A stretch of 63,848 nucleotides of DNA, counting the filler, from Salisapilia sapeloensis CBS 127946 (Eukaryota; Protista; Oomycota), in assembly GCA_023334545.1 (NCBI GenBank). It is 10 parts of 10 records of this genome, joined end to end, with 100 filler letters (N's around TTAATTAATTAA, not from the genome) between each part and the next. Parts side by side here need not be neighbours in the genome. Positions count along the whole stretch, not along the records: positions 27,901 to 49,315 come from JAADVB010000285.1; 9 more parts are not named here. The stretch is one strand, 5' to 3'. Positions 1-63,848 of this stretch are shown here, piece after piece (positions within the stretch are counted from its first letter, which is position 1; every line of letters starts with the position of its first letter). The notes beneath the pieces were generated by a model. The model saw nothing but the letters and a program-made list of their open reading frames with translations, was not told where the DNA came from and did not search any database. The position numbers were made by a program, and so were the translations under genes.

Positions 1-1078
1 CTTTCTCGCTTCGTTCCAAACTTAGCTGGGCTCAGATGCTGCGCCCTAGCAGCCCTGCGTGCGCTGGTATGAAAGTTTGGGTTGGCATCGACAGCTTCGG
101 TTTTTTGCTCTCCCGTCCACTCCAAAACAACAGGCGTTCCGGCTCTGAAACACATAGCGTCCTACTTCTCCGATCCCAGGATTTGCTTCTACTGATTGAA
201 GGTAAGGCGTTAGCTAAAACGGGTACTTGGAAAATTTTTGCCGAGCAATAAAACTGTGGACACAAAGTAAGGACGCATCCCGTAGCGAGGACAGCCGGCA
301 CACCTAGCAGAAACGAAGGACCAATTCCGTTGGGGATAGAGGATGAACTCGCACACATGGAGCATTGTGCGTGCCGAATTACCGGTAATGAAACCCTTTT
401 GCATTGACTGGAAGGTCAATGTGAGTCTTGTATCTGATGAATCGACTCAGTACTTCCACTACCACCAGTCAGGTGATGTGCGTGTGACCACTCAAACGAG
501 GAACCCGTCAGCCTTGGGAATGCACATTGCCTCCTCTCACAGAGACTCTTCCTTGCCCGACCTTGTCAATGCATACCGTATCTGTCAGTTGAGCTGTACC
601 GAAGATATGCAATTTGCATCGAGAAGACACCACAAGCAGTCTGATAACACTACGAATTACTTTACCAGAAGTCCGAGGAGAGTGGTATTGATCTTATTCC
701 CTTAAAAGTTACAAAGACGTCTGCAATGAAAGGTTTAGACAGCAAGAGGCGCCCATTGCGATGCAGTTTCGCTGAACTATCATCTAGTTTCATTGTCGTT
801 AGCTATTCGCGCTACGATTTCCACGCATTCGATCAGCATCAATTGACCAGGTACTGTCAAAGCAGATACAGAATAAAGTGCCAGTTCGACAGTCACAGCC
901 TTAGATTGTTCAACTGAATCGTTCACTTTTCTGTCCGAGGTATGTTACCATATCTAGCAGAAGGCGTTCCAAACCCGACAGAAGGATGACATATGAAGCA
1001 CGCCAGCACTGTTTCCCCTCGTATGATCTTCATCTACAAGATTGACACTGCTTTTGTCATTATCAAATCAGCAGAAAC

Positions 1079-2589
1079 ATGACAACGCTGTGGGGAGCAG
1101 ATGCATACGAAGGCTTCTACCTCTCGGACGTAAAGAAGGCTGATTGCAAGCGCATCGCGATGATTCTTGTCCATGAAGCGCTTCGGCATTATCAAAAGTT
1201 TGATCGCTCAGTACCTCGCAAGATGGACGACCATCGTTGGAAACCTATTAAGACATCAAACAATGTGACCATGTACCGTGAGTGGCATCCGGCTCGACGT
1301 GTGGTGAGAGACTCATACAATGATGATGCAGAATATCAAATGCCTCATGTCATCGTCGGCAATGGGACCATCTCAAACAATCTTCATGATCTCTTGTTCG
1401 GTCTCGTAAATGGAGACCAGGAAGCACTTTTGCAAAGTGTGACCTACTCCGGACAGCTCGTGTCAAATGCCCAGATCCTCTCGACAATTGAAAAGTCAAC
1501 TTTGGAACACCCACATCGTTGCACTGTTCTCTAATGGCATGCTGCTACTCCAAGCCCAGCACTACGAGGGGTCGTCAAAGATCGAGATGCCATCTACATT
1601 CGAGCAACTGGAATCCTCCAAGCCGATAAAAACGAGCGCACCGGATACAATATCATGCATTCAGTCGACTTGCCGTCTACTTATGCGCTTAAAGGAAGAG
1701 GCATCAAACGATCCCGTGGCTCATCTTGTGTGCTTTTCAAGCCCGTTGCAGATCAATCGGTTGGAGTGTTCGTAAAATTATATTATGAAGTATTTCAAGC
1801 AACCTTCTCGACTCTATCGCTGTGGTCGATTTGGCCAATGGACTCATGGACACTTAGAAATCTGGTCAGTGTACAAAAATGAAGAAACCCCCATGACCCC
1901 TTCAAAGAAAAAAATGTGAAAAATGAGGAAGTAATGAGCTTTATTGGCAAGAGCAAAGCTGACGATAAGTCGGGATGTGGAAACTGCAAAAAGCGCTTTG
2001 GTATCTTACGGAAAGCGCATCCTTCTACGCTGTGCGAAGCATCTACCCTTGGGAAATGTGCTCTATCCATGTTTTACTCGAGGCCATATCGAATTGAAGC
2101 TAATGCGAAGCAAGTTCGCTTCAACCCAGCTAGCGATCGACTTGTTAGTCGAGTCAATTCGTACGATGTAGCTCGGCAAGAAATTATCGCTGGAGGGTAT
2201 GAAGAAGATGGCAGTGGACCCACCGTCGTTGAGCCTTCCAGAATCTCTCAGCTGACAGAAGAATAAAATACATGACAGGCAATGCAACTTGTGCTGAAGT
2301 CTACGAGTTTAACTCAGATCAGTGTAATCCTTCGATCGAAGGCTTATTAAGCGCTTTTGCCCAACTGATATTGTCTGATGACAACACTCAGGTTATCGAG
2401 TACAAGCAGATGTCTTCCGATGAAGACGCCTCCGCACACGGAGGTGGGGATGGCGAAGACGAGTTGGGCACGATGATTGGAAACGTATGGAGGGGTAGCA
2501 CCTCGGATCTTGATCTAAACGATCAAGGGCGTGGCCGGCAGCTGGCGTGGCTGAAGATGACTGAGCTGCGACTCCGACAGGACGACTAG
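1079..2589 (+). pseudogene. Disrupted START-like + FYVE-like domain gene of the oomycete-expanded family
   Basis: START-like sequence (RWKPIKTSNNVTMYRE...IMHSVDLP) reads through an in-frame TAA at 1532-1534 (CTVL*WHAATP, where the family has KW). There is a frameshift near 1790, a TAG at 1855-1857 (T*KSGQCTKMKK), further frame changes, and a degenerate FYVE segment (CGNCKKRFGILRKAHPSTLCEA) that has lost Cys ligands. Confidence 0.75.
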
Positions 2590-3686
2590 ACCATTGATGG
2601 GCCCACGGAAGGGAAGCGAAAAGTGATGCCTGTGTTTTGTGAATTTGGAATAAAAAAACGCACTTATTGACGGTAGGCTTAGCTCATATAACTTTTAAAC
2701 ACGACAAAAGTTATTTCTGGAATTCCAAGAGCATGGTTTCTCTTGGTATTTTGAGGTACGCCACTATTATACTTCGAAGAAGCATAATCTGGTCGCGAAG
2801 GCACTGATTACATGACGAACGAACCTATAGCTGACAATGGTTTGTTCATTCTCTACTATCAATTCGTATTCGTAGATTGAATACGGAAAACTACTTCTGA
2901 AGTCGCCGCTACTCGACGAGTACATCATGTCGATTTCAAGTTCTTAGGAAGGATACGATAGTAGCCAATGTATCTCTGAATATGACTAGAGGTTTACTTT
3001 TGCATGTAAACACCCACCCGAGATCAGTATGTGAAATACGCCTGGCGCAAAAACGAATCACAGGAAAACGGTAAGAGTTCAGACCAGTATCCATAGCCAG
3101 CGCTAATGGGTGCTCCGCTCGCGGATGGGCTCCCCATCTCAGTGGTCATATGTGCGGTGCATTGTGGAAACAAGCAGTGGAAAGTTGCTCCACCAGCCAC
3201 TAGGCTTCAAATTTGTTTTCAGTGGATGCGAAAGGGTTGCACTGCCGATAGCTTGGCACGCATACTACTCCATGCTCACGACTTTGCCATCTATGCTCTA
3301 CAGATTCGGTGCATCATTTCCGCTAGGGGCTCTCGCTGTCCCTGAAAGGTACGTGCTCACTCGTCCCGACACTTCACTTTTCAATAAAACTTTCTTTACG
3401 CATTCACTTGTGCCAATTTTTCAAAATTAAGTATGCGCGTACACAGCAATGAGCGCTCGTCTACATGGAGGAGTCAAATGCATGCTAAACCTCGTTGTGT
3501 TTGCTTGTGGCACAATTGCTGAGTAACCGAACGGGTTCAAGTTACCAACACCAAGTCCATATTGCCAGGAGAAGGGCTAGTGTTCTGATTGGAACGTCCT
3601 CTCACATGCATTCTCCACCTGCGACTGTCCACGTAAGACACAGAGTTGTCCGCATCGGCGGAGAGAGATTAGACAACGCGCTTAGC

Positions 3687-3786
3687 NNNNNNNNNNNNNN
3701 NNNNNNNNNNNNNNNNNNNNNNNNNNNNNNTTAATTAATTAANNNNNNNNNNNNNNNNNNNNNNNNNNNNNNNNNNNNNNNNNNNN
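3687..3786. other. Artificial contig-joining spacer N44-TTAATTAATTAA-N44
   Basis: An identical 100-nt spacer recurs at 14962-15061, 16940-17039, 27801-27900, 49316-49415, 57192-57291, 60077-60176, 61320-61419 and 62600-62699. The 12-mer has stops in all six frames. Confidence 0.98.
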
Positions 3787-4334
3787 TCCAGTGTGCATGC
3801 ATCACAGTCGTTATCTTTTATAGTTTTGGCCGTTGAGACCAAACCGGAGCGTATATATCATCGGTTCGAAGAGATGTTCGTGTGCTAATGTGTCCGAATT
3901 CCGTCGATAAAGACCACGGCCAACAGCATCTCGTCGATCGCGTCCAACGTGAAAAGACTATCTTTTTGATTGACCAAAAGATCTTTTTCTTGCATCTATC
4001 TTTACAATGAATACCGACGGCTTGGCGTGGAATAGAGCCCTAGTAGGTGCCGTGTAGATGGTCAAGAAGCATATAAATCTACTCAATGTGCGCTAGAGAT
4101 ACTATAGGCCAGCGTTGAAGACCGGTGACAAGTGCGAAAGAAAACGAAACATGAAGTGTATGTTGGTTGAGCAGTCAGTCGGGGATTATGCGAAGCAAAG
4201 TATGAAGCATGAGAATGAGCATGTGCAAACTGTGATCGGTATGATGCCTTGAAAAACTCCATTTTTTCAAATCGACGAAAAAGTTAGTTGATATCGACGG
4301 GCATATCGATGTAGGCCTAATTTGCTTCGACAAA

Positions 4335-4860
4335 GTCATCTATATGTTGCAATTTCCACACCATGCATGCTACAGCGATCATGGCAATGGAATCGCTAAT
4401 TGTAGCAGATGATGAAGCATCAGGGGCAAGTTCGATCAAGAATAGGAAGCTGCATCTCCATTGGCAGTACAGATCACTCGTATTTATATGCCTAGGGTGG
4501 ATGGACAGCTGTATCGAATGCTTCTGTTAGGTCTCTAGTGACAAAGCAAAGTCGACTACTCTTAGCGAACCCAGAGCTTGCTCGATTTGGTTATCATGAA
4601 CAAGATTACAAAATGCGCTTCCCCAATTTCTCTGAATATTGATTCAGCGCGAACAAAGCCTTGACTTATATCTCAGCCATCCGTTCATCATCGTAGGGTA
4701 GAGACGCCGATCTTGAATCTTCATCTATACCTTGGTACAAGCAGATTAGAGCAAAATGACTTCTGATGCATCGACTAGCAGTATTTCCTCTTCTTAATTT
4801 GTCTCGTAGGATGGATGTTCCTTTCATGATGGTACATGTTGTCTCACCAAAAGTTATCAT
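4335..4860 (-). mobile_element. Heavily decayed non-LTR retrotransposon reverse-transcriptase relic
   Basis: Minus-strand fragments appear in RT motif order: ALICLYQG (~4731-4749), FVTRDLTEAFDTAVH (~4501-4545, cf. D-x-x-KAFD) and LQHIDDFV (~4335-4350, cf. YADD). Many stops intervene, and the spacing to the YADD-like motif is shorter than expected. Confidence 0.4.
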
Positions 4861-5399
4861 GACATGACGATGGCATAAGGAGTCAGGTCGTTGTCACTGA
4901 ACGAGCTAAGCCATCTAGACACCTTTGCTATGACTTGCTGATATACGGACCCCATAGTTACTTCCCAGGACCATCATAGATTTCAACTTGTATGTGACAA
5001 ATCTTGGACTGGTTCTTCTATACGAAGAAGCGTGAGCTTGAAAACTGTCCATTATGCTAGATAGTAGCATTTAGACTGCTTTCTTGTCTAGCCATACCAC
5101 CGATTTAGTCTATTTTCTCTAGGGACGTCAAACAGCTTTATGATAGGGATTGCTCAGTCGAGTATTTGGCATTTTGGTTGTCATTGGTTTTTTAACAAAT
5201 AATTATATCTAGATTAATCCTTTGGAGCCCTGAACGGATTCCCCTGTCTCGTGGACAGGTGTGATACTAATGGTCATTGCCGCCATGGCACCTGACGGAT
5301 TACCCAGGATATATCCCGGTGGCTTGCCGTCGCTAGTCGATATTGCCCGTTCCATCGCGGACTAGGTCCGGTGGCTTCAAGTTGTCCAGTTGCCTTTCT

Positions 5400-5900
5400 C
5401 CAGATTATCAATGTTGCTATGCGTCCATTCTGTTCGTCGGAGCGATATATGCGGTCATTCCGTTGTAATCAACATTGCGCTGCTATTATTGTGCATCCAG
5501 CTTTCCATATATGTGCCAGGGCTTTAAAGTGTTCTGGCATTAACATTCCTGCATATTCCTTTATTGTTCGCACCAGTTCCTTTGAAGGTGGCGGTAACTG
5601 TTGCTGTCAAATGAGATGGTGCGCGGTGGCCTGGTCCCTTATCGTGTTCAAATGCACACCCCATACCCTGCACCAATGCTGCCGTACCGGTTCGATTACC
5701 CTACATGACCAGAAGAGGTGAATGCTAGTTTCCACTTTCTGTTTGCATGTATCATATCGACACTTCCACGGGCCCTGTTCGTCTTTGTAGTGGAGATTGA
5801 GTCGGTGATGAGATAGTTGAAGCCAGAACCACTGCTGGTAACCCGTTGTTCCAATCGGTGCCTTCCAAACTTCTTTAGCGTCTTGACCTCTCAAAGCCGA
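5400..5900 (-). mobile_element. Decayed L1/Tx1-type LINE ORF2 C-terminus (zf-RVT zinc-binding region)
   Basis: KCRYDTCKQKVETSIHLFWSCRVIEPVRQHW matches the C-x-C...ET-x-x-HLF-x-x-C...W pattern. It is followed by LAHIWKAGCTIIAAQC*LQRNDRIYR (cf. W-x-x-RN-x-RIF) with an in-frame stop. Confidence 0.7.
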
Positions 5901-6092
5901 AGCATCGGACTTCGTTCTGCTAATTTATCCGTTCTCTGGAACAATTCCTGATGTGCTATTTTGGTTGTCATTGAACTTGTGGAAACTTGGAGGACTGCTT
6001 ACTATCTCACTTCAATCAAACTTCAAGTTAGTTTTCCATCTAACTTGGTAACAGCTCACAGCCACAGCCGAGGAGCACATTTGCAAATCCTA

Positions 6093-7936
6093 ATGAGCCT
6101 TCTTCCTCCCTTTACCTGCGCCCACGTGGTAGTTCAGAGCAAAAATCTCCAGTTTCCGTCTCTTGTCGATGACGTAGCTGAGTACATGACTGCCTTCCTT
6201 GATCCATCTCCTAGTAAACGCATTTTAAAAGCGAGTAGATATGACTCGACTCATCTTCTCCAGAGATGGTGCGCCCTCGTCAAGTGTTCTGTCTTTCGTG
6301 GCGAGTGGAAGGATGCAGTCACCAGTGCTGCTACAAGTGGTCGTTTTAACACCGTCACTACTCTCAATTCCTTCCGTCCAGACAGGTACTTCCCGTTGAA
6401 AGCACTAGAAGCCGCTGCAGCCCAAGGGCATTTGACTTTAGACCAATGGATGTATGCCAATCGACCGTATGCGTTGTTTAACTGCCCATGCATCCACGGC
6501 GCAGCTGAAGGAGGCTATCTACAAACAATTCAGTGGCTCCATTCGCTTGGAGTTGACGGCGACGATGGTGGTGCCACCCGCCTTGTGATGGGCAATGTTT
6601 GCACTGGAGGCCACCTGGAGGTAGTCCAATGGCTCCACCGAAATCGAAGTGAAGGGTGTACGACGGGTGCTATGGATGGAGCTGCAGCGAGCGGTCATTT
6701 GCATGTATTGGAGTGGCTGGAAGAAAACTGAGAGGAAGGATTTACAATTGAAGCTATGAAAGGAGCAGCTCTTAATGACCACATCCACACCCTCGAGTGG
6801 TTATGCATCCGAGAGAGGAAAGAAGACTATTCAACGTCAGTTGAAATGCTTGAACTGGCCGCTTAGAACGGTCATATAGAAACAATCAACTGGCTGTTGG
6901 CTCATTGAGAGGAAAAGCTGGTAGGCTCAGAGGTGATCGAGGAGGCGAGATCGAAAAATCAGTTGGAGACCGTCCAATTCCTCTTTGAGCAAGTGTTCTT
7001 ACCCAGGCAAAAGGAAGCGATGAAGAAGTTGTTGGGTAGAAGACAATGGAGGACCGGCGTGAACGTACTGCGTTGGCTGTTGTCCAAGACTTGTCCTCCG
7101 CTTCATTCTGAATATCCGGGTGTGAATACAGAGAAAGTGAGAGGTGCAGCCATACGAGATTCTGACATCGAAACAATTTCTCTCCTTTTACAGACAAAAA
7201 AGCATAAGCGAGCTCTTGTGCTATAGAAGCCGCTAACTATGGCCATTTTGAGATGGTCCAGTTTCTCCTAGAAACGGGAGGTGTCCGTTCGACCGAACGG
7301 ATTATGGACACAGCAGCAGCCTACGGACACATGCACGTCGTCAAGTCACTGCATGAGAACCGAGATGACGGATGTACTAGCAAGGCGATGGACTCGGCAG
7401 CGGCTCATGGCCATCTTTCAATGGTCAAGTGGCTGCATGCACATCGAAGTGAAGGGTGTGCGGGCGCTGCCATGGATGAAGCATGCTGCTTTGGACATTT
7501 ATCGATCGTTAAGTGGTTGCATGAGCATCGATCGGAAGGATGTAGTGAACAAGCAATGGATGATGCAGCTGCAAATGGCAATCTCGACATAGTCCAGTTC
7601 TTACATGAACACCGGACGGAAGGGTGCTCTACTGCAGCGATGAGAGACGCGAGCGCAAACGGGTATTTAGATGTCGTCCAGTGGTTGCACGAAAATCGAT
7701 CCGAGGGATGCGACACACAAGCGATGGACGATGCCATCGGAAATGGGCATATTGACGTCGCCAAGTTCCTCCATGAGAATCGGACGGAAGGACACTCGGA
7801 GGATGCCATTGATACGGCAGCCGCTCGTGACCATTTGAATACGCTAATCTATCTCTATCGCAACGGACCAGAGGAATATTGGACAAGAATAGTTGAAGCG
7901 AGTTGGAGGGAGGGTCAAGATGAAGCAAGTCGATAG
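6093..7936 (+). pseudogene. Ankyrin-repeat gene of the oomycete AAxxGHLxVVxWLHxNRSEGC family, pseudogenised
   Basis: More than 10 repeats of the GHLxVVxWLHxxRxEGCxxxAMDxAA type. In-frame stops occur at 6729-6731 (TGA), 6864-6866 (TAG) and 6906-6908 (TGA), with a frameshift near 7200-7226 before the 7253-7936 ORF. Confidence 0.8.
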
Positions 7937-8389
7937 TTCAAGAAGCATAACCCGGACTTTGACCAAGATGAGGACTGTCGGTGAGAGATGCGGTCGAGTT
8001 AGAGGTGTCGTCGAGAATGAGGTCCTGGACAAATGACCGAGAGAAGACCAGAGTAGTTTAATTTTTGAATCGAGAATGCTTTTTTACTTCGTACTGTGTC
8101 TAGTCGAGTGGATTTCTTCCACTACTTTCAAGTAGATCATACAGATGAGCATCCTGTCTGCATCAGAACCATGAAGCAGCATATCATCATCATACCGTTC
8201 TGATGTCAAATTCTATAAAGACTCGCTGCTCGAAAGATGAAATGCCTTCTCACAGCAAGGCTAAAGTACCATTTCGGTTTACCTTGGTTGAGGAACTTTT
8301 TAGCGACTTTACGTACACGATGGCAAGAGATAGAAGGTCTATAATTAGCAATCTCTGTCGTTGCGAGGCCACGACTAGTTATCCGAAGC

Positions 8390-9638
8390 ATGCAAAAGCT
8401 AACGCATGTCGAGTCCGAGCGGCTCATGGCCGTCATGAGCGACTTGCTGGACAGACTCAACTACCTCACCTACGTTCCTACGAGTTATAGCGACAGTCTA
8501 TCTAGTATTCTACAGTCCAACCGATGTCAATCCACTGCCGATCTCTTACATCGAGTATGGGAAGCGGATAAAGTATGCTTTTCATCGCCCGAGAACGGGT
8601 ACGAAACAAATCAAACGGAAGGACTCGATCATGTCGTGTCCAGTGCACGGTCACTGTGTCGAAACCTGCGTGAGAACCCCGTGGCGGTGGAGCTTCTTTT
8701 CCAGCACGGAACGACTCCTGCCGACAGATCCAATGACCTCGTGTGCCTCATCAAGTCTCTCCTAGAGCTCACCGACTTGACGCATATGCAGCTCGAGAAA
8801 ACCGTCGAGGATGCTCGATCCAAGACGGAGCTTTTGGGTGTCGCCGAGTCTCGGATGAAGCAGGCCGAAGACGATCGCGTAGGGATACGAAGTAAGCTCC
8901 TGGAACTACGTCGAACTAAAGACGAGGAGAACGCTTTGCTCGAGTCTCAGGTGCAGAAGCTGAGCACTGATCTGCGTCTCGTCCAACAAGCGACTGGTAA
9001 AGAACTGGGTATGATCGATAGCGAGCTACGAGAAGCGCTGAACAAGGCACATGAGATGCACACGGAGGAGATGAAACTCCTGAGTGACAAGCAGACTGCT
9101 TTGGAAGCTCAAAACGTCAAGATGTCGCAGGAGCATCGGGAACAAGAAGATTTGTTAAGAAAGAAAAAGTGTAAGATGGCAGCAGAAGTGAGTGTGATGG
9201 TGGCCAAGTACGACGAAGAGATGAAGACGATGGGCGGTGAAGTGGCAGAGCTCGAGCAAGCACTCGCGGCGGATAAGGCCAAGTGTGATGAACTAAGTGC
9301 GCACTTTGTCAAGGTAGCTGTAGGTTTCCAGACATGTACACAGTCGTTTATTCACTCTCAAAACATAGATTGACGAAGAGCAAGCACGAATCGACGCGGA
9401 GGAACGAGTTCTAGAGGAGATGCGAGAGCGAGAGCGCGAGAAGCGGCAGGTACGAGCTTTACTAGATGCACATGCCTCTTGTAAATTACTGATCCACCAC
9501 TGGTACTTGTAGTTCGTCCATAACGCTGCCATTCGCATCCAGAAGATCTATCGTGGTCTGGTTGCTCGACGAGAGTACGCCAAGCTCGTGGCGAAGAGCA
9601 AGAAGGGGAAGAAGAAGGGCGGGAAGAAGAAAAAGTAG
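8390..9638 (+). CDS. DRC10: Dynein regulatory complex protein 10 (IQCD-like), 3 exons
   Basis: N-terminus MQKLTHVESERLMAVMSDLLDRLNYL, a long coiled coil, introns from 9314 and ~9450, a C-terminal IQ motif (AAIRIQKIYRGLVARREY) and a Lys-rich tail ending at TAG 9636-9638. Confidence 0.85.
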
Positions 9639-9847
9639 GTGGTACATGCATGGCACTGGGATCAGCTCTAGCTTGTCAATAGCTCTCTTGAATACATACA
9701 TTAAACTGAGACGTTCATAGTGTTCGTGTAAATTAGCGACTGAACAAGTACTCTTGACACGAACATCGTGACGCAGCTGGAGGCCTCGCACTCGACGTCT
9801 TTGCTACTTATTAGATCACGTAGGCTACATCGATTCTAGCTTATACC

Positions 9848-10813
9848 ATGGCAGAAGAATCACGCTTCCAGGTGCTGGAGGAGACGACGCACTACCCGAC
9901 GCCAGCTCCAGTCGACGCTACGGCGGACGAGGTGGAAGAAACAGTGGAGCAAAAGCTCGAAAAGCTGTCATTGGAAGGCGACGCGAAGAGCTACGAGAAC
10001 GCGACGGCTGCCAAAGAGCTCGGCAACAAGTGCGTCTTTAAAATACTATTGTATACTTATGATGCTGACGCACATGATAGGTTATACGTCCAGAAGAGCT
10101 ATTTGGACGCTATCGACTGCTACACGAAAGCTCTCAAGCTCTGTCCTGCAGACGACGAGTACGCTCACGACCGAGTAGGGTTTTGTATACACATCACATA
10201 TGTACTAAACTGACGTGTATTCATTTTACCAGGCAGTCTACTTTAGCAACCGAGCCAACTGCCTCCTTCGACTGGTACCCACTTTTCCATCTACGCTACC
10301 TCCATCCGCCTTCTAAACATGACACCAACAATAGAACCGACCAGAAGAAGTGATCGAAGACGCCACACAGGCCATCGCCCTCTCTCCACAATACGTCAAG
10401 GTGCACACCCTATACATACTAAAGTCACCTATTTCTAAAAACACATCCGTAGCCTCTACTCCGACGCGCCGAGGCCTATGAGAAGCTCGACAAGGAGGAA
10501 GAAGCGCTTAAAGGTGCTCTATCTCCCTTTTCCGATCCTCCATATCCGTCTCTCACCATCCATAGACTACAATACTATTCTGTCCATCGATCCGAGTCTA
10601 AAATCTGCTGCTCAAAAGCAAAAGAAGCTGCAAAAGATAGTCGAAGAGCGGCAGGAAAAGATGAAGGCTGAGATGCTCGACAAGCTCAAGGGCGTCGGGA
10701 ACTCTATCCTGGGCAAGTTCGGCCTCTCGACGGACAACTTTAACATGGTCCAGGACCCCACCACCGGCTCGTACAGCATTAACTTTAATCAAAACCCTCG
10801 CGAGACATCGTAA
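9848..10813 (+). CDS. TTC1: Tetratricopeptide repeat protein 1-like, multi-exon
   Basis: TPR segments (AKELGNK...AIDCYTKAL, YFSNRANCLLRL, LLRRAEAYEKL) and the characteristic C-terminus KMKAEMLDKLKGVGNSILGKFGLSTDNFNMVQDPTTGSYSINF. Confidence 0.9.
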
Positions 10814-10850
10814 TAAACGAATCATTTTAGTCTACTTGGATTCCTCTGTC

Positions 10851-13070
10851 TTACACGCCCGTCGCCGCTTGATGCAGCGCCTGCAGCCACTTGTCGAATT
10901 CTGCCTTGCTCTCGGCTGCCATAAGCAATCGCCGGCCGTTCGACGCCGTTACCTCCATGCACAATCGCCTGTGCCGATCGGATACCACGTGGCACACCGA
11001 CAGCTTATTCAGGAGAGGACCGTGGTCGTTCTCAAAGTAGCATAGCGTCGTACCGTGGAGGGTGAAGAACCTGCTCTTCCATGTCTTGAACGTCCCGCCC
11101 TGCTTCCGGAGGTACCCGCTGCACGTTGGGACGACCGACATGTCGTTCAGCGAGAGGGAGAGGGACCTACCGCCCGACAAGGACGCCTCCTCTTCTTCGG
11201 AAGAAGAGGAGATGACAGGCACATCCTGCTCTTCCTCCGACCCCAAGACGGCAGTCTCTCCGTTCTGCTCCACGGCATGGAGGAGGCAGCGGTGCCACAT
11301 CGCCATCTCGCTCTGTCCTGCCGTCGCGATGGACAGCACTCTTCCTCCGACCATCGTCACATCCAGCGAAAATGGACGCTGGAAACCTAGCTTCACGTCA
11401 GTCACGACGCCCTGACCTAGCACAGTAGTGCCGATGTCCTGCGAGTACGACATCTTCTTCCCTTCCAAGACAAAAAACCTTCGCTTCCACGACTTGACGT
11501 TCTGTCCTCTCTTGAAGAGAAAGCCTCGCCCTGGGTCCTCCATTCCATTCCCGCTCATCATGCTCCCGCTGCTCCCGGCCGTCGATGCCAGGGACGCCAG
11601 GGATGCCACCTTGGACGGAGAGTACTCGTCCACCGACTTGAGCAGCGCCTCGTACCACGCCACCATATCCTCATACCCCTGCGCCCGTAGTCTCAAGACT
11701 CTCCCCGTCTTGAGCTCCACCTCCAGCTCTCCATTCAGCCGCACTGTAGCGACCGTCACGACTGCCAAAGGAGACGCTTCGACTTGCTCATAGTAACTCA
11801 GCGTTCGGCCTTCTAGCACAAAGTACCGTCGCTTCCACGACTTGACGTTCTTCCCTTCTTTCTCCAGCCACCCTGCCTTGGAGACACTCTTGTCCGACGA
11901 GTTGCTCCCGCGAGACAGTCGCTGTCCCTCCGAAGACCTCAGCCGTAGCGTCTCTCGGTCCTGCCCTAGCACCTCCGCCAGCGCCTGCACCCACCTGCTA
12001 AAGTCCTCCTTCGTCTCGGCATTTACGCAGATAACGCGGCCAGAGTCGAGGCGAATGTCCATACATTCGGCGTCTTCTTTCGATAAACTGACGCCCGTGA
12101 CGATCCCACCTCCCTTGGCATCTTCCGCCGGTCCCTCTCGATACTGGAGACACGCGTCCTGGAGATAAAAGTACCTCTTCTTCCACGCTCGAGCATGCTT
12201 CCCTTGTTTATACAGCCACCCCTCGCAGTCCGCCACGTCTGCGAACGTCGCTTGGAGAAACGGCTTCTTATCGTCATTATCACCCAGACCAAAGCACGGA
12301 GGCTTGTTGATCGCCCTCGAGATCGCTGCATCCCACGCCTTGATCTCGTCGAACGTGTCGGCCGAGAGACGGAGGATGCGATTGTTATCCGAGTACACGT
12401 CGAGTCCGAACGGTCGATGCGGATTCCGATTACAGTCGTTCACTCGAGTCTCCCCCAACGGCGCGTCCGACTCGCTCGCGTGATACTGGAGTAAGTCGCC
12501 TCGTAACGTCATGAATCGCCGCTTCCACGTCTTAAAGTTCTGTCCTTCCTTGTACAGCCAGCCTCGCATCTCGACTTGACCATACGCTGCGGTCTTGGCT
12601 TTCTCTAGTTCGGACAATTGGGCTCGATGTTTCTCTAAGGCAGACTGCAGCAGACGATACCACTCGGTGCACTCGTCGTACGAGTCCAATTGCATCGTGA
12701 AGCCCTGGTTCTTGAGCTCACCAGAGATGGCCAAAGCGTTCTTATAGGACGGCGTGAACTCGACACCAGAGACCTTCACGCGACCCTTTTCTTCGATGCC
12801 TTTGCCGCTCGGTGAACGACCGACATAGTAGAGCAGCTCTCGGTTCTTCAGGACAAAGTACCGACGCTTCCACGTCGGGAGGACATGGCCCTGCTTACTC
12901 GCCCATCCGGCATGGTCACAGTAGGAAGTATTTTTTACGCGAGCGACTGCGACCACCTTGTTCTTCCATGAGGGACCTGTGTCGACGGCAATGGGGGAAA
13001 TCGACTCGCCTTGCATCCTCGTGACCTGTGGCGAGAGAAACGAAAAGTGCCCATGAGACCGTGCGTACAT
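10851..13070 (-). CDS. Protein with six tandem PH domains and no catalytic domain
   Basis: Six copies of the PH signature G(W/F/Y)LxKxG...WK(R/K/S)R(Y/F)F(V/T/Y)L, each with a C-terminal Trp helix. The ORF is 739 aa; the true start is probably MQGES (~13015). Confidence 0.9.
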   Translation of the reverse strand: MYARSHGHFSFLSPQVTRMQGESISPIAVDTGPSWKNKVVAVARVKNTSYCDHAGWASKQGHVLPTWKRRYFVLKNRELLYYVGRSPSGKGIEEKGRVKVSGVEFTPSYKNALAISGELKNQGFTMQLDSYDECTEWYRLLQSALEKHRAQLSELEKAKTAAYGQVEMRGWLYKEGQNFKTWKRRFMTLRGDLLQYHASESDAPLGETRVNDCNRNPHRPFGLDVYSDNNRILRLSADTFDEIKAWDAAISRAINKPPCFGLGDNDDKKPFLQATFADVADCEGWLYKQGKHARAWKKRYFYLQDACLQYREGPAEDAKGGGIVTGVSLSKEDAECMDIRLDSGRVICVNAETKEDFSRWVQALAEVLGQDRETLRLRSSEGQRLSRGSNSSDKSVSKAGWLEKEGKNVKSWKRRYFVLEGRTLSYYEQVEASPLAVVTVATVRLNGELEVELKTGRVLRLRAQGYEDMVAWYEALLKSVDEYSPSKVASLASLASTAGSSGSMMSGNGMEDPGRGFLFKRGQNVKSWKRRFFVLEGKKMSYSQDIGTTVLGQGVVTDVKLGFQRPFSLDVTMVGGRVLSIATAGQSEMAMWHRCLLHAVEQNGETAVLGSEEEQDVPVISSSSEEEEASLSGGRSLSLSLNDMSVVPTCSGYLRKQGGTFKTWKSRFFTLHGTTLCYFENDHGPLLNKLSVCHVVSDRHRRLCMEVTASNGRRLLMAAESKAEFDKWLQALHQAATGV

Positions 13071-14768
13071 GACATGGGTACGTCAGGTATAACAAATGCA
13101 AAAACCAGATGGACGGAAGGAAGAGCTGCTGGTCTATTTGTCCACTGCCGTTGCTAGCTCCTGCGCTTGGATCTCTACGATGCAGTCGCTTGGGTCTTTA
13201 CTAGGTACTCTCGTCCTTGGTGTTGAGTAGTAGACGGATGTACGCTGGGAACTTGATCGTATCAGGTGACGAGCCCGAGCGTCCTGTCTGTCTGGCTCGA
13301 TAGACCTCTGAAAGTCGATTTTACATATTCGGATTCAAGTGCCTGGTGTAGCCATCGAACATCCGATTCAAGTCAAGTTAGGGGAGCTGTTGGAATAGAC
13401 TTGGATGAAGTATGCATGTGGTTTCTTGTGGAAGGTTATATACTAGCGTGAGCGTTCTCTGTTGAGCTGTCTGATTTGTCTACTGGCGATGCTATTAGTA
13501 TTAACGGAAAGCCATTACAGCTTGACCCTTTTAGTGTCCATGAGAGGTATCTCATACTTCTCTCATTATACATTTATATCGAACAAGTTGACGAAATGGA
13601 ATTCAATCTGTTGATTCATAAATTCTTAGCTATCCGTAGTCTTATGCTTTGCTGGTGGAAAGTACTTATACGAAGGTGCATGGAGCGAGAGTGCCATTGA
13701 TGCGATATCGGATTAGGATGTGCTATGATGGATTTTTGTGTCCATTTCATGACATAGATGGGAAACGGAGATTACCACGGGTACTCACTGGATGCGTAGG
13801 CGATGCGAAATAGTGCCTTGAAAGCATCAGCATGGTGATGACGTCGAGCATTCGGTAGACACATACCAGAGTAGCTACACTATCATAAAGAGCAGTTTTA
13901 TGATGCATGATTGATACCTGTCTTTTCTTTCCTTCATGTTTGAATCTCAGCATGTGGCTGTCGATTGTTTGCTAGTACTACAGGCCGTTATTGATTCTCA
14001 CCAGCTCTCTTTTTCTTTATCATCTACATCTTTCATTACATCCATTTTGAAGTTGCTTCGTCTGAATGCTCGAAACCATACTGCTTCTTCGAGTTCATGT
14101 TCCATGCCAACCAGTCAGAACCATTCATGCTTTTTGGATGTCCCTCGTCGAATGTTTGCTACGTTGAGTCAGATCGGACAGCACTTCAATTGCTTCCACA
14201 TTCTAATCCAGATGACCATTTAACATATCAAGCTGCTGTCGGGATAGACGATATTCTTCGCAAGTAGCTCGACATCAATGTACCTCGCTTCCAAACAAAC
14301 AGCTTCCCGGAAACTATAGAGATAAAGTACATATGCGGTGCTATTGATGTCGTCTAAGTTAGTAAAATCCCTTTATCAGAAAGCGATCCAATACTTCAAG
14401 TACCACAAAAAGCTTTAATCTACATTGGTAAGCTCTGTGACTTCGCCTTCATGAGCCTCTTTTTTCTGATACCTGTCAAGACTTCTTACGTACGAAATTG
14501 ACGTGATCCAATGGTTCGGCATTTTGGGTAGATTAAATAACTTAGTGGATGGAAACTAATTGATGATAAATACATTCTGCGTTGAAGGGATCGGCATACG
14601 TCTTCTGTAATTGGTGTTGAATTGTTTGATGGATGCACGACGCAACATGGTGTTTGAGATACAGGCTTTTATCTCTTGATTGAGTGATGTGTGGGACTTT
14701 GTGTCGTACTTTTTCTCCATCACTCCATTCGTCTTCTTTCACTTGGACAGCTCGGCTACATCCTAGCA

Positions 14769-14787
14769 GCTCACTCTGCGATTTTCT
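14769..14787 (+). promoter_or_regulatory. Oomycete Inr+FPR core promoter element
   Basis: GCTCACTCTGCGATTTTCT matches the oomycete consensus GCYCAYTYYNCAWTTTNYY at 18/19 positions. It lies 62 nt upstream of the ATG at 14849. Confidence 0.75.
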
Positions 14788-14848
14788 CCTTCGCACCAAA
14801 GCACTCAAGAACCAAACCATCAACAACACTTTCGACCTACTTGCAACG

Positions 14849-14961
14849 ATGAAGAGCTCCAGCTTGTTCCTCGCTACCGTTGCTACCATGGTCTTGACGT
14901 CTCCACTCTCGTGTGCTCGCGCTGAAGAGGAAGAGAAGAAGGAAGAGTTGGCCGATGATAA
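14849..14961 (+). CDS. 5' fragment of a secreted or ER protein (signal peptide), cut by the contig end
   Basis: MKSSSLFLATVATMVLTSPLSCARA|EEEEKKEELADD: hydrophobic signal peptide, A-x-A cleavage site, acidic mature N-terminus. Confidence 0.7.
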
Positions 14962-17039
14962 NNNNNNNNNNNNNNNNNNNNNNNNNNNNNNNNNNNNNNN
15001 NNNNNTTAATTAATTAANNNNNNNNNNNNNNNNNNNNNNNNNNNNNNNNNNNNNNNNNNNNGGATGTTTGTATTTTCGACTCCATCCATAATGGTACCAT
15101 TGTTTATTGATGATGGTCTCCCTAAAGTTACTTGGCCGAGCTGTACCCATGGCATCAGTGAATCTTGACACATAGGTATCCCACATCATACAGCTCTCCA
15201 AAGGTGAAGTTGTGGAACTTGTCAGTTGCAAACTAGTTCTACGTGATTGAGAGAAGACTTTTAGTATTAGATCAGGGGCACAATTCCACTCTGGCAAATA
15301 CTTATGCCGTGTGAGCCATGAAAACCAATTCGGCAAATTTGGGATTCGCATGCAGTAATTCTAGTCATGATAATTGAATCAGCTATTCTCAGTGAACGCG
15401 GAATAGCCGATTCGATTTATCACTTGTCATTGAGAGCCTAACATGACACTTCATTACAACTTTCCGACCAAACTAGCACAGAAGCAAGTGATCGTTCGTC
15501 TTTAATGCAATCAGGAGGAAGCCATCTTCGAGGAGACTTCAAGTCACGCCTGGTGCTCGACATGTGCAGATTTAAAAAAAGCACGAGAAAGACTTGGTGA
15601 GCTCTTCGCTATTATTTCGGAACAGACATAGTACAGTGATGGACGAAATGATTGAGCGATATTTGTGACTCGCACTGTACCTCGTCCCACTGAATTGGCG
15701 AAGAGCTAAATATTGCAAGTAAGTCGAATGCAGCTTCAATCTGAAGGACTTCTGAGGATACGCTCGACACTATGACCCGCCAACGCTTGGCTGAAGAGCG
15801 GAAGATAGACGTGAATAGGAATAGAGAGGTGGTAAGCGATGTAAGAGTAGGACGAAACGGCAAAGACTTGATGTGGATCCCTACTACAGTTTGTACATCT
15901 GTTTTCATAATGCCTTGATTGACTTGCATAGTATCCGAATTACCGCTCAGCGAACACAACCTTTCTATTCTTGCTTACTTTGGTTATGTCGCTTGCTTGA
16001 CTTCTGGATACACTGACAATTTGCTCTCAAATAGTACTCTGATTTCTTTGCTCCTTCCGTTATGGCCATGATATACGAAGAATGATGGAAAAATGGACGG
16101 GATCATTTCCAGACCCTGCTTGAAAGTTCACAGTAAAGCAAAACATATCCACGACTAGACAAAATAATGATATTTGGACTGATATTTCATTGAGCCAAAA
16201 CCAGCGTAGGGCGTTGCCGGTGGAACGTAATTTCGCCCATGGATTTTACAACCGGGGACCGTTTACAACGGCTCAACAAAGATATGGCGATAGGACCTGT
16301 CGGTGGCACTGCTTTAAAAAGGAATCTAAAATGTAGCCGCTGCCGCAGCACCAGAGTATAAGCTATAGCCTGCGCGATGAAATAGGTGCTTTGATAAAAA
16401 CTTCGTTGCTAGTCGATGTGATGCCATATTTGCTGAAGCGAGGTGCAAAATTGAAAACAGCATGGGCCCTTTGCCGTGATAGATTTCAGCTGGTCCAATT
16501 TACAAAAAGGTACAGTAACTTTCTGTGACGGTGCCATATGCGTAATATTGGATGATCTCAAAATTTGTTTAGTATCAAAGACCCGTGTTATTCTTCCGTT
16601 TAGGAACGGCACAATCGGTTTGAGTGTGAGGAAGTTGGAGCAAAGTGTAAACTGATAGGTATGGTTATGGACAAAGAGCAATTGCAAAACATGATGATGA
16701 AGGAGAATTGCAAGTTCTTTGTCGACAATAAAGTTCGAAAAAATATGCGACGATCGAATTTATCTTATCTAGATGCGGCGCAATACACTGCTAGGCTACT
16801 AGTGCTACTAGTGCCACTAGTGCCACTGTTCCAGAGCACCGACTAACAGTTTTCTTAGCAAGAAGCGTCAGCAAATGCCTTTCGAGCAACGTATTTCGTC
16901 TCCTTAAGCAGCCCATGTGGGTGACCTGTGGGATAGCCANNNNNNNNNNNNNNNNNNNNNNNNNNNNNNNNNNNNNNNNNNNNTTAATTAATTAANNNNN
17001 NNNNNNNNNNNNNNNNNNNNNNNNNNNNNNNNNNNNNNN

Positions 17040-17477
17040 ACCGGTCACATTGCTCAACTACATCCAGCAAGTTAGCAAGTCTACTTACGCCTATGGGTCC
17101 AAACAGCTCACCGTCGTGGAAAAGGTGGCGGCATCTACAAACTCCTTCACGTAGGGCGAGTCCAAGTGACCCACTTGAACGATGCAGATGAGACTGGGGA
17201 TGAATTCGAGTCCTTTCGTGAGGATGATCGGAGTCATGAGTGACACCATCTTGTGGATCTCTGGCACCATCAACGGATCATCGGGGGCGAGCTTTTCAAA
17301 TCGTAAATCACTTCTAGATGCTTTCGGGGGTCCTGAGACTTTCGGCACGCGAGGTGATGCCAACGTTCCTTGTGGGGCAACAACAAAGTCACTCTTAAAA
17401 GTTTCACCTTCATCTTCATACGATCCACGGTGCCAAAGCAATGCTGAACGCTCATCTACTTCTCCATGTCGGACCAT
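17040..17477 (-). CDS. MATE-family efflux transporter, 5' part (truncated by the contig end)
   Basis: MVSLMTPIILTKGLEFIPSLICIVQVGHLDSPYVKEFVDAATFSTT, then an intron from 17111, then LSNVTG. This matches the first TM region of oomycete MATE proteins. Confidence 0.75.
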
Positions 17478-17540
17478 CTTCCAATACCTTATAAAGATAC
17501 TTGATAAAGAAGATAAAAGTGGTATGACAAATGGATACAT

Positions 17541-18729
17541 TCAAGTTACTTGCTGGTCATTGCCTTGGAAAGCCTCAGAGAGAGCCTGTAGTGCCGTTAG
17601 AGACGCTTCTTGCTCGTTTTGTACTACTTGCTCTAAATTCGCTACTTGATCTTCAATTTGATTCACACGCTCATCAATTCGCATTGCTTCCTGTGTCGTG
17701 ATAGCACTAAACTCTTTTAACTTCTTACGCTGCTGGTTTTCAATACGGTCACGAAAGGATTTTAAGTTGGCCGACACGGCTTCGATGATCGAGTCTGGAT
17801 TCGCCAGTTGTCGTATTTGGACCAATTCCTTTTGCCACCTCTCTTCCGTCACTCGGACACGTGCTTCGATGACACTTTCCACTTGGTCATTCATGGCACT
17901 CGTGAGCTTCGTAGACCTAGATAATTCTGCTTCAGGTCTTCCAGGAGTCATGTATGGATGGAGTCGCGTCTGAAGCTGTTGCTGCAATTGACTAAATTGA
18001 GCATCGGTACTCTTCTGTTGGCGAGATAACTCTGCGCTCGTGGCTGCAACACGATCTGCAAGGACATCCAATCGAGCCTCGATGCGAGGAATTGCTCTCT
18101 CGCAAGCATCCAGCTTTGCTTTCAATACATCATTCTCCGTCGAACCAGCCTAGTAGATCATCAATAAGATAAACGTAGATAGAGTTGTTAAAACACACAT
18201 ACCGTAGTGCGATGCTGTCTCTCCAACTTGGTCAAGAAACGTGCTAGTCGCTCTTCGAAGCTCTCACTCATGAGCTCAACCGTGCGGTTGACTACGAACT
18301 CTACATCCAACTGATGCAACTTTGCCGACGGTAACTCAGCCACCAGATCACTCTTCGTTGCATCTGCGATGGAGGTCACCAGCATAGTCGGATCAAGGTC
18401 TGATTCCGACCGAGTACTGCCTTCCGTTCCATACCGTTCTCGAGATCTCACATCCATATCCGTGTCGCTATCATCAAGTACATTCGTTGCCTCTCCATAT
18501 CGTAATATATCATCAACATGGACGTTTGCATCCTAAACATACAATAAATCTCCACTCTAAGTGCATGGCAACAGATAGCAGTAGCAACCTCTTTTCGTGG
18601 CGGAAGGTTGGACTCGTGTATCATATCGTCCGAAAGCATCTTACTCATCAAGAAAAGGAAGACCAAGTCGTTTACTAGTGCCATGAAACGCATACCATTC
18701 CAAGAGGTGGATTTATATTTGTTTTCCAA
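17541..18729 (-). CDS. Hypothetical coiled-coil protein, multi-exon; start uncertain
   Basis: ORF segments 18448-18729, 18188-18457 and 17541-18125 are linkable by short GT-AG introns; long heptad-rich C-terminus. Confidence 0.6.
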
Positions 18730-18753
18730 TCGGAAGCTCTAGGAAGTAACCAG

Positions 18754-20196
18754 CTACCCGTCCGTTGGTAGAATCTGATACGGTTCCTTAATCACAGCAT
18801 TCTCCCATCGAAGGGCCATACTCAGTCCATTGATCACACGAAGGCGCAGTCCCTCCATCGTATTATACGTCGTGCACATCCCAATCTTCACATGCAAACA
18901 CCCTTCTTGCGTCGTCGTGAACTCGAGCCACTTGAACGAATCGGCATACTCGAACGATCCACTGCGTTCAGCATGACGACGTAGCTCTGGATCCGACGGA
19001 TTTAAACATGGTTCACCAATCACAAAGCCATTGTCTGTCACGAGACGGAAACGAAGACGTATGACACGCATGGACCGATTCTCGATCATCGGATGCTTCA
19101 CATCCGTCACGACAACTAAAGCATTCTCATTAATACGCTGTAAAAGACGTTCTTGTACGACAGGTCGATGCAGATAGGATTTAGGCGATCGTTCAACATA
19201 GTTAAGTAAAGTCCAGGACGCTTCGATGACGTCATTCGGAGTGTAGTGTTCAAAGGTCTTGGAGAAACTCGCATAAAGCTGGTTCTTGCATGTCCTTTGG
19301 AAATGGACGTTCCATCCAAACGTCGAGACGGTCGATGGCACCTGCTCTTCACTCGACAAGGAGCTGCTTTCCGACCTGAGGTCGCTCATATCGTCACAAG
19401 GAGACTGGACGCCGATCTCGTCACTCGCTTCATACGCGTCAAACGGTTTCGCACCGCTGTCCAACGTAGCTATTTCATCTGCACATTTGCAAATCGCTTC
19501 GTCTGCCTCGGCCTGTGTGAGTGGGTTAAAGAAGAACTCATCCTCGAGCTGCGTCTGGTCTAGTTCCAAGTCTTTTTCATGGTCCGTCAGCACTTGTTGA
19601 AAACGCCGTTGGGCCTTTTGCTTCTCCGTCAGCATTCGCTCGAGCATATATCGCTCGCTTTGTAGTCGATGAGAGAGGTCAGCGAGCTCATAGTACCCCG
19701 ACTCCAATGCCAATTGGTTCTTCGTCTGATACGCGAGTATTCCAGCCTTCTCTTCTTTGCTCTTGGCCACTAATGCATCGTACTTTTGCTCTAGATCTTG
19801 CAGCACACCTCTCATCTTGACTATATCATCCCGCTGACGCTGCCTCGCACGTCGCATGGACTCTCGATTGCGTTTACGACGAACTTCAAGTGGTGTCAGC
19901 TTTCGTTCTGGGTTTTCGCCGAGCTCTTGCTTGACTTCGACTGTGTCAATGGCTAGCCCAGCATTCGTGGACGCATGGGTTGTGTCTGATGGTGGCGTAC
20001 ATGTTGCTGGTGGAGGCATTTCTACCTTGACTGGTTTATCGACATAATTGATGTCATTCGGCACAGCCGTCAGCGATTCGGAATAGACATGCTCGGTCGT
20101 GTCTGAGGTCCACAATGCCTGCATACATTCATTGGCAGTGTTTCGATAGACCTCTGCAAACACAGACATGTCAATGTCCATCTCATCGTTCAGCAT
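18754..20196 (-). CDS. bZIP transcription factor (oomycete type, with extended C-terminal domain)
   Basis: Basic region RRKRNRESMRRARQRQR (N-x7-R) followed by a leucine zipper; single 480-aa ORF. Confidence 0.8.
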   Translation of the reverse strand: MLNDEMDIDMSVFAEVYRNTANECMQALWTSDTTEHVYSESLTAVPNDINYVDKPVKVEMPPPATCTPPSDTTHASTNAGLAIDTVEVKQELGENPERKLTPLEVRRKRNRESMRRARQRQRDDIVKMRGVLQDLEQKYDALVAKSKEEKAGILAYQTKNQLALESGYYELADLSHRLQSERYMLERMLTEKQKAQRRFQQVLTDHEKDLELDQTQLEDEFFFNPLTQAEADEAICKCADEIATLDSGAKPFDAYEASDEIGVQSPCDDMSDLRSESSSLSSEEQVPSTVSTFGWNVHFQRTCKNQLYASFSKTFEHYTPNDVIEASWTLLNYVERSPKSYLHRPVVQERLLQRINENALVVVTDVKHPMIENRSMRVIRLRFRLVTDNGFVIGEPCLNPSDPELRRHAERSGSFEYADSFKWLEFTTTQEGCLHVKIGMCTTYNTMEGLRLRVINGLSMALRWENAVIKEPYQILPTDG

Positions 20197-20301
20197 GGAT
20201 GCACACGTCGTTCCTACTTGTATGAAGCGGATGTGCTCACTATGAGGGAGATGCCCGAATGACCTTCCGACAAGTCAGAATAACTATCATGAAGTCGATC
20301 A

Positions 20302-20315
20302 TTCATTGGCTAAAA
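20302..20315 (+). promoter_or_regulatory. CCAAT-box-like motif in the divergent bZIP/SWI3 promoter
   Basis: TTCATTGGCTAAAA resembles the oomycete extended CCAAT motif (TGATTGGCTRAAA). Confidence 0.5.
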
Positions 20316-20567
20316 ATACCCATTTCCCTAGCTTTTGATAGGATCCTTTCATACTCTGCTTCTCATCACATCTACGTACAATCACTTGCCAACGTCTACT
20401 CGACACAGGACCGAGCGCTACTATCGAAAGACAAGGTGTTGTGCATTTGCCAGTTCTCAGAACCATGGCATCTGGGCTTTTCCTTTACAGATCAAAAGTT
20501 TTCGCATCGTCCGTAATAAACAAACACACAAGTAGATAACCAACAAAACACGATTTCGAACAAACCC

Positions 20568-22157
20568 ATGGCTTCGTCTGCTGGCACCTCGAGCTCGAAT
20601 GCGCCGCAGGAGACGCCACCGCCGCCAGCGTCTTCGTCTGGGGCAAAGCCAACTGCTCTACCTCGATGCAGCGCCTGGTTTTCCCTCGACAAGATCAATC
20701 CGCTTGAAAAACGGATGCTACCCGAGTTTTTCATGCACGAAGACCAGCTAGCGTCGTCGCCAACGCCTTCCAAGACACCGACGATCTATATGAAATACCG
20801 CAACTACATGGTTCAGGCCTATCGCCAGCAGCCAGATGTATACTTGACGGCCACTGCTTGTCGACGTAGCCTCGCAGGAGACGCCTGCGCCATCCTCCGT
20901 GTGCACGAGTTCTTAACGCATTGGGGTATCATTAATTTCAGTGTCCCATCCCACAAACTCCCTCGATCCTATAATGCCAACTACAACATCCAACCTGCGA
21001 GTGCACCAGACTCGACGGACCAAACTTCTCCCATCGCTGTACTAGCCGAAGCGAGTAAAACGGACGATGAGAACGACGAAAGCCAGACAAAGTGCCAAGT
21101 CTGTGGCGTCCATGACGTCGCATTCACTTTATCAGCAGAAGCGAAGAGGCGTACAGCAGGCATGGCAGCTTCCATCGCTGGAAAGACTAACGGTAGCCAC
21201 GAAAACACGTCTGGATCGAATGAAATGGCGATTGATGTATTTTGTGCTAAACCTGGAAGTGGCGTCTGTGTCGACTGCTTCCTCTCTCGCTCCTTTCCTG
21301 AAGGCATCTCAGCTTCGGACTTTGAACGTCGAAAGCATCAGCCAGAGTGGACAGAAGCTGAGACGACGGCACTCCTCGAAGCTGTCAACGTCGGAGCGAA
21401 GAACACGGAAAAAGGGTGTGACTGGAATGAAATCGCTGCCAAAGTCGAGACGAAAACACCGGAAGAGTGTGTCATGCATTTCCTCGAGCTCCCGATCTCG
21501 ACACCAACACACCTCCCGACACGTACGACAGAGGCACCAACCGTTACAGATCGACCATATGAATACGCTGATGGGATGAATGGATCCGTCGTGGATCTAG
21601 CTAAGCTACTAGAAGACGTAGATCCGTTCGTGGCGAAAGCAGCAGCCAAGGCAGCTGTCCAAGCCATTCAACAGCTACATACATCTACTACATCGGACAA
21701 TGGGAACGCAGATGTAAATGATGTACTAAAACAAACGGTGGAGTCTGTGGAGAAAAGTAAAGAAGAGATCGGGTATGATCCGTCGGGAGTCCACGACATC
21801 AAGGTGGAAGGTAGTACATCCAACGGACAGGATGTCGAGATGGAAGAGAAGGATGAAAAGACGAACGTATCGAAAGACACGATACAAGTCGCCAAGCAAG
21901 CAGCTGATGCCACTGCCGTCGGTCTACTAGCCGGTAGAGCCGACAACATTAGACGAACGGAAGTGGAGACGCATGGTCGAGACATGATGCTGGAACTTGT
22001 GCAGAATCAAGTGCGGCAGATGGAGCTCAAGATGAAGAAATTAGAGGCATTGGAGAAGGTGGTCCAGGCTGAACGGGAGGATTTGAAGAAGGAAAGATAT
22101 GAGTTCTATCTAGAGAAACTCAAATGGTCGCGAGACCATGTAGGTGCCAAGAGATAA
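20568..22157 (+). CDS. SWI3: SWI/SNF complex subunit SWI3/SMARCC-like (SWIRM, degenerate ZZ finger, SANT)
   Basis: SWIRM (WFSLDKINPLEKRMLPEFF...YMKYRNYMV...ILRVHEFLTHWGIINF), SANT (WTEAETTALLEAV...WNEIAAKVETKTPEECVMHFLELPI) and a C-terminal coiled coil. Confidence 0.92.
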   Translation: MASSAGTSSSNAPQETPPPPASSSGAKPTALPRCSAWFSLDKINPLEKRMLPEFFMHEDQLASSPTPSKTPTIYMKYRNYMVQAYRQQPDVYLTATACRRSLAGDACAILRVHEFLTHWGIINFSVPSHKLPRSYNANYNIQPASAPDSTDQTSPIAVLAEASKTDDENDESQTKCQVCGVHDVAFTLSAEAKRRTAGMAASIAGKTNGSHENTSGSNEMAIDVFCAKPGSGVCVDCFLSRSFPEGISASDFERRKHQPEWTEAETTALLEAVNVGAKNTEKGCDWNEIAAKVETKTPEECVMHFLELPISTPTHLPTRTTEAPTVTDRPYEYADGMNGSVVDLAKLLEDVDPFVAKAAAKAAVQAIQQLHTSTTSDNGNADVNDVLKQTVESVEKSKEEIGYDPSGVHDIKVEGSTSNGQDVEMEEKDEKTNVSKDTIQVAKQAADATAVGLLAGRADNIRRTEVETHGRDMMLELVQNQVRQMELKMKKLEALEKVVQAEREDLKKERYEFYLEKLKWSRDHVGAKR

Positions 22158-22254
22158 GCACATGACATGTGACTTCCTACGCTTCTCCATTTACACTTGT
22201 GTTATGTATGTCTTTTACATGTCGTACGATTGACAAGAAGTTGTGACAACGAAG

Positions 22255-25200
22255 ATGGAACACGAGCTCCAAGTCGAAACGGTGTATGTGGACTATTACA
22301 TGACTGCTCCATTGCCACGTGGGTCCTTGGATGGCTTGCCAGAGTCACCTTACTATGCGATGGCACGACAAGTACCTGTTATTCGCGTCTTTGGTGCGAC
22401 TCCTGCTGGCCAAAAGACACTTGTGCATGTGCATGGCGTAGGATACTTTTATTAAATTGTATAGAAACCTTCCATTGATGAAATGACTAGGTGCTTCCGT
22501 ACTTTTACTTTCGAGCAAGTGATGAAGATGATCAGGCGTTTAATGATCCGAAAGAATTGAAAAGACTGTTGCCATCGATTGCCATGCAGTTGGAACAGCA
22601 GATGAAGGACAAGAGCACGAGCGATCGGAGTCCGGATAGGTACATTGCCAAACTCTTGGTCGTCCAAGCGACTCCTTTCTATGGCTATACGCCACAGTCG
22701 AAACTATTCGTCCAAATCTTTGTATATAATCCGATTGGCATCGCATCCATCGTACAGCTATTGGAGAGCGAATCCATTGTTAACCGCAAGTTTCGAGCAT
22801 ACGAAGCTCATGTTCCGTATCTGTCACAGGTACACTCTTTCTTGTATCTATACTGGACCTAAAATAGTAATTAAATTGCTTTGTAGATGTATGCCGACTA
22901 TAACATCGAAGGCATGAATGCCCTTCGTCTGCAAAACTACCGAGTACGGAAACCATCTCTTCTGTCGTTAGAACCAGATGAAAACTTTCACGTCACCTCC
23001 CGTTACGTTCCTCCACCAGCGTTCAGAAAGAATTGTTTCGATCGTCAATCTTCCTGTGCTGTCGAAGTAGATGTAGCAGCATCCCACATCCAAAATATCT
23101 ACACAAACACTTTAGTAAGTCAGGATACAAATACATTAACGTACGTTCCATCCTTGGCTGCAATTTGGGAGGAAGAGCGCGTACGACGTGTTAAACGCGG
23201 CCTTCCTAGCAGTCCAGACCTGCCTTCGTCCATGTCACGAGACGAGGCAAATGGCTCAACGCCACAAGAACGATCTCAGTTCCTATCCCAATCTCATTTT
23301 CAGGATAAGATGAGACTATCGTTCCAGAAGGTTGTGAAAGAGATGAAAGGTCAGGCACAAGGCACTCTTCCAGCCACGAGCGATACAGTAGAGAATGTAG
23401 CGTTAGCGAATGCCATCCACCCTACGGACACGAAGGAAACAAATGTGATGGACACACAGTCATTCTCCTATAGTCAGTACGATGAAGATGCACAGGACGA
23501 AGTATATAACATACAGACGCGACATGCACAGGAAGATGAAGAGATTATTAAGATCATACAAGAGATGCATCAAGTAGAAGCATCTCAATCATCTGCAGAG
23601 AGTGACGCTGAGAATGCATCTATCGAAGACACGAGTGCAATCGAAGATTATGATTCAAGTTCAGCTGAAGAAAAGGAACAGAGTCAAGTGGAGGAAGAGA
23701 AGGAGATGAACGGCATTCTACAGTCTCAACGAGAGAATGAGACTGCTGCTAGTAGAGAAGAAGTAGAGAAGGAAGATACTACCTTCTTTGTTTCTCAGCG
23801 ATGGTGGGAGACACCTGAGAAGCTTCCCAAGATAAAGAAGCGGCAGTTGACCCCGACAAAACGACGTAGTCCGAACAAGAGACGCAGGGCAAGCCAACCA
23901 ACGGTACAATCCACTGAGAGTCTCGTTATCGTTATAAAAAGTAACACAGTGTCAATGTGGAGTAGACACCGAGTGTAGTGGACGTAGAGGATATTCTGTC
24001 TCCTCCTCCTTCTGCACGTACACCCTCCCGACTCTCAATGAGCAGTCAACAGACTGGACTTTTCGTTGCTTCTCAACCAACTGCCTCATCTACACTAACA
24101 TCAAGACCTGTAGCACTTTTCAAGTCTACCCAAAAGGTATATAGATATGACGTCCCACCTCCCTCTTATCAAGAGCTCTTGCAGTCGTCATCCAAGCTCG
24201 GCATAACCCCCATGAAGGTATATTATCCAACTATCATTTAGGATACGCATGATACGATTAAGATCTCTTGTATAGTATCCACATGCGCATTATAGCAAAG
24301 CATCGGATGCTCCTGAGAAAGATCCATCGTATGGAGGCATCAAGTTCTCTGTTGGTCCGAAGCGATTGCGACCATTTGATACGAGTGAACTTCGTTGCTT
24401 GATGCAAACACCAGTGACAGAGCATTCACAAATAGAGGAAGTAGACATAGATAAAACATATTCCATGGCAGAAGTAAAAATGAATGTACGTACGAAAGAG
24501 ATGAACGGTGGGAAAGTAAATAAAGTCCGAACGCCTGCTCGACTACCACCATCACGTACGGATGTCATGAAATGGGTAAGTACTGAAAAGCAGAAAGAGA
24601 ACAAACCAAGTCGTGAAGTGTCAAATGAGACGAATGGAAACACTGGTACCGTGTCATCTTCAAACAATACGCCAACGTCCGACTCGACCATCACGTCCAA
24701 TCTCACGCTTATATCGTTCGAATGCTTTGCAACGTCTCGAGAAGACTTTCTTCCTAATCCACAAGTAGACCCGCTTGTCTTTGTTTGCTACGCAGTCGAA
24801 GCACAGGAAGGTTTAACCGCTGCCAAGACGAAACAACAGGGGATTATTATAGTTCGAGATAGTGATACGGATGCGATGGACACAGATACAGACGAACAGG
24901 CAAATGCTAAAGTGAGGCATGAGGTCGTCGAGAGTGAAACAGCTTTATTAAGGAAAGTAGAAGAGTGTGTACGCGAGTGGGACCCAGACTTTTTTGTTGG
25001 TTTCGAAGTACAAACCGGATCCATTGGATACCTTGTCGATCGTGCTGCTCATCTCGAGGTACGTTCATCCTTGTATCGAATTGGATGAGAATAGCTAGAC
25101 TAATGGTAACTTGAATGTGATGGCAGATGAACTTTATCCAGTCGCTTTCTCGACTACCATACGTGCCCATGGACCCTCGGAACGTCACGTTAAATAGCAC

Positions 25201-27565
25201 AACGGGGGAGAGCGCAAACGAAAAGGACAAACAGTTGTCTATCGGAACGACGTGGGGTATGCGTAAAACTGCTGGCCTCTGGATACACGGCCGTCATATC
25301 CTAAATCTATGGCGAATGGCACGCTCAGAGGTTGTCTACTTGCTTACTATAGACAGTCGTAATATGCGTATTAACCTACTGCTACCTACAGTTAAAACTG
25401 GCAAGATATCCGTTTGAGATTGTCGTCAAGGAAGTTATGGGCATCGAGTTTCCAGTCTACTCCAGTCAGACACTGACAACGTGGTACCATGCTCGAGACC
25501 TAACTCGATGGAAGACGATTCGACATATACTACGTAAAGCTCGCATGAATCTGCGACTCTTAAAGAAGATGGAACTCATCACACGAACAAGGTACCACCT
25601 CAACTAATAGACATTCATACTCATCCTATTTACCTCCTTGGTATGCAAAGTCAAATGGCGAGACTCTTTGGCATGGACTTTTACTCCGTGCTTTCGCGAG
25701 GTTCCCAATTTCGTGTTGAAAGTGTTTTACTTCGTGTCACAAAGCGTTTGAACTACCTTCTCTTGTCTCCATCTCGTCAACAAGTTGCTTCTCAAGCTCC
25801 GATGGAATGCATTCCACTCGTCATGGAGCCACACTCGGGTTTCTACTCAGATCCCGTCCTTGTCCTAGATTTCCAATCTCTCTATCCGTCACTTGTCATT
25901 GCATATAACCTCTGCTACTCGACGTTTCTTGGTCGACTCGAGAATGGATTGGATGAAAAGTTGGAATCTCATCTTGGTGTGCTCGATTCCTTCTCTCCAT
26001 CTATCGAGGGATTGTGTAAGAACCAAGACCAAGCTAATCTCAGTGGCAATGGTGGTATCTTCACTAGCAACGAATATCGCAGAGGTGTCGTCCCTGTGGT
26101 TTTACATGAAATTCTCAAAACGCGGATTATGGTCAAGGAAGCACTGAAGCAAGCGAAAGCTCGAGGTGAAAAGAAGCTTGAAAAAGTTCTCAATGCGAGG
26201 CAATTGGCGCTTAAGATGATTGCCAATGTGACGTACGGATACACTGCGGCAGGGTTCTCTGGACGCATGCCATGTGCACAACTGGCAGATGCTATTGTCC
26301 AAGTATGTCTTTCATCTTATTCCTGTCATCTCGCTTGCTCACCTTCTTTCCTTACCATGTAGACTGGTCGAAATACGTTAGAAGCTGCTGTTCGGATGGT
26401 CGAGTCGAATGCCGACTGGAATGCGCGTGTCGTATATGGAGATACAGATAGTATCTTTGTACAACTACCTGGTCGTTCGAAGGAAGAAGCATTTCGAATT
26501 GGAGCAGAGATAGCAGATAGTGTGACGGAAGCTAATCCAGCTCCTGTGAAGCTGCAGTTGGAGAAAGTATATATGGGATGTGTACTCGTATCGAAGAAGA
26601 GATATGCTGGTAGAAAATTTGAAAAGCCGACTGGTACGGGGGAAGTTGAAAGCAAAGGACTGGAAATTGTGCGTCGAGATTCTTGTGGTGTCGTCCAAAC
26701 ATCCATGCATCGTAGTCTAAGTATACTCTTTGCCACGAGTGATCTATCACAAGTCAAACGATCGCTACAAACGTTTTGGAAGAAGGTATTACGAGGAGAG
26801 GTTGCATTGAAAGAATTTGTTTTCGCAAAAGAAGTACGTTTGGGCACATATACCGAAGGAAGAGAGCCGCCAGCAGCTATTGTGAGTCTTAAACAGATGA
26901 AGAAAGATGCAAGAAGAGAGCCTCGATGGGCTGAACGTGTGCCATACGTTGTGGTGAACGGACCGCCGGGTGCAAGACTGATGGATCTTGTTGTATCGCC
27001 GCATGAGTTAGACGAACGAAGCATGAACAATAGGAAGAAGAAGCTGACGCTAAATTACCAGTACTACATTCACAAGCAGATCATTCCAGCGCTGGAACGG
27101 GAATTTGCCATCCTCGGAGCGGATGTAGCTAAGTGGTATCGAGAAATCCCTCGACCAAGTACGAAAGCACTTGGGAGGTTACCAGCTCCAGATACATCAC
27201 TGCATCCAACAAGCGCCTACTCGAAATATGCAGCTTCCTCGACCATTGATGATTACTACAGTAGCAAGCACTGCGTTGTGTGTGGTAAATTAGGAACGAT
27301 GACAGCCTGTAAAGATTGCTTGGAGCATCCACAGCGTAGTATCTTGGCATTATGTCGCATGACAAGTCGGAGGGAGATGCAGTTGGAGCAATGGCGAAAA
27401 GTTTGCTGGAGATGCGATGACCGAATGGCATTTAAAAGCTGTATGAACGTCTCTTGTCAGGTCTGGAATAACGCGAAGTTGGCAAGAGAGTCGAACGACA
27501 GGATCAAAGATGAGCTAGATACCACGCTATCAAAGATCGACCAAAGAAGCTCTGTTCAAGATTAA
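22255..27565 (+). CDS. REV3: DNA polymerase zeta catalytic subunit, about 9 exons
   Basis: N-terminus VPVIRVFGATPAGQKTLVHVHG; family B motifs VLVLDFQSLYPS, RQLALKMIANVTYGYTAAGFSGRMPC and VVYGDTDSIFV; C-terminal CxxC metal-binding clusters. Confidence 0.97.
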
Positions 27566-27600
27566 CATTCAAGACGACGCTATGATTACATTCTATACGA

Positions 27601-27747
27601 CTAATACACATCCACTTCATCTACGACTATTTTTATCGTCTTCCAGGTAGTCACTTCATGTTTGCTTATGAGATTAGTGCCACTGGCAACTCCAACTGCA
27701 AAACCGCCAACGATGGCAAGGGTCGAGAGACCCTTCAACACTGCCAT
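27601..27747 (-). CDS. Possible 48-aa small membrane protein (below the ORF-track cut-off)
   Basis: ATG 27747 to TAG 27601 gives MAVLKGLSTLAIVGGFAVGVASGTNLISKHEVTTWKTIKIVVDEVDVY, with one Gly-rich hydrophobic helix. It could instead be an internal exon of a gene cut at 27800. Confidence 0.4.
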   Translation of the reverse strand: MAVLKGLSTLAIVGGFAVGVASGTNLISKHEVTTWKTIKIVVDEVDVY

Positions 27748-27900
27748 AGCCTTACCTGCTTCTCATTCCTAGTCTTCTAATTGGCTTCCAGAACGCAAGA
27801 NNNNNNNNNNNNNNNNNNNNNNNNNNNNNNNNNNNNNNNNNNNNTTAATTAATTAANNNNNNNNNNNNNNNNNNNNNNNNNNNNNNNNNNNNNNNNNNNN

Positions 27901-28080
27901 CACCTTAAAAGAGAAAACATCTAAAAATAAACTCACGGACTTCCACATCAAAGGTTACAGATTCAAACGTTGGTATTTCAAGACTTGTCCAAACCAGAAC
28001 ACCCAAAGTGATCCCTTCATGGTCATCATTATTTCAAGTAGGCATTCCTTGCCAAACTAGCAAAACTACTGCTGGCTAGC
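27901..28080. repeat. Left copy of the inverted repeat bounding contig 27901-49315
   Basis: 27901-28041 is the exact reverse complement of 49175-49315 (141 bp). Similarity continues to 28080/49136 with only 2 mismatches. Confidence 0.95.
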
Positions 28081-28386
28081 CTTGTCAAACGATCCCAAAC
28101 CAAACGAGTACGAGGATAAAAACTATGATACTGAACTTTGCTAGCAGACATCCTGTGCCTCTGCCTTCACAGCGACTACATCACCTATATGAAGCTTCTA
28201 GGGCATTATAGTTAAGAACGATACGATGCCTTCTTCACACCACTAATAATACAGGAGTAACAAAATGAACAAGACAAATTGATTTGGGAAGTCCATGGGG
28301 AAGCATCATGTTTATTCCTTCGCATTGTTGGTGTCCACATCCTCGAACGTGACTCCAGATTGTGTAAAGCAGCTTTTTCAAGCAAC

Positions 28387-29308
28387 TTACACCTTGAAGC
28401 CACGGCTCTTTCGGCGACCACGGGCACGCTCGAACTTGCGGCCGTTGGCACGAACGTACGGCTTGACGTGGTCGTGCGTGTGGACGGACTCGAGCGTGGA
28501 GGCGTGACCGAAGTGGCGGTACACCTCACGAGCCTTACGCGGTCCACGGAGGAGGACCGTGTTCTGACCCTTGGGGGCACGGAGAGCCAACTGGTCGAAG
28601 CTCAGGCATTCACCGCCAGCAGCCGTGATACGAGCACGGGCGGACTCGGTGAAGTGGAGAGCGGCGACACGGAGGTTCGGGACGTCGAAGAGACGAATGT
28701 CGTCCGTGACGGTGCCGACAAGGACAGCCGTCTTTTCCTCCTTGTTGCGCATGAAGCGAGCAATGCGGGCAATGGACATCGGAGCCTGGTTGGTGCGGCT
28801 CTGATACAGACGCTTCAGCACAATCGAGTTGAACTTGGCGTCCGTACGGCGCGAGAGGAAGCGGTAGAGCTATAGATAGGATAAGAATAAGTGCTATAGT
28901 GTTGTATGAAGAAAAGAGAGACGTACGCGGACGAGGAGGTCCAAGTAGACGTTGTCCGACTTGGGTCCCCTGCGGACCTTCCTCGGGTTACCATTTCCGT
29001 TATGCGGATTATCAATTCCCTAAGGGAGTCAAATGGAAAAACCGAATAGAAGTTAAGCAGTTGCGATCAAAAGATAATATTCCATCATGGGCTCAAACGG
29101 CCCGCCTCTTTACGAGGGGAATGGTCCATACGACCAGCAAGCGGGCGAAAGCCCACGAGCTAGTCCAGGAACTAAAAACAGCCAAAGGCAGGAAGCATAA
29201 AGTATGCTTGATGCTTGTCACGTTCGTTGTTGGTCCTCATGCTGATGCCCACGTGGGTGGGCGAGCCATTAGGAGCCCATAATGGACGAAATAAGAGGCA
29301 CGCACCAT
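28387..29308 (-). CDS. RPL18: 60S ribosomal protein eL18; exons 29308-29306 (ATG only), 29019-28927, 28869-28387; 192 aa
   Basis: M|GID...[13 protein letters not shown]|[30 protein letters not shown]...[13 protein letters not shown]...[25 protein letters not shown], with canonical GT-AG introns of 286 and 57 nt. Confidence 0.97.
29081..29286 (-). ncRNA. Candidate structured RNA element in RPL18 intron 1 (class unknown)
   Basis: A 25-bp closing stem (29286-29260 with 29106-29081; 14+11 bp, three G-U pairs valid only on the sense strand) encloses several hairpins, e.g. AAGCAUA-CUU-UAUGCUU, GUGGGC-UUUC-GCCCGC and UGGUC-GUAUG-GACCA. Confidence 0.7.
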
Positions 29309-29387
29309 GCTTTCCCGGTGTCGAAGAGAAGACTGACCTTGGATGGGCTGGTGGCGCTGCTTTCAGACGTCGGAGAGCCAACGGTAT

Positions 29388-29401
29388 TTTTGTCCAATCA
29401 G
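29388..29401 (-). promoter_or_regulatory. CCAAT-box-like motif in the divergent RPL18/sulfotransferase promoter
   Basis: The minus strand reads CTGATTGGACAAAA, about 80 nt upstream of the RPL18 ATG. Confidence 0.5.
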
Positions 29402-29578
29402 CGATTTTAGTAGTGAAAATCTTCGAGTAAGTACGATCTTACTGAACACGAATTTGCAATTCTAGCAAAGACACGCATTGGCCGTGTTATTGGTCGATAA
29501 GCTACCTCCTACTTGTCTGTTTACAAGCAAAAGTAGTGGTAATCTGGCATTTTCTATCTTAGGGCATTGGCGGACAAG

Positions 29579-31226
29579 ATGACACCTTCTTTAGGGAATG
29601 ATTACATTTCATTGGCGTATGTGTATTGGATGGAGTATGCTCTAAACTTTATTCTGACTTGAATGACTTTGTAGACAGAAGCAAGTACCATTGGCAGAGT
29701 TGGATGCATCCATTACGAGTCAATATGATATTGCAGTGGAGCGACAGCAGAATATTGATATCAGTGGGTTGAAGGAACGGATTGAGAACGAAGGACCGAC
29801 GATGTGGGATCCGGCGTATCAGAAGGGGAATGTACCAATTCGTCGTGCTGGACACGACAAGTGGGGCATTGGTAAAGCAGTCTTTATCTTCTCCGATGAC
29901 TATATCGACAACGTCTACATTTTCCCTTGGTTCCACACGTGGAAGAAAGAGCTCGAGGCTATTTTCGACCAAGTTCAGATCCCGGTCGATCGTGTTATTC
30001 GCTGTATACTAGCGAAGATGCCTCCGGACTCAGATATTCCTACTCATCACGACACAGGTGCTTGGGTGAGTAAATCCCACCGCATGCATATTCCGATTCG
30101 CACCGATCCGTCGATTGAATTTAAAGTCGGTGTGAACGAAGAAAAGATGAAGCCATTTGAGTTTAAGGAGGGAAATCTATACGAATTGAACAACGCTTGC
30201 AAGCACAGCGTCCATAACTACTGGGATAAGGACCGCGTGCACCTCATTTTCGACTTTGTCGAAGAAGACTTTCCGCTCAATAAAGTGGAGCTCACACCTG
30301 ACATGCAAGTGCACCAAACAAGACGCACGTTGGATCTATCCACCGACTATGGTAAGCGCATTCCTCCATCTTTTCTCCTCATCGGGGCGCAGAAAGCAGG
30401 AACGACATCCTTGTATGATTATATTACACAGCACGACATCGTTGCCCCTGCTAAACGCAAAGAGACGCACTACTTTGACTGGCGATGGAACTTTTCGTTA
30501 CCGTCTAGTGATACGGAGGAAGGAGCAAAAGCTCATCTGGACTACTACCACAACTTTTTTGAAAAAGAGATTTTATACAAGTGTCCTTCCGTACTATCGG
30601 GAGAAGCTACACCAAGCTACTTGCTCGGTGGATCTGTCGTGATTCAACGTGTCAAGAATGTGTTGACGCACAAACCCAAAATTCTGGTCATCTTGCGCAA
30701 CCCGGTCGATCGTGCGTACTCGCACTATTCCATGACAGCAGACGAGAAAGGAACGCCAGCCCAGCTAAAAAACCGTGGACATGATCAGCTTAACGGACGG
30801 TCCTTTGAACAGGTTGTGGACGAGGAAATCGATATGTTGAAGAAGAAGGGAACCCATCCAGACATGGCTTTTGATAATTTCGACTCTAAGATTCTGGAGG
30901 AAGCCGCAAAGCTAAAGCATGGTGGCCATTCCTTTGTAACGCGAGGGTTATATGCGCTCCAATTAGCTGGCTGGATCCAGGCGTTTGGAAAAGAGAATGT
31001 TATGGTGCTTTCGATGGACGACATTAAGGGAGACAGTCTCCAGCGTACGATGAATGACGTATTCGTCTTCCTTGGAATCCCTTCGCAACGTATATCGGAT
31101 GGCTCGGCGAAAAACACGAGACAGTACGAGCCAGTGCATGATGCTGTGAGACAAAAGCTACGTGCATTCTACGCCCCGTACAACGAAAAACTGTACGAAC
31201 TTGTCGGTAGAAACTTTAATTGGTAA
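29579..31226 (+). CDS. Fusion of an Asp/Asn beta-hydroxylase-like 2OG-Fe(II) dioxygenase with a PAPS-dependent sulfotransferase (HS3ST-like fold); intron 29617-29674
   Basis: N-domain has HxD (PTHHDTG), distal His (KHSVHN) and Arg (DRVHLIFDF). C-domain has 5'-PSB (IGAQKAGTTSL), KETHYFD and 3'-PB (LRNPVDRAYS). No signal peptide or TM anchor is visible. Confidence 0.85.
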
Positions 31227-31294
31227 TGCAACCAGTCTACTGTCTTTGCGCATAATTATTTACTTGCTGGAGCTCAAGATATCGATACATCACG

Positions 31295-34200
31295 TTACGC
31301 CTGTAAATTTTGCCGCTGCTTTCGTCGAGTAGACTGCATATGCCGCTGGAACTTGCACGTATATGTAGCTTCCTCAACATCCTGTTGACTTTTACTATCA
31401 GAGGTACAGCTACCCGCCCTTGCTTCATTTTTGATGATGTACTTATCATCGTTACAAGTCATCAAGACCCCTGCAGCGCGCATCGCTGCTACTTTGTCCG
31501 TCTTGCTCGTTGATTGTGATATCTGAGTAGAGAGAACATGGACTGGATGCTTTGTTGCTGTCAATACATCTTCATATGCACCACGAGCGAGTCCAATGGT
31601 TTTTACCTGTCTCCGTTCGACAAGCGGCATTCCTGGGGCTGTCGAGAGTGTCGTCTTGACAATATACACTGTCCAGGAAGGTTGCATGAACGTCTGCAAC
31701 ACACATGCCAAAGCCGGTTTCGTTTGGAACCTGTTCTCTGTTCCATTTTGGGTTTTACTTGAAGAGAGTCGATGACTTTGACTTGTAAAGCTACCCGGAG
31801 CGTTCACTGCATTTGTCCCGTTGCAAGTTTGACCAGCTTGGATTTTAAAAGACCCTACGCTTTCAACAAATCGATTCGACAAACTGGAGGAGTCTTGTAG
31901 CGAGTTTCCGTCCAAATCTGAAGCGCTTGGTAGATGCAAGGACACTTTTTCACATTGGTAGCGTACTTCATGCAACTCTTCATCAGTTTGATCGAGAATC
32001 GAAAGGAGGCTTGGTACAAGTAGACTATCAGCATCAGTTTCAATTTGACTTCCTTCACCCACGAGTCGATGTAGTGTCGAAGCAGAGATTCGCTGGAGCA
32101 GAGTCGCCTCTGATATGTTCGAATGGACTTGCCCATATTGATACATTTTCAACAGCATATCGATCGCACCCAAGTCAATGAGCTCTTGCTTGAAGTATGG
32201 AGCTGTAGATAAATTATCCAGTGCGGCACTGGTATCTAATAATGCTCCGAGACAATCTTCCAAGTTACTAGTCGGTATATTACCGCTACAAATACTGAAA
32301 ACCTCACTTCGGAGATGGCGGACACCGTACAACAAATGCTTTTGGGTCAGTCGACTAATCCTTTCATTAATGCTGTGTACGCCACTATCAAAGTTGTTTT
32401 TCGATGACAATTCTTGTATTGCATTTTTGCTCGGTATTTGGCCGCTTTGTGATTCTGGCGATCCATAAGATGATATCTTATGCGAGGACAGATAAGTTGT
32501 TGTTGTTGAATCTTTCTCACCAGAGGCGCTTTCGTATTCATCGTATAGAACCAATTGCTCTGTAACCGCCAGGGACAGGTTTCGAACGAGCTCCGCGCCA
32601 CATCTTCTTAGCGAAAAAAAACTCTTGCCGTAATCTGAAGTGCAAATTGACATGACAATATCGACAATCTGACTTTCTACCAAAGTCTTGTGAATATGCT
32701 GGTACATGGACATTTGGACTAAGACCTGTACTACTTTTACCGCTAACAATGCGCTTTTCGGATGTTTGCTTCGCATGTGGCCACATAGGCTAACTAGTCG
32801 TTGCTTTAACAACGAATCAGCACACTTGTACTTCTTTGCAAGTACATTGACAACATCTGCAATATAGATGCATGCCTTCTCATCGTTTCCAATGGAACGG
32901 TGCTCGACTAGAACGAGTAATCTCAAGACTATGTTCTCGTTCACTATCATCTCGGCGAGGGTGTCGTCGATAGCCAAGTTTTCGAGACATCGAAAGATTG
33001 CCAAATATGTCTCTTTTCCTAGGCCAGTATTCTGTGTGCCTTCTGACTCAGATACAAGTGAATCAAATAGTTCAGGTACTGCTTGCGGTATTTTGAATTC
33101 AGCAAATAAATGATGCGAGTCATAGATCCTGGAGCAGTTCGCTAGTGCTTGGACCGCAAAGTGTCTTACCACAGCATTGGCATCTTCCGTTAAAGTCGAC
33201 AGTAGTTGCAATGTCTTCCTTTCACACAGTATTTCCACCCATGGCTGCCGACAGCTAAGATTTTGCAATGCAATCGCGGCTGCCGCACGAGTTTCCGATT
33301 CATCGTCAACATACATTCGAATAGCATCCGTAACGAACGTATTCATGAGTTCCTTGTGGTTTTCCTCGTATGCTGACAAATTGCAAATAATCCCAAGGGC
33401 ATAGCGACGACTAGCAAACGAAATTTCCATGTCAAAATCATGGTTAAAATCGTTGAGTTCAGATGAATATGTATCCAGTAAAAGTGAAGTAGACTCACTC
33501 GTTGAGCCTTCTTGGCTCCTAGAATTTGAGGATACGGCTGACAATAAGTATGTAATAATTCCTTTGCCAAGTAGATGGGACTGATAGTTTCGATCACAGG
33601 AAACGTTGAATAGTGCCTGCAATGCTACATGAAATATCTCTTCTGCTGACTTATGAAGAAGACAAGCTTGAGTGCTGGTATGGCACCGACATACACTTGT
33701 ATCAACCCCAGCTTCCGAGTTGCCTTTCACACTAGTCTTGGAATGCGCACTTGCTGATCTCTCTGTAGCGACTTCGGACCGAAGTGCCTTTAGTTGGGAT
33801 ATTTTCATTAACGCGTAGAGAACACCATCCTTGACAGCACTTGCTCGTGTCTCTTGGTTGCATAATAAATTAGAAAACGTTTTCGCGTGAATTTGCTTTG
33901 CTTGTATCGAGTTTGCACGTAGCAGTGCTATGACAACGAAGTCTTTGAGTTCATTTGATGTCCATATACATTTCTCACTCGCTGCATTACAAGCAGCAAT
34001 TGCAGCGTACTGCTGACACTCGACTTGACCGTTTCTACCAAGCCGGTTCAACGCTTTGGCGAGCTGACCGCAATTGACGAGCTCTTTTCGCCCAAGTGGT
34101 GTGAGGCTAATCATCGCAAATGCGGATGAGCAAGCGAGCAAAGATTGTGGTTCCTCGCTGGAATTGCAGCAATTGATCAATGCCTCTATAATACGCTTGT

Positions 34201-36811
34201 CAACGTTACCTGCCGCACAGATATGGAAGAGAGTAGCAGCACAGTATGCTTTTGTTACTTGGCAAAAAGTAATACACGGTGCGGATAAGTTAATGGGTCT
34301 TTCACAGACAGCTATCAGCGCCCTCTCTACTTGCTCCGAGTAAAATGGGTTTTGATGACCTCGACGTTGTGAGTAAGATCTAGATAATGTGAACAGGATA
34401 GCAGCAGCGAGGTAGTTTAGCTTGTGTTGGTGCGCTATTGCCGCTTGATCCTTGATAGAGTCATCGTCACCGCTCAGGCAATCCACCACAAGGTCTACCA
34501 ACATACTGATGTTACGTGGGTCCATAATCTCTGAAGCAACTGTGAGCAGTGCTAAGAGAAAAAGCTCCTGGTCATCATCAAAAGCGATATTGAGAAGCTC
34601 AAACTCTCTCTTTTCCTTCGTCCATTGCTCTAACTTTTGATCGTGTTCTCGAAAGAAATAGACACCGTGAACTAGACTTCGCACAACCATGTCACCATAA
34701 ACTATCGTCTGCAATCGACTCGTAAGAAGTAAATTGCACAATAAGTGTACATGCATATACTGCAAGCTCCGAGTACTGCGTCTGTCGTCGGCTGCTAGTG
34801 CTAAGACACTCCCATCTAGCGTTTGTGCAAGTACAGTATGATATACACTACGCTGCGCTAGGTTCGAAATCGTAACAACGGCGTCTTCCCTAATATCATC
34901 CGTCACATCGTCTAAATTGAGCACTGTCCTATCGACTATGGCAGTCAATTTATTCTCTTCGTGATCTGACCTGCAAGTTGCAATGGTGTAGAGCAATGGC
35001 AATACTGCTGGAAACTCCATCATGTAGACGGCACAGTTCTCATCGAAGCTGATGTTGCAGATTGTACGCATTACGTTTCGCAGCAAGCATAGTCGATCGT
35101 GACCCTCTGATAGAATCTGTTGTCTGTCTAAGAGAAGCATCCTTGCCGCCAGACGAACAACATCTTGCTGAAAAATATGCTTTCGTGGCTCAGTATTACT
35201 AGATAAGTTAGCCAATGCACGAGCGCATGGAATGACGACATGCTGCAAACGAATTTTAGCTATTGATCCGTATGTATTACTCCCTAGATCATGGAGGGCT
35301 CTCAAGAGGAGCATGGAAAAGATTCGAGCACCACAATGTGCTAGATTGACATGAAATTCGAAGTGCGCAGATATGTTTGCAAAAGCCTTTGCAATTCGAC
35401 TCAGCACTGTCAATAACGCCGAACTATTAGCTCCTAAAGTTGGACGTACAATCAGGCCCAACTTGATACTTAAATCGCGGTCAATAACACTGATACTTTC
35501 ATCTAGCATCTTGCACGCGTCAGTCGTAAGCGTTAATAGGATATCAGCTGCACCACCTCGTGCGGCACTAGCGCAGCATTCTCGTTTAATAGATAGGTTA
35601 TAAATTGCTTCGACTGCAAACTCGATATGAGAAATATCTGCTAGGTGTCCGATTACTGTCATGATACCAGGCTGATACTTCCCTGTCTGTGGCTCGCCGA
35701 CATAAACTCTTTCCGGAAACGAAATATCGTAATAAATGAGGTTTATCACACACTTGACAGCTAGCATTTGAAGTTCCCTGTTCGATAAGGAGAGCATGGC
35801 CAGCAGTTCGAAAACAACTCTCGCGTTCTCCAAGGCCGGTGCAAGGCATTCATCGAAAGAAAGTCTACACAGCGCAGTTGCACATATCACTTTTACTTCT
35901 ATGTCTTGTGCCCAACATAGCTCTAATAATGCAAGCAATCCATTTTGTTTCATGAAAGCACTTCGTAAGGCTGCTGTGGTTGTTAAGTTAGAGATTGCTG
36001 CAGCACAATATCTGAGCAATGGAGCATTTTCAACGTCCGCCATATCAGCAATTTGAGAAATCGCGCCGCCTTGTATCACTTTTAATTCGTGTCCTTCGAG
36101 ACAAGATAGTTTGTACAGTGACTTTGCACAGTTTAATCGAGTGCAAAGGTTCTTTGGCATCTTTGCATCCTGTCCATATTCGCTTGTTTGCAAAGAAGTT
36201 GTGTTATTACCTGATTGAAAATTGCTCAGGACGGTACTAAGTGGTGTTTTTAAGTCACCTCGAATGCTGTTCATTCGCTTTAACGTAGCTGACGACGGTT
36301 TCTGCAGAATTGAAGCGCTGCGTATTCTGTCCGCTGTGATAATACTCTTTTTGCGACTAGCACTAGACTCTGCTGATATCGGACGATCCGGTGTAGATGT
36401 CTGATTACAAACTTGACTACTCTCGACTTCCTTGGGAGCAACTGCTTCATTGTCAATTGAAAGGTTGGCGATGGGGACTTTCATGTGCTCCGATGAGAAC
36501 TCGGCCGATGCAGCCATGTACTTGTTCGACACTCGAACGAGACCAAGGTTGTCGGCAGCCTTTACGGCCGTCGCAAGAGATCGGAGGCGTGCTGCCGTAG
36601 GGGATGGCACATAGTTCTCATCGACGGACGCAACTCGAGACCGGCGAGAAAATAGGCTGGGACCATCCTTGTGCACGGATTTCCGACTGGAGACTTGCGA
36701 CGACGTGGCTCGTGTAACTCGACGATCGAAGATGAGTTTCGGACGAGACATTCTCCGTCGCTCTAGCTTGTCGCAGTCCAGCTTCATCCGAGATATAGCG
36801 TGATCGTCCAT
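31295..36811 (-). CDS. Very large armadillo/HEAT-repeat protein (~1840 aa, apparently intronless)
   Basis: Many ARM-like repeats (LRYCAAAISNL, CATALCRLS, CARALANLSSN, YALGIICNLS, AAIALQNLSC). Likely start MDDHAIS at 36811 inside the 1873-aa ORF. Confidence 0.8.
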   Translation of the reverse strand: MDDHAISRMKLDCDKLERRRMSRPKLIFDRRVTRATSSQVSSRKSVHKDGPSLFSRRSRVASVDENYVPSPTAARLRSLATAVKAADNLGLVRVSNKYMAASAEFSSEHMKVPIANLSIDNEAVAPKEVESSQVCNQTSTPDRPISAESSASRKKSIITADRIRSASILQKPSSATLKRMNSIRGDLKTPLSTVLSNFQSGNNTTSLQTSEYGQDAKMPKNLCTRLNCAKSLYKLSCLEGHELKVIQGGAISQIADMADVENAPLLRYCAAAISNLTTTAALRSAFMKQNGLLALLELCWAQDIEVKVICATALCRLSFDECLAPALENARVVFELLAMLSLSNRELQMLAVKCVINLIYYDISFPERVYVGEPQTGKYQPGIMTVIGHLADISHIEFAVEAIYNLSIKRECCASAARGGAADILLTLTTDACKMLDESISVIDRDLSIKLGLIVRPTLGANSSALLTVLSRIAKAFANISAHFEFHVNLAHCGARIFSMLLLRALHDLGSNTYGSIAKIRLQHVVIPCARALANLSSNTEPRKHIFQQDVVRLAARMLLLDRQQILSEGHDRLCLLRNVMRTICNISFDENCAVYMMEFPAVLPLLYTIATCRSDHEENKLTAIVDRTVLNLDDVTDDIREDAVVTISNLAQRSVYHTVLAQTLDGSVLALAADDRRSTRSLQYMHVHLLCNLLLTSRLQTIVYGDMVVRSLVHGVYFFREHDQKLEQWTKEKREFELLNIAFDDDQELFLLALLTVASEIMDPRNISMLVDLVVDCLSGDDDSIKDQAAIAHQHKLNYLAAAILFTLSRSYSQRRGHQNPFYSEQVERALIAVCERPINLSAPCITFCQVTKAYCAATLFHICAAGNVDKRIIEALINCCNSSEEPQSLLACSSAFAMISLTPLGRKELVNCGQLAKALNRLGRNGQVECQQYAAIAACNAASEKCIWTSNELKDFVVIALLRANSIQAKQIHAKTFSNLLCNQETRASAVKDGVLYALMKISQLKALRSEVATERSASAHSKTSVKGNSEAGVDTSVCRCHTSTQACLLHKSAEEIFHVALQALFNVSCDRNYQSHLLGKGIITYLLSAVSSNSRSQEGSTSESTSLLLDTYSSELNDFNHDFDMEISFASRRYALGIICNLSAYEENHKELMNTFVTDAIRMYVDDESETRAAAAIALQNLSCRQPWVEILCERKTLQLLSTLTEDANAVVRHFAVQALANCSRIYDSHHLFAEFKIPQAVPELFDSLVSESEGTQNTGLGKETYLAIFRCLENLAIDDTLAEMIVNENIVLRLLVLVEHRSIGNDEKACIYIADVVNVLAKKYKCADSLLKQRLVSLCGHMRSKHPKSALLAVKVVQVLVQMSMYQHIHKTLVESQIVDIVMSICTSDYGKSFFSLRRCGAELVRNLSLAVTEQLVLYDEYESASGEKDSTTTTYLSSHKISSYGSPESQSGQIPSKNAIQELSSKNNFDSGVHSINERISRLTQKHLLYGVRHLRSEVFSICSGNIPTSNLEDCLGALLDTSAALDNLSTAPYFKQELIDLGAIDMLLKMYQYGQVHSNISEATLLQRISASTLHRLVGEGSQIETDADSLLVPSLLSILDQTDEELHEVRYQCEKVSLHLPSASDLDGNSLQDSSSLSNRFVESVGSFKIQAGQTCNGTNAVNAPGSFTSQSHRLSSSKTQNGTENRFQTKPALACVLQTFMQPSWTVYIVKTTLSTAPGMPLVERRQVKTIGLARGAYEDVLTATKHPVHVLSTQISQSTSKTDKVAAMRAAGVLMTCNDDKYIIKNEARAGSCTSDSKSQQDVEEATYTCKFQRHMQSTRRKQRQNLQA

Positions 36812-36997
36812 GGTGATAAAGCAAAACAGGTATCTATGTCTATAGGATGATACAGGATAAAAATAGGTGATCTGAATATTGAAGTAGATGTTGGTCAACA
36901 TATTGCTAGGCTGCAACGGGACTATATACCGTCAATAATCTTGTCAAGAGCAGTAGGATGGAGGAAGTAGGCAAAAGTAGTTGTATGCAGAATAGAT

Positions 36998-37791
36998 CTA
37001 TGACTTGCGTTGCGTAGGTAACCACCGGTGATCTTTGCTGGCATTCTTCTTGCGCTTCTTTGCGAGGAACTTGGATAAACGACCAGACGCTTGTAGATCT
37101 TCGAACTTGGCCTCCAACTCCACTTTTTTCTTGTCTTTTTGCTACAAATACCAGCTACGTTAGCACCAGCGATACCGAGTGGTAAGCGATGTATAATACC
37201 TTGAGATAGAATGGATTCTTGCCACCTGCAACAGCCTCTCTCTCTTCTCGCTTTCGCTTTTGCAACGCCGATTGAATCTTGTCTTTCTTCTTGCTCTCGG
37301 CCAAATCTTGCTTTCGTTGCGTGATTTCGTGCTAAAGTGCGATTATATCATCATCAAGCTCAGGTATTCAACTAATATAGACGTCGTACCTTGAGCTCTT
37401 CTTTACGTGTAGCACTCTTTGCTTTCTTGAGCTGCTTTTTCAATTCCTCCAGCTCTCTCTCCTACATTCACAAGCTCAGCGTCTCTACGACAATAGCAAC
37501 TAGCAAACAGCATACCTTGTACTCATCCAAGAATGCATACGACTTTCTATACAAGTCTTCATTCAATCTACCAGACAGCTTTTCAAAGCGTGGGTCCACT
37601 ACTTTCGGCTTCTTGGCATCCACCACTTCTCGATGGCGACCGACAGTCCGTTTGGACGATATTTCCAGTGGTGCATTCTTGTTCTTGCGATGCCGGTGCT
37701 GTCTGTTCATTGCTTCCTCTCGACTCTCAAAGCCATTCTTCTTTTGCTCAATGCGTTCACCGAGCGGAACGTCACGCTCACTCTCGACCAT
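36998..37791 (-). CDS. RRP36: rRNA biogenesis protein RRP36, multi-exon
   Basis: KNAPLEISSKRTVGR...DPRFEKLSGRLNEDLYRKSYAFLDE, KNPFYLK, and C-terminal LSKFLAKKRKKNASKDHRWLP. Confidence 0.9.
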
Positions 37792-37923
37792 GTCACTATT
37801 TCGTGTGCTGGTAAATGGACTTGAACGTCGGTATCAATTAAACTTACATTTTGTATATGATCGGACACCAAAAGTGGACACGATCAGAATAGTGAGATAT
37901 TCGCCCCCAGAAGGTCGTTTAAG

Positions 37924-39927
37924 ATGGCTCCACGACTTCATTATCGAATAAAATGGAAATTCTTGCTGCTCAATTTGTTCCTGATGAACACTGATTGCTG
38001 TGCGAAGGAGATTGAGCTATTTAAACCAGAGTACTGGAGCTGGTTCTACCGCTGGCATCGAGGTGCTGCTTGGCTGTTCCATGAATCCACACACCCTTGT
38101 CTTAATTCAAGCAACGTTTGCTCTTTTTCTCAAGTGATAAGACAAGAACAGGCTTGTAAGCTGTATGTAAACACAACTTTAGTGTCTCATATGGACAGTG
38201 TTGAGCTTCGTCCACAACTGAACGAGTACAATATGTCTGCTGGTGACTTTATCGGTGTCTACTGCACCAACATTGAAGAACAAAATAGTGACATGATGTC
38301 TATCAAAGACTATGCAGACTTTTGTGATTACGTTTTGATGCCTTTAAATGATACATCCGTCGCTATTGGGCCGCTTGTTAATGCTAGAGGCTCCTACCAG
38401 TTCCGATACCTACAGAAGACTGGCGATAACAAGTATAAAGTCATCGCTGAATCTGCCCTTGTAGAAATGGAAAGAGGTCCTTCGGAACCACTCCAAATTC
38501 GATTAGCACTAACAGACAATCCTGGGGAGATGCGTATCATGTGGACAACCGGGCGCGTATGGAATCCGTTCGTTCAATACGGAGTAGAAATTGACGCGCT
38601 AGATCACTTTGCTATGGTAAATAATGCAACCGATGTTACAAGTGATGCAGCTGGGACAACGTATGATGCCTCGGACATGTGCCATGAACCAGCGACTACA
38701 AGGTCGTCCATGTATTACATGCATCCTGGTTATACACACGATGCAGTCATGAGTGGACTACAATCCGGTCAGACATACTTTTATCGCACTGGCAGTAAGA
38801 CTGGAGTCAGCAGTGCTGTTTATAATTTTACCCTACCTCCTTTGAAAGGAGAGTCTTCAACGACCTCTCCCCAAAGCTTCATTATCTTCGGAGATCTTGG
38901 ATCAAGCGTTCTTGAACCTCGTAACGTACGAGACTCGGAGCGTTCCTTCTTCAATAAAGACCTTCTTTCACGGCCTAAAGGCCCTAGTGATAAACGTACA
39001 GTCATGCAACGGGTCTATCAGGATATTCGTAGCAAAGAGTATGACTACCTTCATGTGCTCCATATCGGCGATTTATCCTATGCAAAAGGAAAGGGTTTCA
39101 TGTGGGATCAATTCGGAGCAATCATAGAGCCTATTGCATCTCACATTCCATATCACGTCGGCATTGGCAATCATGAATATGACTACACTGTCAATGGCTT
39201 GCATCATGATCCGTCAGGGGGTGATGCCTCTCATTCGAATGGATGGCATCCAAAGACTGGAAACTTTGGCAACGACTCAAACGGCGAGTGTGGAGTGCCG
39301 ACTGCCAGACGGTTCCATATGCCGGATAATGGAAATGGTGTCTTCTGGTATAGCTTTAGCATTGGACTCGTACATCACATCGTCATCAGTAGTGAGCATC
39401 GATGCGAAAGAAACGCTCCAATGATTCAATGGCTAATGCAAGAATTGCAAAGTGTAGATCGATCTGTAACACCGTGGTTGGTGCTGTATCTTCACCGACC
39501 ATTGTACTGCTCAGAGTATTACCTCGGCGATTTTAAAGTGACCCACATATTGCGGGCATGTCTGGAGGACTTGATTGCAGAACAACGCGTTGATATCGTC
39601 TTTAGTGGGCATTACCACGCGTATGAACGTACATGTCCAGTGCATCAAGGTGAATGCTACACACAGATTATCGAAAACGATCAAGAGGAAGCACATGCTC
39701 CAACACATATTATGATCGGGTCAGCTGGAGCAGAAGTTGATGATATGACTTATCTCAGTCGGTCGTACAGTGTGAATCGGCAGGAAGAGTATGGATATGG
39801 TAGGTTGCACGTGTATAACGGAACACATGCACTATTTGAATTTGTTCGTGCGCGAGATCGAAACATTAGTGATTCACATTGGATAATCTCGAGCCATAAA
39901 TGGGACCCACATCCCCGACTCAACTAG
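37924..39927 (+). CDS. Purple acid phosphatase (FN3-like + metallophosphoesterase); 5' structure uncertain
   Basis: All five metal-ligand blocks are present: GDLG, GDLSY, GNHE, VLYLH and GHYH. The N-terminal region has IRLALTDNPGEMRIMWTT. Confidence 0.9.
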   Translation: MAPRLHYRIKWKFLLLNLFLMNTDCCAKEIELFKPEYWSWFYRWHRGAAWLFHESTHPCLNSSNVCSFSQVIRQEQACKLYVNTTLVSHMDSVELRPQLNEYNMSAGDFIGVYCTNIEEQNSDMMSIKDYADFCDYVLMPLNDTSVAIGPLVNARGSYQFRYLQKTGDNKYKVIAESALVEMERGPSEPLQIRLALTDNPGEMRIMWTTGRVWNPFVQYGVEIDALDHFAMVNNATDVTSDAAGTTYDASDMCHEPATTRSSMYYMHPGYTHDAVMSGLQSGQTYFYRTGSKTGVSSAVYNFTLPPLKGESSTTSPQSFIIFGDLGSSVLEPRNVRDSERSFFNKDLLSRPKGPSDKRTVMQRVYQDIRSKEYDYLHVLHIGDLSYAKGKGFMWDQFGAIIEPIASHIPYHVGIGNHEYDYTVNGLHHDPSGGDASHSNGWHPKTGNFGNDSNGECGVPTARRFHMPDNGNGVFWYSFSIGLVHHIVISSEHRCERNAPMIQWLMQELQSVDRSVTPWLVLYLHRPLYCSEYYLGDFKVTHILRACLEDLIAEQRVDIVFSGHYHAYERTCPVHQGECYTQIIENDQEEAHAPTHIMIGSAGAEVDDMTYLSRSYSVNRQEEYGYGRLHVYNGTHALFEFVRARDRNISDSHWIISSHKWDPHPRLN

Positions 39928-39992
39928 AATCAACTATCTACTTGTTTATTTTCATCTGAGCTCTTGTTTATTCGTATCTTTACACTAGTACT

Positions 39993-40993
39993 TCATCGTA
40001 AACCTGGTAGCTGACTGTTCTTTGAAGGTGAACAAACACTACTTGGACGTAGATGTTGCTTCCGACTTGCCATTGCTGTTGTTGCTCTCTCCATTGGTGT
40101 ATGACGCAACACTGGTACACTGGAAGCACGTTCCATACACCTTTGTTCTTCCATCTCTTGTAGGCTTTGTAATGTTGGTACCTGCGGTTTGGATGAGAAT
40201 TCGGATGGTGTCCAAAGGCGATTTGCCTTCTTCCACTCATCGAAGCTAAGTAGTTCCGATTGATACTTTCCCATCGTTTGCTTTGTACCTTTTGGTCTAA
40301 GCTGAAAACCAATCTGAGTAGATTGCATGCTTAGGCGGCGATTGTCTTTACTTGAAGAAGCACTCGTACATCTCCTTGGGGATGCCATGTTGACGAAAGG
40401 ACCAACCTGACTGACCAGGCTATTGATTTCAACTTTCATATCGTCAATAATGTTCATTGCGGACTGTTCTCGCTGTTGGCTCGATTTACTTTCCATCCAA
40501 GCATGCTCGCATTCGTTCCGGTAGAAACTCATATCCTTGACATGCTTGTCGTGCACTCGATTCAGCGCTTCGATCGCTAAAGCTTCTGACACCAGTTCGT
40601 TCTTAAACTGACAGCACTAAATCAATGCATTAGACGAATACGATCTCTGTAGTACAACGATGTATAAGCATGTACTTTGTTCAACATCAAGCGATGGGCT
40701 TTTATCTCTTGCCGGAGAGTCGAGCTCAATTCTATATAATCGGCTCGAAAACGATCAAACATTGTCACCACTTTTTGACTTTCTTGAGTCAGATCCACCA
40801 TTTCATCTTCTAATGGTTCATCGTCGATTAATGTCGTATATGCTTCCACATCTCCATCGTCTTCATTGACTCCCTCCGCTTCTATAATCGCCTTGTTTTC
40901 TACTACCTTTCCACTTCTCTTCGCTTTTCTATCTTCATCCTTACGATGCCTTGGTCTAGACTGGTTGATCGAAATACTCTTCCGTCGACTCAT
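39993..40993 (-). CDS. Hypothetical coiled-coil protein, at least 2 exons
   Basis: ORFs 40622-41068 (likely start MSRRKS at 40993) and 39993-40592 are separated by a short intron-like stretch. Confidence 0.55.
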
Positions 40994-41332
40994 ATGCAGT
41001 GAAATGTTATGCGAAACAATGAAAGATGTGGCAAAGTCGAGAAACGGACATGGTAACCTAGACAACATCAGTTTCTGGCATATTTAGCCCAAGCTTAATG
41101 CACAATGACTTTTATAGCCCATTGTTAATGAGCACGACCCTTCTGTAAACTGTTGTATAGTCCACCGGACCTCTGCAGAGCCACTGAAATGATGGACAAA
41201 CGCTAGCGCTTCCCAAAGCTCTCCACATGGTAACCTGGACAGCACCGGGTGCTAGGGTACTATCATGGTACGACGAGGGCACACTTACCACTCGCCATTC
41301 ACCTTCCGACCCAAGTGCCCAGATTGATTAGC

Positions 41333-43396
41333 ATGGCAAAGAAGAAGGCTGGTGGCAAAGGCAAGGCCGATAAGGACGTCTCGAAGGCCCAGCGTCAAGA
41401 AGCAAAGAAGGCCAAGCAGGCTCAGAAAGGTGCAAAGAAAGACAAGAAGAAGCAGGGCGAGGATGAGGAAGAAGACATCGAGGCTCTATTGAACGAGTTT
41501 ATGCAAAAGGATAAAGACCGGAAGGAAGTGACGGTTGAAAAGGTGGATCAGCCAAGTCCTCGATCCAACTTTACCATGACATTAGTTCCGAATACGAATG
41601 AGTTTGTCATGTTCGGAGGCGAGTACTTTGATGGCGACGTGAACGAATGTTTCAACGACGTCTTCCGTTGGCAACCAGACGCGAGCGAGTGGAAGCAGGT
41701 GTCTTCTCCGAACACACCTCCGCCTCGTTGCAGCCACCAAGCTGCTGTCTTCCGAGATCATCTCTACATCTTCGGCGGTGAATTTGCTACGGCAGATCAA
41801 TTCCATCACTACCGAGTACGTATTTTATAGCCTCTTGGGTCAATTCTTGATCTGACGAGTACCTTTTGATAGGATCTATGGCGTTTGGACTTGAAAACGA
41901 ATGCGTGGGAGCAGATGGATGAAAAGGGAGGTCCGTCGCCCCGTAGTGGTCATCGCATGGTCGTCTGGCGTAACTTCCTCGTTGTCTTCGGAGGTTTCTA
42001 CGAAGCTGCTCGTGAAACCAAGTGGTTCGATGACCTCTATCTCTTCAGTCTCGTGGATCTCAAGTGGCGTAAGATTACATTCCCATCTCATCGTCAAGTC
42101 CCCGCCGCTCGCAGTGGCTGTCAATTAGCTGTCCATCCATCGAAAGACATTGTCTTTATCTATGGCGGGTATGCGAAAGTCAAGAACGCAGGAGAGAAGT
42201 TGGAAGGAAAAGTGTACACAGACTTGTGGGCATTGGACCTCGCTCCTGTCCTTAAGAGCCAGAACCCTGTCTTTGAGAAGCTGTCGAGAAAGGGCACACC
42301 TCCGTCTCCACGCAGTGGCTGCACCGTTGCGACGCACAAGCAGCGGTTCATCCTGTTCGGAGGTGTGTACGACGAAGAGCAGCGTCGACATGAGATCCAG
42401 TCGACGTTCTTTAACGACTTGTTCGTGTACGACATGGACCGACGTCGATGGTTTGAGTTCCGACTGCGAGGGAAGAAAGAGGCGAAGAGTCGTCGACGAA
42501 AAAAGAAGGTAGATACAGAAACAGAGGTGAAGGAAGAGGAAGAAGAAGAGGGTGAAGACGACTTTGATCGGATGATTGAGAACCAGTTCGGGTACGTCGA
42601 TGAAGAAGGAAATATTGTGTACATTGAGGATGAGGAAGAAAAGGTGGAGCCGATTGAGATTGAAGAGGAGGAAAGCAAGGAAGAACCAATTGAGGTGGAA
42701 GAAGAGGAAAGCAAGGAAGAACCGGAAGAAGTGAAGGAAGTGCCGGTCGTAGAGACGCCAGTGGAAGAAGCTCCGAAGCCATGCGCACGTATCAACCCTG
42801 CGATCTGCGTCCGGAACAGCACGCTCTTCGTCTACGGTGGTATGGTGGAAGATGGTGATCGAGAGATTACACTGGACGATTGCTGGACGTTGGACCTGAA
42901 GAAACTGGATGAATGGAAATTAATGCTGGAGGGTACAGCGTCGGAGCAGGTATGGCGTGGCACCTCTAGTGATACGGAGGAAGAGGAGGAGGATTCGGAT
43001 GAAGAAGAGGAGGATGCAGTAGAGAAAATGGCCAACGTCTTGGAAGAGAAAGAGGAATCGAAACTGGACCGTAAGGCCATTCGGGCCGAGAAGGAGAAGC
43101 TACAGGAACAGCTCAACCTCGGCGACGTGATGTCGACGCCTCAGATGGGCGAGAACCTACGAGACTTCTTTGCTCGAACGGATGAGTTCTGGGCAAGTAA
43201 AATAGCAGAGCGACCGGATGCAGTCGAGAGACAGTTGGATCGAAAGGAGCTGAAGCGAGAAGGTTTCTTCTTGGCGGAAGATCGGTACAATGAGTTGCTG
43301 CCGATCTTGGAACGTCTGGACGTGCTGGAGAAGGAGCAGCAGGAGGCTGAAGCGCAGTATGAAGCATCTAAGAAGGGAAGTAAGAAGCGAAGATAG
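41333..43396 (+). CDS. KLHDC4: Kelch domain-containing protein 4 (Kel3-like, with C-terminal DUF4110-type region); intron 41816-41872
   Basis: Kelch repeats (PSPRSNFT, FVMFGGEYFDG, PPPRCSHQA, PSPRSGHRMVVW, FILFGGVYD), acidic inserts, and C-terminal TPQMGENLRDFFART. Confidence 0.92.
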
Positions 43397-43426
43397 ACGG
43401 ACTTTCAACTACCTTGTTTTAGTTTT

Positions 43427-44452
43427 TTATGAGAAGAGGCGAGTGAATAAACCTTTCGGTCGTTCGGCATCGAGGAAACGCATCGGCTTCTCCTCTCCGA
43501 GGAAGCGAGCCACTGCATCTTCAAAAGCATAGGCAGCGTTCTCACCTTCCGATAGAATGACTGGCTGACCCATGTTAGAAGACGTTAGGACGTGCGTGCT
43601 CTCTGGCACGACGCCAAAGACAGGCAAGCCTAGCATCTCCTCAATGTCCTATGCGCATGTTAGTACGTTATATAAATATTGACAATATGTGTACATACAT
43701 CGACGGATAGACAGTCATCGGATTGGACTCGCTTGGCGTCGTACCGGTTGATGAGAAGCTGCTGTTTCACTCGACCGCGGTTCTCCTGTGCCTTGAGAGA
43801 CTTGCTAGCAATGTACCCGATCATCTTGTCCGAATCACGGCAAGATGAGATCTCGGGATTCGTCACAAGAACAGCTTCGTCGGCAAAGTACATGGCGTGT
43901 CGGGCTCCAGACTCGATTCCAGCAGGAGAGTCGCACAGGATGTAGTCGAAGTCCTTTTTAAGTTCATCCAAGACCTCTTCGACTCCAGCTTCCGTCAACG
44001 CTTCCTTATCACGCGTTTGGCTGGCAGCTAGAAGCGACAGATTATCTAGACGCTTGTCCTTGATCAGAGCTTGGTTCAGCTTGCACTGCTTTTCAATGAC
44101 GTGGATGAAGTCGAAGATGACTCTGCGCTCACATCCCTATTCGCATTTGTTAGAAGCAGATAGCTAAATGTCAAAATGAGGTGCATACTAAATGCAAGTC
44201 TAAATTGCGAAGTCCGATGTCAAAGTCGATCAAACAGACTCGATACCCTCGTTGTGCCAAGCCGTAACCTAGACTGGCGGTTACCGTCGTTTTCCCGACG
44301 CCACCTTTACCTGACGTGACCACGACTACACGGCCTTCCCCGTCGTTTTTACGAGCAGCAGTGGATGCAAAGTAGCGTCCGGATGCTGCATTCACTACGG
44401 ATCGCCGTTGCAGTCCTTGCAAGTGACTCTGAAGCTTGAGTAGTGATCGCAT
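43427..44452 (-). CDS. minD: Septum site-determining ATPase MinD with an N-terminal mitochondrial-type presequence; exons 44452-44189, 44136-43699, 43648-43427 (307 aa)
   Basis: Deviant Walker [35 protein letters not shown], and a C-terminal amphipathic helix KGLFTRLFS. The N-terminal ~35 aa are Arg/Ser/Ala/Leu-rich with no acidic residues. Two spliceosomal introns (52 and 50 nt). Confidence 0.95.
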
Positions 44453-44686
44453 GTTCTGATCTCAGCGATGAAAAGGATAAGCACGAAGTAGGTTTGGTAG
44501 ATATGAACGAGTCTTAGGCACGAGTGAGTCCTCGAAAAGGAATGAGCCTTGGACACAGATGAGCTTTTCGATTTGATGTCCACCATAAGTGTCAATGTTA
44601 CGAACCTAGCGCTAGTCTAGTTACGAACATGGTGGCATTATCTGAGAATCGAGCAAGTAGATCAGATACATACTGGAATCATTAGC

Positions 44687-47138
44687 ATGGCGTTGTACGT
44701 GTGGGGTGCGAATGGAGCGCAGCAACTTGGCCTAGATGAAGAGGGAAAGCAGATTTTTGAAGTGGTATGGTTTTATCGATTTATTCCAATGATTTGGAAG
44801 GATAAAGGGGAGAATAGCTGATATGATACATGATAGCGCAAGGTGGATGCGTTTGCAGCAGAAGAAATTACGGACTTTTCAGCTGGAGAACATCATAGTC
44901 TTGCTGTGAATGAGTTTGGCGATGTATTTGCTTGGTACTTTATTTACAAATCCTCCTCTCGAATCCAAGTTTGTAAGATTGTGCTTGGTATAGGGGAAGA
45001 GGAAGAGAGGGACAGCTTGGATTGGGTCGAGAAAAGGAGGAAATCGCTACGCCGGAACGTGTTCCGGCTTTAGAAGGACAGATTATTGTCAAGACGTCAT
45101 GTGGAGACTCCCATTCGCTCGCGTTATCGGCATCGGGGTACTCCATCCATACCACAAGTATCGATAGATGCATCTAAATCCTTGCACACACAGATCTGTA
45201 TTCATGTGGGGACTTGTACCGGAAGGTCGAAAAGGTCAAAGTGAAGAAAAAATCGATCAAGAGTCCATCTCACTCGCTGGTATGGAGCAGCAGGATCCAT
45301 TGCCACAAGAGCAGTTCAATCGTCACATGGACAGTATCATGCAACGCCGCGTCGAGTCTTCCTATGCTCAATTTGAGACCATCAACGGCGCAGCACCAGT
45401 GACGGAGAATTCAAAAGAGAGAGAACGAACTGTTAGAGTTCCTTCCTTCTCTCCTCAACTATGCAAGTCTCTCAATAGCTATTACATTGTCAGCATATCC
45501 GCCGGGTTTGCACATTCCATGGCTATCACTTCCACCGGTACACTCTTAGCCTGTGGATACAATGACAGTGGACAGCTCGGCTTGGGCCATCGTCGTAACA
45601 TCTCGACGTTCGTCCAAGTCGAGACGCTGAAAGACTACTGTATCTATGACGTTGCTTGCGGTCATCAGCATTCCCTCGCGTGCACCTCCATAACCGAAAC
45701 GAATGCTTCCTCAGGTAAATTGTTTTCGTGGGGATTAGGAGCCTTTGGTCAATTAGGCACAGGGTACATTACAATCTCGTACGCTCCAGAGGAAGTACCT
45801 GGCATGACTGAACCAGTTGTCTCCGTTGCAGCTGGAGGCCATCATAGCGTCACTGCGACTGCCTCTGGTCGAGTATATTCCTTTGGACATGCAGAATACG
45901 GTCAACATGGTGTCAGCCAACGAGCACACGATTTAAATAGTGGTCGAGAGTACCTCAGTCCAAAGGTACAAAAGTATCTTGACGATAACAACATTCGCAT
46001 CTCTCGCGTTACTTGTAGTGCACACAGTACCTTTGGATTATCTTGGGACAACATTATGTATTCCTGGGGATGGAACGCTTTTGGTGTGCTTGGAAATGGC
46101 AAGGTGCAATTGTCTGTAGATCCGCAGCCTGTGGACAAGCTAAAGGATACTTCCGTCTCACACATTGGAGCTGGAGCGAACCATGCTGGTGCCATTGCCA
46201 AGGCTAGAGGATCACATTACTCTCTTCGTTACAACCGAGTATTTGATCAAGAAGAGTTTATCGATCTTGTCTTCATCGTCGGAGGCGTCGAACGTACGGA
46301 ATTAAAAGCGCATCGAGCGATTGTAGCGACGAGGAACTTGTACTTGAAAGGATTGCTGGATACGATGGAAAGAGTGGGTGAAATGGATGAGCATGGAAAA
46401 TTGGTTGTTGATGCGTTTGACGATGTCGACACGGCACTCTTCATGGCATTCCTCTTGTTCCTCTATACTGCTCGCGTATCGATCGCATCGCATCGTCGTA
46501 ACGCGTTGGGAGAACTTGCGAAGAGAATGCATCAGGATGATCTCGAAATGGAGTGTCAAGCTGCTTGGAAACGCACGACCAAACGAGATGCTGCGGCGGA
46601 GGATGTAGCGCTCCCATTCGTCCAGGCAATGGAAACACTCGTGCTCTCGCCTAGATACGCTGACGTGGAATTTCTGTGGCCAAATGGCGAGGACTACGAT
46701 GTCATTCCGGGTCATAAGGCTGTACTATCCCAAGTGGACTACTTCCACACGATGTTCACAGGTGGATTCCTGGAAGGGTCTACTCAGACACTTGAAGTGG
46801 ATACTTCCCAAGATATCCATCGAATCCCACTTCAATTCATGCCGCATGATGGAGTGACCCAAGATGCGTTCCGACTGGCGCTCGGCTGGATTTACACCGG
46901 ATCTTTCAAGCCTATAGAGCAGTGCGATCCGAATGAGCTCATGGATGTTTATGTAACCGCAAGCTTGCTTGGACTGCATGTCCTCGAAAACAAATGTGAG
47001 CTTCACCTGGCATCCTTACTACCACAGTTGGACGAAGCATCCATGAAGGCATGCTTGGACTTTGCGATGAACTTTGGCGCCCATCGTTTAGCGACAGCCG
47101 CCAAATCTGCAAGTGAAAAGAGAGAAATGAAGTCGTGA
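44687..47138 (+). CDS. RCC1-repeat and BTB domain protein, multi-exon
   Basis: RCC1 repeats (ISAGFAHSMA...CGYNDSGQLGLG, VAAGGHHSV...FGHAEYGQHG) followed by two BTB-like domains (KAHRAIV, GHKAVLSQVDYFHTMF). Start MALYVWGANGAQQLG at 44687. Confidence 0.88.
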
Positions 47139-47278
47139 AAACTTTTGCTAGTGTATTTGTCTTCAAAGAAACTGTGTTATTTCGGTCTTCAGGGTAAGTT
47201 GTGCTAGAAAATTTGAAAGTACGCGTTGACACTCGCAAGGACGAGACCACACTGAAACGATGACGGAAAGTAAGAGCC

Positions 47279-48385
47279 TTACTGGATCATGGATTTACTA
47301 AAGTCCCATGCTTTGGTCGGGTACAGTGAGTTAATGGCTTCAATGTCACCTTCGCTCAAGTCACTGCGCTGACCTAGATCGTCCGTCATCGTATCGTCAC
47401 ACATAGCATTGTCCGGGTCGATGCAGTCATCTTCTTCCGGGTCTTCGTTCAGATCACAGAATCGATCGGTCTTAGTCACGCACTCGGACTCAGCACTACT
47501 TTTACAAATCTTTGGGTAGCAGAAGCCGTAGGTTGGCGGATAGTGCATGATGCTGGATGGGTCGTATTCACCACCGACACTGACATCACGAATAGTAAGC
47601 TCGGACCAGAGTCCAGGGTCCACGTCGTCCCAGAAGACGCCAATGTTGCGTTGAGGGTGCTGGTGCTCATGGTACAGCCCAAGCGCGTGGCCGATTTCGT
47701 GCATGGCAGAGCCATACACAATCTGTCGACCGTCTGACTCGGTTTCGAAGCAACGGTCGGCTAGATTGAGCGGTTGAGCGCCGTCAAAGTTGATACCGAT
47801 AGAGCTGTTGCAGTCACGCCCGGTAGTCGGGTGTTGCAACTGGATATAAGTCGAGCATTGACCGCAGTACTTGCCAGTGTCGCCAGATCCGCATTGGCTA
47901 AACGGGAGGAATCGGACGTTGGTCTCGCTCTCGATGTTCGTCATGGCTTCGACAACAGCATCCTTCTGACTCTTCTCGAATGGCAAATTCTCATTGTATT
48001 GGTAGCAGACAACACCATTTTCCCAAATACGCTTGGACTCTACCACAGCAAGCGACAGTCGGCGTCGGCGCTCTTCTTCAACAACCGGATTGTCCAGGCT
48101 CTCCGCCAAGTCCTCGCCATTTGGGCAGGTGACGGCCGTCGCCGCTTCATGAGCATGCATCTCTTTGTAGCACGCGATCACACCCTTGGCGCAAGTCACA
48201 TATTCGTCGGTGGAATAGTAGCGGAGGGATCGGTGCTTCAGCGTCAATGCTCCGTCGTCACTCTCGCACCCGTTGATGTCGAAGGAAGTGGAGCCACTTC
48301 CGGAACTGCTTGCTGCCAAAGTGAAGTGAGGTAAAGTGGTAAGAGCAGCCACAACGAAAATAAGGCTCTTCATCATCGTGATCAT
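47279..48385 (-). CDS. Secreted astacin-family (M12A) zinc metalloprotease with a Cys-rich pro-domain
   Basis: Signal peptide; pro-region C40-x24-C65-x6-C72-x14-C87P; basic maturation site EEERRRRL; zinc motif HEIGHALGLYHEHQHPQR; Met-turn SIMHY. Confidence 0.93.
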   Translation of the reverse strand: MITMMKSLIFVVAALTTLPHFTLAASSSGSGSTSFDINGCESDDGALTLKHRSLRYYSTDEYVTCAKGVIACYKEMHAHEAATAVTCPNGEDLAESLDNPVVEEERRRRLSLAVVESKRIWENGVVCYQYNENLPFEKSQKDAVVEAMTNIESETNVRFLPFSQCGSGDTGKYCGQCSTYIQLQHPTTGRDCNSSIGINFDGAQPLNLADRCFETESDGRQIVYGSAMHEIGHALGLYHEHQHPQRNIGVFWDDVDPGLWSELTIRDVSVGGEYDPSSIMHYPPTYGFCYPKICKSSAESECVTKTDRFCDLNEDPEEDDCIDPDNAMCDDTMTDDLGQRSDLSEGDIEAINSLYPTKAWDFSKSMIQ

Positions 48386-48435
48386 TTACAGAAGTGGATG
48401 GTGTGAAAGTGGACGAGTACTAGTACTTCTCAAGC

Positions 48436-48454
48436 AGATAATCGAGAAGTGATT
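48436..48454 (-). promoter_or_regulatory. Inr+FPR-like core promoter of the astacin gene
   Basis: The minus strand reads AATCACTTCTCGATTATCT, about 50 nt upstream of the ATG; partial match to the oomycete Inr+FPR consensus. Confidence 0.45.
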
Positions 48455-48823
48455 GCCGGGGTTAGGATGAGCAAGGTCGTCGACGGGTGGATTTCGAATC
48501 GTCTTCTGTGCTGGATAGCTTACGCGATCGTACTACTCGTGTGATCGAATCTATAGAGCAAATGAGCTTTGATCGTTCTACTAGAGCAGCTTAAATGACG
48601 GCGGAGACAGCCTGCTCTATCTCTCTCTCCGTTAGCATTCGTAGCCGTCCCCAAATGGTGCAGAAGCATACAAAGATATAGTCGATCTGATAACGGATGG
48701 TTTCCAGGAAGATAACTGCTCGATATGCGGAAAGCACGACACGACGATGCGCGACTAGAAATTCCTGCCCGATTGTCTGATTTCCTTCACGCACTCGTTA
48801 AAAACACATAAGAAGAACCCGCA

Positions 48824-49150
48824 ATGTTCTCGAAAGCTTTGATGTTGGTGATGGCGCTGACGGCAGCGATGACCATGGGCACGCCGACGTTCCCCCGATG
48901 CGCTGAAGGTGGAAAGAACTGCTGCGACTTTGGAGAGGACAGCATGAGGAACCGTGGCTATGCCGTGCTTCGCATTAACGAAACCGACATCACGGTCACG
49001 TGTTCCAAGGGTGACCTCACCTGCTTCGAATCCAATTCGGAAATTCAGGGTGGTCTTGAAAGCAAGGAAGTTATTGAATGCCCTGAGTTCTTTAAAGAAA
49101 TGGAAACGGAGGATATCATCGATGGAATCAACAGAGCTAACCAGCAGTAG
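48824..49150 (+). CDS. 108-aa secreted Cys-rich protein homologous to the pro-domain of the adjacent astacin
   Basis: Signal peptide (MFSKALMLVMALTAAMTMG) and six Cys. LRINETDITVTCSKGDLTCF aligns without gaps to astacin LRYYSTDEYVTCAKGVIACY (10/20 identical), and both have a downstream CP. Confidence 0.85.
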   Translation: MFSKALMLVMALTAAMTMGTPTFPRCAEGGKNCCDFGEDSMRNRGYAVLRINETDITVTCSKGDLTCFESNSEIQGGLESKEVIECPEFFKEMETEDIIDGINRANQQ

Positions 49151-49315
49151 TTTTGCTAGTTTGGCAAGGAATGACTACTTGAAATAATGATGACCATGAA
49201 GGGATCACTTTGGGTGTTCTGGTTTGGACAAGTCTTGAAATACCAACGTTTGAATCTGTAACCTTTGATGTGGAAGTCCGTGAGTTTATTTTTAGATGTT
49301 TTCTCTTTTAAGGTG
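49136..49315. repeat. Right copy of the inverted repeat bounding contig 27901-49315; includes the last codons of the 108-aa gene
   Basis: Reverse complement of 27901-28080; exact over 49175-49315. Confidence 0.95.
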
Positions 49316-49415
49316 NNNNNNNNNNNNNNNNNNNNNNNNNNNNNNNNNNNNNNNNNNNNTTAATTAATTAANNNNNNNNNNNNNNNNNNNNNNNNNNNNN
49401 NNNNNNNNNNNNNNN

Positions 49416-49556
49416 GAAGAGGACACGCTGTCTGCAATTAGCTTTTGAAACGGCCGACGACCATCAATCCAAGTTCAGATTCCAGATTACATTTCCTCTA
49501 CCTAATCTCGATGCATCAAATTCGCATCCTACACTAAAATTTGCGATCTAACTTAA
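49416..49556. repeat. Left copy of the 141-bp perfect inverted repeat bounding contig 49416-57191
   Basis: Exact reverse complement of 57051-57191; identity stops abruptly at base 142. Confidence 0.95.
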
Positions 49557-50182
49557 CCATGCTGCAGCTTGGCTATTATTGCTTTGTGGTGTATTATTAA
49601 GCGGCATAGGACATGAAGTCGATCCTTTTGCTTTCCCAATCATCAGCCGTTGCAGCGACCAATTAACTGAACAGAAATCCAAGATTCTGGCCATTCCCTT
49701 GTAAACGTAGGTACAACATGGTAACTCATCTTTAATTGTCTTGCAGAGAGCCAACCATAGTCGACGTTAATAAACCCTCATATCCTATCCTAATACCTCT
49801 TGTGGCCCATTTTCGCCATCCTCTGTCCATTTTTTGAAAAATTGGGTGGCGTCTACTGCAGGCACCCATCGCTTGTCGATCGTACACACATCCATCTATT
49901 TCACCAATCATCTGTATTGAAGTATGCCTTTACTTTTCCCGCACAGTTTGTCATTATAGCGTACCCGCTATGTTCATTTAGCGGCTGCCTTCCTCGGACA
50001 ACGCGAAAGAGGAAGAATCAAAAGCGCTTTGGTCGAGACATCGAGATCCGGACCTTCTCCTCCTCTACTTCTCTCTCCTCGCGATCTCGACCACTTGTTG
50101 AAAGACGCCAATATAAATTAACACCTCGGCCCTTGTGTCTGTCTTAAATAGCAAGGGGAAATCGAATCACTCCAAGAAGAAA

Positions 50183-51805
50183 ATGTCGGACAACGACGCG
50201 AACGCTCCGATCAATCCAGAGCTCTTGCGCAGCATGATGGACTGCGTCGACACGAGCGTCTTCTCGCCGCAGCAACTTCACAAGTGGGACCAGATGAAAC
50301 AGCGCATTCGGATTGCCGCCGACCGGAATGAGCCGATGCCGGTCTCCCTCCGCGAGATTGACGAAATCCGCTCGTCTGCCGGACAAACGCAGCAAGTGCA
50401 GGAGACGACAAACTCTTCTCAGTCACTCCACCGGGAAGCTAGCATCCAGGACGTGCTATCTTGTTTACTCGACAACCAGCCGCCGTCCAATCGGTTACTC
50501 AGTTCTAACGGAAGTAGCTTTTTACTCAGCTCGGAGGCTAAGAAGAGCGAACCGATGAAGCAGACGGAGGACACGTTCAACGAAGACAATCGTCCGACGT
50601 TGAAAAGTTTGCTCAGTTCGAACGACTTTAGTATGACGGAGAAAAAGGAGAGTCTTCGCCACTTGCTCAGTTTCATCGACAACTCGTTCGCAAGTACGCC
50701 GGAGCCCATGACGCAGGTCTATCAAGACTGCCAGGACGGCAAGCTAGAGCGTCTGTCATCCCTTCAGCTCATGCGGCAGTTTATGCCGCCCACACATGCT
50801 CCCACGAACGGCAGTCAGATGGGCCGCACGACGAGCTTTGAGATCATCCAGGCAATGCTGAACGCGACATCTAACTCTGCTATCCAGAAACCCATGAGCA
50901 GTCAAGACAGTTTCCGATTCCAGCACTTGGCACGGACGTTAGAGTCGATCGAGTCGGACATGACGACGTACGATAACGAGGACTATGGCGGAGAGGAAGT
51001 CATCCAGGTAGATAACTTGGACAATCTCCTGGAATCCTCTGGGTTCGTCAATACGCAGAACTTGACGACCAACATGCAGCCGGACGTGTATGGATATCCG
51101 TCGTACAACTACAATAACAACAATGACTCCAACGTGGCGTCCTCGAACGCCTATGCGCAATCGTACGATCCTCCAAACATCAATTACCCCATGGACGCGG
51201 CGATGAAGCAGGAGATGCAACCGACGTACCTCCAGCAGCAGCAGCTGAGTCAGATGAACTACCGAGCAGCTCTGTTGCAGCAGCAGGCGCAGCAGGCGGC
51301 CAACGGCCTCCAGGCCAACTACGCCAATCCACAGTACTCTGCCATGCTGGCGCAGCAGGCCAGACGTGTAGGTACGCAGAATAGTAACAGAGGCAACGGC
51401 AAGGCGCCGGGCATGTGCTCGGCCTTGGGGTGCACCCACCCAGCACGAGTCAAGGGCATGTGCAAGCAGCACGGAGGCGGTCGAAGGTGCAAGGTCGAGG
51501 GCTGCATGAAGAGTGCACAGACTGGACACCTGTGCATTGCGCATGGGGGAGGCAAGCCGTGCAAGGTTGACGGATGTCCGAAGACTGCGCAGTCGAGAGG
51601 TCTGTGTAAGCAGCACGGAGGAGGCGTCCGGTGCAAGTTCGAAGGTTGCACGAAGAGCTGCCAGTCTGGCGGATTCTGTCGCGGCCATGGCGGTGGGAAA
51701 CGATGTGAGTACCCCGGCTGTTCCAAGTGGGCGCAGAAGAATGGGCATTGTGCCAAGCATGCGCAGGAGATAGCGCAGAAGATGCAGATGGTCCAGGGCC
51801 CCTAG
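50183..51805 (+). CDS. Protein with five C-x4-C...C-x2-HGGG zinc-finger-like repeats (WRKY19-like zinc-finger family) and a Q/N-rich region
   Basis: CSALGCTHPARVKGMCKQHGGGRRCKVEGCMKSAQTGHLCIAHGGGKPC... Likely start MSDNDANAP at 50183. Confidence 0.85.
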   Translation: MSDNDANAPINPELLRSMMDCVDTSVFSPQQLHKWDQMKQRIRIAADRNEPMPVSLREIDEIRSSAGQTQQVQETTNSSQSLHREASIQDVLSCLLDNQPPSNRLLSSNGSSFLLSSEAKKSEPMKQTEDTFNEDNRPTLKSLLSSNDFSMTEKKESLRHLLSFIDNSFASTPEPMTQVYQDCQDGKLERLSSLQLMRQFMPPTHAPTNGSQMGRTTSFEIIQAMLNATSNSAIQKPMSSQDSFRFQHLARTLESIESDMTTYDNEDYGGEEVIQVDNLDNLLESSGFVNTQNLTTNMQPDVYGYPSYNYNNNNDSNVASSNAYAQSYDPPNINYPMDAAMKQEMQPTYLQQQQLSQMNYRAALLQQQAQQAANGLQANYANPQYSAMLAQQARRVGTQNSNRGNGKAPGMCSALGCTHPARVKGMCKQHGGGRRCKVEGCMKSAQTGHLCIAHGGGKPCKVDGCPKTAQSRGLCKQHGGGVRCKFEGCTKSCQSGGFCRGHGGGKRCEYPGCSKWAQKNGHCAKHAQEIAQKMQMVQGP

Positions 51806-52046
51806 AGCATGGACAGGGTTTTGAACATCCAGCGATACCTTTGTTTTTACTTTGAAAAATAAAAAAGCTTTTTATTTGCTTTTCATCAATCGGTCACAAG
51901 TGGTAGCAATGCAGATTGTTGATGGGAGTGGACATGGAGATGGAAGGAGGGGCGAGTAAGGCAAAGTGTCTGGAGTGATGACATATGAGCTTATGGTCTG
52001 TACAATGACTTTTGCGTATACGTGTACTTGTTTGTCAAAGACCGAA

Positions 52047-53255
52047 ATGAGATCGAAGGCAGACACTCGTGCCTCTCGACCCTTTAACGACCAGCAGAGT
52101 CATGTGGAAGAAAGCAGGCTCCATGGAGAATGTCAATTTATGTGTCCACCGGCTGAAGCTGCTGATCGAATGACGCATAAAGAGTTTAGTCGCTTTGAAA
52201 CGCCCGATAGCATGCCTCCATCGCCAAGCACACTCGCTATTGATATCGACTTGGATATCGGTGCGTACATCGTTATTCACACGATGGTCTCGTCGTACTG
52301 ATAAGAAAATGCAGACTACCCGTATGCCGTGAAGAAGTATCGAAGAGCTGCGGCAGGACGTGAAGCTCCACGCAACGAAACCGTAGCGTCCTTCCTACCT
52401 CTAGACATCTCTTTGAACTCACTCGTATTTATTGTAGGTTCGTCCACCAGAAGTACTAGAAAGCACGCTATCCCATCTATTGGATCGTGTCCTCTTGTGG
52501 CCCAACTGTGGGTATGAGGACGAAACGAGTGCTATCGAGTCTGAGTTTCTGTCGCTCTACCACTTCATATCCGACCGTATCCGCAGTATCCGGCAGGACT
52601 TTACCGTCCAGCACTGTTCGAACGAGGCGTACGTTCACTGTCTCGAACGCATCAGTCGTTTCTACATCCAGTCCGGTCGTATCGCTCGTCAGGTCGTCCA
52701 CGCCACCTCGAACGACTGGAGCAACCGACTGAACGACGAGCAGCTCCTCTCCGCCCTCTCTCAGCTCCGCTACCTCTACCACCATCACGACTACAGCTCT
52801 ACTTTTTCGTGCCAAGAGTTTCTATCCTGTAGCCTACTTCTATCAGACGACGCTTTCGCTTCTACGTACGTTATTTCCTCTCCATCCAGCTATCCTTTCG
52901 CTAACTTTTTCACAGGATGCTCCTAAGATCTATTCCAAGTCATATCCTCCAATCCCCATCTCTACAGCTCAGTCTCCGCTTCTTTGTGTCTCTACGAACG
53001 TTGGACTGGCAAGAGACTCTGTCCATCTACCACCGCCTCTCTCTTCAGGATCAATCCCTCGCTTATCGCCACTTGCCATCCACCTACGAGATCGCGTTCA
53101 AGTCTCTATCCAAAGCGTATGGGAAGCAAGCGAAGCTGCCTCTCTCCACCCTCTCGACCTTCCTCCACCTCCCTCTCTTGTCCACGCAAGAGCTGTGTCA
53201 AGACATGAACGTCGTCCTCCAAGATGCGATGGTTCATTTCAAAGTAAAAGCGTAA
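52047..53255 (+). CDS. SAC3/GANP/THP3-family protein, multi-exon
   Basis: GECQFMCPPAE, AVKKYRRAAAG, LYHFISDRIRSIRQDFTVQ and HCLERISRFYI match the SAC3/GANP domain. Confidence 0.8.
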
Positions 53256-53271
53256 AAGAATCTCTTGTTTC

Positions 53272-55230
53272 TTATGCCTTAGCCTTCTTCTTCGGCGGAG
53301 GAAGACTCTCCAACGCATCAAAGCTCAGCTCGACCTCGGCATCCTTCAGGTCGTCCAGATCCTGATAGCTACGCGTGACGCTGCGAGGGTCCACCGGCAG
53401 GTCTCGCCTCGGACTCTCCCTCCTCTCTCTCGGAGCTCCTCTTCCTCGGAACGGCGACGCGTCTCGCTTCGGACGACCAAGCGTTGGTGCTGGAGCATTG
53501 TTCGTCGTCTCTAACGGCGGCATCGGACGCTCATCGTCTTCTCGGAACTGGTCCCACATGAAACTCTCTCCGACCTCTGCAATCTTGTCCACGACCAGCT
53601 CCGGATGCTTATTCCGAATGTGCTTCTTGACAAAGTCCAGCGCTCGGAAGAGTTTCTTACAGAGCCTGCAACGGTGCTTACCGTCTTCTCCTGCCTGCTC
53701 CCCATAGTTCTTGTACGTATTCTCCAATGCTTCCTCTTCCTTGCGTTCGATTTCATTTACTAGAGCCTTCTCTTTGTCCATCGCCTCCTCCGTGTGCGTC
53801 TCTTCCACGTGCGAGATGTATGCAGAGACCTTGTCGTCTAGAGAAGACGCCCAGCCGCCCATCTCGTCCTGACCCTCGGCATTGAGGTCCTTGGCAGTGG
53901 CTTCTGGACGGCAGAAGAGGGCTGGGTGAGAGTGCAGGATGTCGCCCATGTCTCGGCATTGGCTGCCGCCATAGTAGACATAGTAGTGGACGCGGCGGAG
54001 GTAGGCGATCGTCAGGTCCAGCTTACTCTTGTCAGAAGAGTAATCCTCCGACAGCTTGTCGTCTTCCAAGAGAGCATCAATGCCGAGTTGACTGCGGTTG
54101 TCAGCAGAGTACAAGACAGCATCGAGTGTCTGCGCAAGTTTCAAGGCTTGCTGCAAGTCATGCGTCAGACGAGACGGAACGCTCAGATATGAAGGAGTCT
54201 TTAACGGAGCTCGAGCGCGATGCGGAGACACTTGGAGTCGAATCGGAGGAAAGTTGTCTCCGTCCTGGACGAACGCGTTGTGGAGCTTCGGAAGAGCTTC
54301 CTTGGCTTCTTCCGCCGTCGCGTAGATGATGTAGGCGGATCTGTCGAAGTCCACGGCCGCTTTCTTCGCTGGATCCGATAGATGCAGCGACTCAAAGTCT
54401 CCGCCAAACTTCTTGATGGCGTCGTGCAGCGTCGAGACGGGGCACGCGCAGGGGATGCGACGGACGTAGAGCACACGTGCGCCGTCCTCCAAGTCGTTGT
54501 CGACGCTGCTCATGGCGTCTTCGTCCAAATTGATCTTGGTCGTCCCGTTCCGAAGACGTTCGCCGAGCGCCTTGGCGGCCGCAACTTGTCGCTGTTTTTG
54601 CTGTTTCTGCGCTCGATGGCGAATGGCAGGAGAATATCGCTCCTGCATCCACTCCTCCCGCTTATGATCTTCAAAGAATGCGCGCATCAGACGTTGCGTA
54701 TACTTTTTCTTGTACTCTTCATACCTAGACAGGAGGTTAATAAACGAAGAGAATGAGTACGAGAGAGTGTCTACCGTTGTTGATATGTCTCAGGAGCAGC
54801 ATTGTCGTCCTGACGCATGATAAACACTTTATAAGTATCCATGGGCTCCATCTGCGCAACTGCCTTCTTGCTGCCGGACGGAGTGGCCTTGTTCTGGTCA
54901 TCGAAACGACCGCGATGACGGTCTGGAGGTGGGCCACGGGTACGAAACCCACCCCGAGGACTCCTGCTGCGACTGCGATAGCCTCGACGAGGTGGCGGAC
55001 CTCGACCGCCATCCTGGTATGCAGGAAAGCCTCGATCTTCACTGCGTCGACCTCTGTTCAGGACAAGAGAGCTTAACACAATATCGAATAGTAGCTGATC
55101 GTAGACATACCGTTGTCGAGGCTCGTGTTCATACGCGTTGGGGCTTCGAGGATAGTAGCTGCCTCCTCTTGACGGCGGTGCGTCATTGTAGTAGGGTGGT
55201 GCTTGGTCGCGATTACCTCCTTGCTAACGT
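53272..55230 (-). CDS. SRRT: SERRATE/ARS2 RNA effector; multi-exon, first exon not resolved
   Basis: RS/RG-rich N-terminus, MDTYKVFIMRQDD...YEEYKKKY, FFEDHKREEWMQERYSP, an RRM-like region, and a C2H2 finger CRLCKKLFRALDFVKKHIRNKHPE. Confidence 0.9.
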
Positions 55231-55552
55231 CGAAAACACAGCGCAGAGACCGTCATAAGGACATTGTTAGTACTCTATAGAAACCATAGGTAGTCTACTA
55301 TCGGATGAGCTACATGACATGTCGCTCAAGCCACGTAGCGTCCGGTAGAAGGCAAAGTTAAACACACCATATTCAAGCTGCTCTTCCCCCCGCCTTTTGG
55401 ATTTGGCCTTTGGCTGGAAGTGCGTTCGTCACTAGTTATCCAGACACCTCTTCCTCTTTGTATGCATCGGCTGTATGCATATTGGATTATTACATGCAGT
55501 TCAATCGATTGTACCGTGTGTGTACCGATGAATACCATCAGTCGGCCCTGCC

Positions 55553-57073
55553 ATGCAGGACGTCCGAGCCATCGAGGAGGCTGTCGCGGCCAGTAGTGCG
55601 TACATTTCACAGCTGCAGTCATTCGTAGCGAAACTAGAGAGAGAAGAGGACCGATTGAGCACCGAGCTTCATTTGCTTCGACATCAAAAGTCGCTACAAA
55701 GTGTGAAGACGAGTGTCTCGGACACTCCAGAGCACAATTGGGCGGCTGCATGCGCTGTCCCAAAGCCATTGAAGCGTCTGCATGGCTCGGTCGTGGATTG
55801 CCGGTCGAATATTCGTCCGTACATGTCATTTTTCTCGGATGCTACGTTCTTACCACCTCCAGCATCGACCAAGAAGACTGGGCGACCTAGCAAGCAGGAT
55901 GAGCTGTTCGAGATGAGGCGGCGAGAGTTACTTCGAGACGAACCGACCCCAAACGAAGATACGATGGAGTTAAGGACGCATGCATCTTCTGCTTTTTTAG
56001 CCATTCCGTCTGCTACATTCACACAAAAGGAAAAGGAAGTAGTTCAGAACTATGGATTAGCCGAGATGGAGAAGAACGATGGTAACCCAGATATCCCAGT
56101 TGCTAAATGGCGAGAGCTGTTAAGTAGTACAAAAAAGTTGAATGCTCGATCTGCTTTTGAATGCAAAATCTATTGGGAGGTGCACGGTAACCCACATCTT
56201 CGCCGGGAAAAGTGGACGAAAGAAGAGGATGAGGCGCTACAACAAATGGCGAGCGGAATAGAAGGAAGTGAGCTCGTGAACCACTGGCGAGATATTGCTG
56301 CTCGTATGCCTATAGAAGGACGTAGCCCTGTGCAATGTCTCATTCGCTACCAAACGAAGCTTCATCCACCTTCTACCTCTTCTTCCTTCACGCCGGAAGA
56401 GAACAAGAAGATCTTGGATGCTGTGAGTGTCCACGGAGAGAAGTGGGCTATGATCGCAAATATGCTAGAGAATCGCACACCAGAGAACGTCCGTGCGAAC
56501 TGGTTCAATACACTCAGTCCGGACATTCGACAGGGCCATTGCTCCATCATCGAAGACCGTCGCCTGCTGTTGGCAATTGCAGCTTACTACAAAAGCTGTT
56601 CCTGCGCTTCATGCACTGCAACTCCGTTTTCGAGAGAACATATCGATTGGAAATGGATTGGAAATCACGTGCCTGGACGTGGACAGCCATTCATGAAAGA
56701 GCGATTCGATCATTCTTTGTGTCCAGAAACATCCTTCCGGAAGTGGACAGATGAGGAAGATCGAAAGTTACTGGAAAGTGTCGAGCGAATTGGATTGGAG
56801 ACGACTTATGTCTGGTCCAAAGTGGCCAAGGAGATACCCAACCGTAGTGGCAGTCAAATTGCAAAACGATGGAGAGAGCTACGACCAAAGCAAAATAAGA
56901 AGCGAAAGCGTCAAAATGAACAACAGAAGGAACAGAAGAAACAGAAAAAATCGAGAGCAACGGTTGATGAAGATATCGACGAGGTGGAAGCTACTTTACA
57001 TACTCCTGACGAAGTCGAATTCCACACGCCACCGGATGAAGCAAAACCGATTAAGTTAGATCGCAAATTTTAG
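55553..57073 (+). CDS. SNAPC4: Multi-Myb-repeat protein, probably snRNA-activating complex subunit SNAP190
   Basis: About 4.5 Myb repeats (RSAFECKIYW; KWTKEEDEAL...RSPVQCLIRYQ; FTPEENKKIL...W; KWTDEEDRKLL...WSKVAKEIPNRSGSQIAKRW) preceded by an N-terminal coiled coil. Confidence 0.7.
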   Translation: MQDVRAIEEAVAASSAYISQLQSFVAKLEREEDRLSTELHLLRHQKSLQSVKTSVSDTPEHNWAAACAVPKPLKRLHGSVVDCRSNIRPYMSFFSDATFLPPPASTKKTGRPSKQDELFEMRRRELLRDEPTPNEDTMELRTHASSAFLAIPSATFTQKEKEVVQNYGLAEMEKNDGNPDIPVAKWRELLSSTKKLNARSAFECKIYWEVHGNPHLRREKWTKEEDEALQQMASGIEGSELVNHWRDIAARMPIEGRSPVQCLIRYQTKLHPPSTSSSFTPEENKKILDAVSVHGEKWAMIANMLENRTPENVRANWFNTLSPDIRQGHCSIIEDRRLLLAIAAYYKSCSCASCTATPFSREHIDWKWIGNHVPGRGQPFMKERFDHSLCPETSFRKWTDEEDRKLLESVERIGLETTYVWSKVAKEIPNRSGSQIAKRWRELRPKQNKKRKRQNEQQKEQKKQKKSRATVDEDIDEVEATLHTPDEVEFHTPPDEAKPIKLDRKF

Positions 57074-57191
57074 TGTAGGATGCGAATTTGATGCATCGAG
57101 ATTAGGTAGAGGAAATGTAATCTGGAATCTGAACTTGGATTGATGGTCGTCGGCCGTTTCAAAAGCTAATTGCAGACAGCGTGTCCTCTTC
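57051..57191. repeat. Right copy of the 141-bp inverted repeat; includes the last 7 codons and stop of the SNAPC4-like gene
   Basis: Exact reverse complement of 49416-49556. Confidence 0.95.
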
Positions 57192-57304
57192 NNNNNNNNN
57201 NNNNNNNNNNNNNNNNNNNNNNNNNNNNNNNNNNNTTAATTAATTAANNNNNNNNNNNNNNNNNNNNNNNNNNNNNNNNNNNNNNNNNNNNCCACTTGTC
57301 ATCG

Positions 57305-59209
57305 TTACTTGCTTCTCTTGAGTCCGACCATGAGTCCGACAAAGCCTACTACACGAAACGCGAGGTTGAGGGCGAGCAGGATCATGGCCGAGGTGAAGAC
57401 AGAGCGCTCGTCGAGGCTGTAGTTGGCCAAGACGTCGTCGCCCGAGCGAGCGCTGCAGTTCTCGAGCTGCTCGTCGCACGGAATGGTGTCGACTTTGCTC
57501 CAAAAGATGGTCATGACGGCCTCGAAGGCGTACTTGATGGGTGACACGTACTCGATCCAGGCAAAGTAGTCGGGGCTGTCGTCCACGTTGATGAGCAGTC
57601 CACCGAAGACCATGAACGGCATGTTGAGCATGATGCCGACGATCATGACGATGTCCGCGCGTCGGACGATGCACGAGATCATGAGCCCGAGGGCAACGCC
57701 CGTACTATTCTGGGCAATGAGGATGAGCTGGAGAAGCAGCCACGTCTCGAACCCGTGACCAAGACCCATGAGGAAGTAGAGTGGCGTGAAGTAGACGATC
57801 GGGACGATGATCTCCATCGGGAGCTGGCTCACGTTCTTGGCCAAGTACCATGAGAAGGCGCGGTAGACGTTCGACTTGTACTCTCTCGTGATGATGCCGA
57901 GCTCGAGCGGTACGGACATCATCGTCGAGTTGGACGCCATGAACGTGATGTTCGTGACGGCGAAGAAGAGTCCGCCGACGATGTTCTGGATGCCCTTTTG
58001 GTCGATGTCGAGCTGGAGGTAGATGAGGCCGATAATGACGGACAGGTAGATGGCCTGGAAAATGTTCACTCGGAAGGCCATGCGGTCTCGCACGAGGCGC
58101 AGGACGTTGCGTCTCGCCAGCACACTCATTTCCTCCACGATGCCCAGACGAGTATCTTCGACAACTTCCTCACTCGCATTCGACGACGTGGACTGGGTCT
58201 CCGCCAGAGCTTGCCCACTCCCATAGGCGGCATCTCCGTTCGTTTGCCAAGCTCTCTTCAGCTTTTCGAGAGGAGGCTCTTCTGCCTTGTCTGCTTCATC
58301 GTGGTCAGCGGCAAGCAGACGCATGAAGTAGTCGGAAGGGTTCGTGTACGACGGGCACGGGTAGCCGAGCTGACCAAAGTAGCCGACGGCATCACTTGCT
58401 TTGCCATGGTAGATAGTCGCGCCGTCTGCCAGCAAGTAGAGTCTGTCGAAGAGCGTGTATAGTTCGGAGGAAGGCTGGTGGATGGTCGTGATGATCGTCC
58501 GTCCGTCCCGAGCGAGCTGCTGGAGCTGTTTCACGACGGTCTCGGCCATGTGGCTATCGAGACCAGAGGTCGGTTCATCGACGAAGAGTACCGACGGGTT
58601 CGTCAGGATCTCCGAGGCGAAGGACAGTCGCTTGCTTTCTCCACCAGAAATACCTCGCAGACTCGGACCTCCGATGAGCGTGTCCCGGCATTTGGTGAGC
58701 CCCAGCTCTTCGATGACCGTGTCCACACGCTGCGTATACGTTTCTTTGGAGTAGTGGCGCCCCATGCGCAGCTTGGCATGGAACAGGAGATGCTCTCGGA
58801 CGGTCAAGGTCTCGTAGAAGAGGTCGTTTTGCTGGACGTAGGCACTCATACGTGCGTTCTTCTTCGTCCACGGCATGCCGTTGATAGTAACAGTGCCAGT
58901 GACGCCCTTGTTCCTGCCGGAAATGCAGTCGATGAGCGAGCTCTTGCCTGCACCGGAAGGCCCCATGAGGACGAGCATCTCACCAGGATGTGCGACGCCA
59001 CTGACATCCGACAGGATGACCTTCTCCTCTTTCTTCTTGGTCTTGGGGTTTTTGACCGTGACTCTCAGATCGATGTGGCTCCAAGCGATGGTGGCTTCTG
59101 GCTGGCCAGCTCCGATACCGCCATGACTGTCCTTGGGTGTCTGTACTTCGATGAAGGTGCTTTGCGGCTGCTGATCCCGGGTGGACGGTGATAGCGCGGC
59201 TGATAACAT
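57305..59209 (-). CDS. Half-size ABCG (white-like) transporter
   Basis: Walker A GPSGAGKSS, signature ISGGESKR, Walker B VLFVDEPTSGLD, H-loop TIHQP, and a C-terminal ABC-2 TM domain. Confidence 0.95.
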   Translation of the reverse strand: MLSAALSPSTRDQQPQSTFIEVQTPKDSHGGIGAGQPEATIAWSHIDLRVTVKNPKTKKKEEKVILSDVSGVAHPGEMLVLMGPSGAGKSSLIDCISGRNKGVTGTVTINGMPWTKKNARMSAYVQQNDLFYETLTVREHLLFHAKLRMGRHYSKETYTQRVDTVIEELGLTKCRDTLIGGPSLRGISGGESKRLSFASEILTNPSVLFVDEPTSGLDSHMAETVVKQLQQLARDGRTIITTIHQPSSELYTLFDRLYLLADGATIYHGKASDAVGYFGQLGYPCPSYTNPSDYFMRLLAADHDEADKAEEPPLEKLKRAWQTNGDAAYGSGQALAETQSTSSNASEEVVEDTRLGIVEEMSVLARRNVLRLVRDRMAFRVNIFQAIYLSVIIGLIYLQLDIDQKGIQNIVGGLFFAVTNITFMASNSTMMSVPLELGIITREYKSNVYRAFSWYLAKNVSQLPMEIIVPIVYFTPLYFLMGLGHGFETWLLLQLILIAQNSTGVALGLMISCIVRRADIVMIVGIMLNMPFMVFGGLLINVDDSPDYFAWIEYVSPIKYAFEAVMTIFWSKVDTIPCDEQLENCSARSGDDVLANYSLDERSVFTSAMILLALNLAFRVVGFVGLMVGLKRSK

Positions 59210-60176
59210 TGTCACTAGCTGGAGGGATGGATTGCGGGACTAGTGAGGAAGGTGTCGAGTTGGATAATGAACTGGATGAGATCTCGACGATGAGCTTATA
59301 ACATACATTTTAGATACGTTTGTATCTCTTTGCTTCGCTCGAACCTTCAGTTCTATCTGTTTGCTACCACTTGCACCATCAACAATTTCAGAATAACTTC
59401 GATTGATTTCGCCCTTGCACTGCATCATCGCTGTCAACAAGACCAACATTCCGACTGACGATCTATCGTGCGCGGGTTCATTGCAACCGCATTATTTTCG
59501 TTGACAAGACTAATATTCGGAGGCACACTATGGAACACACAGTTTAAGATTCGATAGCAACATACGTACGCGCTCTCAAATGCAATGTACACGAGCAGAC
59601 ATCCATCTATAAGATACCATTTGAAAGGCTATGCAAAGCGCAAGTGGTAAGTCATTAGTACAAGTGTCTGCGCGACGACAAAGCGGGTAGAGTCGCATCG
59701 ACGAAATCTTTAAAAAGAGGTCATGCTCGAGCGCATTTAGACAGGCACATATAGCAACGCGGTTCATGTGACGTATCTGTGGTACGGACAGCTTCGGAAG
59801 ATTTCCATGGTCCAAATTTCCATTCCAGGCATCTCCTGTCGTATTCGTTATTGAAAACGGATATCGACGTTTCCAAATCCTCGTCCATTCGCCATCAAGG
59901 AGCAGCGATTTGATCACCGCACGCTCTGGAGCACGCATGCGACTAATCTCCAGGCTTCAACTCTGGAGACGTCAAGCTTACCACTCACCATCGTCGAAAT
60001 GATTCCGCCCACTGACGACGGGCTCCAAAGGCCAGCGTGTATTAAATTTAGACTTGATATATTTCGAAAGCTTTGCNNNNNNNNNNNNNNNNNNNNNNNN
60101 NNNNNNNNNNNNNNNNNNNNTTAATTAATTAANNNNNNNNNNNNNNNNNNNNNNNNNNNNNNNNNNNNNNNNNNNN

Positions 60177-61319
60177 CCACAAAGTCGACATGGTCTTTTT
60201 CGCATTCGAGACAGAAGACAGTAAGGAGCGTGATGCCATTTTTGAATGGATTGGCGATGAGGATTGGATCCAGAAAGCGACATTCACGGATGGATCGACA
60301 TTGATACATCGAGCGGTAGCCTTCCGAAACAGGGGTGCACTGGAGCGTATGCTCTCTTACGGCCTAGATCCCTATGAAAGTAGCAAAGATACTGATTTGG
60401 TGTCTATCTGGTATCAAGAAGTTTCGAAGATGTCCATGAACGAGATGGTATCTAGCTATGAAAGGCTACAAGAAGCTGCAGATGCCCTGAAGAATTCTGA
60501 GAGGAAGCGTACACTTACCCGAGCCATGCATGACCATAAAGTTGAAATGCTGTGCTGTGCATTTGGTACAAGAGAGGAAGACGAGAGGAACGCCATTATC
60601 GATTGGATCAACGACAAGAAATGGATTCAAACAGCCAAGTATGAGGGCGGACCGACGTTAATGCAGCGAGCTGTACACTCGCAAAATCTGAAGGCACTGG
60701 AACGCATGATATGTTACCGAGTCGAACCCGAGGAAAGCACTAACAACCATCAACTAGTCTCCGATTCAGATGAAGTGAAAACACTCAAGAGTGAAACTCG
60801 AGACAAGGTCATGGAGATTCTGAAGCTCCAGTACATAGAGCATCTCCATAAACTTGCCGAGAGTCAAGACATGTCCATAACAGATCGATCTGAACTGATA
60901 AACTCGATGCTTTTCTTCTCAACCTCCATGCACGACGTTAGCGTTGGCATGAATTTAGCCATTGAGCATCTTCAGTCCAAGAAGCTGAAGGATTTCATTC
61001 AAGAAGGGTTAGACATGGCAACATGCCGCTGCTTTGTCTACGAAAAGAGGGACCGAGACTTATTCATCAAGCTCATAGTACAGTTGGAAAAGCGATGTTT
61101 GCTTTCAGAAGAGGACAAGTGTAAATTTCTTTCAGAAGCAACCACAGTGAACACGGAGAACACGGACTGGGTGCGAGGCATGAAAGCTTCCATCCAAAAG
61201 CTCGATGAGCGTCTGACTAGTACGGAGAAGGGGCTAAAGACACTTCAGAACAGCTATACCGGTTTGGTAGCTGCTCTCCAAGAAAAGGATGAGCGGGACG
61301 CTGAGAACGAAAAGATCCG
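60177..61319 (+). CDS. Internal fragment of a hypothetical protein with a 119-aa-period repeat (ankyrin-like) and a C-terminal coiled coil
   Basis: Open across the whole contig. HKVDMVFFAF...W...TLIHRAV...ALERML...DPYES repeats as HKVEMLCCAF...W...TLMQRAV...ALERMI...EPEES. Confidence 0.7.
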
Positions 61320-62270
61320 NNNNNNNNNNNNNNNNNNNNNNNNNNNNNNNNNNNNNNNNNNNNTTAATTAATTAANNNNNNNNNNNNNNNNNNNNNNNNN
61401 NNNNNNNNNNNNNNNNNNNAAGAGAGTGCGGACGAAGTGCCATAGCATGACCCAGTCGATACTACCTTCCACGCTTTGGTATTTTCTATGTTAGTGAGAC
61501 CTTGCGTTGTTGCATCATCTTCTAGCCTGTCACTTTTGTAGCTGAACAATCCAGTGGAAAGAGACACTTGCGACTTGGCTCTAGTAATGGCTATATTAAA
61601 TCTATGGAAACAAAGGCCTAGAATTTAATACAGGTTTCACTTCTTACTATCCTCGCTCACTGCCATCCTTGAAAGTCATGAGAGTTCGTCAAACAAATTA
61701 GGCAGTACACGTCAAAGAGATTTTAAATCTCAGCTATAACTTTTGTATAAAAGATAGAAACAATTTCTTAGAAAGTAGTTGATAGAAGAAAGCAAACTTG
61801 ACCGACGAGAAGTATAGGCAATGTGCAAAGGATGCTCTTGTAGGTGCAGTCGCAAGTGAACCAAAAGGGTGGGCTGGATTCAGAAGAGTCCATATGGTTA
61901 AGTCGTGGGAGAATACACTTCGGATATGGCATGTATGCGTCGGTGCTTATGAATGGATGCAACTTGGCCATCTATCGCGCTGAAGACGATAATAAATGCG
62001 ATGCTTGTAAATTAGAATTTATGGGATACTCTTCGACTCTCTACGTAGGTCATGCTGATTTAAAAGTCTCGACTAAGCCAAATGGGTTGATTTCTTCGGA
62101 TTGTGCCGTTGTATCTCGTTGGCTCCAATTGGATATTCTCTGGATATATCTACTGCAGCGGTCTTGTCTCCTGCAAGTCCGTATTCAGTAACAGGCTCAT
62201 TTTTCATTTTGACCTTCCAAGCCCAAGTTTCCATTCGACGCAATATCGAGTCGTGCTACAAGGACTGCCA

Positions 62271-62599
62271 ATGTCTACGCTCGACAGTACAAGCGAGAAG
62301 CTGTGGGAGTACGCTGCTACAGGAGATATAGAAGGCGTTCGTAAGATGATTCATAAGGGTGGAGAAGTGAACAAGCAGAAGAAAAATGGCGACACTCCGC
62401 TTCATATCGCTGCTCAGATTGGACACGTGGATGTGGTGGAGGTGCTAGTACGCAATGGTGGAGACGTGGACAAGCAGAATAAAAATGGCTGGACTCCGCT
62501 TCATATGGCTGCTGCTAAGGGACATGTGGAGGTGGCGGAGGTGCTACTACGCAGTGGTGGAGATGTGAACAAGCAGGAGGAAGATGGCCGGACTCCGCT
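62271..62599 (+). CDS. 5' fragment of a canonical ankyrin-repeat protein (99-bp tandem units), cut by the contig end
   Basis: GDTPLHIAAQIGHVDVVEVLV, GWTPLHMAAAKGHVEVAEVLL, GRTP. Confidence 0.85.
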
Positions 62600-62699
62600 N
62601 NNNNNNNNNNNNNNNNNNNNNNNNNNNNNNNNNNNNNNNNNNNTTAATTAATTAANNNNNNNNNNNNNNNNNNNNNNNNNNNNNNNNNNNNNNNNNNNN

Positions 62700-63848
62700 A
62701 CGTTCTTACGCACAACAGGTAAGAGCTTCATGAGCTGCGCACGTGCCATCTCGGCCTGTGCCGTCGAAACATAGTCATGAGCTCGGAACTCATCCATGCG
62801 TTGTGTCATCATCCACAGACCAAAGAGGTTGGCTAGACTCGCCACAGCGTTACGCGTCGAACCTTCCGGTACCTTTTGCAGGCCTTCCACGAACGACTTG
62901 AGCAACATCAACTGCGTGTGGGCGATCGACGCGACGGTCATGAGCACCATGCACGACTGCATGTCTCCATTCGCAGCCTTCACTTGCTGTGCCAAGTGGA
63001 CGACACTGCGCGACGCCGCAACTTCAAATGCTTCCACGAGACGCTGGAGGTTGGTAAAGTCCTCAGCCTTTTGAGCTGGGAAGCGCATGTTGAGCTTGCT
63101 GTGCTTGTCAGCGTCCGCCAGGAAGCGTACAGTGCCACTCTGGGTGTCAAACTCCTTCTTGGATAGGACCTTGATGAGGTATCGTGCGTGCTGCTGCACC
63201 AGGACATCGAACGTGCCTTCGAACGTGTTGGCACCAACGCCTTCGTTGAAGATATGCGGCAGACCGCTGGACTGGAGGTAGCCGTGGCCACCGCACATGC
63301 GACGACAGGACTCGACGCCGTTGCTCACCGTCATGACCGTCCAGGCCTTGAGCCCAGACGAGACGGCGTGGAGCTCGGCGAGCATGCCTTCGAATTCGCC
63401 CTTGCCACTCGTGATGACTTCGAGAGCGTTGTCGTGCATCGTCTGCAAACTGTCGCCAGCGAAGAGTGCGGCGTATGAGAGACCAATGAGTGGGAAGAGG
63501 GCGAACTGCTGGTTCTGGTAGTCGAGGACCTGGAACTCTCCCTTCTCGCCATTCGGCTTACGTCCTTGGATACGAGCAGCACTGAAACGAGTGGTGATGG
63601 TCGTGGCCATCGACATGGCCCGCGCAAAGCCGGAGATGAGGCCGGATCGCACGGCAACCATCGTCAGGTACACGAGCTTGGAGCTCTTAGGCTTGACGAA
63701 CGTACCGTCCGGAAGGACCTTGGCGTATCGCATCATCATCTGGTCGCGAGGGATACGGACGTGGTCAAAGGAGCAGTAGCCATTGTCGATCGGGTTGAAG
63801 CCGACCTTGGGACCAATGTCGCCGACTTCGATGCCAGGAAGAGGCTGG
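62700..63848 (-). CDS. ACOX1: Peroxisomal acyl-CoA oxidase, internal fragment (both ends cut)
   Basis: GDIGPKVGFNPIDNGYCSFDHVRIPRDQMMMRY, VLDYQNQQ, ELHAVSSGLKA and ESCRRMCGGHGYLQSSG...EGTFDVL. Confidence 0.93.

Follow-up and report, generated by a model that had tools for sequence, protein, structure and literature searches.

A candidate zipper stem in the oversized first intron of the eL18 gene of the oomycete Salisapilia sapeloensis

Why does a ribosomal protein gene in an organism whose ordinary introns are 57 to 58 nt long carry an intron of 286 nt directly behind its start codon, and what is the large RNA structure predicted to fill it? We addressed this question at the eL18 (RPL18) locus of Salisapilia sapeloensis CBS 127946 (assembly GCA_023334545.1). 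The window, by which we mean the whole stretch of DNA analyzed, comprises 63,848 nucleotides of joined parts, filler included; the gene lies in a 21-kb piece of it (positions 27,901 to 49,315, from JAADVB010000285.1). A first-pass annotation of the sequence had proposed either a splicing switch that senses eL18 or an unclassified intronic RNA. We find that the best reading of the structure is a predicted zipper stem of great strength, new in a stramenopile but of a kind already known from yeast.

The minus strand of the 21-kb piece encodes eL18, and all features below lie on that strand. Exon 1 (29306–29334, 29 nt) consists of a 26-nt 5′ untranslated region and the ATG (29308–29306), as delimited by the ends of RNA contigs and by the ATG|GU boundary shared by each of the 12 other oomycete eL18 loci that we compared. 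RNA contigs of the window's organism (organism A), from three runs, all terminate at 29334, the probable start of transcription. Intron 1 (29020–29305; GUGCGU...UUAG) follows immediately 3′ of the start codon, in phase 0. Exon 2 (28927–29019), read from the sequence, adds 31 codons (GIDNPHNG...LLVR). Exon 3, including the stop codon (28387–28869), is an open reading frame whose product matches Pfam PF17135 and shares 78–83% identity with named oomycete eL18 proteins in a protein search. A splice after the ATG is needed because the conserved N-terminus MGID arises only in this way. In addition, an in-frame TAG stands directly 5′ of exon 2, and the unspliced reading from the ATG is a dead-end frame of 23 codons. 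The first-pass annotation had picked out intron 1 as oversized, and RNA confirms the comparison: the two introns nearby that are spliced out in RNA contigs of four runs, intron 2 (28870–28926; joint 28869|28927) and an intron in the divergent neighboring gene, measure 57 and 58 nt, whereas intron 1 measures 286 nt.

RNA sequencing from a relative indicates that this long intron is removed almost completely. Run X6 comes from a related strain or species (organism B), the only close relative found; it differs from the window by 10 substitutions within intron 1 and is the sole run in which intron and exons were assembled apart. Exon contigs reach a depth of 1905 in this run and a separate contig spanning 29020–29313 a depth of 19 (about 1%), so that about 99% of its molecules have lost intron 1; at this level it resembles an ordinary spliced intron rather than an accumulating RNA. 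Sequence words from intron 1 were present in all five organism A RNA runs listed, and in only 1 of the 13 organism B RNA runs. Contigs of organism A read through intron 1 with intron 2 already removed. We rejected these contigs as proof of retention, given that the 29-nt exon 1 is shorter than the assumed assembler word length of 31 nt; the spliced path would thus form a short dead end that assemblers drop. Real retention could also account for them.

Intron 1 is predicted to be closed by one long-range stem. Its 5′ arm (29260–29286; UCCAUUAUGGGCUC-CU-AAUGGCUCGCC), identified from pair probabilities and an inverted-repeat search, begins after a 19-nt linker from the donor (29287–29305). The 3′ arm (29081–29106; GGCGGGCCGUU-U-GAGCCCAUGAUGGA) was found by folding and by the same kind of search. 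Together the arms form 14 + 11 = 25 pairs, interrupted by a CU bulge and a U bulge (three bulged nucleotides), and include three G-U pairs (U25-G220, U38-G208 and U42-G204 in intron numbering). From the end of the stem it is 23 nt to a putative branch motif, CUUAAC, and 27 nt to the second A of that motif. The first-pass annotation had described this helix from sequence alone, with 25 bp, three G-U pairs, a start 20 nt after the donor and an end about 25 nt before CUUAAC, and its description proved accurate. The outer 22 pairs have computed probabilities of 0.83–1.00, with the high-confidence part of the 5′ arm at 29263–29286; the inner three reach only 0.07–0.14 because local hairpins compete with them.

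The predicted structure is far more stable than expected by chance. For the whole intron, the fold energy is −101.4 kcal/mol in the sense direction (z = −5.43) and −92.1 kcal/mol in the antisense direction (z = −3.16), and on neither strand was any of 200 shuffles as stable; a rerun with 60 shuffles gave z = −4.9 for the window intron. The duplex energy between the two halves of the intron (−83.4, against −57.6 ± 5.8 for shuffles) was reached by none of 2000 shuffles. The stem arms alone score −45.2 kcal/mol on the sense strand versus −33.4 on the antisense strand. These calculations support a structure in intron 1 that is real, improbable by chance and stabler on the pre-mRNA strand, and with them the large intronic fold first seen by eye stands, including on the shuffle z-score that had been suggested as a check.

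Between the arms, 153 nt (29107–29259) fold into small hairpins in both the MFE and the centroid structures. Among them are GCCCAC/GUGGGC (29262–29247, its first three bases lying within the 5′ arm), AAGCAUA-CUU-UAUGCUU (29209–29193), GUGGGC-UUUC-GCCCGC with outer pairs (29165–29131), UGGUC-GUAUG-GACCA (29136–29122) and CCUC-GUAAA-GAGG (29117–29105, its last two bases lying within the 3′ arm). Folded alone, this interior shows a moderate degree of structure (z = −3.15 on the sense and −2.2 on the antisense strand). The hairpins may be filler, or they may carry a second function.

We consider it somewhat better than an even bet (roughly 55%) that the 22–25-bp stem is a zipper stem, that is, a structural aid to the splicing of an oversized intron. 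Zipper stems are known from introns of Saccharomyces cerevisiae (Rogic et al. 2008, PMC2536676), where RPS17B/RP51B is the prototype and a transcriptome-wide definition is available (Rangan et al. 2025, PMC12350175). We applied the rules of Rangan et al. 2025, which ask for a minimum of 6 bp, no more than 5 bulged nucleotides, high helix confidence and linkers within set limits. The predicted helix has 22–25 bp and 3 bulged nucleotides, and the pair probabilities given above hold for 22 of its pairs. On the donor side the first pair lies at intron nucleotide 20, leaving a linker of 19 nt. On the branch side the motif-predicted branch point, the A at 29053 of CUUAAC (29052–29057), is followed by a pyrimidine-rich tract, lies 33 nt before the 3′ splice site and leaves a linker of 27 nt (29054–29080); a fixed rule that places the branch point 24 nt before the 3′ splice site gives 36 nt. 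The total linker is accordingly 46 nt with CUUAAC or 55 nt with the fixed rule, and all of these lengths fall within the limits. An alternative branch motif, UUGAC, lies at 29032–29028. The stem scores −36 to −45 kcal/mol, and a zipper-type stem of equal stability occurred in none of 200 or 120 shuffles and in none of 24 native control windows.

Donor-to-branch structural distance in MFE folds was below the shuffle median in all nine introns tested (0.13 for the window), although this statistic is weak by itself because the ends of long RNAs in general come to lie fairly near each other. Graph distance was for this reason replaced as the main test by the explicit zipper rules, random sequences already giving about 20–30 steps.

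The zipper reading would work as follows. Once transcribed, the 3′ arm would pair with the 5′ arm and loop out about 155–160 nt of intron 1, which would cut the path from donor to branch site from about 250 nt to 46 nt. This spacing would approximate that of the organism's ordinary 57–58-nt introns and favor U1-U2 pairing across the intron. Because the spacing would come near that usual for introns of 50–60 nt, the stem would allow efficient splicing of a highly expressed eL18 gene. We infer from the folding model that the stem may form in vivo, that CUUAAC would serve as the branch site and that the stem would promote splicing. Two points weigh against this reading. Not all yeast zippers are splicing enhancers; variants of the RPL28 zipper lowered intron retention. 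A stem of 25 bp and −45 kcal/mol, too, is far stronger than is required to bring two sites together.

The predicted stem shares much with its yeast counterparts. In both, a long-range helix runs from just 3′ of the donor to just 5′ of the branch point of a long ribosomal-protein intron, the host's other introns are short, all positional rules hold, and stems recur across species while sequences diverge. The differences are that the stem described here is predicted, belongs to a stramenopile, is far stronger (22–25 bp, −36 to −45 kcal/mol) and sits in an intron right after the ATG. Zipper stems have so far been characterized almost only in budding yeast. If confirmed, the structural bridging of donor and branch site would offer eukaryotes with short introns a general way of handling long ones.

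The unusual length of intron 1 is a lineage-wide property rather than a peculiarity of the window, since the intron is long in 11 of the 12 other loci. Our comparison covered the eL18 loci of Pythium oligandrum, P. insidiosum, Globisporangium splendens (L006), Lagenidium giganteum, Aphanomyces invadans, A. astaci and Albugo candida, together with five Logan assemblies (L001–L004 and L022). An intron lies immediately 3′ of the ATG (ATG|GT...AG|GG) in all 12. In 11 of them it spans 180–592 nt: 180 in A. astaci, 203 in A. invadans, 298 in L001, 356 in L003, 359 in L002, 434 in L. giganteum, 440 in P. oligandrum, 459 in L004, 507 in both G. splendens and P. insidiosum, and 592 in L022, against 286 nt in the window. 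The exception is Albugo candida, with 59 nt. If the zipper reading is confirmed, this conserved long post-ATG intron would be a place to seek regulation of ribosomal protein genes.

Equivalently placed stems recur in these introns. Among the 12 long first introns (the window and 11 others), MFE folds combined with an automatic branch-point rule gave a zipper stem of 10–24 bp and −13 to −37 kcal/mol in 10, representing seven of nine lineage groups. Such stems occurred in 3–39% of dinucleotide shuffles and in 17.4% of 288 native windows of the same length from the same loci; a binomial estimate for seven of nine at a rate of 0.174 is about 1 × 10−4. Pair probabilities were 0.87–0.98 in seven of the eight stems examined. 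Orthologous stems are mostly 10–17 bp long, and the one in P. insidiosum (24 bp, −36.6 kcal/mol) equals that of the window in strength. No stem fitting the zipper rule was found in L006 (G. splendens) or L022; the former has a perfect 15-bp long-range stem whose linkers total about 100 nt, just above the limit.

It is the position of the stem that recurs, not its sequence. In blastn comparisons of the window intron with nine orthologous introns, and of all with all, the window intron gave only chance-level matches (best E = 0.016, over 26 nt), and among the other introns only L001–L003 resemble each other. No covariation-grade alignment of intron 1 could be built. Apparent compensatory changes between L001 and L002 were not counted; the 3′ strands of their stems lie at non-homologous positions, which is stem turnover. 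Thus, conservation in relatives, which the first-pass annotation had made a test of its proposal, is seen in the geometry of the stem (10 of 12 long introns), whereas no sequence is shared with the window. Among the eL18 introns folded, only those of the window and L004 (z = −4.4) have a significant overall fold. Given that no intron sequence is shared and that only two global folds are significant, a conserved embedded RNA or protein-binding element is not supported. What emerges, in at least seven oomycete lineages, is a predicted stem in eL18 intron 1 that keeps a position compatible with the spliceosome while its sequence turns over completely.

Does this pattern reflect selection on the pre-mRNA? 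The recurrence of equivalently placed predicted stems in orthologous oomycete introns makes such selection plausible. The original argument was another one, namely that three G-U pairs in the stem would be A-C mismatches on the opposite strand. Three G-U pairs and no A-C mismatches are suggestive of strand-specific selection and not more, because a DNA palindrome in neutral decay would give this outcome with a chance of 1 in 8. In organism B (run X6), all 22 outer pairs are kept and the fold has z = −4.7; one substitution changes a G-C pair to A-C, at a low-probability inner pair. The pattern of its 10 substitutions, which carries no statistical power, preserved the structure no better than random placement did (0.18).

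The best surviving alternative, which we regard as unlikely but to be taken seriously, is that a 206-nt inverted-repeat element, either MITE-like or a local palindromic duplication, entered a former intron of about 80 nt and was tolerated, unselected, because its terminal repeats zip it away. Deletion of 29081–29286 would indeed leave an intron of near-normal size (19 + 61 = 80 nt), and the terminal inverted repeats expected of a MITE are present as imperfect arms of 26–27 nt. As an inverted repeat at the DNA level would lead one to expect, the fold of the antisense strand is significant as well (z = −3.2). Several of the hairpins in the interior, such as CCCACGUGGG, are palindromic at the DNA level, and neutral evolution would fit the substitutions seen in organism B (0.18). 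A target-site duplication is absent, however: the flanks ...UUAUUUCG and AUAUUAUC... do not match. Allowing up to three mismatches, we found no second copy of an arm in the 21-kb piece, nor any comparable foldback elsewhere in it. Intron 1 words were found only in organism A runs and in X6; organisms C, D and E lacked them. As to copy number, where the first-pass annotation had let a multi-copy MITE count as a refutation of its proposal, the element occurs once within the piece and in none of the runs of these three organisms. With a long intron at this place in 11 of the 12 other oomycetes, the length seen in the window is no recent accident. Equivalent stems within unrelated sequences and wobble positions that favor the sense strand in three of three cases likewise argue for the zipper reading over a neutral insertion.

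Feedback by eL18 itself is a further alternative, and one that we think rather improbable. Free eL18 in excess would inhibit splicing by binding either one of the interior hairpins or a fold in competition with the zipper, possibly on top of the zipper's own role; the unspliced RNA would stop after 23 codons. Such autoregulation has a precedent: yeast RPL18B is autoregulated through intron structure, being repressed about 3-fold by Rpl18 via a conserved fold (PMC13232506). In the yeast RPL7B intron (Granas et al. 2025, PMC12311795), a zipper stem that enhances splicing is paired with a regulatory structure, and the two folds exclude each other. RPL30 and RPL22B are further yeast genes with autoregulatory intron elements. 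At the oomycete locus itself, the interior is structured above chance (z = −3.15), the stem exceeds in strength what simple bridging requires, the long post-ATG intron has been retained across oomycetes, and organism A yields RNA that contains intron 1 with intron 2 removed, with the intron present in five of the five RNA runs listed. Against this, intron depth in X6 is only about 1% of that of the exons, and orthologous introns have no sequence or shape element in common, only the position of the zipper. Nothing specific points to an eL18-sensing switch, and this part of the first-pass annotation is not upheld. Presumably, the yeast RPL18 intron also occupies another position in the gene than oomycete intron 1.

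The yeast parallels go only part of the way. Yeast RPL18A and RPL18B carry the "Hooks structure" (Hooks 2016, PMC4937481; Granas 2026, PMC13232506), so that the gene family and a structured intron are shared, and in RPL18B the structure is needed for Rpl18 feedback. The yeast element is conserved in sequence among yeasts, however, whereas the oomycete introns share none, and in RPL18B it lies mid-intron and is explicitly not a zipper (PMC13232506). RPL7B offers a closer likeness, a first intron of a ribosomal protein gene with a zipper that a protein-stabilized fold could oppose (PMC12311795); a conserved alternative structure of the kind described there was not found in the oomycete intron. 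We give a similarly low rating to the specific model, drawn by analogy, in which zipper and interior together would form an eL18-responsive switch, with eL18 binding the loop or stabilizing a competing fold, blocking splicing and yielding the 23-codon dead end. If true, a stramenopile would have arrived, in convergence with yeast RPL18B and RPL7B, at an intron structure through which a ribosomal protein regulates its own gene, and this could explain why an oversized intron has been kept at this exact spot in oomycetes.

Much less probable is a stable noncoding RNA, snoRNA or unclassified, that is freed from the excised intron and for which the long stem would serve in processing or protection. 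A multi-hairpin interior beneath a long stem does resemble a processed RNA precursor. Moreover, introns of Phytophthora infestans ribosomal protein genes often lie beside the ATG, and for about half of them H/ACA guides were predicted with SnoGPS (Poidevin et al. 2015, PMC4696810). The window intron resembles these in lying a few nucleotides from the start codon and differs from them in having neither an H/ACA nor a C/D layout and no Rfam match. Rfam searches returned nothing at E ≤ 10 for 28300–29500, nothing at the gathering score for the whole piece and nothing at E ≤ 1 for eight ortholog loci. A C/D snoRNA would have its C box (RUGAUGA) close to the 5′ end, its D box (CUGA) close to the 3′ end and a terminal stem joining the two. 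This architecture is not present: CUGA is absent from the sense strand, and a relaxed scan of both strands of 13 introns gave no candidate. An H/ACA RNA would have two hairpins separated by an H box (ANANNA) and an ACA lying 3 nt from its 3′ end; in the intron there is one ANANNA only, and both ACA trinucleotides (nucleotides 76 and 88) lie upstream of it, in the wrong order. Box scans and Rfam thus agree with the first-pass annotation, which had seen no C/D boxes, no clear H/ACA layout and no TPP core in the intron, and the Rfam check it had called for matched no known snoRNA or riboswitch. Its second proposal, an unclassified stable RNA, fares poorly: no box motifs were found, the sequence of intron 1 is not conserved between species, the intron stands at about 1% of mRNA depth in X6, and it appears in just the one organism B RNA run of 13.

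A duplex of 22–25 bp is long enough for Dicer-type enzymes. Cleavage by an RNase III or Dicer-like enzyme, which would clear unspliced pre-mRNA or lariats or make small RNAs, has a parallel in the Rnt1p cleavage stem-loop of the yeast RPL18A intron (cited in PMC13232506), but we hold it to be the least credible reading, as the duplex is interrupted after 14 bp and orthologous stems, mostly 10–17 bp, are too short for dicing.

Two database searches bear on the gene itself. Looking up the 144-aa exon-3 open reading frame of the window for identical entries returned no match, and a scan of JGI metagenomes for close eL18 relatives gave a best identity of 79%. Finally, the deposited eL18 protein models of Albugo candida, Aphanomyces invadans and A. 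astaci have starts unlike the conserved ATG|GT...AG|GG arrangement.

Two Pythium-like relatives (L001 and L002), whose introns are about 75% identical, both carry a predicted zipper stem, the long-range helix that would loop out the middle of intron 1 and bring the donor near the branch point. The arms lie at 31-43/233-244 in L001 and at 29-41/289-300 in L002. The 5' segment is homologous in the two stems, but it pairs with different, adjacent 3' segments. The pattern resembles turnover of the stem more than covariation at individual sites.

In the window, the first interior hairpin of intron 1 (29247-29262) holds a perfect DNA palindrome, CCCACGTGGG, with the core CACGTG, which sits within this promoter-proximal intron. 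A low-depth intron contig from run X6, an RNA run of a related strain or species, spans 29020-29313. One of its ends coincides exactly with the last intron nucleotide (29020), and the other lies 5 nt upstream of the ATG (29313), where Illumina adapter sequence begins immediately. In the same run, the exon contig does not reach the boundary of exon 2: it ends 8 nt before it, at 29011. This arrangement of contig ends may be an assembly artefact or a hint of a discrete RNA end.

Exon 2 of the window gene (28927-29019, minus strand) is very different from the N-terminus GIDLIAGGKVVGKKNRTAPKSEN..., which hardly varies among the other oomycetes. Over the remainder of the protein, identity is about 80%. 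Three deposited eL18 models have N-termini unlike the conserved ATG|GT...AG|GG structure, which is itself present in their DNA: those of Albugo candida (204 aa; L009, 1501-1662), Aphanomyces invadans (205 aa; L007, 1441-1646) and A. astaci (188 aa; L021, 1501-1683). At all three loci, the conserved structure would yield a canonical MGID or MGKD start.

Upstream, eL18 (minus strand) forms a head-to-head pair with a gene at 29473-31226 (plus strand); the protein it encodes has matches to the Asp/Arg hydroxylase and sulfotransferase families. About 139 nt separate the apparent transcript starts of the two genes (29334-29473). Among the eL18 loci compared, this pair is kept in Pythium, Globisporangium and Lagenidium (L001-L003, L005, L006, L008, L020 and L022), and it is not conserved in Aphanomyces or Albugo. 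Downstream of the sulfotransferase-like gene, the ORF list gives one unbroken 1873-aa ORF at 31295-36916 (minus strand).

Several Pythium-like, Globisporangium and Lagenidium loci share a near-identical motif, CAAGTTTCAATTTTA(A/G)G, which precedes the start codon of eL18 by approximately 10-25 nt (L001, ~2500-2529; L004, ~855-885; also L002, L006, L008 and L022). The window lacks it, as do P. oligandrum, P. insidiosum and Aphanomyces. The motif probably serves as an initiator or another element of the core promoter.

Follow-up and report, generated by a model that had tools for sequence, protein, structure and literature searches.

A conserved head-to-head gene pair of oomycetes encodes an astacin zymogen and a small secreted protein probably related to the astacin pro-domain

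We analyzed a 63,848-nucleotide stretch of Salisapilia sapeloensis CBS 127946 DNA (assembly GCA_023334545.1; filler included), here called the window, in which two genes lie head to head. The gene for an astacin (M12A) zymogen occupies positions 47279..48385 on the minus strand (368 aa, a single ORF, stop codon included), and the gene for a small secreted protein occupies 48824..49150 on the plus strand (108 aa, intronless, a complete ORF). Their divergence from a 438-bp spacer (48386..48823), described in the initial annotation, agrees with the ORF calls and with the distance between the two start codons. Both genes are covered by RNA-like contigs. The astacin transcript (47148..48641, minus strand, depth 5-11) is spanned in full by one assembly, and two others end at 48641 and 48637; the small gene has a discrete, unspliced transcript (48690..49222, plus strand, a 533-nt contig, depth 156-288) among RNA-like contigs of four runs, of which three have contigs that end at 49262-49272, with no joints. 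The intergenic core carries no RNA contig coverage. We infer that the two genes likely have a bidirectional promoter region in common, because the 5' ends of their contigs lie only ~50 bp apart in the spacer (48641 versus 48690). The small ORF had been called intact, and it is indeed a real, complete gene with its own strongly represented transcript and a conserved family.

The 368-aa protein is a secreted M12A astacin zymogen. It is matched by Pfam Astacin (PF01400) with an E value of 2.3e-23 (83.3 bits against a cut-off of 22.5), and a Foldseek comparison of its model with the PDB returned astacin, BMP1, TLL1, and hatching enzymes with E values of 1e-9 to 1e-7 and TM scores by target of 0.65-0.70. 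We aligned it with 24 oomycete orthologues (~50% identity), and invariance is given here for these 25 sequences. In order, the zymogen has a predicted signal peptide, a compact pro-domain rich in beta structure and with four cysteines, an acidic and flexible linker that includes RRRR, the catalytic domain, and a cysteine-rich C-terminal extension. The signal peptide (~aa 1-24; 48314..48385, minus strand) is predicted from the hydrophobic N terminus of the translation. The pro-domain (C40 to P88; 48122..48268, minus strand) is conserved in all 25 sequences, with C40, C65, C72, C87, and P88 invariant, and is modeled by AlphaFold at a pLDDT of ~90 with strands at residues 53-56, 61-66, 69-74, and 83-85. 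The RRRR sequence (aa 106-109; 48059..48070, minus strand) is the likely maturation site by alignment and AlphaFold; R108 within it and L110, S111, and L112 after it are invariant, residues 104-115 have pLDDT values below 50, and phmmer aligned R108-W121 with the pro/mature junction of crayfish pro-astacin. In the catalytic domain, HEIGHALGLYHE (H229-E240; 47666..47701, minus strand) is invariant, fits the extended zinc motif HExxHxxGxxHE, and aligns with the motif of astacin, and the Met-turn SIMHY (S278-Y282; 47540..47554, minus strand) aligns with SIMHY of astacin, its S278, M280, H281, and Y282 being invariant and fitting the SxMHY pattern with a tyrosine zinc ligand. No FxGD aspartate-switch motif was seen in the pro-region on reading of the 25-sequence alignment. 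Possible zinc ligands in the pro-region would include H79 and H51 as well as the acidic (I/L)DEE linker.

The small secreted protein carries a six-cysteine, pro-domain-like part (C26 to P87; 48899..49084, plus strand), recognized by hhalign, shuffle tests, and predicted strands, and a C-terminal tail, EFFKEMETEDIIDGI.. (49085..49147, plus strand), equivalent to exon 2 of its orthologues (DF..LMESRSEI.YLEGV). Its AlphaFold model is poor (pLDDT 59), with predicted strands at residues 46-51, 54-61, and 64-70. A word-indexed search with the protein gave no match; an exhaustive profile search of 1.84 billion representatives revealed its family, which comprises 17 clusters, all at E values of 1e-14 or below with none weaker and in oomycetes only, and this search reached no astacins at an E value of 0.001. 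Searches of the family against Pfam, PDB sequences, and the protein atlas returned no meaningful match, no sequence match of the small protein to a named family was found, and every source that gives a name labels the family members "hypothetical protein". Twelve residues are invariant in the alignment of 17 members; those peculiar to the family include P24, C26, C33, M41, and G45, with Y46 and N71 nearly invariant. The FGED sequence of the window protein was considered as an astacin-like FxGD switch and rejected, the family having FG.G.M at this place and FGED not being conserved. The window protein and the orthologues compared share 24-42% identity, at which synonymous sites would be saturated.

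In other species the cysteine domain is encoded by one exon (exon 1), joined to the short tail through a phase-1 intron directly 3' of the CP codons (six of six species); the window gene is intronless and colinear with these spliced orthologues. In public gene models of Lagenidium giganteum, Globisporangium splendens, and Pythium insidiosum, the small gene is fused with a downstream TM7S3_TM198 gene, and the contig that carries the pair ends 165 bp past the small-gene stop codon, which would suit a small ORF that is only exon 1 of a larger gene, encoding a second protease or a membrane protein of the TM7S3/TMEM198 type and truncated where the contig stops. This is very improbable: the RNA contigs end at 49222-49272 with neither a joint nor a loose end, an in-frame stop follows the tail in all orthologues, those of the three fused-model species included, gene models in Pythium insidiosum, Phytophthora capsici, and Bremia that lack TM7S3 span 121-138 aa, and a JGI contig annotates the small gene and the TM7S3-like gene separately. 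On the RNA contigs and the conserved stop codons we accordingly rejected both a TM7S3 fusion and an absent downstream exon, and the view of the small protein as lacking any further catalytic exon agrees with the transcript ends and with orthologues that stop at the same place.

The head-to-head arrangement with an orthologous astacin recurs in all nine loci examined (the window, L001, L002, L003, L004, L005, L007, L010, and one JGI contig), in which the small gene is single-copy and syntenic, and at least three different outer neighbors occur on each side of the pair. In Phytophthora cinnamomi, for instance, the two genes bear the adjacent locus tags ON010_g12849 and ON010_g12850. Far from being peculiar to this genome, the pair is an ancient one conserved across six oomycete genera (Pythium, Globisporangium, Phytophthora, Plasmopara, Bremia, and Lagenidium). 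We regard it as practically certain that the astacin and the small gene are a real pair, conserved among oomycetes and transcribed divergently. Oomycete genomes generally show high microsynteny, and a functional link does not follow from adjacency by itself.

The cysteine domain of the small protein and the astacin pro-domain are probably homologous. The alignment given in the initial annotation, astacin L54-Y73 with small-protein L49-F68, was reproduced (10 of 20 residues identical, gapless), as were the cysteine skeletons, C40-x24-C65-x6-C72-x14-C87P in the astacin versus C34-x25-C60-x6-C67-x18-C86P in the small protein, and the extra cysteine pair of the latter (C26 and C33). The frameworks pair as C34/C40, C60/C65, C67/C72, and C86P/C87P, with small-protein versus astacin spacings of 25/24, 6/6, and 18/14. 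The Smith-Waterman score of the mature parts (60) was reached by none of 5000 plain and none of 5000 cysteine-fixed shuffles, and BLASTP of the two proteins gave an E value of 5e-5 in a single comparison with signal peptides included. Profile methods are less decisive. With hhalign, the small protein matched the pro-domain at an E value of 6e-5 (Prob 65%), and a deeper profile gave 8.6e-4 (Prob 23%), so the probability falls rather than rises with depth; when the signal peptide was left out, the real score was reached in 9 of 400 permutations of the columns (P ~0.02), and HMMER in either direction gave a nonsignificant 6-10 bits (E 0.05-1 in a 691-sequence local database).

These marginal profile statistics would fit an unrelated cysteine-rich secreted protein whose C-x6-C...CP and VTC.KG likeness arose by convergence or chance, its adjacency to the astacin being ordinary synteny. 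The original match was moreover found by eye, a selection effect, and the small-protein model has no structural match to astacins; Foldseek of this low-confidence model (pLDDT 59) against AFDB clusters found its own family (K3WC69) only and no astacin, which is uninformative rather than negative. We nevertheless consider this reading unlikely. In a 7x7 cross-species shuffle matrix the mean z was 4.6, with z > 5 in 18 of 49 pairs and a maximum of 12, whereas the mean z values of three decoys, each matched in composition or rich in cysteine, were 0.8, 0.0, and -0.1 and their maximum was 3.8; as decoys we took the pro-region in reverse, the cysteine-rich part at the C terminus, and the catalytic part. 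The similarity is specific to the pro-region. The register is identical in every method, both hhalign runs included; at the other loci examined, small-family queries find the astacin pro-domain motif as their top secondary tblastn match; both domains directly follow the signal peptide; and the secondary structure predicted by AlphaFold has the same order and register in both (three strands, a short strand, CP, and a helix).

Homology with the pro-region had been claimed for the single domain that follows the signal peptide of the small protein, and the claim survives in part: the alignment, the cysteine skeleton, the shuffles, and the hhalign E values speak for it, the hhalign probabilities and the HMMER scores are weaker, and the tail does not share it. 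Extension of the homology past CP was rejected, the tail scoring against the astacin linker at a mean z of -0.36 and a maximum of 2.6, like the reversed decoys; judged from these alignments, the similarity is confined to the cysteine domain and the tail is unrelated to the linker. As for origin, the domain with six cysteines and the astacin pro-domain are most likely ancient paralogues. Of the partial inverted duplication first envisaged, the probable shared ancestry with the pro-domain stands; the two genes share no inverted DNA repeat (the longest shared run is ~9 nt), and recent duplication or gene conversion was rejected on this ground. A duplication, if any occurred, is ancient, because no DNA-level repeat remains.

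Homology of the domains need not mean a common function. After an ancient partial duplication of the pro-domain exon, the small protein may have taken on a role of its own, for instance as an effector in the apoplast, in binding to the wall or matrix, or in signaling, and may remain beside the astacin through inherited synteny or the shared promoter. We hold this to be distinctly possible. The family has its own invariants and has lost four of the five non-cysteine invariants of the pro-domain: Y56, Y62, H79, and A82, which vary little or not at all in the pro-domain, are not conserved, and H51 is kept in 6 of 17 aligned members, with N43 at this position in the window protein. The family further has one additional disulfide pair and a conserved tail of unrelated sequence, and a protein-feature search placed the small protein near generic small secreted cysteine-rich proteins (all scores <=0.74). 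In the only RNA data, the contigs of the small gene are ~25-30 times as deep as those of the astacin, a ratio that lends co-regulation no support and that we counted also against a modulator. Against functional independence, the pair is unbroken in 9/9 loci despite changing outer flanks, and a second stand-alone pro-region gene has been retained elsewhere. In Plasmopara halstedii, a clear stand-alone pro-region gene adjoins the astacin gene (42% identity over 121 aa, E 6e-25), and a 55%-identical orthologue in one further organism has the same stop at the maturation site. This independent, retained gene suggests that such copies are useful in the astacin context.

The explanation we find best overall, and advance tentatively, is a conserved pair in which a free pro-domain-like protein tunes the astacin in trans. 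Both proteins would be made from one bidirectional promoter region and would enter the secretory pathway; the free pro-domain-like protein would bind the astacin catalytic domain, or a ligand that the pro-domain also binds, and, once bound, would tune protease activity in trans in the manner of the stand-alone propeptide-like inhibitors of other families. Taken by itself, a role of the small protein as a trans-acting modulator, argued by analogy, is somewhat unlikely. It is unlikely, too, that oomycete astacins are controlled by encoded stand-alone pro-domain copies, acting as secreted trans-inhibitors or folding helpers, that would have arisen at least twice, as judged from the ancient six-cysteine family (Lagenidium to Phytophthora) and the pro-region-only gene of the P. 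halstedii type.

Oomycete pathogens secrete astacin-like M12 proteases, and a conserved, highly expressed partner gene offers a concrete candidate regulator of them. In Phytophthora infestans, all three astacin-like M12 proteases tested promoted lesion growth in planta (PMC8035641). If the regulator reading is true, the pair would give the M12A family its first endogenous regulator system derived from a pro-domain, at work in pathogens of plants and animals in which astacins are candidate virulence factors; it would extend the principle of the stand-alone propeptide as inhibitor to metzincins and would provide a natural scaffold for specific astacin inhibitors. Even if that reading fails, the pair sets right the public gene models in which the small gene is fused with the TM7S3-like gene, and our study puts a name to a small family otherwise called hypothetical.

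The window astacin resembles crayfish pro-astacin (PDB 3LQ0) and pro-meprin beta (4GWM) in the order of signal peptide, pro-region, and catalytic domain, and M12A zymogens in its zinc site and Met-turn; its pro/mature junction aligns with the junction of pro-astacin. Whereas M12A zymogens have a short, extended pro-peptide, its pro-region of ~85 aa is a compact disulfide-bonded beta domain followed by an acidic linker; it also differs in having no FxGD visible in the alignment and in its cysteine-rich C-terminal extension. PcF/SCR-type effectors are small cysteine-rich secreted proteins of oomycetes and are similar to the small protein in having a small cysteine-rich domain after a signal peptide and in being highly expressed; however, in the loci examined the small gene is a syntenic core gene present in single copy and not a lineage-specific expanded family. 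Sizzled is a secreted protein inhibitor of tolloids. Fetuin-B (PDB 6HT9, 6SAZ, and 7AUW) likewise is a secreted protein that regulates astacins outside the cell, but these proteins have Frizzled-type or cystatin-type folds unrelated to the pro-domain and occur in animals only.

Closer in principle are free propeptides. MEROPS I9 and I29 (CTLA-2, cathepsin propeptide-like) are stand-alone propeptide-like protease inhibitors, a principle known for papain-like enzymes also. Within the astacin family, a synthetic meprin beta propeptide inhibits its own mature enzyme in trans (PMC13680589), so a separately supplied pro-segment can inhibit the cognate enzyme; that inhibitor is a short linear synthetic peptide, whereas the small protein is a genome-encoded cysteine-rich domain. 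Plasmodium SUB1-ProM is a syntenic stand-alone propeptide-like inhibitor of a subtilase (PMC6993865). With SUB1-ProM, I9, and I29 the small protein shares its nature as a small, free, pro-domain-related protein and its conserved synteny beside a protease gene; here the protease belongs to the metzincin clan, the homology is only probable, and most pro-domain invariants are not kept. Two marks of stand-alone propeptide-like inhibitors are conserved linkage to the protease gene and retention of the conserved residues of the cognate pro-domain; the small gene has the linkage (head-to-head in 9/9 loci), and the small protein does not retain the residues. The pair is a plausible astacin counterpart of the stand-alone propeptide-like inhibitors.

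A 368-aa astacin ORF (positions 47279 to 48385, minus strand; Pfam PF01400, E value of 2.3e-23) and a 108-aa ORF (48824 to 49150, plus strand) diverge from start codons separated by 438 bp, as the initial annotation had described; its 10 identities out of 20 (astacin residues 54 to 73, small-protein residues 49 to 68) and its cysteine spacings were also all correct. Transcript evidence came from four runs of one organism (X1 to X4; library type "RNA?", the tool's guess), whose contigs, mapped on 46000 to 49315, split at gene boundaries. The contig of the RCC1/BTB gene ends at 47136, the astacin contig spans 47148 to 48641 at a depth of 5 to 11, and the small gene has a separate 533-nt contig in X1 (48690 to 49222, depth 288) and equivalents ending at 49262 to 49272 in X2, X3, and X4 (depth 156 to 270). 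The core of the spacer lacks contig coverage, so that the pattern fits RNA, not DNA. Since the contigs are bounded by the genes and carry no joints or loose ends at the small gene in X1 to X4 over 46000 to 49315, the small gene is transcribed as a short unspliced mRNA that ends before the contig edge. The ORF is therefore intact, as had been claimed, and complete, and these contigs, together with a stop codon conserved in the orthologues, bear out the absence of a downstream catalytic exon; that the ORF is a truncated part of a larger gene is highly improbable. In X2, the contig is 2 nt short at 48880, 23 nt from the contig end, which would frameshift the signal peptide if real; the gap is absent from X1 and X3, an artefact of assembly being its most likely cause. 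On the 3' side of the small gene, a low-depth contig (49239 to 49315; X2 record 7) runs past the contig end, and the gene there may be TM7S3-like, judging by the syntenic order in Pythium insidiosum, Lagenidium, and Globisporangium.

As a secreted astacin of the zymogen type, the protease has a folded pro-domain. Its zinc motif is HEIGHALGLYHE (H229 to E240) and its Met-turn is SIMHY (S278 to Y282), and its AlphaFold model matched crayfish astacin, BMP1, TLL1, and hatching enzymes in Foldseek (E values of 1e-9 to 1e-7; TM by target, 0.65 to 0.70). R108 to W121 (RRLSLAVVESKRIW) was paired by phmmer with ARVGAAILGDEYLW of pro-astacin, which places the known G-A maturation junction between S111 and L112, two residues past the RRRR run. 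In the model, linker residues 104 to 115 have pLDDT values below 50, and the preceding domain (about 40 to 100) has values of about 90. On this contrast and the mapped junction, residues 25 to about 110 are a genuine pro-region with a folded four-cysteine domain.

Astacin orthologues of about 50% identity are found in Pythium, Globisporangium, Phytophthora, Nothophytophthora, Peronospora, Plasmopara, and Lagenidium. Loci around several of them were fetched and searched with the small protein by tblastn, and all loci with sufficient flank carried a small-gene orthologue upstream of astacin on the opposite strand: Pythium oligandrum (L001), Lagenidium giganteum (L002), Plasmopara halstedii (L003), Globisporangium splendens (L004), Phytophthora kernoviae (L005), and Pythium insidiosum (L007). 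Bremia lactucae (L010) and a JGI metagenome contig share the arrangement, and in Phytophthora cinnamomi the locus tags of the pair are adjacent. The arrangement is conserved, being head-to-head in 9/9 loci (that of the window included), and the synteny envisaged in the initial annotation holds. Outer neighbours vary, with a TM7S3-like, RCC1-like, or ~700-aa gene on the small-gene side and an RCC1-like gene, a 766- to 1015-aa gene, a cystatin-like gene, or a pro-region copy on the astacin side. In the window, an RCC1-repeat and BTB-like ORF (45168 to 47138, plus strand) converges on the astacin 3' end, 140 bp from its stop codon. An RCC1-family gene is also the astacin 3' neighbour in P. insidiosum and lies on the small-gene side in P. 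oligandrum; these opposite positions may reflect inversion of the whole pair. Directly downstream of the L. giganteum astacin is a gene for a 124-aa secreted cystatin-like protein with a QVVSG motif (L002:7608-7982, minus strand), of possible interest given that fetuin-B, of the cystatin type, is a mammalian astacin inhibitor.

The partner gene is transcribed and conserved, and its small product is apparently secreted. A seven-orthologue profile run against 1.84 billion representative proteins retrieved 17 clusters, each with an E value of ≤1e-14, and no matches between 1e-10 and 1e-3. All named members are "hypothetical" oomycete proteins, and searches of Pfam, the PDB, and the protein atlas gave no family, relative, or neighbour. 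The family alignment has a signal peptide, a six-cysteine domain (TYPKC...CC.FG.G.M...GY......IVTC..G.L.C..GNP........CP), and a tail (DF..LMESRSEI.YLEGV, often ending in GAGTVK). In six other species, a phase-1 intron lies exactly after the CP codons, with the tail and stop codon on exon 2; the window gene is intronless and colinear with the spliced orthologues (CPEFFKEMETEDIIDGI...). Public models fuse the small gene to the downstream TM7S3_TM198 membrane-protein gene (L002:2885-5537, L004:1-1047, and L007:519-2405), probably in error, since the in-frame stop in exon 2 is conserved; the JGI contig calls the two separately.

The six-cysteine domain is probably homologous to the astacin pro-domain. 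BLASTP between the two proteins, signal peptides included, gave an E value of 5e-5, and hhalign of the small family against the pro-domain gave 6e-5 (Prob 65%, 7 sequences) and 8.6e-4 (Prob 23%, 17 sequences), in one register that aligns three cysteines as well as the CP motif. The mature proteins of the window pair score 60 by Smith-Waterman, a value that none of 5000 plain and none of 5000 cysteine-fixed shuffles reached. Across a 7x7 cross-species matrix of small proteins and pro-regions, the mean z was 4.6 (z >5 in 18/49 pairs; highest, 12, for the Lagenidium small protein and the window pro-region), whereas reversed pro-regions, the astacin C-terminal cysteine-rich part, and the catalytic part averaged 0.8, 0.0, and -0.1 and never exceeded 3.8. 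AlphaFold predicts secondary structure of common order and register (astacin: strands 53-56, 61-66, 69-74, and 83-85, helix 90-97; small protein: strands 46-51, 54-61, and 64-70, bridge 83-84, helix 89-95), and some family members have M-K-H-H-G-Y where astacin has L-K-H-H-S-L. Against these results, or neutral to them, permuting the columns of the family profile without its signal peptide reached the real hhalign score in 9 of 400 permutations, and HMMER scores of 6 to 10 bits correspond to E values of 0.05 to 1 in a 691-sequence local database, where astacin pro-domains are nevertheless the top non-family matches. Foldseek with the poor small-protein model (pLDDT 59) returned only its own family. 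That the two domains lack homology is, on balance, rather unlikely. Similarity ends at CP, the tail beyond being unrelated to the astacin linker. Of the proposed partial inverted duplication, no nucleotide-level inverted repeat is left between the genes, and any duplication is thus older than the split of the lineages bearing the pair. The window pro-domain (48122 to 48268, minus strand) is closer to the small family than those of other species are (z of 4.2 to 11.9 against all seven small proteins; VTCAKG, for example, is shared with the Lagenidium protein); at the DNA level, nothing points to gene conversion, and ancestral states could have been retained.

Proteins without a catalytic domain, also envisaged initially, include an unambiguous free-standing pro-region in another gene. 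A 125-aa P. halstedii ORF (L003:8317-8694, plus strand), 1.2 kb downstream of astacin, consists of signal peptide, pro-domain, and linker (42% identity to astacin over 121 aa, E value of 6e-25). It stops at ..GLRHL, the exact point where the enzyme's RRLSL starts (pro/mature junction), and no catalytic remnant follows. A short-protein search with a pro-region profile recovered an orthologue from another sample, P0061 (126 aa; L008:219-599 and L009:200-580), which is 55% identical, with matching start and stop (..GLRRL). Oomycetes can keep free astacin pro-regions, and an intact ORF kept at this identity argues that the gene is functional.

The small protein is tentatively proposed as an astacin regulator, a possible but doubtful role. 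The spacer would act as a bidirectional promoter region, judging from contig 5' ends ~50 bp apart in X1, and the small protein would interact either with the protease itself or with a ligand that the astacin pro-domain binds. A simple pro-domain mimic is disfavoured by the family's extra disulfide pair and invariant residues of its own, by the loss of conservation at most pro-domain-specific invariant residues, and by a small-gene contig depth about 25 to 30 times that of astacin, depth being a poor proxy for expression. An independent secreted protein homologous to the pro-domain is about as likely as the regulator role. At minimum, the family is conserved, uncharacterised, and has a defined partner in the genome; if the regulatory function holds, it is a stand-alone propeptide-like regulator. 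Oomycete astacins are already known (PMC9848320; PMC8035641), and in line with the initial annotation, full-text searches on astacin and oomycetes, trans-acting astacin prodomains, and family-member accessions gave no description of the partner family or of a free astacin pro-domain protein. Meprin beta, whose propeptide inhibits its own enzyme in trans, is a precedent for pro-segment inhibition of this kind (PMC13680589), and Plasmodium SUB1-ProM, which inhibits a subtilase, is one for a syntenic stand-alone propeptide-like inhibitor (PMC6993865).
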